Source: a virus (lineage: Duplodnaviria; Heunggongvirae; Uroviricota; Caudoviricetes). From it: a stretch of DNA of 7,986 nt. This document shows positions 1 through 7,986 of the stretch, piece after piece. Made by a program: the position numbers and the translations under genes. The notes below the pieces were generated by a model. The model was not told the origin of the DNA. It saw only the letters and a program-made list of their open reading frames with translations, and did no database searches. The DNA lies in the IMG/VR virus record IMGVR_UViG_2645727640_000024. One strand, given 5' to 3'. How positions within the stretch are numbered: the first letter of the stretch is position 1; every line of letters begins with the position of its first letter.

Positions 1-992
1 CGCTCAGGAAAGAATCATCGCTCAGTGCATTCACATTTGATGGTCCTTATCGCCTGACCGGGCATGACCTGCTGGACAATATGTACTGTGCTGATAACGG
101 ACGGTGGTATGAAACCCCGGTGGACTGGTACGGTCTGGCAAGAGCAGCCCGGCAAACGTCCTGGCATCAGTCTGCGCTTTACTTTAAGCGCAATGTATTA
201 CTCGGTTGCTACATCCCGCACCCGCTGCTTTCCCGGCAGGATTTCTCGGCGCTGGCGCTGGACTGGTTTGTGTTCGGTAACGCATTCCTTGAGCTTAGAA
301 GCAATATGCTCGGCGAACCGCTTAAATTACGGCACGCCCTGGCGAAATACATGCGACGCGGAAGCGATCTTGAATCATGGTGGTATGTGCAGGATGGCAA
401 GGACGCGTTCCAGTTTCGCCCTGGCAAAGTGTGCCACCTGATGAATCCGGATATTAACCAGGAAATCTACGGCATGCCGGAATATCTTGGCGCATTACTC
501 TCGGCCAGCCTTTCTCATTCGGCGGACATGTTCAGAAAACTGTACTACGACAACGGATCCCACGCCGGGTGCATCATCTACATCGGTGCAGCGCAGGTAA
601 ACCGCGAAAGCATGGACTCCCTGAAAGAAACGTTACAGGGCGCGCGTGGTGGTGGTGCGTTTAAAAACGTACTCATCCATGCGCCCAACGGGGGCAAAGA
701 AGGTGTGCAAATTTTGCCGTTCCAGCAGATCACTGCAAAGGATGAGTTCATGAATGTTAAGGCGGCATCCCGTGATGATGTGCTGGCTGCGCACCGCGTT
801 CCGCCGCAACTGATGGGGGCGATGCCGGGCGAAAAAAGTGCGTTTGGTGATGTGGAGAAGACCGCGCGGGTTTACGCAATTAACGAGCTGATGCCCGTCA
901 TGGAGGCCATGAAGCACATCAATGACTGGCTTGGCGAAGAGGTGATCCGCTTTAACCCTTACGCACTGCTAGATACCCAGCCCACATCCTGA
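1..992 (+). CDS. Q: Phage portal protein, P2 gpQ-like, 5'-partial (reading frame open to the window start; stop at 990-992)
   Basis: Frame starting at position 3 has no stop before the first ATG at 81, so the gene continues upstream of the window. Translation contains motifs I associate with P2-family portal proteins (ALAKYMRRG, HLMNPDINQEIYG, YYDNGSHAG, AAHRVPPQLMG, FGDVEKT). Recognition is from memory, not a search. Confidence 0.8.
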   Translation, partial: LRKESSLSAFTFDGPYRLTGHDLLDNMYCADNGRWYETPVDWYGLARAARQTSWHQSALYFKRNVLLGCYIPHPLLSRQDFSALALDWFVFGNAFLELRSNMLGEPLKLRHALAKYMRRGSDLESWWYVQDGKDAFQFRPGKVCHLMNPDINQEIYGMPEYLGALLSASLSHSADMFRKLYYDNGSHAGCIIYIGAAQVNRESMDSLKETLQGARGGGAFKNVLIHAPNGGKEGVQILPFQQITAKDEFMNVKAASRDDVLAAHRVPPQLMGAMPGEKSAFGDVEKTARVYAINELMPVMEAMKHINDWLGEEVIRFNPYALLDTQPTS

Positions 993-1019
993 CGCGCTTC
1001 GCTTGTCTGCTGCTTCGCC

Positions 1020-1042
1020 GGGGCATAAAAAATTTATGCCCC
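1020..1042 (+). terminator. Perfect hairpin just downstream of the portal stop (GGGGCATAAA / AAA loop / TTTATGCCCC); possible terminator or protein-binding dyad
   Basis: 10-bp perfect inverted repeat with a 3-nt loop, 28 bp after the portal stop codon. No U-tract follows on either strand, so it is not a canonical intrinsic terminator. Confidence 0.25.
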
Positions 1043-1318
1043 GACTCTCCAGCTCCTGTATCAATCAGATAATTTCACGACGCTTTTCTGCTTATTGTCA
1101 TCATCGGCGGTCAGACTCTTACGCAATCCCACCGCGTTGACTGCATGTTCTCGCCGCCTCAGTGCGATTTTGACGGCCTTATCTGCCACCCATCAAATCA
1201 AAAGCCCTCACGTCTTTTTCACGCTCAGCGTGAGAAATACAGCCATTCTGTTGTGTCGCTGCGACATCGTTCAGGGGATGCTATTTACCCCCTGAAACGC
1301 GGGCTGTTCCCCCGTCAC

Positions 1319-1372
1319 CTGCGCGCAGAAAAAACGCGTTTTTTTGTGCACGTACGGATCCTTGACGGATCC
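1319..1372. repeat. Cluster of overlapping perfect palindromes: CTGCGCGCAG, A6-CGCG-T6, GTGCAC, CGTACG, GGATCC twice (ACGGATCC direct repeat, 11-bp period)
   Basis: Read directly: 1319-1328 CTGCGCGCAG; 1329-1344 AAAAAACGCGTTTTTT; 1346-1351 GTGCAC; 1351-1356 CGTACG; 1356-1361 and 1367-1372 GGATCC. TGTGCA-type motifs recur at 1345-1350, 1417-1422, 1427-1432 and 1437-1442. Confidence 0.5.
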
Positions 1373-1443
1373 AGCCACCACGCGGGCCGGAAGTACAAAA
1401 AGTCGTTCAAAAAAATTGTGCAAACTTGTGCACTATCGTGCAA

Positions 1444-1469
1444 ACAAAAAAAGCGCCTTATCGGCGCTT
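1444..1469 (-). terminator. Rho-independent terminator on the - strand (stem AAGCGCC/GGCGCTT, 5-nt loop, followed on the - strand by TTTTTTTGTTTG)
   Basis: Minus-strand reading: GAAGCGCCGATAAGGCGC then a U-tract of 7. It sits 11 bp downstream of the stop of the 1478..1747 (-) ORF. Confidence 0.6.
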
Positions 1470-1477
1470 CAAAAGTA

Positions 1478-1747
1478 TCAATTGTTGCTGTTTATTAATC
1501 GCCAACCACGAACATATGCTTCATAGGCATCTCTGTGCCTTACAGTTCCAGCCTGGCTAAACGGAATGTTAGCTAAAACTAAATCATTCTGAGCCATAGC
1601 GCGTCCTTCAAGCGCATCTTTTATGCCTAGCTCAAAAGCACAGGCAGCGCATTTGTGCCGACCTTCTTGTCCTTGATATTCAGGGAGAGACAGAAATGTT
1701 GGATTATAACGATGAGGGTTCTTGCAAATACCTGTTTTAGCCCGCAC
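1478..1747 (-). CDS. Hypothetical protein (89 aa with GTG start; alternative internal ATG start at 1597 giving 39 aa)
   Basis: ORF with GTG start preceded by GAGGT 7 nt upstream; ends 11 bp before a canonical - strand terminator. Composition is protein-like, but I recognise no family. Coding status is uncertain. Confidence 0.3.
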   Translation of the reverse strand: MRAKTGICKNPHRYNPTFLSLPEYQGQEGRHKCAACAFELGIKDALEGRAMAQNDLVLANIPFSQAGTVRHRDAYEAYVRGWRLINSNN

Positions 1748-1768
1748 TTTATTTACCTCATAGGAAAA

Positions 1769-1849
1769 ATATGCGTGCCTTTACAGAGGTGCGTGTAAGC
1801 AATAAAATATACGACGCACATTTTGATTTACTTCGGAAGGCACGCATAT
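1769..1849. repeat. 13-bp perfect inverted repeat (ATATGCGTGCCTT at 1769-1781 / AAGGCACGCATAT at 1837-1849) separated by 55 bp; inner GTGCGT/ACGCAC inverted pair at 1789-1794 / 1814-1819
   Basis: Read directly. Both arms contain ATG-CGT-GCC, so each strand has an ATG-initiated short ORF beginning MRAF. Confidence 0.6.
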
Positions 1850-1876
1850 CAGGTTAAGTGAGTCCGACCGAGTTTT

Positions 1877-1910
1877 ACGCCCCAATAGTTGCTGCTATTG
1901 GGGCGTTTTG
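1877..1910 (+). terminator. Intrinsic-terminator-like hairpin on the + strand (12-bp stem ACGCCCCAATAG / CTATTGGGGCGT, loop TTGCTG, then TTTTG)
   Basis: Perfect 12-bp stem followed by T4 on the + strand; on the - strand the hairpin is followed by AAAACT, so it is orientation-specific. It lies 20 nt after the stop of the candidate 28-codon + ORF (1771..1857). Confidence 0.45.
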
Positions 1911-1955
1911 CATGGACAATGCCGCGCAATTATCTTGTCGCTCACAATGCGAACG

Positions 1956-1983
1956 ATCTTACAAAAAGGCACATTACTGTCAA
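1956..1983 (-). promoter_or_regulatory. Candidate sigma70-type promoter on the - strand: -35 TTGACA (1978-1983), 16-bp spacer, -10 TAAGAT (1956-1961)
   Basis: Perfect -35 hexamer with a 4/6 -10 at correct spacing. It would drive leftward transcription through the structured leader into the 1478..1747 ORF and the 1444-1469 terminator. Confidence 0.3.
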
Positions 1984-1998
1984 GATAATTGATCGTTT

Positions 1999-2043
1999 TA
2001 ATCGATAGATAATAGACAATCTATTTGTTTAACAGATCGATTA
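1999..2043. promoter_or_regulatory. Operator-like dyad symmetry: outer arms TAATCGAT (1999-2006) / ATCGATTA (2036-2043) and central palindrome AATAGA-CAA-TCTATT (2011-2025)
   Basis: Read directly. AT-rich, located immediately upstream (relative to the - strand) of the candidate promoter and about 70 bp downstream of the parR-like stop. Confidence 0.3.
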
Positions 2044-2111
2044 TTGAAGTAAGTGTGCCAAATGGAATGATACTGTCTCTATAAACGTGAGCATTTTTCG
2101 CGCAGATGCTT

Positions 2112-2423
2112 TTACTCAGGAAATAACGCCCGGATATTCCCAGCCATCTGGCTGGTTATCTTAGCCACTGGTGCAGACTGTGCTTCAAACTTTTTTGAGC
2201 TGATTTGTGTCACAGGTAACATCTCATCATCAGCCCATGCGGCCAGTCGGTAAGCCTCTGCCGGATTCGTCTTCAGAAGTGCCAGCCCGGCCAGAAAAGC
2301 CACGCGTTGGCCGCTTTTGCGGGCTTCTGGTGTAAGGCTGTCCAGCCAGGCGCATGCTTCTCCTTCGTTCTTGACGGCGGCGGGCTTCAGATAGAAACTT
2401 ATCCGTCTGGTTGGTGTCGTCAT
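2112..2423 (-). CDS. parR: ParR-like small partition adaptor / DNA-binding protein (103 aa)
   Basis: ATG at 2423 lies 4 nt after the parM-like TAA stop and 7 nt after an AAGGAG Shine-Dalgarno. The track ORF starts earlier at a TTG inside parM and is probably not the real start. N-terminal region resembles plasmid R1 ParR as I recall it (RRxIxFxLxP, LxAGLAL, C-terminal LFPE). Confidence 0.65.
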   Translation of the reverse strand: MTTPTRRISFYLKPAAVKNEGEACAWLDSLTPEARKSGQRVAFLAGLALLKTNPAEAYRLAAWADDEMLPVTQISSKKFEAQSAPVAKITSQMAGNIRALFPE

Positions 2424-2427
2424 TGGT

Positions 2428-3387
2428 TTACTCCTTGTCCATTGCGTACAGCCCATTAACCAGAGCAAACTGTGGCACCCCGTCCGCGATGAAAGTCGCA
2501 TTAACTCCGCAGGCTTCGCGGATAGCGGGTGCCACAATCTCCGCCCCGCCACCGACAACCATCACCCGCCCGTAACCCGAAAAAACCGCCAGCGCGCGGA
2601 TCACGCGTTGTTTCAGTGTTTCTTCCTTTTCACGAATAACCGCCATCAGGCTGGCGTAATGCGCGTCATTGTGGATGTGCTGGCGCAGCCAGGCTTCATT
2701 ATGGCGATGTTCGATAATGGTATTGGCGATGTGGTGACTGGTGCGCATACCGTTAGTGGCCATCACCGACAGTACGGCATCGGCCATAAGAGAAACGCCT
2801 ACGTGTGGATCGCAAAACACCTGGCTGATACCTGCCAGTTGCCCCTGAACCTTTGCCACATCCAGCGTGGTTCCGCCCAAATCCACAATCAGCAGGGATT
2901 CAAACGGACTCATGTCAGCCAGTGCTTTAAAGCCAGCCGGAATGGATTCAGGCATAACCCGTACGTTACGGATAGTGAATGCTTCGCCGTTCTGGTACTC
3001 CACCGGGCGCATGACGTTCGCTTTTTTGCGGTTGATGTTGGCCATGTCCGGCTGTGCGTTTGTGTCGAAATATTCGCTCAGTGGCAGGGTAACAACCACA
3101 TCCACTTCCTGTGGCGTGATGTCTGATTTGACCAGCGCGTGATGAATGGCAATGACATTCACATCGCTGTACTGGTATTGCGTGTCGGTCGTCTGGACAA
3201 AGCGATCGCTGACCGGATCAAAACCATAGCGCACGCCATCAAGCATGTAGTTAGCAGGCTGCGAGCCACCGAACGGCGCAGACCATTCCGACTTGAAGCT
3301 GTTCGGGCTGATGGCGTTGCGGCGTTCGCCGTTCTCAGTCCATGCCAGCTTGATGTTGGTGGAGCCGTCGTCGATGTAAATTTTCAT
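2428..3387 (-). CDS. parM: ParM/StbA-family actin-like ATPase (319 aa)
   Basis: Actin-fold motifs shared with R1 ParM (R100 StbA): N-terminal IDDGSTNIKL (phosphate 1), LLIVDLGGTTLD (phosphate 2), VVGGGAE (adenosine), plus QYSDVNV, VMPESIPAG, LVNGLY. AAGGA 9 nt upstream of the ATG. Confidence 0.88.
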   Translation of the reverse strand: MKIYIDDGSTNIKLAWTENGERRNAISPNSFKSEWSAPFGGSQPANYMLDGVRYGFDPVSDRFVQTTDTQYQYSDVNVIAIHHALVKSDITPQEVDVVVTLPLSEYFDTNAQPDMANINRKKANVMRPVEYQNGEAFTIRNVRVMPESIPAGFKALADMSPFESLLIVDLGGTTLDVAKVQGQLAGISQVFCDPHVGVSLMADAVLSVMATNGMRTSHHIANTIIEHRHNEAWLRQHIHNDAHYASLMAVIREKEETLKQRVIRALAVFSGYGRVMVVGGGAEIVAPAIREACGVNATFIADGVPQFALVNGLYAMDKE

Positions 3388-3418
3388 GTCGGTTTTCCTT
3401 ATGTTGATTAATTAATCG

Positions 3419-3530
3419 TTTACGGGATTCTGAAATCCCGTTTTTGCCTGTTTTGTGCGCGCTTCATATATCGCTGCGCGTTTTTTGCTCATTTACGGGA
3501 TTCGTGAGTCCCGTTTCTGTCTGTTTTTTG
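3419..3530. repeat. Two imperfect 39-bp direct repeats (3419-3457 and 3492-3530), each an 8-bp-stem hairpin (ACGGGATT ... AnTCCCGT) followed by a T-rich tract
   Basis: Copy A TTTACGGGATTCTGAAATCCCGTTTTTGCCTGTTTTGTG; copy B TTTACGGGATTCGTGAGTCCCGTTTCTGTCTGTTTTTTG. Stems are conserved while loops differ. Copy A lies between the A stop and the parM start; copy B lies inside the last codons of the A ORF. Confidence 0.6.
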
Positions 3531-6304
3531 TTTCCACTGGTCAGGCCACCCCGCAGCAGGTCTGCTTTGCGGCTGGCGCGTTCAGTGGTTTCACTGATTC
3601 TCTGTGCGTGCTCTGCGTCGCGGATGGCGCGCAGCATGTCAGAAAGCACGGTAACGGGTGTTTTCATGGTGTTCTGGTCCTGCTGAAGTGTGGATGCCAG
3701 GCGTGCGGCGGCTTCAGGGTCTGATGCCCCCAGCTGTGCCAGATAGCTGGCGACCGGGTTATGGCGGATCTCCGTGCTGCTTACGCCATGATTACGGCTC
3801 AGACGCTGCCAGAGCTGCGTGATTCGGCTGTCCGGGCGGGTATCCGGTTTGCGTACAATTTCAAATCCCTGCGGTGCAATGATGCTGCCGTCAACGTACA
3901 GACTGCCGCCCCGTAACAGGTGCTGCATCTGTTGTTCACCGATATGCAGGCCGAGAGATTCAGCAGACTCCCGCCATTCTTTAGCGAGTAACTCGTGGTT
4001 ATCAGGCAAAGGCCGCTGCTGTTTGCGGCTCTGTGTCCAGTTCTGCATTTCATCGCTGCTGTTTTTTGCCTGTTTGTCACGAAGCGAACGCATCAGCGCC
4101 CGGCGTTCGTGCCGTTTCAGTGAGCGCATCCATTCATTTACTTCAACGCCGTCAGGAAGCTGCGGCCACGGTGCTGGCCGTTCTTCCGGCTGTTCTGTCC
4201 CGTTGTTGCCTGTTTCCTGTACACGGGGACAGTTATTGCCACGAGTCCAAGGGGCGGCAGGGCCGCCCTGAAGGTCAAAACCATTTTCGCGGGCGCTGTC
4301 TTCCGCTTCCGGTTTACGTCTTACCAGCTTCCAGTTATCCGGATGCGTGCACACACGGGAGGATTCCCCGATGAATGGCGACCAGATCCCGTAAATCTGT
4401 ACACTCTGTTCGCCGTAATCGTTCAGCTCATCTGCGAGGTCGTAGGCTGTGCGAATCAGGTAGTCCTTGCGCGGAACAAGTACGCCACCCTGTTTTTCAA
4501 TGTAGGTGGCAAAACATCCGGCATCAGCGGCAGCGAGTACCGCATCCATTGCATCATCCTTCAGCCGTTGTGGGCCTTCCGGGTTGCGTGCCATCTGGCT
4601 GGCAAGGCGGCGGAGTTCACGCCATACCTGACGGGAGGGGATGCCAAAGAACTGGAACTGGCGGACCCGGTGAAGGCGTGCCCAGCCGATGGCGCGTTCC
4701 ACGCTCTCGGCCATTGATTTTCCGGTTTCGTGGTCAACGCGTGGCTTGCCCGTTTTCGGGTCGATGCCATCCACGGCGCGGCTGTCCAGGTTCTTTCCGA
4801 TGTAGGTGGCGATGTAGCTGGTTGGCGTGCCTTTTGAGCCGTCGACATACTCCACCTTAAAGCGCGGAGTAATATCATTGCCCAGCTCGTGGCGGTCTTC
4901 CTGAATGGCAATATCGCGGGTGTGGGACACAATGGTGTCGATTTCTTCCGGATGAGCAAAGACCATCATATGCCAGTGCACGGTGCCGTCATGGTGAGGC
5001 TCCACCGTGCGGATGCCATACCAGCGCAGGCCGTCGCGGTTCAGTTTCTTGCGGACCGCCGCAAAAAACGTGTTAACCAGGTAATCGCTGGAGTCGCGCA
5101 TGGTGGCCCCGTTCCATTTGGGATTCGGATGACCGTTCTCTGTTGTGGCGTGGTATTTTGACGGGCAGGTGACAGTCAGAAACACCGCTCTGTCGCCACG
5201 GGCTTCGGCCAGAAGTTCCAGCCCCTTCATGGTGGCCATCATTTCTGCCTTACGGTGAATCGGGTTACTTACTCCCGCGTAATACACTGTCTCGAGATCA
5301 ATCGTGAACCCGTCTTCGTTTTCCAGCATGAAACTTTTCAGGAAATCGCGTGTTTTCTCGCGCTGTGCGCGAAACTCGCTTAACGCGTCCTGGCTCAGAT
5401 AGGGTGATGTTTTTCTGGAAACCAGACAGGCGGCGCGGAGTTGTTCTTCTCTCCACTCGCAACGTAACAGCCACAGTTTGCGTTTCCACCATTCCGCACA
5501 GGTCAGGCGAAGGATTGCGCCCGGCAGCAGCTCCGTGTCCGGTTCATTCCTCCGGTCTTTGTCTGTTGTCAGAGCGTCATAATGTGGAGGCATAGCGTGC
5601 AGGTGTAACGCCATGCGGGCCAGCATCTGATACGCCTTCAGCGTTACATCCATGGTCAGCTCGCCATCGGTCGCGCCAAAGCCATCGCAGAGTTTTTCAA
5701 AAGTGCCACTGAACATCGCCGCCGTCATGGTGGCCAGCGTCTGTATCTGGTGTTTGTTGAGCTGCGGCAGGTAAAGCAAATCGTCCAGGCGTTCGCGTCC
5801 GGCAAGGGAGCGATAGCCCGGTGTCAGCCAGCGGCTGTCGGTGCGGTCCAGACGTTCGAATATTTTGCGCAGGGTTCCGCGCGCGTAGCGTTCAGCCTGC
5901 CAGCTCTTTTTGCCTTTCTGACGATCGGCTTCCTGCTTCTTGCGCAGAAAAGAGAGGTGGCGGCTCAGAGGTTCACGCAGATAAACGGGAAGCACCTTCA
6001 GTGTGGCAAAAGCACGGGCCACCGGGTCTTGTTCTGTTGCCTGACGCTTGCTGATGATGCTTTGTGCCAGCTTTTCACGCTGTCCGGCTTCCTCAAGGGA
6101 TGCCATGAGTTTTTTACCCACGGTGGATTGTGCGAAAAAGGCTTCTTCCTTCGCTTCCTGTTCTTCCTGTGCCCTTTTGTTTGCCTCAAGGTAGTAACGG
6201 ATGGCGCGTTGCAGGTCGGTTTCAGTTTCCTGCCTGCGCTCCGTAAATCTGGCCGGATCAATGGCTGGCCGTGGTTCATTCCAGCTCCATGCAAACGCAC
6301 TCAT
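3464..6304 (-). CDS. A: Rolling-circle replication initiator endonuclease, P2 gpA-like (946 aa from the ATG at 6304; the track ORF begins at an upstream GTG at 6331)
   Basis: HUH-type motifs: HWHMMVF (metal-binding His pair), catalytic tyrosine pair YIATYIGKNLD, FLTVTCPSKYH. The ATG at 6304 overlaps the upstream gene stop (ATGA). The ORF is long and reads through repeat copy B at its 3' end. Confidence 0.9.
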   Translation of the reverse strand: MSAFAWSWNEPRPAIDPARFTERRQETETDLQRAIRYYLEANKRAQEEQEAKEEAFFAQSTVGKKLMASLEEAGQREKLAQSIISKRQATEQDPVARAFATLKVLPVYLREPLSRHLSFLRKKQEADRQKGKKSWQAERYARGTLRKIFERLDRTDSRWLTPGYRSLAGRERLDDLLYLPQLNKHQIQTLATMTAAMFSGTFEKLCDGFGATDGELTMDVTLKAYQMLARMALHLHAMPPHYDALTTDKDRRNEPDTELLPGAILRLTCAEWWKRKLWLLRCEWREEQLRAACLVSRKTSPYLSQDALSEFRAQREKTRDFLKSFMLENEDGFTIDLETVYYAGVSNPIHRKAEMMATMKGLELLAEARGDRAVFLTVTCPSKYHATTENGHPNPKWNGATMRDSSDYLVNTFFAAVRKKLNRDGLRWYGIRTVEPHHDGTVHWHMMVFAHPEEIDTIVSHTRDIAIQEDRHELGNDITPRFKVEYVDGSKGTPTSYIATYIGKNLDSRAVDGIDPKTGKPRVDHETGKSMAESVERAIGWARLHRVRQFQFFGIPSRQVWRELRRLASQMARNPEGPQRLKDDAMDAVLAAADAGCFATYIEKQGGVLVPRKDYLIRTAYDLADELNDYGEQSVQIYGIWSPFIGESSRVCTHPDNWKLVRRKPEAEDSARENGFDLQGGPAAPWTRGNNCPRVQETGNNGTEQPEERPAPWPQLPDGVEVNEWMRSLKRHERRALMRSLRDKQAKNSSDEMQNWTQSRKQQRPLPDNHELLAKEWRESAESLGLHIGEQQMQHLLRGGSLYVDGSIIAPQGFEIVRKPDTRPDSRITQLWQRLSRNHGVSSTEIRHNPVASYLAQLGASDPEAAARLASTLQQDQNTMKTPVTVLSDMLRAIRDAEHAQRISETTERASRKADLLRGGLTSGNKKQTETGLTNPVNEQKTRSDI

Positions 6305-6690
6305 GGCTGGTATCCCGTCACGCGCTGCCACTCCTGTGAGAAGAGGGCGGAAAGGCGGTTAAATTCAGCGGAGTATTCACTCAGCGAGGCACACCCGCCA
6401 GCAGTGCGATGCGCCAGCATTGCCGCAAATATGGAGGCCGGGGAGTCGTAATACGCCAGCAGTGATTCGCCGTGTGGTGTCAGGCAGTGCAACGCCAGCC
6501 CGTGTGGTGTGAAGTCCACGCGGTAGCAGTCGTCTACTGTGAAATAAAGGGTGTCTGCATTCTCCGGTTTTGTGGTGCGTGCTCTGTTGTCACGACCACG
6601 GATGTAGAGATCAAATAATCCCTGAAGAACGGGAGCCAGACGGGTGTCCTGTGTGCGCACCCATCTTGTGAAGTCATGAGCGTCAATCAT
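6301..6690 (-). CDS. Hypothetical early-operon protein (129 aa) immediately upstream of A
   Basis: ATG start; its stop overlaps the A start (ATGA). Position corresponds to the small ORFs preceding A in P2-type early operons. No family recognised. Confidence 0.6.
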   Translation of the reverse strand: MIDAHDFTRWVRTQDTRLAPVLQGLFDLYIRGRDNRARTTKPENADTLYFTVDDCYRVDFTPHGLALHCLTPHGESLLAYYDSPASIFAAMLAHRTAGGCASLSEYSAEFNRLSALFSQEWQRVTGYQP

Positions 6691-6798
6691 GCTGCAATTC
6701 TCTTTACTACAGATGTGCGAAGGCTTCCTGCCAAAAAACTCAGAAGCGGTCGGTTACAGGAATTGACGTTCTACGAGTAGTTATTGCTGGCTTGAGGT

Positions 6799-7017
6799 TC
6801 ATTTCTGTTTAATTCCGTGCATGCTGTAGAAGAAATCAAAAGTGTTATCTATGCGTATCATGAGCTCACGCTGCATCGCTTCTGGTGTTTCTGGTTCGCC
6901 TGGTGAGCCAACTCCCGCGAAGAAATCACCGATCTCGCTTTGAATAAGTGCCTTTAGCGTTGCTGAGGAACTCAGGTGTGTTCGGTGATGTCTGCGAGTG
7001 ATTCTTCTCCTACTCAT
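6799..7017 (-). CDS. Hypothetical small early protein (72 aa)
   Basis: ATG at 7017 overlaps the stop of the upstream ORF (ATGA at 7014-7017). Confidence 0.55.
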   Translation of the reverse strand: MSRRRITRRHHRTHLSSSATLKALIQSEIGDFFAGVGSPGEPETPEAMQRELMIRIDNTFDFFYSMHGIKQK

Positions 7018-7217
7018 TTGCGTGGATCCTGTACCTGTCGGATAAGATTCACCCGCGCCACATTAGTGGCGCAAAAGTAAGTGCCGTCAGTGAGATAGAT
7101 GTGGTGTGCATCCTTTTCTGAGCGGTGTTTGTCGATTGTGGTAATCAGACGTTCGTCGACTTCGTATTCACGTCCTCTGGAGGTGAAACGAACGACAGGA
7201 AAATGCTTAATTGCCAT
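7014..7217 (-). CDS. Hypothetical small early protein (67 aa from the ATG at 7217)
   Basis: Strong Shine-Dalgarno AAGGAGG 5 nt upstream of the ATG at 7217. The longer track ORF starts at a GTG (7268) inside an inverted repeat and is less likely. Confidence 0.6.
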   Translation of the reverse strand: MAIKHFPVVRFTSRGREYEVDERLITTIDKHRSEKDAHHIYLTDGTYFCATNVARVNLIRQVQDPRK

Positions 7218-7303
7218 TACGCCTCCTTGGTGTGTGTGAATACCTCTGCGAATGCAGATTGTGTTCACATTTTTTTATTTAAGCTGGGGTTTTATTTATG
7301 CGG

Positions 7304-7417
7304 TTATTCGCCAGTGAAAAAGCGTTCAATCTTTTTTACTGAATTAATAATTCGCATAATACCAATTGCACAAACCACCGAAATAATAAGAACAATCCAG
7401 GATATAAATATACTCAT
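7304..7417 (-). CDS. Candidate small single-pass membrane protein (37 aa, MSIFISWIVLIISVVCAIGIMRIINSVKKIERFFTGE); absent from the ORF track
   Basis: ATG at 7417 overlaps the TGA stop of the 7414..7656 gene (ATGA). Hydrophobic 19-residue core followed by a basic tail; TAA stop at 7304-7306. Confidence 0.35.
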   Translation of the reverse strand: MSIFISWIVLIISVVCAIGIMRIINSVKKIERFFTGE

Positions 7418-7656
7418 GCGATATTTCCCAGTTTGTACGGCTCAATATGCTCCCCGCATTCTGCGGCGCAGATAAGCTCAGAAAGTTCATTAAGTGCATC
7501 CAGATCGTCAGCGTAAAAAGCTACGTCATACAGACTCCGGATAGCCCTGGTCAATGAGTCACGGGCTGCACGTTCTGAATGAGCGCCGGATGCGCTTAAA
7601 CGAAAATAAAAACGCTCAAGTGCTTTGTTGATGAGAGTTTTATATTCTTTATCCAT
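7414..7656 (-). CDS. Hypothetical early protein (80 aa)
   Basis: ATG start at 7656, 14 nt after the TAA stop of the upstream partial ORF. No family recognised. Confidence 0.6.
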   Translation of the reverse strand: MDKEYKTLINKALERFYFRLSASGAHSERAARDSLTRAIRSLYDVAFYADDLDALNELSELICAAECGEHIEPYKLGNIA

Positions 7657-7667
7657 CGCAACACCCT

Positions 7668-7986
7668 TTAATCTGCTTTCTGAATTTCAGCTTCTGAATC
7701 CATGCAGATAATCTCGATATAGGGTTCATCGCCATTAACCTGACGAGATTTTTCGGCTTCGCTAATTATTTCGCGAATGATCTGGTACGGAAGCTCTACA
7801 GTCAGGCGTGTACCGTTCAGATAAACGTAGGTAGCTGCGTTTTTTTCAGATGGAACTACTCCGTCAATAGCTGATGCGCGTAATAACAGTTCACCGCGAA
7901 GGTGATGCTGCCAACTTACTGATTTAGTGTATGATGGTGTTTTTGAGGTGCTCCAGTGGCTTCTGTTTCTATCAGCTGTCCCTCCT
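7668..7986 (-). CDS. Hypothetical early protein, 5'-partial (open to the window end; C-terminus ...PYIEIICMDSEAEIQKAD)
   Basis: My own translation of the - strand from 7985 down to the TAA at 7668-7670 has no stop (105 codons). Not in the ORF track because the start lies outside the window. Confidence 0.5.
   Translation of the reverse strand, partial: GGTADRNRSHWSTSKTPSYTKSVSWQHHLRGELLLRASAIDGVVPSEKNAATYVYLNGTRLTVELPYQIIREIISEAEKSRQVNGDEPYIEIICMDSEAEIQKAD

Follow-up and report, generated by a model that had tools for sequence, protein, structure and literature searches.

Between the portal and replication genes of the DNA analysed here (the window, 7,986 nucleotides of a P88-like E. coli prophage; Xuanwuvirus, P2 family) lies a cos-proximal accessory locus, 993–3463, which consists of three separate units: a conserved packaging side (993–1457), a variable slot (1458–2111) and a parR–parM module (2112–3563). 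We put at roughly 0.55 the probability that this three-unit locus carries a type II (ParM/ParR) segregation module working on extrachromosomal phage circles. No promoter dedicated to parMR could be recognised and nearly all copies are chromosomal; its most likely targets are therefore phage circles that have been excised or have just infected, in concert with their replication, and roles in stable plasmid maintenance or in defence are the less favoured readings. The original prediction, which took the whole interval as one piece of cargo, merged three parts with different evolutionary behaviour; the slot that is often swapped is 1458–2111 only.

A P2-type accessory locus

The flanking genes are homologues of P2 Q and A, as had been proposed. 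The 3′ part of the portal gene (1–992, plus strand), which runs past the left end of the window, matches the Pfam family Phage_portal (7.8e-18) and shares 47% identity with P2 gpQ (E 8e-103), and the homologous gene is labelled portal in the records of P88, Chuche and 520873. On the other side, the gene for the GpA-type replication endonuclease, A (3464–6331, minus strand; Phage_GPA, 9.7e-130), encodes a product 31% identical to P2 A (E 2e-69); its RefSeq start, as annotated at an identical locus, is 6304, which gives 946 aa. The locus is found, 100% identical and annotated, in E. coli SCU-105, where an integrase is present and the prophage adjoins yecA. In the window copy, an IS1 end lies at 7900.

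Across Xuanwuvirus (P88, PhiSM, Chuche, 520873 and others), the portal gene, the cos side, parR, parM and A show 92–97% nucleotide identity to the window and the gene order is the same, whereas P88 and Chuche carry other cassettes between parR and cos. The corresponding stretch of P2, from the 3′ end of A to cos/Q, is taken up by orf91, tin and old. None of these genes was found by tblastn of the window, in line with the original prediction. In P2, old and tin are oppositely oriented and served by a separate promoter, whereas parMR appears to continue the A operon.

The gpA–gpQ hotspot of P2-like phages was described by Rousset et al. 2022 (Cell Host Microbe; PMC9122126), and the window locus conforms to it: it lies between gpA and gpQ homologues, and its gene content, as originally supposed, varies between otherwise near-identical phages and prophages (P88, Chuche and AST46). 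That study established the locus as a defence hotspot and reported a putative partition system there in about a quarter of P2-like phages, and its Table S5A contains the exact triple WP_000708312 + WP_000211267 + WP_001594304, such that its entry "StbA + Plasmid_stab_B + hypothetical" has the same locus, flanks and three proteins as the window. The description of this cargo as non-canonical does not hold, in that parMR is the commonest single occupant of the A–Q locus and has already been published; the observation of the locus is real, and mostly not new. Rousset et al. handled the whole A–Q interval as a single hotspot, and the present analysis contributes nested breakpoints (1445/1457, 2112 and 3564), a putative cis site and an account of how the 89-aa cassette is built.

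Alignment to P88, Chuche and AST46 places the boundaries between core and cargo at 1442/1445/1457, at 2112 and at 3564. On the packaging side, similarity to the window stops at 1457 in P88, at 1442 in Chuche and at 1445 in E. coli AST46. The swapped segment in the two phages ends exactly at the parR stop codon (2112); in AST46 the whole of 1446–3563 is replaced by genes for a Dam methylase and an AAA ATPase. Since a P88-like prophage without parMR exists, the module is not required, at least not for a prophage to persist, which counts to some extent against the segregation role favoured here.

The parM and parR genes and where they reside

The parM/parR-like pair recognised in the original prediction is genuine. 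The parM gene (stbA; 2428–3387, minus strand) encodes an actin-like segregation ATPase of 319 aa that matches StbA_N (9.7e-81) and the ParM C-terminal domain (3e-68) and aligns over its full length to ParM of plasmid R1 (PDB 1mwk, E 7.7e-92). All nucleotide-binding motifs are kept: DDGSTNIKL, PESIPAG, DLGGTTLD and GGGAE align to R1, so that phosphate-1, phosphate-2, catalytic Glu and adenosine motifs are all present. Directly downstream, after a gap of 4 bp and as in R1, lies parR (stbB; 2112–2423, minus strand), encoding a centromere-binding adaptor of 103 aa from the StbB/ParR Pfam family (Plasmid_stab_B, 2.4e-23; phrog_2515, "partition protein"). No PDB sequence was matched by ParR; its N-terminal RRISFYLKP and C-terminal NIRALFPE, at the places of the DNA-binding strand and the ParM-binding tail of such adaptors, are kept in plasmid and D6 ParRs, which share the C-terminal pattern N-x3-LFP(E/D). 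A 148-aa ORF starting at TTG is an over-extension of parR, and the 103-aa form is the one supported. Values of dN/dS (0.07–0.18 for parM, 0.25–0.38 for parR) indicate that both genes are under purifying selection.

Every one of the 14 phage records (10 phages) sharing this type of A gene contained the module, as did 1,304 of 5,426 complete E. coli genomes (24%), and at least 80% of the parM segment was found in 1,279 genomes vs. 1,356 for the A segment. The original prediction named, as a finding that would count against it, conserved core content of a well-characterised family with a known role; half of this holds, in that the module is near-core in P88-like phages, whereas its role is a putative one. 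ParMRC of R1 serves a low-copy plasmid, whereas the window module sits in an integrated phage and is not resident on a low-copy extrachromosomal replicon.

A distinctly improbable explanation for such a module, offered as a speculation by Rousset et al. 2022 (PMC9122126), is that parMR lets P2-like phages persist as low-copy plasmids, instead of or besides integrating. The ParM/ParR pair is complete and selectively maintained, as this explanation would have it, and PLSDB holds a circular, 34,461-bp whole P88-like genome that was deposited as a plasmid (pZ1323PEC0009-2). In addition, the only other phage with a ParM homologue among 50,697 records, the P1-like plasmid prophage D6, has StbA and StbB, and its StbA, whose similarity to P88 StbA is noted in the D6 record itself, is 47% identical to the window ParM. 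D6 is, however, a 91-kb extrachromosomal plasmid-prophage, unlike the integrated prophage of the window. Of the parM places in complete E. coli genomes, 1,442 of 1,444 are chromosomal, the integrase is kept in all copies examined, and the circular "plasmid" could be excised or induced phage DNA. PhiSM, a relative, integrates site-specifically (PMC6456863).

The arrangement of the genes also argues against plasmid maintenance. A consensus scan of the 76 bp from the A stop codon to parM found no sigma-70-like promoter, and gene A shares a C-repressed early operon with cox. By what is established for P2, this placement of A would make it hard to replicate stably without committing to the lytic cycle. 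Unlike in R1, the gap upstream of parM lacks an iteron array or recognisable promoter, and parMR looks like an addition to the phage replication operon.

If parMR acts on phage circles, as we favour, parM and parR would be transcribed by read-through from A as part of the early (lytic) operon, in agreement with the scan of the 76 bp between them, which found neither a promoter nor a minus-strand terminator. Because of this read-through, the two proteins would be made only while the phage genome replicates as a circle outside the chromosome, following infection or induction. ParR would bind palindromes upstream of parM, and ParM-ATP filaments, captured by the C-terminal tails of ParR, would push sister circles apart in an R1-like manner, such that phage genomes might be distributed or positioned before integration or lysis. 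The best functional analogy, and a precedent, is the AlpC/AlpA/alpS system of Corynebacterium glutamicum, in which an integrated prophage, CGP3, encodes a filament-forming actin-like protein together with an adaptor that binds DNA and a cis site. This system acts on excised viral DNA and is needed for its efficient replication and transport (PMC4446434, PMC5539076); unlike the window ParM, AlpC is a distant actin-like protein from a Gram-positive host.

A candidate cis site upstream of parM

The cis site of the module would consist of two 42-nt repeats, each bearing a palindrome. The proximal repeat (3416–3457), a candidate ParR site (parC-like), contains the palindrome ACGGGATT-N4-AATCCCGT, and the distal repeat (3489–3530), 81% identical and 73 bp away, sits within the final codons of A. 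These two repeats contain the sole copies of the palindrome in the window, and the 35.8-kb P88 genome likewise has just two, both upstream of parM. In AST46 the two repeats have disappeared along with parMR, and similarity picks up again only at 3564.

The region differs from a canonical parC, which tells against segregation. Plasmid and D6 par loci have upstream regions of 240–270 bp with several iterons (266 bp upstream of stbA in D6), whereas here neither an iteron array nor a promoter-like site was found, and the 76-bp gap plus the tail of A hold only the two repeats. Also weighing against segregation, a T-run follows each palindrome on the plus strand, so that the pair could be insulators rather than ParR sites, and in the O157 variant two changes in the proximal stem are not compensated.

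It is somewhat doubtful, though conceivable, that the repeats are not a centromere and instead form tandem plus-strand intrinsic terminators or insulators, blocking antisense transcription from the late P–Q operon and from plus-strand cassettes before it reaches gene A. Both repeats score as terminator-like sites on the plus strand, each combining a stem of 8 bp with a T-rich tail, and in some relatives, such as Chuche, plus-strand cassette genes point towards parR and parM. However, the repeats lie on the far side of parM and not directly after the cassette, which would leave parR and parM exposed to antisense transcription. Further, the repeats are inherited and lost with parMR and not with A, and their palindromic core is conserved, as expected of a protein site; the changes in the O157 variant weaken the stem without compensation.

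The exchangeable cassette

The unit next to parR is a hypervariable slot holding a 654-bp, moron-type cassette (1458–2111) of low GC content (41.4%, vs. 52.3% for the window), falling to 33.6% in 1990–2111. At least seven cassette lengths occupy this slot in E. coli; that of the window was found in 166 genomes, always in the same context. The original prediction described 993–2111 as AT-rich, ORF-poor and structured. There is an excess of structure (12 terminator-like hairpins in 900–3700, vs. 3.1 ± 2.0 in shuffles) and 1458–2111 is low in GC, but 993–1457 has an ordinary GC content (51.2%) and the cassette contains a gene for an 89-aa protein (1478–1747, minus strand; phrog_3941, 9e-49).

With a predicted promoter and terminator, a deviant base composition and precise replacement in relatives, the cassette has the attributes of a moron, and it is probably a horizontally exchanged, one-gene moron composed of promoter, structured leader, coding sequence for a protein of nucleic-acid-binding type, and terminator. 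A predicted sigma-70-like promoter (1956–1983, minus strand; TTGACA, 16-nt spacer, TAAGAT) matches the consensus at 10 of 12 positions. Downstream of it, the cargo mRNA would begin with a structured 5′ leader of about 200 nt (1748–1949, minus strand); the fold of 1735–1950 has a minimum free energy of −71.4 kcal/mol (z = −4.46; none of 200 shuffles was equally stable) and includes a perfect long-range stem of 13 bp, 1769–1781 with 1837–1849. A predicted intrinsic terminator on the same strand (1450–1470; GAAGCGCCGATAAGGCGCTTT then TTTTGTTTGC), situated at the left recombination junction, appears to close both the cassette and the early operon. Cassette copies are 98–100% identical to each other, too similar to show covariation.

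Opposite the leader, a small antisense RNA (1780–1912, plus strand) is a speculative candidate. A plus-strand promoter-like site at 1780–1808 (TTTACA, 17-nt spacer, TAAAAT; 10/12 matches) precedes a perfect 12-bp hairpin at 1877–1906, which is followed by TTTTG (T-run to 1910), and the fold has z = −4.05; Rfam returned sub-threshold antisense-RNA matches only (E 0.65–0.92). A type I toxin–antitoxin or antisense-RNA-controlled gene was considered for the cassette on these grounds and is no more than a conceivable reading.

The 89-aa protein belongs to an uncharacterised family whose Cys/His-rich domain is duplicated in tandem. Homology between the two halves was seen with hhalign (E 7.7e-18). 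The family has 173 representatives, and C8, H12, R30, H31, C33, C36, Q65, R70 and H71 are conserved. Its AlphaFold model (pLDDT 92.5) has no fold match in PDB or BFVD. We also considered ribosome modulation factor (RMF, PF04957), for which signals were only sub-threshold: PF04957 was matched by 13 of 53 family members (best E 2e-4), hhalign against E. coli RMF, with an approximate RMF sequence, gave a probability of 4.5%, and RMF (2jrm) was the top Foldseek match in PDB at E 1.7 and TM 0.35.

Several observations associate this domain with defence, and the cargo, either parMR or the 89-aa cassette, might have an anti-phage, exclusion or anti-defence function that protects the lysogen or counters restriction. 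The A–Q locus is a defence hotspot (PMC9122126), and the cassette has a strong promoter-like site of its own and foreign GC content. In related proteins, the domain occurs fused to HNH_2, NOV_C, DndB and WYL domains, nuclease fusions among them; in three of three Bacteroidales loci it lies between a DpnII endonuclease and methylase, in restriction–modification operons of DpnII type; and a Providencia homologue occupies the Q–holin moron slot of a lambdoid prophage. The equivalent cassettes of relatives vary: phages 520873 and 503458 share the 89-aa gene with the window, whereas P88 has genes for a ClpX-zinc-finger-like protein and a 112-aa protein, and Chuche encodes a 268-aa protein matching the PADLOC candidate PDC-M04A (2.6e-35).

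Nevertheless, we consider a defence function unlikely. The original prediction had named phage exclusion as one possible function, and PADLOC models matched none of ParM, ParR and the 89-aa protein, which leaves such a role for parMR with no support at all. The 89-aa protein also had no Pfam or NCBIfam match and no detected enzymatic domain, and guilt by association cannot tell defence from counter-defence or mere regulation.

The packaging side

The segment 993–1457, which is non-coding, travels with the portal gene and not with the cargo: it is 92–96% identical in all P88-like phages and is kept in the prophage without parMR. A perfect 11-bp hairpin (1019–1043, plus strand) begins 27 nt past the portal stop codon, in the place taken in P2 by the terminator tQ, which the P2 record annotates directly 3′ of Q; lacking a T-run, it was missed by the terminator scan. 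The 19-nt cos of P2 was not found in the window. A candidate cos cleavage region (1378–1398) is GC-rich, CCACGCGGGCCGGAAGTAC, and is flanked by A/T runs and GTGCA repeats. Cleavage would fall near 1397, a position inferred only from the record ends of LR595891.1 (P88_4B11), a linear record whose two ends both map to 1397|1398 of the window. The surrounding sequence, 1298–1448, is 75% conserved in Enterobacter phage phiT5282H.

Organization and prevalence of the A-Q interval

The interval at 993-3463 lies, as originally predicted, between homologues of the P2 portal gene (Q) and the P2 replication gene (A): Q ends at 992 on the + strand (Pfam 7.8e-18; 47% identity to P2 gpQ), A, encoding a GpA-type replication endonuclease, occupies 3464-6304/6331 on the - strand (Phage_GPA 9.7e-130; 31% identity to P2 A), and both genes point towards the cos region in the window, as in P2. 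The P2 genes orf91, tin and old are indeed missing from the window, and both the locus assignment and the underlying observation are correct. P88-like phages (Peduoviridae, genus Xuanwuvirus) match the entire window at 92-97% nucleotide identity, among them P88, Chuche, PhiR44_2, 520873, 503458 and Citrobacter phage PhiSM; and 993-3463 is 100% identical to its counterpart in an integrase-bearing prophage that lies beside yecA in the E. coli SCU-105 chromosome. The A protein has 946-955 aa here versus 761 aa in P2, and its Phage_GPA domain (gene at 3464-6331, -) spans residues 194-518 only.

The parM/parR pair (parMR) is genuine. The product of parM (2428-3387, -) can be aligned from end to end with R1 ParM structures (E 7.7e-92) and has every nucleotide-binding motif, and parR (2112-2423, -) encodes 103 aa matching Plasmid_stab_B (2.4e-23); a 148-aa TTG ORF overlapping parM was dismissed as an ORF-calling artefact. 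Both genes are under purifying selection (dN/dS: parM, 0.07-0.18; parR, 0.25-0.38). The N-terminal strand of ParR, RRISFYLKP, is identical among Xuanwuvirus variants, and its C-terminal tail, N-x3-LFP(E/D), is common to plasmid and D6 ParRs; from established work on R1, we take these to be the DNA-binding and ParM-binding ends, respectively.

What does not hold is the description of this cargo as non-canonical, because parMR is the dominant occupant of the A-Q slot and the commonest, already catalogued, content of a published hotspot. Each of the 14 phage records, from 10 phages, whose A gene is of the window's type contains it, as do 1,304 of 5,426 complete E. coli genomes (24%); the parM segment is covered to 80% or more in 1,279 E. 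coli genomes, and the A segment in 1,356. Rousset et al. 2022, who compared 18,150 E. coli loci across the same gpA-gpQ interval (PMC9122126), noted a putative partition system in roughly one quarter of P2-like phages; their Table S5A lists WP_000708312, WP_000211267 and WP_001594304, the accessions annotated at the identical SCU-105 locus, and they report no test of the present gene arrangement, and a 2026 NAR paper again names GpA-GpQ as the main P2 defence hotspot (PMC13586616). ParM and ParR in the P2 A-Q slot have been known from the literature since 2022, and from genome annotations earlier, and are not a new kind of system.

Three units within the interval

Viewing 993-3463 as a single cargo merges three units that differ in their behavior. 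Alignment by blastn to P88, Chuche and 520873 yields two conserved blocks, one from 1 to 1442/1457 and the other beginning exactly at the parR stop codon (2112), and in P88 and Chuche the sequence between these blocks is unrelated to that of the window: P88 has genes for a ClpX-zinc-finger-like protein and a 112-aa protein, and Chuche has one for a 268-aa protein matching the PADLOC candidate PDC-M04A (2.6e-35). The distance between the conserved flanks varies among complete E. coli genomes, with seven or more lengths represented. Conserved blocks thus flank unrelated, length-variable content, and 1458-2111 is the frequently exchanged slot, for which the parR stop codon on one side and the shared terminator adjoining cos on the other offer clean boundaries for cloning the cargo. 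The 654-bp cassette that fills it in the window was recovered from 166 genomes; exactly as many contain 80% or more of 993-3463, and the cassette is thus apparently always found in its present context. The Chuche gene for the 268-aa protein (locus L002, 3096-3902, +), which matches phrog_3732 as well as this phage-defence candidate of PADLOC, points towards parR and is antisense to the par operon.

Judging from a P88-like prophage of E. coli AST46, parMR is also replaceable, over a longer time scale. This prophage has the same portal/cos side up to window position 1445 and the same A from 3564, and parMR is replaced between these points by genes for a DNA adenine methylase and an AAA ATPase. 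These breakpoints put the replaceable unit at 1446-3563, which includes two 42-nt repeats upstream of parM and the last 33 codons of A; the latter differ in this relative that lacks parMR and form part of the exchangeable parMR module. The contents of P88, Chuche and AST46 bear out the proposal that this position varies among P2-like prophages.

The original prediction had further described about 1.1 kb of AT-rich, structured, ORF-poor DNA. AT-richness applies to 1458-2111 (GC 41.4%) but not to 993-1457 (GC 51.2%), and the excess of structure is real, with 12 terminator-like sites in 900-3700 against 3.1 +/- 2.0 expected, whereas the stretch is not devoid of coding capacity, since a genuine gene for an 89-aa protein (1478-1747, -) lies inside it.

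In the packaging-side unit (993-1457), a perfect 11-bp hairpin lies 27 nt past the portal stop codon, the position of the tQ terminator in P2. The P2 cos sequence is absent: blastn-short with the P2 cos junction returned 8-9-mers only, and a search for the P2 cos 19-mer allowing up to three mismatches gave zero matches. The linear record LR595891.1 (P88_4B11) has each of its ends at window 1397|1398, next to the GC-rich CCACGCGGGCCGGAAGTAC, and about 1378-1398 is a candidate cos; with no match to P2 cos, its position rests on the ends of this one linear record. In an Enterobacter phage, window 1298-1448 is the sole conserved part (75%).

A cassette encoding an 89-aa Cys/His protein

Read on the - strand, the cassette opens with an AT-rich stretch containing small palindromes (2111-1990), followed by a promoter-like site found by consensus scan (1983-1956; TTGACA, 16-nt spacer, TAAGAT), a leader some 200 nt long whose predicted fold is much more stable than those of shuffled versions (z = -4.46), a Shine-Dalgarno sequence (GAGG) and GTG start codon (start at 1747) preceding 89 codons, and a strong predicted intrinsic terminator (1470-1450). 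Opposite the leader, the + strand has a promoter-like site (1780-1808) and a hairpin with a T-run (1877-1906); together they could, speculatively, yield an antisense RNA of about 95 nt. An Rfam scan of the whole window gave two sub-threshold matches only, both to a terminator hairpin. The predicted start of the cassette transcript (1926-1948, -) reads CATTGTGAGCGACAAGATAATTG, the first 10-11 bases of which correspond to the left half of the lac operator O1 (ATTGTGAGCG). These bases fall at about +1 of the promoter-like site, like O1 in lac; a full operator is absent, and the resemblance is probably a coincidence.

A word-indexed search for homologues of the 89-aa protein recovered only two near-identical clusters, and an exhaustive HMMER search was needed to uncover a family of 173 representatives, in which C8, H12, R30, H31, C33, C36, Q65, R70 and H71 are conserved. 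The two halves of the protein are homologous to each other (hhalign E 7.7e-18), with a repeat unit of approximately Lp-x-sQ-gG-x2-RHK-x4-AY-x-GY-x-G. An alignment-based AlphaFold model is confident (pLDDT 92.5); no significant structural neighbour was found for it, and NCBIfam and Pfam searches with the protein gave no match. Weak recurrent signals of a relationship to RMF failed when tested. As to the suggestion that the cargo encodes a phage-exclusion function, PADLOC returned no match for ParM, ParR or the 89-aa protein.

The family has informative associations elsewhere, where the domain is fused to HNH_2, NOV_C, DndB and WYL domains. A locus search with the single 89-aa protein returned four related loci. 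In all three Bacteroidales loci, from metagenome-assembled genomes (L008 6007-6846, L009 1930-2769, L010 5956-6267), a D12 (Dam-type) methylase is encoded upstream, and the domain is flanked by genes for a DpnII-family endonuclease and an N6/N4 DNA methylase; it forms the N-terminus of a 279-aa protein or a stand-alone 103-aa protein and is there an unannotated fourth gene of DpnII-type restriction-modification operons. A lambdoid prophage of Providencia has a stand-alone homologue in its Q-holin moron slot. These fusions, together with the DpnII and moron-slot contexts, point to a nucleic-acid-binding accessory of DNA-targeting systems, for which defence, counter-defence and regulation are alike possible, and the 89-aa protein marks an uncharacterised domain family repeatedly linked to restriction and defence enzymes.

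A more specific proposal, to which we assign a probability of roughly one in five, is that the cassette is a self-contained, possibly antisense-RNA-controlled immunity or counter-immunity module of one gene, whose product, the stand-alone version of a previously undescribed duplicated Cys/His nucleic-acid-binding domain, modulates DNA-targeting defence in the lysogen. The 89-aa protein would, for example, occupy or mark nucleic acid recognised by HNH/NOV_C/DndB/DpnII-type enzymes.

Possible roles of parMR

The gap between the stop codon of A and the start codon of parM is just 76 bp, and because a consensus scan of this gap revealed neither a sigma-70-like promoter nor a minus-strand terminator, parMR looks like an extension of the early cox-to-A operon. 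An R1-style iteron array was sought upstream of parM and none was found; the sole repeats there are two 42-nt copies (3416-3457 and 3489-3530; 81% identical, 73 bp apart), each with a palindromic core ACGGGATT-N4-AATCCCGT. The palindrome is absent elsewhere in the window (0.03 expected) and in the 35.8-kb P88 genome, and in AST46 it is lost along with parMR; being unique and lost with the genes, the repeat pair is the best candidate for the ParR site. This assignment carries two caveats: both repeats also score as + strand terminators, and in the one diverged copy, from O157, the stem changes are uncompensated, which argues against a conserved RNA structure though it agrees with a protein site. 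In E. coli O157:H7 SS52 (locus L011, 2207-3555) the P88-like element is a remnant that has lost its cos, portal and cassette side, with an IS3-family pseudogene directly abutting parR; its ParR is only 53% identical to that of the window, with an identical N-terminus. About one-third of E. coli matches share this pattern, with similarity from window 2369 on.

Apparently sharing a lytic early operon with A, parMR is proposed to act when the phage genome is replicating: ParR would load onto the palindromes of the excised or infecting phage circle, and ParM filaments would separate or position replicating phage genomes ahead of integration or lysis. Such a role would functionally resemble that of AlpC/AlpA in the CGP3 prophage (PMC4446434, PMC5539076). 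The obvious alternative, that parMR maintains the phage as a stable plasmid, is unlikely given that shared lytic operon, the fact that the phage integrates, and the chromosomal location of virtually every copy (1,442 of 1,444 parM places). Its sole support is one PLSDB record, pZ1323PEC0009-2 (NZ_CP148288.1), a complete, circular P88-like genome of 34,461 bp deposited as an E. coli plasmid, which contains an integrase, parMR and a cassette unlike the window's, and which may be either a true episome or a phage circle released by excision or induction. Six further PLSDB records hold the parMR module, at least some within large plasmids. In a collection of 50,697 phage records, D6, a plasmid-prophage, is the one further phage whose genome encodes a homologue of the window's ParM (47% identity). 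A search of the literature on P88, PhiSM and CP-933T turned up neither a tested role for parMR nor data on its expression. An actin-like segregation pair under purifying selection is found, within an integrating phage, in about one in four complete E. coli genomes; and if parMR were shown to position lytic or pre-integration DNA, the idea developed for CGP3 AlpAC would extend to the commonest P2-family coliphages.

Variation in the early operon

At its right edge the window has 87 bases (7900-7986) from the end of an IS1, 100% identical to the IS1 of P1 and other records, and similarity to P88 ends at 7900, within a gp05-like early gene. In this prophage copy the element therefore interrupts the early operon, upstream of both A and parMR; a polar effect of the insertion might abolish lytic growth. 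No IS is annotated at this position in the 100%-identical locus of SCU-105.

A 129-aa ORF (6301-6690, -; phrog_3237) shares ATGA with the RefSeq start of A, an overlap suggestive of translational coupling. Its RefSeq name at the SCU-105 locus, 'inositol monophosphatase', looks like a mis-annotation, since Pfam and NCBIfam searches gave no match. This ORF lies in a second variable region (5984-7013), upstream of A, where similarity to P88 and 520873 is lost at about 5984/6009 and regained at 7014; the window has ORFs of 129, 72 and 84 aa there, and P88 has Ead/Ea22-like, membrane and lipoprotein/serine-protease genes.

Follow-up and report, generated by a model that had tools for sequence, protein, structure and literature searches.

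The interval 1319–1445 of the window, that is, of the whole 7,986-nucleotide stretch of DNA analyzed here, forms together with positions 1285–1318 what is very probably (about 85% by our own estimate) the cos DNA-packaging site of a P88-like prophage, homologous to the cos sites of P2, 186, and P4. An earlier note, made on the letters of this DNA, had drawn attention to 1319–1445 as a run of palindromes followed by TGTGCA repeats and had left the choice between a divergent cos, a packaging signal, and an unrelated protein-binding array; the first two are supported by architecture, homology, and location, and the last is rejected. The flagged interval is best read as the putative terminase-recognition (cosB-like) flank of a divergent P2-type cos, and because the predicted cohesive-end core abuts or overlaps its left edge, it would be the flank of the cohesive end and not the cohesive end itself. 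The cos of P88-like prophages is an ordinary, very common element, merely unannotated, with the build of the P2, 186, and P4 sites in a different spelling.

The location, homology, architecture, and conservation pattern of this cos region are matters of direct observation. The window belongs to a P88-like prophage (Xuanwuvirus, Peduoviridae, P2-family) and is 92–97% identical to several Escherichia phage records. Its portal protein is 47% identical to P2 gpQ (E = 7e-114) and is annotated as such in P88 and relatives, and transcription of the portal gene is directed at the cos region, as in P2. The gpA-side genes, all on the - strand and thus opposite to the portal gene, come in the order 89-aa ORF, StbB, ParM/StbA, and gpA replication gene (Pfam Phage_GPA, E = 1e-129; 3467–6331); the StbA/StbB (ParM/ParR) partition module is encoded at 2115–3387, and an IS1 starts at 7900. 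The expectation that a P2-type cos should be found here is borne out, since the region sits between the portal stop and the gpA-side cargo, the P2 layout being one in which cos lies between gpA and gpQ (Rousset et al., PMC9122126). The cognate terminase genes are outside the window; in P88, which has 92% identity over the cos region, a large terminase is encoded next to the portal gene, and the small terminase has 37% identity to P2 gpM (E = 2e-42), so that a terminase of the gpM/gpP type is documented through P88. In E. coli 503025 (NZ_CP025892.1), the cos block is 100% identical. The public records examined either leave the cos block unannotated or overlay it with doubtful small ORFs. The features of the region are collected in Table 1.

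Table 1. Features of the predicted cos region and its surroundings. Positions are those of the window; signed numbers are distances in nt from the end of the 19-mer.
Feature	Position	Strand	Remarks
Portal gene, 3' part (P2 gpQ homologue)	3–992	+	Open frame; stop at 990–992
Left flank of cos core (ACCCCC...CGCG)	1285–1300		Left limit of cross-genus conservation
Predicted cohesive-end core (cosN equivalent), GGGCTGTTCCCCCGTCACCTG	1301–1321		Mean 1.51 bits
Palindrome CTGCGCGCAG	1319–1328		
TGCGCGC inside CTGCGCGCAG	1320–1326		Flanks or overlaps the predicted right nick; 1.52 bits across genera
Palindrome AAAAAACGCGTTTTTT (A6CGCGT6)	1329–1344		
A6-CGCG-T7	1329–1345	+	T-run 1339–1345 conserved; A6 and perfect palindrome P88-subgroup-specific
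GTGCA repeat 1, proximal	1346–1350	+	+25 from 1321
Palindrome GTGCAC	1346–1351		
Palindrome CGTACG	1351–1356		
GGATCC-N5-GGATCC dyad	1356–1372		6-bp stem possible
Palindrome GGATCC, two copies	1356–1361 and 1367–1372		
Proximal-distal spacer	1373–1408		Fixed length, variable sequence; 0.94 bits over 1362–1406
A7TT tract just before distal repeats	1409–1417	+	A7 in 86/103; TCA7TT 1.52 bits
GTGCA repeats 2–4	1418–1422, 1428–1432, 1438–1442	+	+97, +107, +117
Intrinsic terminator of 89-aa ORF	1450–1470	-	8-bp stem, 5 GC pairs, T-run (terminator scan)
89-aa cargo ORF, function unassigned	1478–1747	-	Converges on repeats
RTGCA sites, window (19-mer as 1303–1321)	+25, +97, +107, +117		
RTGCA sites, P2	+25, +97, +107, +119		
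RTGCA sites, 186 and P4	+25, +97, +107, +120		
RTGCA sites, PSP3	+25, +97, +107, +116		

In cos sites of the P2 group, a conserved core of 55 bp encloses the 5' cohesive ends, which are 19 nt long (Ziermann & Calendar 1990, as relayed in PMC3931495, PMC5694545, and PMC9594776). The literature covered on P2/P4 cos, which relays Ziermann & Calendar 1990 at second hand, mentions the 55-bp core alone. From the annotated cohesive ends of P2, 186, PSP3, and P4, we rebuilt the circular junctions in the orientation of the window. The four reference sites share a common order, in which GCGCGC is followed by a C-rich 19-mer (GTGCTTTCCCCGCCTCGCC in P2), a stem-loop of about 19 nt, TTTT(A)ATGCA, about 65 nt of unrelated sequence, and three copies of ATGCA; the window presents GGGCTGTTCCCCCGTCACCTG, CGCGCAGAAAAAACGCG, T7-GTGCA, a spacer, and three copies of GTGCA. 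Alignment to the P2, 186, and PSP3 cos regions, which the earlier note had suggested as a check, thus uncovers a common layout with the sites at +25, +97, and +107 shared, the last repeat standing 10 nt from the third here versus 9–13 nt in P2, 186, PSP3, and P4. Whatever register is chosen for the cohesive end, site 1 is separated by 72 nt from site 2 and by 82 nt from site 3 in all five; at equal base frequencies, a double coincidence of this kind has a probability of about (2/4^5)^2 = 4e-6. The bases flanking the repeats agree as well, with TGCAA at site 2 and TGCAC at site 3 of the window, P2, 186, and P4.

The distal repeats, a trait derived here from the comparison of P2, 186, PSP3, and P4, are therefore present in the window, as is the right half of the 55-bp core (T7 and GTGCA at +25, with a stem-loop that is present but weak), and the core is related, with moderate similarity, to the 19-nt cohesive end GGCGAGGCGGGGAAAGCAC. 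Because the similarity to the P2 19-mer is moderate, the cos homology rests on the whole architecture, and the P2, 186, PSP3, and P4 sites are like the present one in genomic position, C-rich 19-nt core, GCGCGC-type flanks, T-run, and NTGCA layout. On the other hand, the overhang here differs from that of P2 at 6–9 of 19 positions, the repeats are GTGCA where P2, 186, and P4 have ATGCA, a weak CGCG stem whose loop is A6 takes the place of the GC-rich stem-loop found in the 55-bp core, and the A7TT tract, as well as GATC and GGATCC in the spacer, are extra relative to the P2 group. When the P4 core of 55 bp was given longer flanks, cosmids were transduced >1000 times better (PMC9594776), an effect that would agree with functional distal repeats. 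Together, these data suggest that the functional cos of the P2 family is a site of ~160 bp with four spaced repeats, extending beyond the 55-bp core, and that lineages differ by a single repeat base.

The earlier note, which saw no resemblance of the flagged block to the 19-nt cohesive end of P2/186, has to be corrected on this point: a P2-like C-rich core is present at the left edge of the block, where it agrees with the P2 19-mer at 10–13 of 19 positions, and relatives reach 14/19. The 19-nt overhang would be either 1301–1319, which gives the best match to the P2 sequence (13/19), or 1303–1321, which keeps the repeat distances (10/19), the two registers being 2 nt apart. Two core types exist among the relatives, type 1 as in the window and type 2, CTTGCTCCCCCGCCTCGCC. 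The latter shares 14 of 19 positions with the P2 overhang, has GCGCGC on both flanks, and bridges the P2 core and that of the window. GCGCGC occupies the left-flank position in P2, 186, PSP3, and P4, and the TGCGCGC of the window mirrors the left-flank GCGCGC of P2, 186, P4, and the type-2 cos. A profile built from 21 relatives, with the window excluded, had one match on circularised P2, ungapped and at the annotated cos (E = 0.013, a modest value). A different alignment, in which the P2 left flank CAGCGCGCA is set against CTGCGCGCA in the window with GAAAAAACGCGTTTTTTTG as the overhang, was discarded: the stretch is not conserved in phiT5282H-type relatives, the +25 spacing is broken, and the profile search picked the other register. 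None of the phage records examined ends at the predicted core, nor does any of 120 IMG/VR loci (nearly all prophage-derived) or of 120 metagenome loci, 53 of which are real cos sites, all internal; the literature on P88, Xuanwuvirus, and cos yielded no end mapping. P884B11, the sole linear P88-type record, is opened at window-equivalent 1397/1398, in the spacer and without terminal duplication, and we judged this to be an arbitrary opening and not its cos.

Conservation of the site extends well outside Escherichia. Scanning with a portal fragment at one genome per species returned 52 loci, of which the 39 with a portal identity of at least 56% and available downstream DNA were compared. A layout of ~157 nt is found downstream of the portal gene in all 39, which span Escherichia, Salmonella, Klebsiella, Enterobacter, Pantoea, Brenneria, Serratia, and Morganella, and only L053, a degenerate copy from a symbiont, introduces gaps into their alignment. 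Information content, measured over 22 diverse sequences, rises from 0.50 bits at 1258–1284 to 0.97 bits at 1287–1300; it is high in the core, TGCGCGC, T5GTGCA, TCA7TT, and the repeats, and drops to 0.25 bits directly after 1443, past the last repeat. T5GTGCA, which played no part in selecting those sequences, reaches 1.83 bits across genera. The more distant phiT5282H shares, at the DNA level and within the intergenic region, window positions 1298–1448 only.

This pattern bears on the palindromes that had first attracted attention. A maximal-palindrome scan recovers exactly the six that had been reported, and their density is indeed unusual for random sequence: in 1319–1372, the densest 54-nt stretch in the window, all but 6 of the 54 bases (48) fall within perfect palindromes 6 nt or longer, and 48-nt coverage was reached in none of 1000 first-order Markov simulations of the whole window (maximum coverage 29.2 on average, sd 3.7, highest 46) and in none of 2000 simulations with intergenic composition. 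The 16-nt palindrome by itself is unremarkable, one at least that long occurring in 146 of 1000 simulations. The palindromic character is mostly not conserved, whereas TGCGCGC, the T-run with GTGCA, GATC(C), A7TT, and the GTGCA repeats are. Element counts were made on 103 unique type-1 IMG/VR sequences and are partly inherited, not independent, because many of these are close relatives. TGCGCGC is kept in 92 of the 103 and the full 10-mer CTGCGCGCAG in 63; the T5 run is kept in 95 and the perfect A6CGCGT6 in 33; GTGCA at 1346 is kept in 93 and GTGCAC in 59; GATC at 1357–1360 is kept in 87, the first GGATCC in 63, and the second in 60; CGTACG is kept in 5 (0.58 bits across genera).

Relatives with the same architecture occur without A6CGCGT6, CGTACG, and the second GGATCC. 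For example, GACATTTGCTTCGTTTTTT takes the place of the A6 tract and palindrome in other subgroups, and the phiT5282H type has GACATTTGCTTCG-T6 where the window has A6CGCG-T7. From the counts in relatives, the palindrome density is therefore an embellishment of the P88 subgroup on a conserved scaffold, A6CGCGT6 being the conserved T-run after a loop that happens to be A-rich, GTGCAC an incidental palindrome that coincides with repeat 1, and CGTACG a palindrome by chance. The first GGATCC holds the GATC(C) conserved in the type-1 lineage, and the second is confined to the P88 subgroup. Other lineages have a GC-rich dyad about 12 nt further right (CCGCGCC/GGCGCGG in P4, CCGCGCCAG/CTGGCGCGG in type 2, CGCGCAGCCC/GGGCTTGCGCG in Morganella), and no spacer dyad was found in the P2 cos region. 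We make no claim of a required structure, because the z-scores obtained on folding do not stand out overall (mean of -0.64 for the spacer).

The A6-CGCG-T7 element sits where the 55-bp core of P2/P4 has its stem-loop and TTTT, and a stem before the T-run recurs at this place, with different sequences, in P2, 186, PSP3, and P4 (-9.6 to -14.0 kcal/mol) and in several relatives, although not universally. Such stems, together with the conservation of both the T-run and the A7 tract (itself absent from P2, 186, and P4), would also fit a pair of inward-facing terminators or insulators between the late operon on the + strand and the converging cargo on the - strand, the candidates being a stem-loop with T7 at 1321–1345 (+) and GTGCACAAGTTTGCAC with T7 at 1433–1409 (-); for the latter strand, the terminator scan reports a weak candidate at 1433–1418. 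We consider this explanation unlikely, and it could coexist with cos. At -5.4 kcal/mol (z = -0.3), against -13.6 in P2 and -14.0 in P4, the window's + strand hairpin is weak and goes unflagged by the scan, and its counterpart in the phiT5282H type is all but missing (-1.8). Furthermore, P2 already has an annotated terminator, tQ, upstream of cos, and the cargo ORF owns a strong terminator at 1470–1450, which lies beyond the conserved cos block, at its right boundary, and whose sequence is not kept in relatives. Terminators would also leave unexplained the four same-strand repeats at fixed distances, which P4 satellites keep as well.

Taken as a hexamer, TGTGCA is not enriched window-wide (8 found versus 7.5 expected). 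The extended TYGTGCAM occurs 5 times versus 1.7 expected, a count reached by 7 of 200 shuffles, and four of its five copies lie at 1344, 1416, 1426, and 1436, all on the + strand. The description of TGTGCA repeats following the palindromes is right for the three distal copies, which are exactly 10 nt apart, and has to be amended for a fourth copy (1346) that had gone uncounted inside the palindrome block. The three distal repeats are kept in at least 91, 88, and 80 of the 103 relatives, the counting having been ungapped. By analogy with lambda cos, we propose the GTGCA repeats as candidate small-terminase binding sites, cosB-like in nature; we know of no demonstration, even in P2, that the small terminase binds such repeats.

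Two other roles for the TGTGCA repeats have to be weighed against this proposal. They might serve as an operator, promoter, or late-activator site for the adjacent cargo (hotspot) genes, which would be in agreement with the starts of the P2 old-tin transcript (33424, 33426), about 149–151 nt from cos and just past the third ATGCA, and with a TGT-N12-ACT in 1417–1434 that loosely resembles the P2 late-activator motif, TGT-N12-ACA. We regard this as very improbable, as there is no sigma-70-like promoter in 950–1800 on either strand, the adjacent gene runs towards the repeats and is terminated short of them, ATGCA-type repeats are without the TGT half-site, and 39 species as well as the P4 satellites keep the repeats next to cargo that is unrelated, the cargo side not being conserved. 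The least credible role is that of a parC-like centromere for the StbA/StbB (ParM/ParR) module. Partition centromeres are iteron arrays with helical-turn spacing, and the present array resembles them in this respect, with the ParM/StbA and StbB genes about 0.7–2 kb away; the parC of ParMRC systems, however, lies directly upstream of parM, which would be at 3388–3463, whereas the repeats are on the far side, 1 kb away from parM and ~670 nt past the stbB end. The same repeats at the same distances from cos also occur in phiT5282H and many prophages with other cargo, and their ATGCA equivalents occur in P2, 186, and P4, which have no such module annotated next to their cos.

A packaging role of the repeats finds a functional parallel in lambda, whose cos comprises the nicking site cosN and, in cosB, the gpNu1 sites R3, R2, and R1 with the IHF site I1. 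The two are alike in outline, with a nicking site of partly two-fold symmetry and, next to it on the side packaged first, direct repeats divided into a single proximal copy and further distal ones by a spacer, where the DNA is thought to bend. They differ in overhang length (12 nt in lambda, a presumed 19 nt here) and in their sites, lambda having three of the R type plus one for IHF and the present region four. Inspected by eye, the region between the repeats shows no IHF site (WATCARNNNNTTR): the conserved (A/T)TCAAAAAAATTG before the distal repeats, which gives the nearest IHF-like match (ATCAA-N5-TTG in relatives), has a spacing off by one base. The likeness to lambda cosB is a functional analogy and not membership.

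It is on this analogy with cosN/cosB that we infer the exact nicks, the repeat-binding protein, the bending, and the direction of packaging. The flagged interval would be the right-end side of the cut, consisting of the TGCGCGC nick flank, the weak stem-loop with its T-run, and the proximal GTGCA, followed by a 67-nt spacer of fixed length (with the dyad and the A7 tract) and three distal GTGCA sites one helical turn apart. The gpM homologue, as small terminase, would bind the four same-strand GTGCA sites, and the fixed spacing together with the A/T tracts might allow the DNA to wrap or bend, so that the proximal and distal sites are held together. The gpP homologue, as large subunit, would thereby be placed to introduce staggered nicks 19 nt apart at the C-rich core, and packaging may then start from the right-end side.

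The first base of the NTGCA repeat varies among lineages, being A in P2, 186, and P4, G in the P88, phiT5282H, and 3LV2017 lineages, and C in phiCTX. The latter phage is also of the P2 family, and its cos has a C-rich core, T5-CTGCA at about +25, and CTGCG/CTGCA at +95/+105; in contrast to the window, its repeats begin with C, the spacing is tighter by 2 nt, an overhang of 21 nt is annotated, and the ctx cargo gene lies between cos and the portal gene. The phiCTX record NC_003278 annotates cosL, cosR, repeats R1–R6, and IHF sites. Because GTGCA replaces ATGCA and the overhang sequence differs, the P88-type site would have a distinct packaging specificity within the same architecture.

Satellites offer a view on this specificity. 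Among P4-like elements with a Psu identity of at least 62%, 75 were evaluable, and the layout of one proximal and three distal repeats is present in 73 of them, with ATGCA in all 73. On the other hand, among the IMG/VR matches to a type-1 17-mer (n = 120), all 111 that could be evaluated adjoin a P88-like (helper-type) portal gene. Three 17-mer matches without a nearby portal were considered as GTGCA-type satellites and set aside as chance matches, the architecture being missing. P4-like satellites share little with their helpers beyond cos. These counts fit, without proving it, a GTGCA form that constitutes a separate packaging specificity unused by P4-like satellites. A broader and more speculative scheme, which we think is more apt to be wrong than right, is that the P2 family uses a fixed 1+3 iteron scaffold on which specificity is set by the first base of NTGCA and by the overhang, GTGCA then being a specificity switch that would stop P88-type phages packaging P4-like satellites, and thereby being exploited by them, as well as cross-packaging with co-resident P2/186-type prophages.

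From a practical point of view, the site provides a testable packaging-site map for a very common and little-studied group of E. coli and enterobacterial prophages. Such a map may be used to correct genome ends in phage records, to build cosmids or transducing particles on P88-type helpers, and to read the defence-gene hotspot, which begins right after the last repeat, and the single-base differences between repeats make packaging specificity and helper-satellite compatibility testable by base swaps. Across 5426 complete E. coli genomes, the block was found in 1102 (about 20%).

The region between the portal gene and the predicted packaging site (cos) varies in length among close relatives of this P88-like prophage, some of which carry approximately 0.6 kb of additional DNA there (in the stretch 3990-4900 of relative L013; also in 12 IMG/VR loci, e.g. 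L075, L082, and L084), so that about 937 nt separate the end of the portal gene from the cohesive-end core, as against 311 nt in the window. The additional segment contains an ORF of 187 aa that is encoded on the other strand. It is a second cargo slot at cos, located towards the portal gene as ctx is in the Pseudomonas phage phiCTX.

On the other side of cos, the first gene encodes an 89-aa protein that has no Pfam match and belongs to PHROG 3941, a family of unknown function. No ORF of at least 60 aa is present in the 365 nt (1748-2114) separating this gene from stbB. The partition module that follows is assigned by Pfam matches of ParM/StbA to StbA_N (E = 1e-80) and of StbB to Plasmid_stab_B (E = 2e-23); a plasmid-type module of this kind lies inside an integrated P2-family prophage, and copies of the nearby cos block are chromosomal in 1247 of 1248 places. 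In the short gap between parM and gpA, GATTAATTAATC forms a 12-nt palindrome (3406-3417) and ACGGGATTCTGAAATCCCGT a hairpin (3422-3441); these could represent a centromere, a promoter, or the gpA terminator.

Features of the window and of the P88 record around cos and the partition module
Feature	Position	Strand	Remark
8-bp inverted repeat, TTCAGGGG and CCCCTGAA	1270-1277 and 1289-1296		directly left of predicted cohesive-end core
Further GATC in cos spacer	1368-1371
89-aa protein gene	1481-1747	-	first gene after cos, position of P2 defence hotspot
Partition module, ParM/StbA and StbB	2115-3387	-	Pfam matches
Short parM-gpA gap	3388-3463		contains palindrome and hairpin
SF19_gp22 (129 nt) and SF19_gp21 (144 nt)	P88 portal-cos intergenic region and across cos core		RefSeq annotation

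Among the compared relatives, the inverted repeat to the left of the core is restricted to the P88 subgroup (e.g. L013 and L038). The core of Xuanwuvirus P884B11 (LR595891.1) differs from that of the window by 5 nt on its left side (AAACCTGTCCCCCCGTCACC versus AAACGCGGGCTGTTCCCCCGTCACC), and this difference coincides with the predicted left nick. The linear GenBank record of P884B11 opens inside the cos spacer, at the equivalent of window 1397/1398, and no terminal duplication was found in it. In the P88 RefSeq record (NC_026014.1, 2572-2863, corresponding to window ~1061-1350), two small hypothetical proteins, SF19_gp22 and SF19_gp21, are annotated; because the conservation pattern is non-coding, these are probably not genes.

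Within the cos spacer, a Dam site (GATC) whose position is fixed (1357-1360) is kept in 87 of the 103 unique IMG/VR relatives sharing the core of the window (type 1) and is also present in nearly all type-1 sequences of other genera. It is absent from the compared cos regions of P2, 186, P4, and the type-2 sequences, whose core is closer to the P2 overhang; PSP3 has GATCC close to the corresponding position.

At the right edge of the window, the P88-like phage homology ends at 7900, and the final 87 bases (7900-7986) match the terminus of IS1, which is annotated in records of phage P1, at 100% identity; the prophage is therefore interrupted or bordered by IS1 at this point.

In the P4-like satellites (L190-L269), the distal triple repeat ATGCAAAGCCATGCACCTTATCGATGCA, downstream of psu, is nearly invariant and is accompanied by several distinct 19-mer cores, e.g. 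ATGCTCTCCCCGCCACGCC. The sharing between P4 and P2 is usually described as a 55-bp core only, an account with which these near-invariant distal repeats contrast.

Follow-up and report, generated by a model that had tools for sequence, protein, structure and literature searches.

Control of the IS10/Tn10 transposase combines the RNA-IN/RNA-OUT pair with a Dam site in the -10 element of pIN. Among type I toxin-antitoxin loci, hok/sok excludes T4, and symE/symR and ralR/ralA encode the soluble toxins SymE and RalR; type I toxins are usually shorter than 60 aa and hydrophobic or membrane-active. The controller (C) proteins of type II restriction-modification (R-M) systems belong to the Xre-type helix-turn-helix (HTH) proteins.

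According to passages of the hotspot survey of Rousset et al. (2022, PMC9122126), a putative partition system occupies the hotspot between gene A and cos in about a quarter of the P2-like phages. We present here a comparative sequence analysis of the variable slot that separates parR from cos in an E. coli prophage of the P2-like type, based on a stretch of 7,986 nucleotides (IMG/VR record IMGVR_UViG_2645727640_000024, hereafter the window). Positions ~1444-2050 constitute a self-contained and horizontally mobile accessory-gene cassette (or "moron"), in which two nested transcription units are predicted, a sense unit bearing a protein gene on the minus strand and an antisense unit on the plus strand. 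Literature searches by accession, PHROG or DUF names returned no match, papers retrieved on Dam, on prophages and on antisense RNA do not deal with the locus, and the searched passages of the hotspot survey (PMC9122126) make no mention of the 89-aa gene.

Results

Borders and distribution of the cassette

The elements of the original prediction, namely promoter, leader, 12-bp hairpin, 13-bp repeat, open reading frame (ORF), Shine-Dalgarno (SD) sequence and terminator, were all found where it had placed them. Its view of an independent, self-contained gene downstream of parR was borne out, since the gene has its own promoter and terminator and is found elsewhere without ParMR. The downstream end of the cassette is the Rho-independent terminator of the protein mRNA (1444-1470, minus strand), which reads GAAGCGCC-GATAA-GGCGCTT followed by a T-run, with the stem at 1470-1450 and the stop codon 7 nt upstream of it. 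The upstream border is located at ~2050, beyond the position 1983 initially given. An imperfect, operator-like inverted repeat (arms 1985-2010 and 2019-2044, 26 nt, 73% complementary), directly upstream of the sense -35 element and bearing a GATC in each arm (1991-1994 and 2035-2038), is ~90% conserved between the window and the related loci L002 and L003, with diverged flanks; judged by sequence, the upstream end of the cassette lies at this repeat. Another inverted repeat flanking the promoter (I6, 1927-1937/1981-1991) is not conserved in L002 and was treated as a chance occurrence. Near the sense promoter, neither a LexA box (CTGT-N8-ACAG) nor a P2 Ogr-type site (TGT-N12-ACA) was seen by eye.

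The cassette adjoins parR in the window, as does a divergent allele in L002 and L003. It was also detected without ParMR in lambdoid, P22-like and other phages, in islands and in plasmids. For instance, Providencia lambdoid phages carry it on the opposite strand, with Q on one side and the lysis genes on the other, a P22-like phage of Salmonella has it behind cI, and in Serratia it adjoins integrases; no recurrent downstream partner gene was found in the phage copies. Most ParMR-bearing genomes lack the cassette, with ParMR of the window type in ~1,278 E. coli genomes versus 166-173 for the cassette, and the slot between parR and cos is elsewhere occupied by DUF4760 with a hypothetical gene, by an ead/Ea22-like gene or by IS629.

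A conserved gene of a nameless protein family

The 89-codon ORF (1478-1747, minus strand) starts with GTG, ends with TGA and displays an SD sequence, GAGG (1759-1756), 8 nt before the start codon. The original prediction had left room for an incidental ORF; codon-level conservation instead revealed purifying selection, with dN/dS values of 0.055 (L002/L003), 0.057 (L004/L041) and 0.099 (L004/L042). All good-quality copies retain an uninterrupted ORF, including those of 34 near-identical loci and two genomes in which PGAP does not annotate it. A broken ORF in phage 503458 was rejected as evidence against coding and the record left out as a sequence error when judging ORF integrity, portal and parM being also frameshifted there. 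By these dN/dS values and the large family to which it belongs, the ORF is a genuine protein gene, and its location inside an independent cassette leaves us with hardly any doubt. PGAP calls this gene inconsistently, and the ORF is unannotated in many genomes.

The encoded protein is a member of PHROG 3941, a family of unknown function (E = 9.1e-49, residues 4-89 against positions 1-86 of the 86-position profile), with 173 representatives at 50% clustering and 1,272 homologues by profile. Homologues of 40-60% identity across phyla retain both the length and the conserved motif C-x3-HR...Q-x4-RHxCxxCA...SQAG-x2-RHK, and two Q-x4-RH motifs occur in the 89-aa protein. Most invariant residues fall in the N-terminal half, which argues against the 39-aa version considered in the original prediction. 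The protein probably binds zinc, with C8, H12, C33 and C36 as likely ligands. It is basic and soluble (pI 9.2, GRAVY -0.57, maximal 19-residue hydropathy 0.58), with no hydrophobic segment.

As initially proposed, the protein belongs to no recognised family other than PHROG 3941: searches revealed no relative in Pfam (one weak, spurious match), NCBIfam or PDB sequences, and no family among the PADLOC v2 defence models at E <= 0.1. It matched none of the toxin families in Pfam/NCBIfam and does not have the features of a small hydrophobic toxin, and neither its fold nor its sequence matched a DNA-binding domain. Its AF2 model is confident (pLDDT 88.7), and a structure search with this model returned no fold match. 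PHROG 3941 thus represents a nameless family of more than 1,000 members with a confidently predicted fold and no structural match.

Sense promoter and structured leader

Scanning revealed a sigma-70-type promoter, TTGACA-16-TAAGAT, on the minus strand (1956-1983; -35 at 1983-1978, -10 at 1961-1956) with 10 of 12 consensus matches, from which a minus-strand transcription start near 1949 is predicted. Promoter-like matches within any single scanned locus were no commoner than in shuffled sequences (in 1000-2500 of the window, 2 found versus 2.0 expected), so that we credit this promoter solely for its conservation among homologous cassettes, as TTGACA-16-TAGGAT in L002 and TTGATC-16-TATAAT in L004; it was also recovered by alignment in 17 lineages.

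The 5' UTR of the protein mRNA (1748-1949, minus strand; ~200 nt, its 5' end deduced from the promoter) contains the complement of the antisense terminator described below, a long-range helix and the SD sequence. Folding of the 215-nt leader yielded -68.9 kcal/mol (z = -4.2 vs shuffles). The helix (minus strand, arms 1769-1781 and 1837-1849, 13 nt, 100% complementary) is present in both the MFE and centroid folds and encloses the antisense -10 element and start site; L002 and L004 display repeats of different sequence at the same place. Its 5' arm falls within the antisense target, so that antisense pairing would free the 3' arm beside the SD. Constrained folding with the antisense paired raised the accessibility of the SD and lowered that of the start codon, and did not show clearly whether pairing hides the SD.

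A predicted antisense RNA within the leader

Two features of the plus strand had been overlooked in the original prediction, the T-run of the leader hairpin and a promoter, TTTACA-17-TAAAAT (1780-1808), of which the -35 element begins 33 nt upstream of the GTG. An independent scan placed a TTTACA-17/18-TAxxxT promoter at this very position in L002, L004 and L043 as well as in the window, and 24 of the 48 family clusters have TGTAAA at -34 to -47 relative to the start codon. From this promoter, and with ends deduced from promoter and terminator, a cis-antisense small RNA of ~95 nt is predicted (1815-1912, plus strand), complementary to the sense 5' UTR from ~+40 to ~+135 and with a predicted fold of -35.6 kcal/mol (z = -4.05). 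Between L004 and L041, no part of the cassette is better conserved than the segment encoding it (90-97%, versus 70-93% in the CDS), and this conservation holds at saturated synonymous divergence.

The perfect 12-bp stem of the GC-rich leader hairpin (1877-1910; arms 1877-1888 and 1895-1906) runs into TTTT along the plus strand and into TAAAAC along the minus strand, and for this reason reads as a plus-strand Rho-independent terminator, most likely that of the antisense RNA. Hairpin polarity was scored in 23 lineages from the set of 24 bearing the promoter, which share descent, so that lineage counts do not represent independent events. All 23 display a hairpin of -12 to -25 kcal/mol located 66-111 nt after the antisense -35 element. 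The T-rich tail belongs to the antisense strand in 17 of them and never to the sense strand, and the stem sequences differ. These per-lineage hairpins were used instead of covariation, RNAalifold on an automatic alignment of the terminator region having recovered only 5 pairs because of indels. Rfam searches of the window gave only sub-threshold, terminator-like matches restricted to the hairpin (sar RF00262, 22.0 bits for a gathering threshold of 43; ctRNA_pGA1 RF00236, 22.1 for 45) and searches of the antisense region of 12 related loci gave none; the predicted RNA is thus missing from Rfam.

The regulatory or ncRNA gene envisaged in the original prediction therefore survives in part: an ncRNA gene is probably present, on the strand opposite the protein gene, and the hairpin assigned to the leader is most likely its terminator. 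That the antisense RNA is made and regulatory appears quite likely to us from the conservation of these signals.

GATC sites at the cassette promoters

In the regulatory regions of the cassettes, GATC was the top-ranked tetramer, with 69 occurrences observed versus 20.6 expected (3.3x), at positions conserved across lineages at both promoters and also upstream of the sense -35 element. Related cassettes have up to four conserved GATCs over the two promoters. In the window, GATC 1955-1958 overlaps the end of the sense -10 element and the two GATCs at the antisense promoter are lacking; its three GATCs in 84 bp are not significant alone. No enrichment was observed in the Serratia/Pectobacterium clade or upstream of R-M-linked homologues. 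The enrichment suggests Dam-sensitive control, loosely IS10-like, an idea that we put forward tentatively and hold at somewhat below even chances.

Association with defence genes

The family domain was found fused to HNH, NOV_C, DndB/DGQHR and WYL domains, and forms the N-terminal module of HNH and NOV_C nucleases. Its neighbours include D12 methyltransferases with DpnII or a type II restriction enzyme (REase), PDC-S19, PDC-M18 and DUF4062. Among 80 metagenomic loci, a DpnII-family REase was adjacent in 13 and a D12 methyltransferase in 17; in L177 and L221 the family gene stands exactly between the methyltransferase and DpnII genes, with other gene orders elsewhere. Many homologues are embedded in operons, R-M or other, where 3-20 nt separate the genes, and these homologues lack the antisense signature. 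The window copy is solitary, without R-M genes. Because homologues occur in GATC R-M operons, upstream of defence effectors or fused to nucleases, we propose that the 89-aa protein most likely binds nucleic acids and thereby serves defence genes as a regulator or as a recognition module. Within this reading, the narrower proposal of a DNA-binding or controller role, deduced only from genomic context, stays tentative and slightly on the doubtful side.

Discussion

A candidate switch made of convergent promoters

The explanation that best accounts for these observations, and that we consider likely as a whole, joins a real gene in an independent cassette with an antisense RNA that is made and regulatory. 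In the sense unit, a sigma-70 promoter would drive a transcript comprising a ~200-nt 5' UTR and the GTG gene, up to the terminator. In the antisense unit, a promoter located ~33 nt upstream of the start codon would produce an RNA of ~95 nt ending at the 12-bp hairpin. Pairing of this RNA with the 5' UTR would keep protein output low, through duplex-dependent mRNA decay and/or refolding of the leader beside the ribosome-binding site, and the GATCs at the promoters would add a control by Dam-methylation state, and so coupled to replication, as in the IS10 transposase. This scheme has a comparative basis (sequence elements, coding status, conservation of antisense promoter and terminator, GATC enrichment and neighbourhoods), from which we infer RNA production, repression mode, Dam dependence and protein activity. 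A pair of convergent promoters, sense and antisense, whose Dam sites are conserved in position would represent a compact and portable candidate for an epigenetic or replication-coupled switch.

Alternative readings of the locus

The immediate vicinity of parR, in the window as in L002 and L003, had led to the proposal of a third ParMR component, for instance a regulator or accessory factor of segregation. Distribution largely refutes this reading, which we hold to be very improbable: ParMR is present in some 1,278 genomes against 166-173 for the cassette, the slot holds other cargo elsewhere, and the cassette, which brings a promoter and a terminator of its own, is carried by other phages, by islands and by plasmids that lack ParMR. 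On these grounds, the cassette is not a ParMR component. An incidental ORF, the unit being then a minus-strand ncRNA or a cis-regulatory leader with an attenuator hairpin, would agree with the long and well-folded 5' region, with the GTG start and with the absence of PGAP annotation in many genomes. Codon-level conservation (dN/dS 0.05-0.10) refutes it and leaves it with virtually no probability; the distant homologues that retain motif and length across phyla, the confident AF2 model and the absence of a minus-strand T-run after the hairpin in all 23 lineages point in the same direction.

The remaining alternatives concern what the protein does. In a type I toxin-antitoxin or abortive-infection system, the 89-aa protein would be toxic, for instance by binding or cutting DNA, an unstable antisense RNA would act as antitoxin, and the stable structured mRNA would be translated once an infecting phage shuts off transcription, by analogy with the exclusion of T4 by hok/sok. 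The predicted cis-antisense RNA facing a long, highly structured 5' UTR with a long-range helix, the single-gene nature of most phage copies, devoid of a protein partner, and the location of the cassette in known defence hotspots of P2-like, lambdoid and P22-like prophages (PMC9122126) are consistent with this. However, a hydrophilic protein of 89 aa without membrane segment is atypical as a toxin, its use as the N-terminal module of nucleases is more typical of a recognition domain, and many homologues are co-transcribed in R-M or other operons without the antisense signature, where a free toxin would not be tolerated; we therefore regard this reading as unlikely. The protein could alternatively serve anti-restriction or site protection by binding GATC DNA, DpnII/MboI-type enzymes or Dam. 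It would be made when phage GATCs are un- or hemimethylated, hence when the DNA is vulnerable, and its role in R-M operons would be that of a safety or establishment factor. The recurrent adjacency to DpnII-family REases and D12 methyltransferases (13/80 and 17/80 metagenomic loci) and the GATCs conserved at the cassette promoters favour this possibility, but other cassettes stand beside DUF4062, PDC-S19 and PDC-M18 without any GATC link, R-M-linked homologues show no upstream GATC enrichment, the protein is basic, unlike DNA-mimic anti-restriction proteins, and GATC recognition is without direct support; we judge it quite improbable.

Equally speculative, and to our mind quite improbable too, is an extension of this scheme in which the cassette senses methylation state and produces a DNA-binding protein directed to GATC. 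The GATCs at the convergent promoters would then function as a toggle, un- or hemimethylated DNA, newly replicated or newly arrived, favouring the sense over the antisense promoter, and the small zinc protein would be a new DNA-recognition module for GATC or its methylation state. If so, the protein would be a non-HTH controller or safety factor in DpnII-type R-M operons, and the solitary phage copy would protect or regulate under-methylated phage DNA. This nameless family resides in the best-known prophage defence hotspots, and its binding target, once learned, would identify a recurrent partner of DpnII-type systems and of the candidate defence genes DUF4062, PDC-S19 and PDC-M18.

Comparison with described systems

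The cassette occupies the same genomic slot as the cargo of the P2 gene A-cos hotspot, which includes old, tin, retrons and others, but its gene matches no PADLOC model. With C proteins, the family shares a small size (~80-100 aa), a position between methyltransferase and DpnII genes in L177 and L221 and other positions in DpnII operons elsewhere, and, in the window, an inverted repeat upstream of its own promoter as a putative operator. It differs from them by its Cys/His motif, the lack of an HTH match or Xre-type fold, the lack of an identified C-box and the absence of an R-M partner for the window copy.

As with the sar RNA and ant of the P22 immI region, a short antisense RNA, here predicted, would limit a small accessory or regulatory protein in a temperate phage, and the cassette terminator hairpin weakly resembles that of sar. 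However, the match is limited to the hairpin (22 bits against a gathering threshold of 43), so that the cassette RNA is not a member of that family, and protein and genomic position differ. Type I toxin-antitoxin loci such as hok/sok resemble the cassette in that mobile elements carry one small gene whose leader is long and structured, opposed by a short cis-antisense RNA (predicted in our case) that is made from a strong promoter; phage exclusion is a possible role of both. In contrast to their membrane peptides, the cassette protein is an 89-aa, basic and soluble protein with conserved Cys/His residues, without sequence similarity to known type I toxins, and its homologues inside operons lack an antisense RNA.

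The IS10/Tn10 system shares with the cassette a cis-antisense RNA of ~70-100 nt (predicted for the cassette), with its promoter inside the 5' region and pairing with the 5' part of the mRNA, and a GATC over the sense -10 element that would couple expression to hemimethylation or replication. Unlike that system, the cassette does not encode a transposase, its predicted antisense RNA overlaps the UTR from ~+40 to +135 rather than the start codon, and the conserved GATCs of related cassettes number up to four, distributed over the two promoters.

Genomic context and independence of the cassette

The window, 100% identical to a stretch of E. coli strain 300709, belongs to a P2-like prophage in which the cos region separates the portal gene (81-992, plus strand) from the cassette, which is bordered on its other side by the minus-strand genes ParR/StbB (2112-2426), ParM (2428-3387) and replication gene A (3464-6331). 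Rousset et al. (PMC9122126) describe the variable region from gene A to cos as a hotspot of P2-like phages, occupied by a putative partition system in about a quarter of them. Directly upstream of parM and overlapping the 3' end of gene A, the inverted repeat ACGGGATTC-N-GA(A/G)TCCCGT occurs twice within 3419-3518 (~3422-3441 and ~3495-3514); these sites are probably the parC centromere/ParR operator of the prophage partition system. The cos-proximal non-coding region (1353-1373) contains two GGATCC motifs, spaced by 11 bp, with their GATC cores at 1357 and 1368.

The original prediction, an independent gene that could be a third component of the cargo or a regulatory/ncRNA locus with an incidental ORF, was partly right. 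The independent gene was retained, and the cassette is not a ParMR component: this ParMR type was detected in ~1,278 E. coli genomes (at least 80% query coverage) versus 166-173 for the cassette, and the space between parR and cos is otherwise filled by a DUF4760 gene with a hypothetical gene (an ST131 strain), an ead/Ea22-like gene (strain M19) or IS629 (O157 Sakai Sp13). The cassette also occurs without ParMR in Providencia lambdoid phages (between Q and the lysis genes, opposite strand), in a Salmonella P22-like phage (after cI, in a rexAB-like position), adjoining integrases in Serratia, and on plasmids. The parR-cos slot is itself a variable sub-hotspot (loci L068, L069 and L070). In the divergent P2-like prophages L002 and L003, a 95-aa gene absent from the window follows the cassette on the same strand (4263-4550 in both), matching phrog_33929 and weakly PADLOC PDC-S02 (E = 0.005); in L002, an Ogr/Delta-like gene additionally separates cos from the portal gene. 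In Salmonella phage BIS08P22 (L047), the annotation places a 78-aa "hypothetical protein" immediately after cI (2665-2901); it overlaps the sense promoter and antisense terminator of the cassette and may be a spurious gene call.

A conserved protein-coding gene

Each predicted element was found in the sequence, confirming the original observation: on the minus strand, a scanned promoter (TTGACA-16-TAAGAT, 1983..1956), a GTG-initiated ORF (1478-1747) with GAGG 8 nt upstream of its start, and a terminator (1470..1450), with a 12-bp hairpin (1877-1888/1895-1906) and a 13-bp inverted repeat (1769-1781/1837-1849) in the leader. Promoter-like sites between 1000 and 2500 were no more numerous than expected from shuffled sequences, so that conservation must carry the promoter argument, and the sense leader folded better than its shuffles (z = -4.2). 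Comparing L002 with L003, and the window with L002, placed the upstream edge of the cassette ~285-300 nt before the start codon, at ~2050. An IS1-like element (IS1X4) lies inside the cassette of E. coli CH4793 (H10, NZ_CM166350.1), splitting the match in two.

The 89-codon ORF is a real gene rather than an incidental frame. It is intact in 34/34 near-identical loci, as well as in two genomes without a PGAP call (L066 and L067; sole difference N86H), dN/dS was 0.055, 0.057 and 0.099 in closely related pairs, and L002 and L003 carry at the same place an unannotated ATG-start homologue with 57% amino-acid identity. PGAP calls are inconsistent: some E. coli genomes list the ORF as a hypothetical protein, and many others have no annotation for it. 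The sole broken copy belongs to Escherichia phage 503458 (L065, NC_049341.1), whose RefSeq record contains multiple frameshifts, the portal gene being split into four CDSs and parM also in pieces; such damage points to an error-prone record more than to biological decay.

Exhaustive HMMER searching recovered 173 cluster representatives of the family and a profile search 1,272 proteins, usually of 80-95 aa, sharing the motif C-x3-HR ... Q-x4-RH-x-C-x2-CA ... SQAG-x2-RHK. The second half of the protein repeats the first without its cysteines, and the cysteine-containing unit is present twice in nuclease fusions. Most invariant residues lie in the N-terminal half, leaving the proposed 39-aa internal-start version unsupported. 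As anticipated, no recognised family emerged: PHROG 3941, of unknown function, was the only match, and searches of Pfam, NCBIfam, PADLOC and PDB sequences returned none. The 89-aa protein is basic (pI 9.2) and soluble, and the conservation and spacing of C8, H12, C33 and C36 make a putative zinc site plausible.

A predicted antisense RNA

The leader hairpin is indeed present, and it is most likely the terminator of a conserved plus-strand antisense RNA, overlooked in the original prediction. The bases that follow it are TTTT in the plus-strand reading and TAAAAC in the minus-strand reading, and promoter scanning detected TTTACA-17-TAAAAT on the plus strand (1780-1808); together these predict an RNA of ~95 nt (~1815-1910, plus strand; fold z = -4.05), complementary over its full length to the sense 5' UTR. 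Independent scans located an equivalent promoter type at the equivalent position in L002, L004 and L043, and TGTAAA, the complement of TTTACA, stands 34-47 nt upstream of the start codon in half of the family clusters (24/48, 85% identity). In all 23 scored lineages, each of the TGTAAA type, the antisense -35 is followed after 66-111 nt by a hairpin with a folding energy of -12 to -25 kcal/mol. Its stem sequence varies between lineages, and a T-rich tail accompanies it on the antisense strand in 17 of them, never on the sense strand. Between L004 and L041, where synonymous sites are saturated (pS 0.64), the antisense-encoding segment retains 90-97% identity versus 70-93% in the coding region.

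In RNA folds of the sense leader, the two arms of the 13-bp repeat pair into a long-range helix. Its 5' arm falls inside the antisense target, and pairing would thus free the 3' arm beside the Shine-Dalgarno. Constrained folding of the leader gave no clear change in Shine-Dalgarno accessibility upon antisense pairing. At the position of the 13-bp repeat, L002 and L004 carry repeats of other sequence. Repression might proceed either by RNase III-type decay or by a structural switch.

No Rfam family covers the predicted RNA. Elsewhere, an sRNA-Xcc1 match scoring 59.9 bits, which exceeds the gathering threshold, was found a short way downstream of the family gene in L104 (2804-2893), and C4 antisense RNA, c4-a1b1 and isrK matches were found upstream of it in L103 (1259-1457); these are unrelated to the cassette antisense RNA.

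Conserved GATC sites

In the window, one GATC overlaps the sense -10 (1955-1958) and one occupies each arm of a conserved upstream inverted repeat (1991-1994 and 2035-2038). Alignment of 17 lineages revealed GATC conserved at four places within diverged surroundings: immediately before the sense -35, frequently at the sense -10, in the antisense start region and adjoining the antisense -35. No other tetramer was as enriched in the regulatory regions (300 nt each) of 23 lineages, where GATC occurred 69 times against an expectation of 20.6. The window variant keeps the sense-promoter sites and misses the others, and the Serratia/Pectobacterium clade shows no enrichment. This conservation and enrichment suggest that the cassette may be under Dam-sensitive control.

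Defence neighbourhoods and comparison with known systems

Phage copies of the family gene are mostly solitary, and in other taxa it is partnered with varied defence and nuclease genes. It directly adjoins operons of D12-class methyltransferase and type II endonuclease, neighbours DpnII-type cassettes, and lies upstream of DUF4062, PDC-S19 and PDC-M18 genes; of 80 metagenomic loci, 17 contained a D12 methyltransferase and 13 a DpnII endonuclease, and DpnA-like methyltransferases and DUF4062 genes were present in 12 each. Domain fusions involve HNH, NOV_C, DndB/DGQHR and WYL. We infer that such partnerships are more in keeping with a regulator or recognition module that binds nucleic acid than with a toxin. 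A recurrent pair, in which the gene for a DUF4062 protein of ~340 aa comes 40-100 nt after the family gene (L054/L055, 5315-6337; also 12 metagenomic loci, among them L197, L201 and L207), may represent a distinct candidate defence pair; the Pectobacterium pair also carries the antisense-promoter signature.

Searched databases and literature yielded no description of the protein family, the antisense RNA or the GATC arrangement; the regulatory principle of the cassette is already known. In L177 and L221, the family gene sits exactly between the methyltransferase and endonuclease genes, the usual place of restriction-modification controller genes. For the pairing of GATC sites with an antisense RNA, the nearest known precedent is IS10, in which a Dam site in the pIN -10 is combined with the antisense RNA-OUT.

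Follow-up and report, generated by a model that had tools for sequence, protein, structure and literature searches.

The window, a stretch of 7,986 nt, belongs to a P2-like prophage of Escherichia coli with the gene context portal, cos, 89-aa gene, StbB/ParM and gpA. The 89-aa gene is a "moron" that adjoins cos, and the 365-nt gap upstream of it holds an inverted repeat. The repeat region is part of the gene's 5' leader, which is ~200 nt long; the gene itself occupies 1478-1747 on the minus strand. The following features were assigned to the locus:

1450-1470, minus strand: intrinsic terminator closing the sense cassette (8-bp stem with 5 GC pairs, then TTTTTGTTT)
1478-1747, minus strand: 89-aa gene, the proposed regulated cargo, phrog_3941 (homology searches)
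1739-1759, minus strand: translation initiation region with the Shine-Dalgarno GAGG at 1759-1756 and the GTG at 1747-1745 (sequence, pairing)
1769-1781, minus strand: 3' arm of the long-range stem, left arm of the repeat; candidate RBS-masking sequence (repeat search)
1780-1808, plus strand: predicted antisense promoter, -35 TTTACA (1780-1785), 17 bp, -10 TAAAAT (1803-1808) (10/12 matches)
1789-1820, minus strand: inner hairpin GUGCGU / ACGCAC inside the long-range stem (folds)
1814-1911, plus strand: predicted antisense small RNA of ~98 nt (deduced from promoter and terminator)
1837-1849, minus strand: 5' arm of the long-range leader stem, right arm of the repeat (repeat search, folds, duplex energy)
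1877-1910, plus strand: GC hairpin H2 and U-tract, predicted intrinsic terminator of the antisense RNA (repeat search, fold energies)
1956-1983, minus strand: predicted sense promoter, TTGACA, 16-bp spacer, TAAGAT (10/12 matches)

The sense promoter is one of only two promoter-like sites between 1000 and 2600, and a sense leader on the minus strand would start at about 1949. The sense -10 box overlaps a GATC (1955-1958), and relatives carry TTGAnn-17-TAnnAT at the equivalent position. Three significant repeats are clustered in a span of 230 nt, and a second repeat, 11 bp long, flanks the sense promoter on both sides.

Searches with the 89-aa protein returned nothing in Pfam, NCBIfam and PADLOC and only phrog_3941 (function unknown) in PHROGs. 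A word-index protein search found near-identical matches only, and an exhaustive protein search unveiled a widely distributed, uncharacterised family with 173 representatives. The protein is hydrophilic (GRAVY -0.57), contains Cys and His and has no segment of membrane length; a confident AF2 model gives a soluble helical fold. In other phyla the cargo domain is embedded in DpnII/Dam restriction-modification cassettes, and the family is linked to GATC methylation systems. A literature search on the protein accession, on antisense RNAs of P2-like prophages and on DpnII-associated small proteins found no description, and the sense/antisense regulatory cassette discussed below is apparently undescribed so far.

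The element is present at 99% identity or more in 166 of 5426 complete E. coli genomes (~3%). Throughout the E. coli and plasmid collection every copy was at least 99% identical or absent, so that close relatives provided no covariation and variation within the species is unable to test the inverted repeat. Single nucleotide differences among 37 E. coli copies avoid both repeat arms and both promoter boxes, the sole exception being an indel in the error-ridden record L005. Prophages of P22-like, lambdoid and P2-like type in Salmonella, Pantoea, Providencia, Proteus and Gilliamella carry homologous cassettes, and so does E. whittamii. The homologous genes have a common leader layout despite unrelated phage backbones. 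The cassettes adjoin cos in P2-like prophages, occupy the rexAB position in P22-like prophages and, in a Providencia phage, separate Q from the lysis genes; all of these are classic prophage cargo hot spots.

The inverted repeat and the small open reading frames

A repeat search confirmed the perfect 13-bp inverted repeat that a first, sequence-only reading of the locus had reported. Its arms, 1769-1781 (ATATGCGTGCCTT) and 1837-1849 (AAGGCACGCATAT), are 100% complementary over 13 nt and lie 55 nt apart. Folding of the 95-nt segment gave z = -5.4 for the minus and z = -4.9 for the plus strand, and the duplex energy of the long-range stem in the window is -23.2 kcal/mol (z -4.7 versus shuffles). 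Most likely, the inverted repeat forms a long-range stem within the untranslated leader that precedes the 89-aa coding sequence. The pairing had been attributed to the ends of a transcript; the stem instead joins two internal segments of the 5' leader. The inner hairpin has its arms on either side of the antisense -10 box and start of transcription, like hairpin H3 of the relatives, to which it is equivalent in position.

The same reading had pointed out mirror-image small ORFs that both begin with MRAF. Translation of each strand recovered a plus-strand ORF of 28 aa at 1771-1857 (MRAFTEVRVSNKIYDAHFDLLRKARISG, then stop) and a minus-strand ORF of 29 aa at 1847-1758 (MRAFRSKSKCASYILLLTRTSVKARIFFL, then stop). 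The AGGA placed 5 nt ahead of the plus-strand ATG is read directly in the sequence, the TGA of the minus-strand ORF does overlap the GAGG Shine-Dalgarno (1759-1756) and end 10 nt before the GTG at 1747, and the hairpin behind the plus-strand ORF is present at 1877-1906, with a stem of 12-13 bp followed by TTTTG on the plus strand. What found no support is that these ORFs are genes. Neither is kept in any homologous leader, including those of the closest relatives (L119-L123), and where ORFs do occur in other leaders their sequences are unrelated to the MRAF ORFs. Since the repeat is conserved and the ORFs are not, an outcome that the earlier reading had itself tied to a purely structural element, the repeat is regarded as a structural RNA element.

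The shared MRAF is explained by mimicry of the real start region, because the 5' arm (AT ATG CGT GCC TTC) resembles the true start AA GTG CGG GCT AAA, which encodes MRAK; the likeness is evident from a comparison of the start region GUGCGGGCU (1747-1739) with AUGCGUGCCU of the 5' arm. Judged from these sequences, the MRAF ORFs are by-products of start-region mimicry and not genes, and such mimicry can yield mirror-image small ORFs that are convincing yet spurious. It is very improbable that one or both of them are translated, either as a leader peptide or as a type I-like toxin, even though both are ATG-initiated and open over 28-29 codons, one is preceded by AGGA at 5 nt and the other ends at the Shine-Dalgarno of the 89-aa gene in a geometry that could couple translation. 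Besides the mimicry and the missing counterparts in L119-L123 and most other leaders, the position of the start codons argues against it: the plus-strand ATG (1771) lies upstream of the -35 box of the conserved antisense promoter and would therefore be absent from the predicted small RNA, and the minus-strand ATG has no Shine-Dalgarno and is base-paired inside the 13-bp stem. As had been noted from the sequence, the 28- and 29-aa peptides are not classic hydrophobic toxins, since both lack a hydrophobic stretch of membrane-spanning length, and neither gave a match in Pfam, NCBIfam, PADLOC or PHROG.

Predicted antisense promoter and terminator hairpin

The predicted antisense promoter sits on the plus strand between the two repeat arms, and its -35 TTTACA is the reverse complement of the invariant TGTAAA on the other strand. 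TTTACA or TTTACT occurs in all 47 distinct leaders, and TAnnnT with variable middle bases follows exactly 17 bp beyond it in all but five of them, namely four Citrobacter-type leaders with CACAAT and one Serratia leader with TACAAT at 18 bp. The -10 variants are TAAAAT, TACGAT, TAGACT, TAATCT, TAGAAT, TACAAT, TACTCT, TAGTAT, TAAACT and TAACCT. Between H2 and the 3' arm, the alignment of groups G2-G4 is invariant mainly at the -35 and -10 bases and at a GATC, and the key bases of the antisense promoter are the best-conserved leader positions in homologous cassettes. TTTACA and the spaced TAnnnT hexamer mark the predicted antisense promoter between the arms. A reading of TGTAAAG as a sense-strand RNA motif was rejected as less parsimonious than a -35 box, given the partner hexamer at a fixed 17 bp.

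An antisense RNA of about 100 nt would extend on the plus strand from roughly 1814 to 1911 and stop at the hairpin at 1877-1906. Its start was placed 6-8 nt past the -10 box and its end in the U-tract after H2, and the 5' arm of the long-range stem is fully complementary to it. The predicted plus-strand promoter between the arms and the conserved terminator-like hairpin bear out the earlier suggestion that the locus resembles small-RNA-regulated loci with overlapping antisense transcription.

The H2 hairpin (1877-1906) consists of a 12-bp perfect repeat with a loop of 6 nt. In the window its energy is -23.5 kcal/mol on the antisense strand versus -21.6 kcal/mol on the sense strand. Among relatives, too, it is usually more stable on the antisense strand, where it contains internal G.U pairs (five in L028); examples are L156 (-21.6 versus -12.1 kcal/mol) and L025 (-17.8 versus -9.9 kcal/mol). 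The U-runs after H2 reach seven in the Citrobacter-type group, and many relatives have weak U-tracts (UUUCCC or UUCCC). With UUUUG, the tract in the window is of marginal length, just under the rule of 5 T in 8 bases, and the terminator prediction that applies this rule did not flag the hairpin. Covariance models built without the window found H2 in it (R1, 17 bits, E 8e-4), and the best match of the window to the R2 model (22.4 bits, E 6e-4; 1852-1905, minus strand) is again H2. Six of eight H2 pairs covary. An Rfam search of the window with E values up to 1 gave sar (RF00262) and ctRNA_pGA1 (RF00236) as best matches, with 22 bits against gathering thresholds of 43-45; these sub-threshold matches (E 0.65-0.92) cover the H2 terminator hairpin only. 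The same search of six homologous loci gave no relevant matches.

The sense RNA would read through H2 as a passenger hairpin and continue with AAAAC. H2 was also considered as the terminator of the upstream ParM/StbB operon; this was rejected because the minus strand has AAAAC after it and because it lies downstream of the cassette's own promoter.

Conservation of the leader structure

The layout common to the homologous leaders consists of the sense promoter, the GC hairpin H2, the long-range stem and the invariant TGTAAAG. The leader family as defined here precedes genes of one family and has TGTAAAG 35-47 nt before the start codon and TAnnnT 17 bp away on the other strand. The window fits this definition: its TGTAAAG (1785-1779) precedes the GTG by 38 nt, and TAAAAT lies at 1803-1808.

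In the Salmonella/Pantoea group, RNAalifold predicted H2, the long-range stem and the inner hairpin. The consensus structure includes U.G pairs that are possible on the sense strand only; one arm position has U.G in 13 of 14 sequences, and at another U-A is changed to U-G in 5 of 14. Between groups the arm sequences differ yet remain complementary, bulges are tolerated and the enclosed spacing between the arms varies from 39 to 55 nt. Duplexes of an arm average -15.9 kcal/mol with its own partner and -10.1 kcal/mol with those of other groups. When 18 leaders were aligned by covariance model, a procedure that is fitted to the structure and so leans towards it, 92.6% of cells were paired versus 79.1% in shuffles and 15 pairs changed on both sides versus 7.8 expected, values that none of 500 shuffles reached. 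As to the covariation analysis that had been proposed as a check, the arms covary between groups, with five of nine long-range-stem pairs covarying. An ungapped register test of own against cross-group partners gave a weak separation (10.35 versus 9.08 of 14 pairs). The energy tests and covariance-model alignments were used because a cross-group MAFFT alignment, which was discarded, set the window's arm against the wrong helix and was 1-2 columns off between groups. In the Citrobacter-type group the antisense signals are kept, and the duplex test found no long-range stem.

Covariance models from relatives recognise only H2 in the window and not the inverted-repeat domain (6.8 bits, E 1.7; 1768-1841, minus strand), which is larger than that of the relatives (55 nt enclosed versus about 40) and unrelated to it in sequence. 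The equivalence of the window's stem to the stem of the relatives rests on its position and its own strength (z -4.7).

These data bear on two explanations in which the repeat is not an RNA stem. It might act as DNA, providing operator half-sites or a cruciform, with a protein that clamps or loops the antisense promoter between the arms. The almost symmetrical placement of the arms around this promoter, the further palindromes and GATC sites in which the locus is rich, the 11-bp repeat around the sense promoter and the tie of the cargo family to GATC methylation systems would all suit such a role. The arms of relatives, however, keep complementarity and not sequence, include U.G pairs that would be mismatches in DNA, tolerate bulges and vary in spacing, and a DNA-level role is therefore rather improbable.

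The repeat could also be a chance palindrome without function. When the 7986-nt window was shuffled with its dinucleotides preserved, only 10 of 1000 shuffles (1%) contained a perfect inverted repeat that measured 13 bp or more and had a spacer of 3-100 nt, and the E. coli copies offer no variation by which selection could be tested. Chance would have to account for a position that matches the covarying stem of the relatives and brackets a conserved promoter, as well as for three significant repeats within 230 nt, and is hardly credible.

A proposed antisense-controlled switch and its relation to known systems

The locus probably encodes a ~200-nt structured leader whose long-range stem brackets the promoter of a ~100-nt antisense RNA that controls the 89-aa gene. 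Computational analysis showed the stem and how it covaries among the relatives, together with the signatures of promoter and terminator; that both RNAs are made, and the direction and mechanism of control, we infer. The predicted antisense RNA is complementary to the 5' arm and not to the 3' arm, so that the leader could engage either in antisense pairing or in the stem. Without antisense RNA the stem would form, the 5' arm, which resembles the start region, would hold the 3' arm, and the RBS would be open. By binding the 5' arm, probably while the transcript is still nascent, the antisense RNA would free the 3' arm, which overlaps TGTAAAG (1785-1779). The freed arm would fold back onto the Shine-Dalgarno and GUG, and/or RNase III would cut the long duplex, and translation would be turned off.

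The alternative hairpin, in which the 3' arm pairs with Shine-Dalgarno and GUG, has -15 kcal/mol (z -2.45) in the window, and in a duplex test the same pairing did no better than chance (z -1.2, with 11.7% of shuffles as good). In relatives the corresponding pairing reached z -3.3, -2.4 and -2.2. Since this pairing is weak in the window and the stem (-23 kcal/mol) is far stronger than the alternative (-13 to -15 kcal/mol), the switch step is proposed here by analogy with the relatives, in which it is well supported; for the window itself the statistics are weak.

Stem and antisense pairing would exclude each other equally if the stem and AUAUUUUU were a transcriptional attenuator that stops the sense RNA before the ORF and is relieved by the antisense RNA, then an activator. 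UUUUU (1768-1764) directly follows the 3' arm, and several relatives have U-rich tracts past it, for example UUAUUUUUC in L014 and UUAUUUAU in L003. Such an attenuator is unlikely: the stem closes a 55-nt multiloop and has four A-U pairs beside the U-tract, which is atypical for intrinsic terminators, and terminator prediction did not flag it. Moreover, the U-tract is not conserved (GAAAAUGAUAU in L021), whereas pairing of the 3' arm with the Shine-Dalgarno and start is conserved in most groups.

If the proposed model is true, ~3% of complete E. coli genomes and likewise many prophages of Salmonella, Proteus, Providencia, Pantoea and Gilliamella contain a small RNA that has escaped annotation together with a structured leader, both absent from Rfam, and the two would control a protein family whose members are annotated as hypothetical and nothing more. 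With the cargo hot-spot position and the DpnII/Dam-linked domain, this would provide a handle on an uncharacterised function related to defence or methylation. A far-reaching extension, which is speculative and more doubtful than the switch itself, is that this undescribed, horizontally mobile decoy/masking switch of sense leader and internal antisense RNA gates a GATC-methylation-linked toxin or anti-phage effector of unknown fold that is silent in lysogens, and so represents a new type I-like toxin-antitoxin/abortive-infection family across P2-like, P22-like and lambdoid prophages.

The likeness to type I toxin-antitoxin loci suggested earlier stands for the predicted antisense RNA gene that overlaps its target mRNA, as judged in silico by the conserved -35/-10 pair and the conserved terminator hairpin, which forms better on the antisense strand. 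It fails for the toxin: type I toxins are small, usually under 60 aa, hydrophobic membrane peptides, which neither the 89-aa protein nor the small ORFs resemble. Since some type I toxins, SymE and RalR among them, are not membrane peptides, a soluble 89-aa protein is compatible with a type I-like system. Like hok/sok of plasmid R1 and aapA1/IsoA1 of H. pylori (PMC5416894), the locus is borne by a mobile element, has a predicted cis-antisense promoter inside the leader of the target mRNA, would set RBS accessibility by long-range intramolecular pairing and would form an extended duplex, an expected RNase III substrate. Unlike in these systems, the cargo is no short hydrophobic peptide but an 89-aa hydrophilic protein of a widespread family, and the stem lies inside the 5' leader instead of folding the 5' end back onto the 3' end. 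A 3' processing step is not evident, and the predicted antisense RNA overlaps neither the RBS nor the coding region.

Small phage-borne antisense RNAs that end in a strong terminator hairpin are likewise found in P22 (sar), lambda (OOP) and P1 (c4), with targets and architecture different from those described here. In the IS10 RNA-IN/RNA-OUT system, a promoter is Dam-sensitive and the start region of RNA-IN is itself the pairing target of RNA-OUT. The predicted face-to-face promoters, the predicted short stable antisense RNA and the GATC over the sense -10 box (1955-1958) are reminiscent of this system; unlike there, the predicted antisense overlap stops about 65 nt upstream of the start codon.

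In pT181, pIP501 and the Inc RNA of IncB/IncI-alpha plasmids, the antisense RNA binds an upstream leader segment, and the freed downstream segment forms an inhibitory structure. This logic of plasmid antisense attenuation matches the switch proposed here. The differences are that the inhibitory structure would mask the Shine-Dalgarno and start, with no terminator formed and no activating pseudoknot blocked, that the target is a prophage cargo gene and not a replication initiator, and that the step is statistically weak in the window. If true, the cassette would add an unusual twist to cis-antisense control, in which the antisense RNA removes a decoy of the RBS and never contacts the RBS itself.

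The cassette and its prophage context

The window belongs to a P2-like (Xuanwuvirus/P88-like) E. coli prophage, in which genes and predicted signals are arranged as follows.

Portal gene, + strand, ending at 992, first in the gene order
cos region, after the portal gene
1470-1450, predicted terminator past the 89-aa stop codon, the sense cassette end
1478-1747, minus strand, 89-aa gene, after the cos region
Intergenic region of 365 nt with the 13-bp repeat, between the 89-aa gene and StbB/ParR
1983-1956, minus strand, predicted sigma-70-like sense promoter, TTGACA-16-TAAGAT
StbB/ParR and ParM, then the gpA replication endonuclease, beyond the intergenic region

Of 5426 complete E. coli genomes, 166 carry the element at an identity of at least 99%, as do phages 520873 and 503458; it was not found in the plasmid collection searched. 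Other P2-like phages share no more than the first ~140-275 nt past cos, which makes the 89-aa gene and the stretch upstream of it variable cargo. The gene is a self-contained cassette, framed by the sigma-70-like promoter and the terminator. Some neighbouring features were observed besides. A plasmid-type ParM/StbA-StbB partition module (2112-3387, minus strand) between gpA and cos hints at a phage-plasmid lifestyle or at stabilisation of an episomal form. The AT-rich stretch 1985-2075, between the StbB end (2112) and the cassette and present also in L119-L123 (other P2-like elements), contains short direct repeats (AGATAATTGA / AGATAATAGA) and near-palindromes (ATCTGTTAAACA...), and could be a parC-like centromere for ParM/StbB or part of cassette regulation. 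Direct repeats adjoining the cos region (TTGTGCAAAC / TTGTGCAC at 1412-1445, also 1339-1352) fall in ~140 nt kept at about 92% across many P2-like phages and may serve as a binding array for terminase or a host factor.

The 89-aa gene is real and widespread. Its product matches phrog_3941 (function unknown, E 9e-49) and has no match in Pfam, NCBIfam or PADLOC, nor a fold match in PDB. An exhaustive protein search yielded 173 cluster representatives, mostly of 80-95 aa and publicly named "hypothetical protein" in every case, with conserved Cys8, His12, Gln25, Arg30-His31, Cys33, Cys36, an SQAG motif and Arg70-His71. Larger proteins carry the family domain fused to HNH_2, NOV_C, DndB or WYL. Close linkage to GATC methylation systems marks the family: within 3 kb of the gene, a Dam-type D12 methyltransferase was found in 43 of the 80 genome loci (L006-L085) and a DpnII-type restriction endonuclease in 29. 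One locus, L072 (1908-4891), shows the Pfam-based order Dam methyltransferase, small protein, DpnII endonuclease and second methyltransferase. In the 114-aa database variant P0002 (window 1747-1822, minus strand), a 1-nt leader deletion (TTCC to TTC) joins an upstream leader ORF (MCVVYFIAY...) to the 89-aa ORF; this is likely a sequencing or gene-calling artefact, by which the leader is occasionally mis-annotated as coding.

The inverted repeat and the predicted long-range stem

The sequence-only reading had described a perfect 13-bp inverted repeat and two small ORFs starting with MRAF. A repeat search and translation of each strand confirmed both, the fully complementary 13-nt arms lying 55 nt apart, and revealed two more perfect inverted repeats within 230 nt.

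1769-1781, left arm of the 13-bp repeat, ATATGCGTGCCTT
1837-1849, right arm of the 13-bp repeat, AAGGCACGCATAT
1877-1906, perfect inverted repeat of 12 bp, loop of 6
1927-1937/1981-1991, perfect 11-bp inverted repeat, CAATTATCTTG / CAAGATAATTG

Of 1000 dinucleotide-preserving window shuffles, 10 contained a perfect inverted repeat this long or longer (13 bp or more, arms no more than 100 nt apart), and the 95-nt segment folds well beyond its shuffles on both strands (z -5.4 and -4.9). The few SNPs in 37 E. coli copies all lie outside both arms and both promoter boxes, too few to carry weight; the sole exception is an indel in the error-ridden record L005. The 11-bp repeat flanks the sense promoter as the 13-bp repeat flanks the predicted antisense promoter; it is not kept in L120, one of the P2-like relatives, and a repeat of its length occurs by chance in about 15% of shuffles.

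Relatives at 50-63% identity occupy three kinds of prophage location.

L004, Salmonella P22-like phage, cassette at the rexAB position
L003, Providencia phage, cassette between Q and the lysis genes
L119-L123, other P2-like elements, flanks the same as in the window

Prophages of Proteus, Pantoea, E. whittamii, Gilliamella, Citrobacter and Klebsiella are further hosts. Despite unrelated phage backbones, the ~200 nt upstream of the gene have one common layout.

Sense promoter TTGAnn-17-TAnnAT
Small 5' hairpin
GC-rich hairpin H2, then AAAAC (window 1877-1906)
Long-range stem around a smaller hairpin, H3 (in the window the 13-bp repeat, with inner hairpin GUGCGU/ACGCAC at 1820-1815/1794-1789)
Invariant TGTAAAG, 34-47 nt ahead of the start codon (window 1785-1779, overlapping the 3' arm)
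Hairpin taking in the Shine-Dalgarno sequence

Because the arms lie on either side of the predicted antisense promoter, both are present only in the sense transcript. The sequence-only reading was wrong in having the repeat pair transcript ends. The long-range stem is a predicted RNA structure of the sense strand. RNAalifold predicted H2, the stem and H3 unaided from 14 Salmonella/Pantoea-type leaders; 13 of these have U.G at one stem pair, and five replace U-A by U-G at another; such pairs can form in the sense RNA only and not in antisense RNA or DNA. Between groups the arm sequences vary and complementarity is kept.

Arms of the long-range stem in the leader groups
Window: AUAUGCGUGCCUU / AAGGCACGCAUAU
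L120: GAGGUGUCAUCU / AGGUGA-ACACCUC
Salmonella: GAAUGUUUU / AAAGCAUUC
Homologous locus L147: GUUGCUUU / AAAGUAGC
Proteus: CAGGGUG / GCCCUG
Gilliamella: GGGCUUUA / UAAAGCCC

Arms bind their own partners at a mean of -15.9 kcal/mol, compared to -10.1 for those of other groups, and the z-scores against shuffled partners are -4.7 (window), -4.8 (L120 type), -3.5 (Gilliamella) and -2.0 for each of the two remaining groups; an ungapped register test separated own from foreign partners weakly. Leaders of the L120, Providencia and Gilliamella types are recovered (E 6e-5 to 2e-3) by a covariance model trained on nothing but the Salmonella/Pantoea group. In an 18-sequence covariance-model alignment, which, having been fitted to the structure, favours it, 92.6% of cells are paired (79.1% in shuffles, 35-49% with slid partners), 15 pairs are changed on both sides against 7.8 expected, with none of 500 shuffles reaching the observed values by any measure, and covariation affects five of nine stem pairs and six of eight H2 pairs. 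Applied to the window, the relatives' models detect only H2 (E 8e-4 and 6e-4), the inverted-repeat domain scoring 6.8 bits (E 1.7).

The predicted antisense RNA and its terminator

Read on the other strand, the invariant TGTAAA is TTTACA, followed in the window after 17 bp by TAAAAT (1803-1808). A scan of 1000-2600 for promoter-like sites listed just this one and the sense promoter, which places a predicted antisense promoter between the repeat arms. TTTACA or TTTACT occurs in all 47 distinct homologous leaders, and in 42 the hexamer at exactly 17 bp fits TAnnnT (TAAAAT, TACGAT, TAGACT, TAATCT, TAGAAT, TACAAT, TACTCT, TAGTAT, TAAACT, TAACCT); the exceptions are four Citrobacter-type leaders with CACAAT at 17 bp and one from Serratia with TACAAT at 18 bp. 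Retention of T1, A2 and T6 at fixed spacing with free middle bases is the hallmark of selection on a -10 hexamer. In a three-group alignment, the stretch from H2 to the 3' arm has hardly any invariant columns other than the -35 and -10 bases and a GATC.

Started 6-8 nt past the -10 box, the predicted RNA would reach H2 after about 66-76 nt in most relatives; in the window and the Citrobacter-type group the distance would be about 100 nt. H2 is its predicted terminator. On the antisense strand this hairpin usually has the greater stability, and internal G.U pairs there correspond to C-A mismatches in the sense RNA (-21.6 vs -12.1 kcal/mol in locus L156, -17.8 vs -9.9 in L025; five G.U pairs in L028). 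Its tail has U-runs of up to seven in the Citrobacter-type group, UUUUG in the window and merely UUUCCC in many relatives, a weakness of the terminator reading. Sense transcription should read through H2, since AAAAC follows it on that strand.

A second leader type of the same gene family (L025, L028, L043, L051 and L052, from Citrobacter, Klebsiella, Serratia and Dryocola) keeps the antisense TTTACA-17-CACAAT and a textbook antisense terminator, a hairpin trailed by as many as seven U; in four of the five loci its antisense form is 5-8 kcal/mol more stable than its sense form. Neither a long-range stem nor ribosome-binding-site masking was detected in these leaders, so that the predicted antisense RNA appears more universal than the stem.

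GATC sites were also observed in the control regions. In the window they cluster at 1955-1958, 1991-1994 and 2035-2038, one overlapping the sense -10 box (TAAGATC) and one just upstream of the -35 box. Three groups of relatives (loci among L003, L004, L006-L021 and L124-L164) have an invariant GATC ~5-8 nt into the predicted antisense RNA, often with a second within the antisense promoter spacer; these leader sites are missing from the window and L119-L123. The clustering suggests that Dam methylation controls these regions or that the cargo protein binds them.

Start-region mimicry, the proposed switch and known systems

The predicted antisense RNA is complementary to the 5' arm and does not include the 3' arm; stem and antisense pairing are thus, computationally, mutually exclusive. 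In the absence of this RNA, the stem would hold the 3' arm and leave the ribosome-binding site free. If the RNA paired with the 5' arm, which would most plausibly happen on the nascent transcript ahead of 3' arm synthesis, the 3' arm would fold onto the Shine-Dalgarno/start region; RNase III might also, or alternatively, cut the ~95-bp duplex. For relatives, the alternative hairpin comes out as significant (z -3.3, -2.4, -2.2) and lies close in energy to the stem (e.g. -15.3 vs -14.5 and -17.8 vs -17.3 kcal/mol). In the window, GGCACGCAU...UUUCCU with AGG...GUGCGGGCU reaches -15 kcal/mol (z -2.45 as a fold), far weaker than the -23 kcal/mol stem and no better than chance in a duplex test (z -1.2), so the switch step there rests on analogy. 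It is improbable that the stem and the following UUUUU instead attenuate sense transcription. Masking of the ribosome-binding site by a 3' arm freed by antisense RNA is a tentative proposal; the combination of leader stem and antisense RNA is moderately probable.

A 3' arm able to pair with the start region requires a 5' arm resembling it. The window arm AU AUG CGU GCC UUC compares with the true start AA GUG CGG GCU AAA (MRAK), the Gilliamella arm AUGGGCUUUA copies the start AUGGGUUAUU, the Salmonella-type arm GAAUG copies GAAUG, and the Proteus and L120 arms imitate the Shine-Dalgarno sequence. Through the palindrome, the same ATGCGTGCC recurs on the opposite strand, hence both ORFs starting with MRAF. 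As genes the small ORFs did not hold up: the closest relatives and most other leaders have no counterpart, ORFs occurring elsewhere are unrelated in sequence, and the ATG of the + strand ORF lies upstream of the predicted antisense -35 box, that of the - strand ORF inside the stem without a Shine-Dalgarno sequence. Neither peptide has a membrane-length hydrophobic run.

What stands of the sequence-only reading is an antisense-regulated locus, as a prediction. An RNA family search assigned it to no curated family. We propose cis-antisense control in which the antisense RNA would remove a decoy of the ribosome-binding site and not itself cover that site. Its logic would be like the antisense-driven attenuation of pT181/pIP501-type plasmids. 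The cargo is not the short hydrophobic peptide usual among type I toxins. The architecture would work like two type I toxin-antitoxin loci, hok/sok and aapA1/IsoA1 (PMC5416894 for the latter), where folding of the mRNA controls its translation.

Follow-up and report, generated by a model that had tools for sequence, protein, structure and literature searches.

Why should a phage that normally integrates into the chromosome of its host carry a machinery for the active segregation of DNA? This question is raised by two adjoining genes in the stretch of 7,986 nucleotides analysed here (the window), which is a piece of a P88-like (Xuanwuvirus) P2-type prophage of Escherichia coli. The initial annotation, made from the letters alone, recognised in these genes an actin-like ParM and a ParR-like adaptor. 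It reasoned that type II partition cassettes belong to low-copy plasmids, and that the element would therefore either persist as a plasmid or have put the filament system to another use, such as positioning phage DNA or excluding a competitor. Our comparisons of sequences and profiles indicate that the cassette is a genuine and complete type II (ParMRC-type) set, homologous to the parMRC of plasmids. As to its purpose, we lean towards the view that it belongs to the replication module that is conserved in a P2-like temperate phage lineage and that it acts on the free circular phage genome. The two genes are the following:

2428..3387, minus strand: parM, a 319-aa actin-like ATPase (StbA_N, ParM C-terminal domain, PDB 1MWK)
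2112..2423, minus strand: parR, a 103-aa adaptor (Pfam PF10784, E 2.4e-23; alignments of alleles)

The larger protein is a ParM. It matches the Pfam families StbA_N (E 9.7e-81) and ParM C-terminal domain (E 3e-68), each domain being covered over its full length, as well as PHROG 691, 'partition protein' (E 1.9e-88). The ParM of plasmid R1 (PDB 1MWK) can be aligned with it end to end at ~50% identity (E 7.7e-92), and in this alignment the DDGSTNIK, MPESIPAG, DLGGTTLD and GGGAE motifs are conserved. The phosphate-1, phosphate-2, catalytic Glu and adenosine motifs of an actin-fold ATPase are thus all found in the protein, and the profile matches and the 1MWK alignment agree with the first reading of the 319-aa frame as a ParM/StbA with the full set of ATPase motifs. 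A search of NCBIfam returned nothing above the curated cut-offs.

The smaller gene needed a correction of its start. The mechanically called open reading frame runs over 2112-2558 (TTG start, 148 aa) and overlaps parM, but the Pfam and PHROG matches begin only at residue 46 to 51 of this 148-aa frame. The ATG at 2423 is the start both in RefSeq and in all homologues and gives a protein of 103 aa. The true start of parR is the ATG at 2423 and not the overlapping TTG at 2558. This ATG lies 4 nt past the parM stop codon, with an AAGGAG ribosome-binding site within the last parM codons. The proposal of a tightly coupled ParR-like gene holds with the start so moved, as the matches to PF10784 (Plasmid_stab_B) and to PHROG 2515 (E 7e-59) agree. 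A profile built from 17 alleles has as its best solved structure the ParR of pB171, 2JD3 ('StbB protein'; E 0.018, residues 8-74), the chain of which we take to be a ribbon-helix-helix protein. Position, PF10784 and the 2JD3 profile match all point to a small ParR gene directly downstream of parM, and for both proteins the similarity to the ParM and ParR families is significant at the level of sequence and profile. The AlphaFold model of the ParR monomer is of low confidence (pLDDT 57) and has helices at residues 20-29, 32-52 and 86-100 and an unstructured N-terminus; low confidence is expected for a monomer model of an obligate-dimer fold.

Across the 17 alleles the invariant parts of ParR are the N-terminal RRISFYLKP strand, the helices next to it and the C-terminal NIxxxFP tip, while residues ~65-95 are hypervariable. 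The tip reads NIRALFPE in the allele of the window (N96, I97, F101 and P102 are the invariant residues) and can be aligned with plasmid ParRs at their C-terminal ends. Judged from this alignment, the protein is laid out as a ParR would be, with an N-terminus for binding DNA, a linker that is flexible and a tip for binding ParM. Overall the identity of the alleles is 42-98%. Within this prophage family the identity runs from 98% down to ~54%, at 93-98% identity of the adjacent ParM, and the allele of the window is 84% identical to that of P88. In the 3' part of parR dS is about 1, compared to 0.05-0.1 for parM in the same pairs. Therefore, the alleles must be old and recombine, with a breakpoint inside parR, along with the downstream cargo.

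A type II cassette also needs a site on the DNA to which the adaptor can bind, and for this the two repeat blocks upstream of parM come into question:

3489..3530, minus strand: parC-like block 1, a 42-nt repeat with the palindrome GGGACTCACGAATCCC, inside the last gpA codons, 125 nt upstream of the parM ATG
3416..3457, minus strand: parC-like block 2, a 42-nt repeat with the palindrome GGGATTTCAGAATCCC, within the spacer of 76 nt between gpA and parM, 52 nt before the parM ATG

The repeat that had been pointed out at 3419-3530 is real and consists of these two 42-nt copies, 3416-3457 and 3489-3530. They are direct repeats, 81% identical and 73 bp apart, and each is centred on a 16-bp palindrome, GGGAYT-N4-AATCCC. 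This palindrome has two sites only in the window; when one mismatch is allowed, 4 strand-matches are found there, where chance would give 0.03. P88 and NZ_CP148288.1, the complete genomes of which measure 34-36 kb, likewise have the palindromes at these two sites alone. In relatives, two GGG-N10-CCC motifs stand at about -125 and -52 from the parM ATG with a spacing of 72-74 bp; the motifs are kept in all P88-type loci and in phages of Hafnia (with ParMs 93% and 62% identical) and Plesiomonas (62%). The relatives from Serratia and Enterobacter carry upstream a 14-20 nt inverted repeat, not two direct blocks. The 72-73 bp offset of the blocks matches that of the iteron blocks in the parC of R1-type and IncL/M plasmids. 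Taken together, the two blocks make a strong candidate for the parC to which ParR would bind. When the ParR alleles are set against their blocks, both the blocks and the ParR N-terminus are constant in the P88-type clade, where the linker varies, and in the deeper clades both change. Such a joint change agrees with a role of the blocks as the site of ParR, short of proof.

Two other explanations of the palindromes were considered and rejected. They are not a part of the gpA origin, since they follow parM and not gpA in two loci (L031 and L032) where extra genes part gpA from parM and the repeats stay beside parM. Nor are they a terminator, as the sense strand is without a U-tract and terminator-like matches are found on the antisense strand only.

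A further repeat, at 1999-2043, had been suggested as another place of ParR binding. The repeat does exist and is covered by an inverted repeat at 1985-2044, but it is not conserved together with the cassette. The DNA downstream of parR drops to ~50% identity in other loci, and the inverted repeat abuts the sigma-70-like promoter of the cargo gene orf89; on these two grounds a second centromere was rejected at this place. The repeat belongs with the neighbouring cargo gene and lies outside the cassette. The variable cargo of the known P2 hotspot starts only past the parR stop codon.

The rest of the window shows what kind of element harbors the cassette:

7900-7986: end of an IS1 (last 87 bases), which breaks the early operon upstream
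within 7656-2112, minus strand: a DUF4754 gene and small early genes, upstream of gpA
3464..6331, minus strand: gpA, the P2-type replication initiator (nicking endonuclease; Pfam Phage_GPA, E 9.7e-130), directly upstream of parM
81-992, plus strand: P2-type portal (Pfam Phage_portal), which faces the minus-strand genes across the cargo and the cos region

Every gene from 7656 to 2112 is carried by the minus strand. At the DNA level the window is ~95% identical to the Escherichia phages Chuche, PhiR44_2 and P88 and to the Citrobacter phage phiSM (Xuanwuvirus, Peduoviridae). The assignment to the P2-like phages (Peduoviridae) follows from Phage_GPA and Phage_portal in the window and from the full gene sets in P88 and in the prophage of strain SCU-105. 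The P88 genome encodes integrase, C and Cox, and the SCU-105 prophage, which adjoins yecA, has an integrase and an immunity region. The assumption of an integrative P2-type host was therefore correct: it agrees with gpA and the portal in the window itself and with the integrase, the immunity repressor C and Cox in its complete relatives. The segment 2000-3560, which contains the cassette, is 100% identical in chromosomal prophages of several E. coli strains. The exact IS1 junction of the window is absent from the complete E. coli genomes searched, and owing to this IS1 the expression from the early promoter may be lost in the present copy. Scans of the window with Rfam and for tRNA gave no matches.

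The position of the cassette is constant. An actin-like segregation cassette resides inside chromosomal prophages of about a quarter of the complete E. coli genomes (1304 to 1446 of 5,426, about 24%), and the order gpA-parM-parR-cargo-portal is found in all 13 of the 13 related loci that are long enough for the gpA side. Seven genera have P2-like prophages with gpA-parM-parR in this order. Even with the ParMs of Plesiomonas, Hafnia, Serratia and Enterobacter, at 53-62% identity, the arrangement is gpA-(0 to 2 genes)-parM-parR-cargo-portal. Since the cassette is fixed beside gpA and the cargo varies only after parR, the cassette is to be counted to the conserved replication module and not to the hotspot. 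In a small neighbour-joining tree the phage ParMs are placed outside the plasmid clades, and they differ among themselves by up to 47%. One could go further and propose that ParMRC is no occasional passenger acquired from plasmids but has long been at the core of the replication module in a deep P2-like lineage across Enterobacterales, where it would segregate or position the circles produced by gpA. This wider claim we put forward only tentatively, as somewhat short of an even chance.

The gene order also bears on the expression of the cassette. In the gpA-parM interval there is no sense-strand terminator and no consensus sigma-70 promoter, thus the cassette is probably co-made with the replication initiator. 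From this arrangement, parMR is probably the distal part of a repressor-controlled early operon with gpA, and as long as the integrated prophage is repressed, the cassette probably stays silent. Between block 2 and the ribosome-binding site lies a conserved AT-rich TTAATCAA box; it may be an autonomous promoter, and if so, the cassette could be expressed in lysogens. On the expression of the CP-933T partition genes nothing usable was found in the main texts of the literature.

How such a cassette could serve an integrating phage may be seen from the way in which both partners work. In the R1 paradigm ParR dimers coat the blocks, the tip captures the ends of ParM filaments, and the growth of the filaments separates pairs of DNA. 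In P2-type phages the nick made by gpA leads to replication to monomeric circles, and these monomeric circles are plasmid-like substrates for a ParMRC machinery. We infer the binding of ParR to the blocks, the co-transcription with gpA and the biological role along the following lines. The cassette would be made after infection, or after induction and excision, while the phage genome is a free circle. ParR dimers would then bind the two palindrome blocks at 3416-3530, directly before parM, the ends of ATP-ParM filaments would be captured by the conserved ParR tip at the C-terminus, and filament growth between two ParR/parC complexes would push the copies of phage DNA apart. The result could be the segregation or positioning of circular episomal phage genomes, which could be of help to replication and packaging, in the manner of AlpAC in CGP3. 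Alternatively, the cassette might prevent the loss of an unintegrated or excised genome at cell division, as srpMRC does in SXT/R391.

Both of these systems show that the premise of type II cassettes belonging to low-copy plasmids is outdated. The srpMRC system of SXT/R391 is, like the cassette studied here, a type II partition system on a normally integrated element; it is switched on only when the excision and transfer functions are, and it keeps the excised circle stable (PMC4489591). It differs in that SrpM is distant from R1 ParM, SrpR is without a recognisable ParR domain and the carrier is conjugative and not a phage (PMC4489591). AlpAC of the Corynebacterium glutamicum prophage CGP3 resembles our case in that the genes for an actin-like protein and its adaptor are transcribed together from an integrated prophage; induction is early, repeats upstream of the operon are bound by the adaptor, and efficient replication of the excised phage DNA depends on the pair (PMC4446434). 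However, the host is actinobacterial, the actin-like protein is of another family and the prophage is large, cryptic and not P2-like. The link is one of functional analogy only.

The main competing explanation is that of a facultative phage-plasmid, in which the phage, by means of the cassette, would be maintained over many generations as a low-copy plasmid prophage, either in place of integration or in addition to it. ParMRC is the classic stabiliser of low-copy plasmids, the plasmid-prophage D6 has a 47%-identical StbA, and the same idea was offered in passing by Rousset et al. (2022; PMC9122126). There is also one complete circular P88-like genome of 34,461 bp, NZ_CP148288.1, that was deposited as a plasmid. 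Yet this genome has integrase, Cox and repressor, and a phage 99.9% identical to it over 3.5 kb (cargo, parR and parM) is integrated in the chromosome of a related strain. The distribution points the same way: the cassette is mainly found integrated, with 1715 chromosomal places versus 2 plasmid ones in the 5,426 complete E. coli genomes. Among the 72,556 plasmid records of PLSDB 7 match, most of them fragments or replicons of very large size into which a prophage has been inserted, and a single circular record is all that PLSDB offers for a prophage that would replicate on its own in the manner of a plasmid without having to integrate. Additionally, integrase, immunity repressor and Cox are kept in all complete relatives, and no plasmid replicon is found in the annotation of these relatives. 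The only replication initiator annotated in them is gpA; its place is in the block of early genes that follows cox, and if P2 is a guide, it would be repressed in lysogens. The records of Escherichia phage 520873/503458 were rejected as evidence for an episome, because 520873 is a linear chromosomal fragment that ends in the host gene yecA and not a separate replicon. With the cassette so largely chromosomal, the integration module retained and no plasmid replicon annotated, we consider a standing phage-plasmid lifestyle unlikely. Segregation or positioning of episomal phage DNA would fit the gene order and, by analogy, the precedents better.

Less probable still is a role in competition, in which ParR and ParM of the prophage would hinder incoming related phages or plasmids by partition incompatibility or by filament capping. 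The cassette would then be an accessory 'moron', an extra that phage growth does not require, as are other genes of the hotspot. In favour of this, the known P2 hotspot for defence and accessory genes, which extends from gpA to the portal, adjoins the cassette, and the ParR alleles are highly diverse. However, this diversity sits in the linker, and the N-terminus, the tip and the candidate parC blocks are constant, unlike in the case of diverging specificity. The cassette is moreover invariant beside gpA, with variable cargo only after the parR stop, and this ParR is on no plasmid outside prophage inserts, which leaves no evident plasmid target. PADLOC gave no match for ParM, ParR or orf89, and the reading of the locus as a defence system was rejected on this account; the idea of excluding a competitor finds no support in these data. 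Finally, the cassette could be a functionless passenger, a plasmid-derived relic that hitch-hikes beside gpA and decays. Decayed copies exist, for example one locus with a fragmented gpA and a scrambled ParR (L022), and partition is not needed for prophage maintenance. Truncated ParM variants form sizeable sequence clusters at 261, 229 and 188 aa, which implies that the gene is dispensable for keeping the integrated prophage. Nevertheless, parM is under purifying selection, with dN/dS of 0.05-0.20 even at dS 0.6. The synteny is kept across phage lineages with ParMs only 53-62% identical, at one locus ParM is 93% conserved where the adjoining gpA is 57% identical, and the cis blocks keep their position. 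A mere relic is hardly credible against these observations, and it is the explanation to which we give the least weight.

The cassette itself and the main hypothesis about it are already known. Both genes are correctly annotated in RefSeq, and in the Xuanwuvirus prophages they go by the names 'plasmid segregation protein ParM' and 'plasmid partitioning/stability family protein'. In the phiSM paper the cassette protein is listed as a 'fitness' gene (PMC6456863), and Rousset et al. (2022; PMC9122126) noted a putative partition system in about a quarter of the P2-like phages. Our additions are the candidate for the centromere, the placement of the cassette in the replication module and not in the hotspot, and the distribution data that argue against a standing plasmid lifestyle. 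Should the cassette indeed organise or segregate episomal phage DNA, the precedents of AlpAC and srpMRC would extend to a major enterobacterial phage family, and the boundary between plasmid, integrative element and phage would be further blurred. Should the cassette be part of the core module, a ParM-type phage cytoskeleton would exist in a prophage family that is among the commonest of E. coli. P88 and phiSM would in that case be a ready genetic system for asking why an integrating temperate virus needs active DNA segregation.

It remains to compare the cassette with its known counterparts. The archetypal type II system is parMRC (stbAB) of the IncFII plasmids R1/NR1. In addition to its similarity to R1 ParM, the ParM of the window is 46% identical to IncF StbA, both over the full length, and the ParRs are homologous members of the StbB family, built alike from a DNA-binding part at the N-terminus, a linker and a tip at the C-terminus. 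The order of cis site, parM and parR is the same, and the repeat blocks are offset by 72-73 bp in both. Contrastingly, R1/NR1 parMRC resides on a plasmid and the cassette of the window on an integrative P2-type phage. The ParR of the window has 103 aa, compared to 117-147 aa in plasmid ParRs, and is too diverged for tblastn, which found no plasmid ParR with it as a query. The candidate cis site is built of two 42-nt blocks with one 16-bp palindrome each, whereas that of R1/NR1 consists of 2 x 5 direct 11-bp iterons. Furthermore, block 1 lies inside the gpA coding sequence and a consensus promoter was not found between the blocks, in contrast to R1/NR1. Another phage-borne ParM homologue is the annotated StbA-type plasmid stability protein of the P1-like plasmid-prophage D6. 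D6 is maintained as a plasmid prophage, so that partition is expected there, whereas the element of the window is integrative. The closest counterparts are P88, phiSM and other Xuanwuvirus prophages, including the CP-933T-type of O157:H7, with ParMs 94-98% identical and an identical gene order. Compared to the cassettes of P88 and phiSM, the copy of the window has a different ParR allele, a different downstream cargo and the IS1 in the early operon, and differs in nothing essential.

The parM genes of four related loci (L007, L016, L024 and L025) are 98% identical to that of the window, and the portal and structural module of the same loci, which is adjoined by an Ogr/Delta gene, is only ~30% identical to the window's. 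Therefore, one replication-partition module has been joined with two different P2-like morphogenesis modules.

The parR gene itself is mosaic, as is seen when window 2112-2370 is compared with loci L016, L025 and L026. The first ~20 parR codons and all of the DNA upstream are nearly identical among these loci, whereas the remaining part of the gene shows a dS of ~1. This difference implies a recombination breakpoint within parR, at which old alleles would have been exchanged jointly with the downstream cargo. In the E. coli prophage L026, the DNA immediately 3' of parR (L026 6309-6437) contains a 42-aa ORF whose match to StbA_N is weak, and the parM-like fragment encoded there (EVDVVITLPLSEYFDT) looks like a leftover of recombination between two parMR cassettes.

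The cargo module of the window (1450-2044) is located within the P2 gpA-to-portal hotspot and is unrelated to the DNA at the equivalent position in other P88-like loci. It contains the following features:

1478-1747, minus strand: orf89, PHROG 3941 (unknown function)
1983-1956: orf89's own promoter, sigma-70-like
1985-2044: AT-rich 26-nt inverted repeat, just upstream of the orf89 promoter
1470-1450: terminator of the cargo module

The product of orf89 has neither a Pfam nor a PADLOC match, and it is possible that the inverted repeat acts as an operator.

Another AT-rich element is found in front of parM:

3388-3415: AT-rich box (TTAATCAA or TATTAATCAA), between parC block 2 (one of the two candidate centromere repeats) and the parM ribosome-binding site

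The box is kept at the same position in L021, L029 and L031, including relatives with a ParM that is only 62% identical. The box could represent the -10 region of a weak promoter under ParR control, although a consensus scan called none here.

The far end of the window carries a mobile element:

7900-7986: IS1 end, 100% identical to the IS1 copies in P1 and SfIV

This end truncates an early gene, which in intact relatives precedes the DUF4754 gene, and therefore the window prophage copy has an insertion in the early operon upstream of gpA-parMR. Such a copy may be defective. The exact IS1 junction had no identical match across 5,426 complete E. coli genomes.

Two of the related records deserve a comment. 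A complete P88-like genome from E. coli Z1323PEC0009 (NZ_CP148288.1, 34,461 bp) was deposited as a circular 'plasmid'; since the record begins just past the integrase gene, its ends appear to have been joined at the attachment site. This circle may represent phage DNA that was excised and replicating. The enterobacterial prophage of the window, with a 97% identical ParM, is also borne by a 226-kb contig labelled as the Gram-positive Vagococcus sp. (L008, NZ_JBQPOM010000071.1), an assignment that most likely reflects assembly contamination or mislabelling.

Follow-up and report, generated by a model that had tools for sequence, protein, structure and literature searches.

Two hairpin-forming repeats with T-rich tails flank the stop codon of the replication gene A, just upstream of the partition gene parM, in a P2-like prophage. 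Do these repeats stop transcription, fold in an mRNA or form a DNA site for a partition protein, and do they belong to the gene that they overlap or to the cassette that they precede? Here we examined them in a window of 7,986 nucleotides (IMG/VR record IMGVR_UViG_2645727640_000024; positions count from its first letter), which represents a P88-like (Xuanwuvirus, P2-like) prophage in reverse orientation. The original prediction for this DNA, made from the letters alone, held that the repeats look like tandem intrinsic terminators on the + strand and that they occupy the place where a parC-like centromere or operator for ParR would be expected. The features are as follows.

81–992, + strand: portal gene, C-terminal part
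1478–1747, − strand: open reading frame (ORF) of 89 amino acids (phrog_3941, function unknown, without a Pfam assignment)
2112–2423, − strand: parR, encoding a ribbon–helix–helix (RHH) adaptor of 103 amino acids (Pfam Plasmid_stab_B; profile match to 2JD3)
2428–3387, − strand: parM, encoding an actin-like segregation ATPase of 319 amino acids (Pfam; phrog_691)
3396–3400, − strand: AAGGA, Shine–Dalgarno sequence of parM, as read from the sequence
3404–3412, − strand: conserved box ATTAATCAA (sense), around 25 nt upstream of the parM ATG and kept in Escherichia coli, Hafnia and Plesiomonas
3407–3412, − strand: candidate −10 element ATTAAT, within the conserved box
3429–3434, − strand: candidate −35 element TTCAGA, a weak match that falls in the copy A loop and is separated by 16 bp from the downstream ATTAAT
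3416–3457, − strand: copy A, the proximal repeat, with a palindromic core at 3422–3441 (sense ACGGGATTTCAGAATCCCGT); candidate ParR block and operator
3458–3488, − strand: spacer of 31 bp, holding the stop codon of A and one in-phase T6 tract (3481–3486)
3464–3466, − strand: TGA stop codon of A, inside the spacer between the repeats
3489–3530, − strand: copy B, the distal repeat, with a palindromic core at 3495–3514; candidate distal ParR block
3464–6331, − strand: gene A, replication endonuclease (longest ORF taken; true start uncertain)
3467–3529, − strand: last 21 codons of gene A, shared with the cassette
2112–3530, − strand: putative parC–parM–parR block, its limits set by the homology breaks in contigs L062 and L087

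The interval 1478–3387 is filled by − strand genes, with variable cargo placed downstream of parR. No credible + strand gene was found upstream of the repeats within 2.4 kb, the nearest being the portal gene, which ends at 992. The assignment of parM rests on Pfam matches to StbA_N (9.7e-81) and to the ParM C-terminal domain (3e-68). ParR has an N-terminal strand, TRRISFYLKP, and a C-terminal tail, NIRALFPE; it is 26% identical to the StbB/ParR protein of plasmid R1, with which it has the N-terminal strand and the LFP of the C-terminal tail in common. A single-sequence search of the PDB with ParR gave no match, whereas a profile built from phage and plasmid ParRs matched the ParR structure of pB171 (2JD3, E = 9.5e-16). 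Among E. coli phages (loci L001–L122), ParR falls into allele classes that are around 100, 83 and 52% identical to that of the window, and ParM is at least 95% identical throughout. Most of the differences between classes fall in the linker that leads to the conserved C-terminal NI(R/Q)ALFPE tail and the DNA-reading strand is invariant, a pattern that suggests recombination or diversifying selection within parR.

Several signals were also noted in the cargo region. As a compact cargo gene, the 89-amino-acid ORF occupies part of the known P2 defence hotspot, with parR on one side and the cos/portal region on the other; a promoter-like TTGACA-16-TAAGAT precedes it (1983–1956, − strand) and a strong terminator follows it (1470–1450, − strand). 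On the + strand, a promoter-like TTTACA-17-TAAAAT (1780–1808) lies around 70 nt upstream of CCCCAATAG...CTATTGGGG plus CGTTTTG (1877–1906), a strong hairpin that gave weak, sub-threshold Rfam matches to antisense RNAs (ctRNA_pGA1 and sar). Positions 1780–1910 of this strand may encode a small RNA of roughly 95 nt.

A repeat search of the window resolved the repeats at the A–parM junction as one family of 42-nt direct repeats (3416–3457 and 3489–3530) with 81% identity and starts that are 73 bp apart; the 39-bp units previously proposed at 3419 and 3492 are real and are contained within them. Copy A can form the stem-loop ACGGGATT-CTGA-AATCCCGT (3422–3441; 8-bp stem and 4-nt loop) and copy B the stem-loop ACGGGATT-CGTG-AGTCCCGT (3495–3514), which includes one T–G wobble on the + strand. 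The stems are followed on the + strand by a T-rich tail, TTTTGCCTGT or TTCTGTCTGT, and in these respects the earlier description of 8-bp stems, differing loops, a wobble and T-rich tails was accurate. The pattern ACGGGATTNNNNANTCCCGT, which is expected 0.01 times per window in shuffled sequences, is present at both. On the sense strand, copy A is flanked by the A-tract CAAAAAC upstream and by GTAAACG downstream. The pair spans around 115 bp in all, 29–143 nt upstream of the parM ATG, and copy B lies inside the last 21 codons of gene A, where it encodes KQTETGLTNPVNE of the tail of the A protein. No more than two long units were recognized, with no clear sub-iterons inside them.

Single copies fold at around −10 kcal/mol on either strand (z-scores of −2.4 to −3.6). 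A consensus scan scored both copies as terminator-like on the + strand, and the shape of a Rho-independent terminator (a G+C-rich stem-loop plus a U-tract) is present on that strand only; folding and terminator prediction, as originally proposed, reproduced the tandem-terminator appearance, and, as the earlier description also held, no + strand gene feeds into it. A − strand terminator of A was considered and rejected, given that the stems lack a trailing U-tract on this strand. A scan of the whole window against Rfam (E ≤ 1) returned no match at 3400–3545. No matching repeat was found at the other end of the cassette, near 2112, and the count of palindromes with up to two mismatches in phage P88 and the window was not above chance. 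Elsewhere in the P88 genome there is one exact CGGGA-N8-TCCCG, in the tape-measure gene (30280), and otherwise no excess of cores. The 16-mer ACAGGCAAAAACGGGA precedes the core in both repeats, with a few additional weak matches in P88 or the window. A third near-copy of this 16-mer, with one mismatch, occurs inside gene A (4198–4213, − strand; 0.05 matches with up to three mismatches are expected per window); it is without a CCC partner and has three mismatches in P88.

Whether the repeats travel with parMR or with A was to be decided, according to the original prediction, by comparing the 3′ end of A and the adjoining junction across P2-like genomes, and this comparison places them with parMR. 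When IMG/VR was scanned with the hairpin pattern, 120 loci were obtained. Every one of these that also encodes ParM or A proved to be the same junction, and the 11 without either gene are unrelated in sequence. Among phage records, 14 match the 181-bp junction; each is a Xuanwuvirus (P88-like Peduoviridae) and is annotated with a replication protein next to ParM. The finding that would have assigned the repeats to A, their presence in a P2-like genome lacking parMR, was not encountered, as no P2-like phage record without parM matched the repeat region. The clearest separation comes from two contigs, L062 and L087, which share positions 2112/2116–3529/3531 with the window at around 94.5% identity and share nothing else on the A side. 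The A side of L062 has an A protein that is 30% identical to that of the window and an extra ORF of 159 amino acids, and L087 has a different ORF of 145 amino acids upstream. Because this block is common to both despite unrelated A-side genes, the repeats belong to parM–parR rather than to A and move with these genes as one unit. An origin for, or a binding site of, the A protein was rejected because the block persists with A proteins that are only 30–33% identical.

The homology in L062 and L087 runs from the stop codon of parR (2112) to approximately the outer end of copy B (3515–3531), although in L087, by eye, it fades already just past palindrome B. Given a break at this position, the last 21 codons of the P88-type A gene are cassette DNA. 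The earlier suggestion that the A frame had been extended into cargo-derived sequence is thus borne out with one reservation: the end of the frame does lie in the cassette, but parMR is an old resident of this phage group and not recent cargo, because the order A–parM–parR is kept among relatives in which ParM is only 53–62% identical.

Three rearranged junctions were observed. In L072 (4100–5140), a P88-like contig, both repeats and 16 codons of parM are kept, and a phd/doc-type toxin–antitoxin pair, on the opposite strand and reading toward the repeats, stands in place of the rest of parM and parR. In L179 (UViG_2657245439_000011, 3356–3475) there is a single hybrid repeat, in which the left part of copy A is joined to the right part of copy B; this looks like a 73-bp deletion through recombination between the copies, which also takes the normal stop codon of A, so that A would end at the TAA in the region of the ATTAAT box. 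In a degenerate prophage remnant of the E. coli EC7518 chromosome (L148, 2273159–2276201), parM–parR is joined directly to early-region genes (DUF4761, a repressor-like gene and an integrase), and the deletion endpoint coincides exactly with the start of palindrome A.

The distant homologues of ParM, at 53–62% identity, are found in Hafnia, Plesiomonas, Serratia and Enterobacter (62% for Hafnia and Plesiomonas). All of these loci lie in P2-like prophages with the order A–(ORF)–parM–parR–cargo–portal, and their A proteins are 48–56% identical in some cases and only 30–33% in others. Two GGG-N10-CCC cores precede parM in each of the E. coli, Hafnia and Plesiomonas loci, at nearly the same places: offsets from the parM ATG are −125/−52 in E. 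coli, −128/−55 in Hafnia and −131/−59 in Plesiomonas, which corresponds to core spacings of 73, 73 and 72 bp, respectively. The Hafnia and Plesiomonas cores read CGGG-N10-CCC. Self-complementarity of the ten inner bases is confined to the E. coli lineage (those of Plesiomonas are ACAACAAAAA and ACAACACTAA), and the upstream A-tract of the sense strand, which corresponds to the T tail of the + strand, is absent from Hafnia and Plesiomonas. The homologous sites of these two fold weakly, like shuffled sequences (z-scores of −0.1 to −0.7, with one at −1.9). The TRR[IV]SFYL strand of ParR is kept in all three lineages, and the cores are kept across genera, whichever of three A-side modules adjoins them, each time beside a ParR that has retained its DNA-reading strand. 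What is conserved is therefore a pair of spaced DNA motifs at fixed positions rather than an RNA stem or a terminator. The original proposal of a parC-like centromere or operator upstream of parM gains support both from these cores at matching positions and from the linkage to parMR.

Loci of the Serratia/Enterobacter type are organized differently. Their ParR reads NRKISFYL, and an inverted repeat of around 20 bp, GGGAACGAAATAGAAAAATG...CATTTTTCTATTTCGTTCCC, takes the place of the two direct repeats and shares the half-site CAAAAACGGGA with the window; the two-direct-repeat architecture is therefore not universal. In L140–L143 and L229–L231, which are of this type, the inverted repeat lies around 60–135 nt upstream of parM with a spacer of around 26 nt. 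A conserved GCCGTTTAAACGGC palindrome is found downstream of the inverted repeat in loci of this type, and two ATTTCATGACC repeats are present in L140. Phages with a shorter, divergent A have an extra ORF of 159–167 amino acids between A and parM (L137, 4453–4956; L062, 6460–6939). The ORF in L137 has no Pfam match on record, and the 3′ end of the extra ORF in Hafnia overlaps both putative ParR-site cores. A scan of genome contigs with ParM returned relatives only at ≥97% or ≤51% identity, and viral scans with the Hafnia and Plesiomonas ParMs gave nothing useful.

Variation among close relatives was assessed in 77 P88-like loci, which were ascertained through ParM and not through the hairpin, and which came from an alignment-based viral scan that returns only close relatives. 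The 8-bp stem of copy A is perfect in 43 of them. In 18 others, the changes in copy A are G–U wobbles on the − strand and mismatches on the + strand, where five contiguous pairs are left; the common variants are 3424 G>A and 3441 T>C. Copy B shows the opposite strand preference in 45 of the 77 loci, with G–U on the + strand and a C–A mismatch on the − strand. The tail of copy A is interrupted (TTTCGCC) in 10 loci. In an alignment of the 36 distinct sequences, none of the 16 pairs changes on both sides, and covariation does not exceed that of shuffled alignments, 484 of 500 of which reached the observed score. This pattern is plain sequence conservation with tolerated transitions, and is predicted by neither RNA reading. 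The earlier description of the changes as stem-preserving is not supported, as compensatory changes are absent among close relatives and the hairpins are lost in distant ones.

T-tracts start at 3419, 3441, 3451, 3481, 3492, 3514 and 3524, the last six lying 2.1, 3.05, 5.9, 6.95, 9.05 and 10.0 helical turns from the first, and the Fourier power at 10.5 bp is above that of all but 0.1% of shuffles (p ~ 0.001). The tails thus belong to an array of phased A-tracts that extends through the spacer as well. DNA with A-tracts in phase is usually intrinsically curved. Repeats spaced by 72–73 bp precede parM on two plasmids too, one an R1-like IncF plasmid and the other an IncL/M plasmid. The best σ70 candidates are TTCAGA-16-ATTAAT in the window and TTCATT-18-TATATT in Hafnia; both are weak matches, with the −35 element in the proximal core and the −10 element in the conserved box, and a stricter consensus scan called no promoter upstream of parM at the repeats. 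The proximal copy probably overlaps a weak parM promoter. Because no − strand terminator follows A, read-through into parMR from the early operon is also likely.

Taken together, we consider it probable that the repeats are a bipartite, parC-like ParR-binding site that doubles as the operator of a type II (ParMRC) cassette. In common with type II centromeres in general, they lie just upstream of parM–parR, consist of repeated units, are inherited together with these genes and are conserved in position along with the DNA-reading strand of ParR. In the mechanism that we propose, the cassette has been built into P88-like and other P2-like temperate phages, and the repeats would be its cis-acting site. 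Each repeat would present a core of around 20 bp (CGGG-N10-CCCG, palindromic in E. coli phages) among helix-phased A/T-tracts. The RHH protein ParR would bind both blocks co-operatively, seven helical turns apart, and the resulting nucleoprotein complex would capture the ends of ParM filaments. On the proximal block, ParR would cover the likely −35 element of the weak promoter and so repress parMR, which would also be transcribed through A from the early operon. Against this reading stand the absence of an R1-parC look, the presence of only two long units, the weakness of the promoter matches and the different arrangement in Serratia/Enterobacter-type relatives.

The terminator-like appearance is probably incidental. 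The repeats could nevertheless be tandem Rho-independent terminators on the + strand that act against antisense transcription from the cargo and shield A and the early operon, and most E. coli copies keep a good terminator shape that could serve a separate purpose; as a sole or second function, we regard such termination as unlikely. Its shape is canonical on the + strand (an 8-bp stem with four G–C pairs, a tetraloop and a T-rich tail), the phd/doc pair of L072 is a case in which + strand genes read straight into the repeats, and Serratia-type relatives have a hairpin and then GTTTTT on the antisense strand. In the window, however, the 2.4 kb upstream offers no + strand gene, and the promoter-like site at 1780–1808 is followed by a hairpin of its own. 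A guard against cargo transcripts would be expected downstream of parR, and not after 1.3 kb of antisense parRM. The shortening of the + strand stem of copy A to five contiguous pairs, the interrupted tails and the lack of compensatory changes also argue against termination, as do the positional homologues in Hafnia and Plesiomonas, which lack both a stable stem and a T-tract downstream of it.

In − strand RNA the palindromes fold just as well, and read-through RNA from A, which has no terminator on that strand, should include both of them, so that they might act as stem-loops of an A–parM transcript in processing, stability or the control of parM translation. The two common variants of copy A, as wobbles on the − strand, suit this reading, but the commonest variant of copy B is a mismatch on the same strand; the missing excess of covariation, the lack of an Rfam match and the loss of the stems in Hafnia and Plesiomonas, where the positions are kept, leave it the least probable of the explanations that we considered. 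It is also highly improbable that the repeats are sites of another DNA-binding factor (a phage regulator, or host IHF or Fis) or mere recombination boundaries of a mobile parMR module. The breakpoints of L062 and L087 do fall at or just past copy B, and L179 lost 73 bp by recombination between the copies. Yet the cores are kept with three A-side modules in several genera, always by a ParR with the same DNA-reading strand, no partner repeat marks the end near 2112 and, apart from the match at 30280, P88 has no excess of cores.

The junction is widespread. It was found in 1,304 of 5,426 complete E. coli genomes, or around a quarter, at 1,441 places on chromosomes and 2 on plasmids, and always between a replication endonuclease gene and parM. 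Homologous A–parM–parR loci occur in P2-like prophages of Salmonella, Citrobacter, Hafnia, Plesiomonas, Serratia and Enterobacter. P88 itself encodes an integrase and has the usual P2 gene order. A wider question is why, across several genera, integrating P2-like phages keep an actin-type segregation cassette beside the replication gene. Their partition genes have already been annotated and noticed; the cis site is so far undescribed, although one would be expected there, and our literature searches retrieved no centromere for a P2-like phage ParMR system. As a fragment of 115 bp, the site offers a direct handle on ParR binding, autoregulation, plasmid incompatibility and any role in phage replication or lysogeny. 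There is also a caution for annotators, in that a protein probably binds at the ‘terminators’ of this junction and over the last 21 codons of A.

The same locus was encountered in a survey of E. coli P2-like phages, around a quarter of which were reported to carry a ‘putative plasmid partitioning system’ in the gpA–gpQ hotspot (PMC9122126), a proportion that agrees with the genome counts given above. That study mentions the partition genes in passing, treats the system as content of the hotspot and describes no cis site. Our comparison differs from the hotspot view, as the block is conserved beside A across genera and the variable cargo lies downstream of parR.

Among plasmid systems, the parC site of R1 is the nearest in arrangement. 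It too lies directly upstream of parM–parR, consists of bipartite repeated DNA and is served by a homologous RHH ParR, and the function that we propose, a site that doubles as an operator for autoregulation, is a further likeness. The two iteron blocks of R1 parC flank the promoter on strongly curved DNA (PMC2241845), and the site described here has an A/C-rich sense strand with phased A-tracts. In R1, a 39-bp promoter separates two sets of five 11-bp direct iterons, and parC measures 159 bp. The phage site, by contrast, measures around 115 bp and has a 31-bp spacer between two 42-nt units, each with a 20-bp palindromic core; its distal unit falls within the last codons of the upstream gene, and the promoter, if there is one, seems to overlap the proximal unit instead of sitting between the units. 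An R1-type parC in the strict sense was rejected on comparison with L123 (980–1200), from which the site differs in unit length, number and sequence. The ParR of pB171 par2, another ParMRC system, resembles that of the phages in its RHH N terminus and flexible C-terminal tail. The pB171 centromeres are arrays of many short repeats, and a pB171-like plasmid locus (L127) showed no sequence similarity to the phage sites. Operators of Arc/Mnt-type RHH proteins are palindromes of around 20 bp that are bound by a dimer of RHH dimers. By analogy, such binding is a plausible model for each core, although these operators have no sequence relation to the cores and belong to pure repressors without a role in segregation.

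A phage counterpart is provided by AlpAC/alpS of the Corynebacterium prophage CGP3, which is implicated in phage DNA replication or transport and not in plasmid inheritance (PMC4446434, PMC5539076). As described there, it combines a prophage actin-like protein, a DNA-binding adaptor and cis sites upstream of the operon, but its protein families and host phylum are unrelated to those of the present system. By analogy with AlpAC (PMC4446434), the P2-like cassette might, as a speculative possibility, handle replicating or incoming circular phage DNA. It is similarly a tentative suggestion, to which we give a minor share of our confidence, that the cassette is a machine for handling phage DNA and not a device for maintaining a plasmid-prophage. 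The cassette would then be transcribed with A, ParR would assemble on the site where A ends, and filaments of ParM would separate or position the monomeric circles made by P2-type rolling-circle replication; alternatively, the filaments would handle the incoming circle ahead of its integration, with a rise in burst size or lysogenization. If this were true, the cassette would be an actin-based system for positioning genomes in a very common family of integrating enterobacterial phages.
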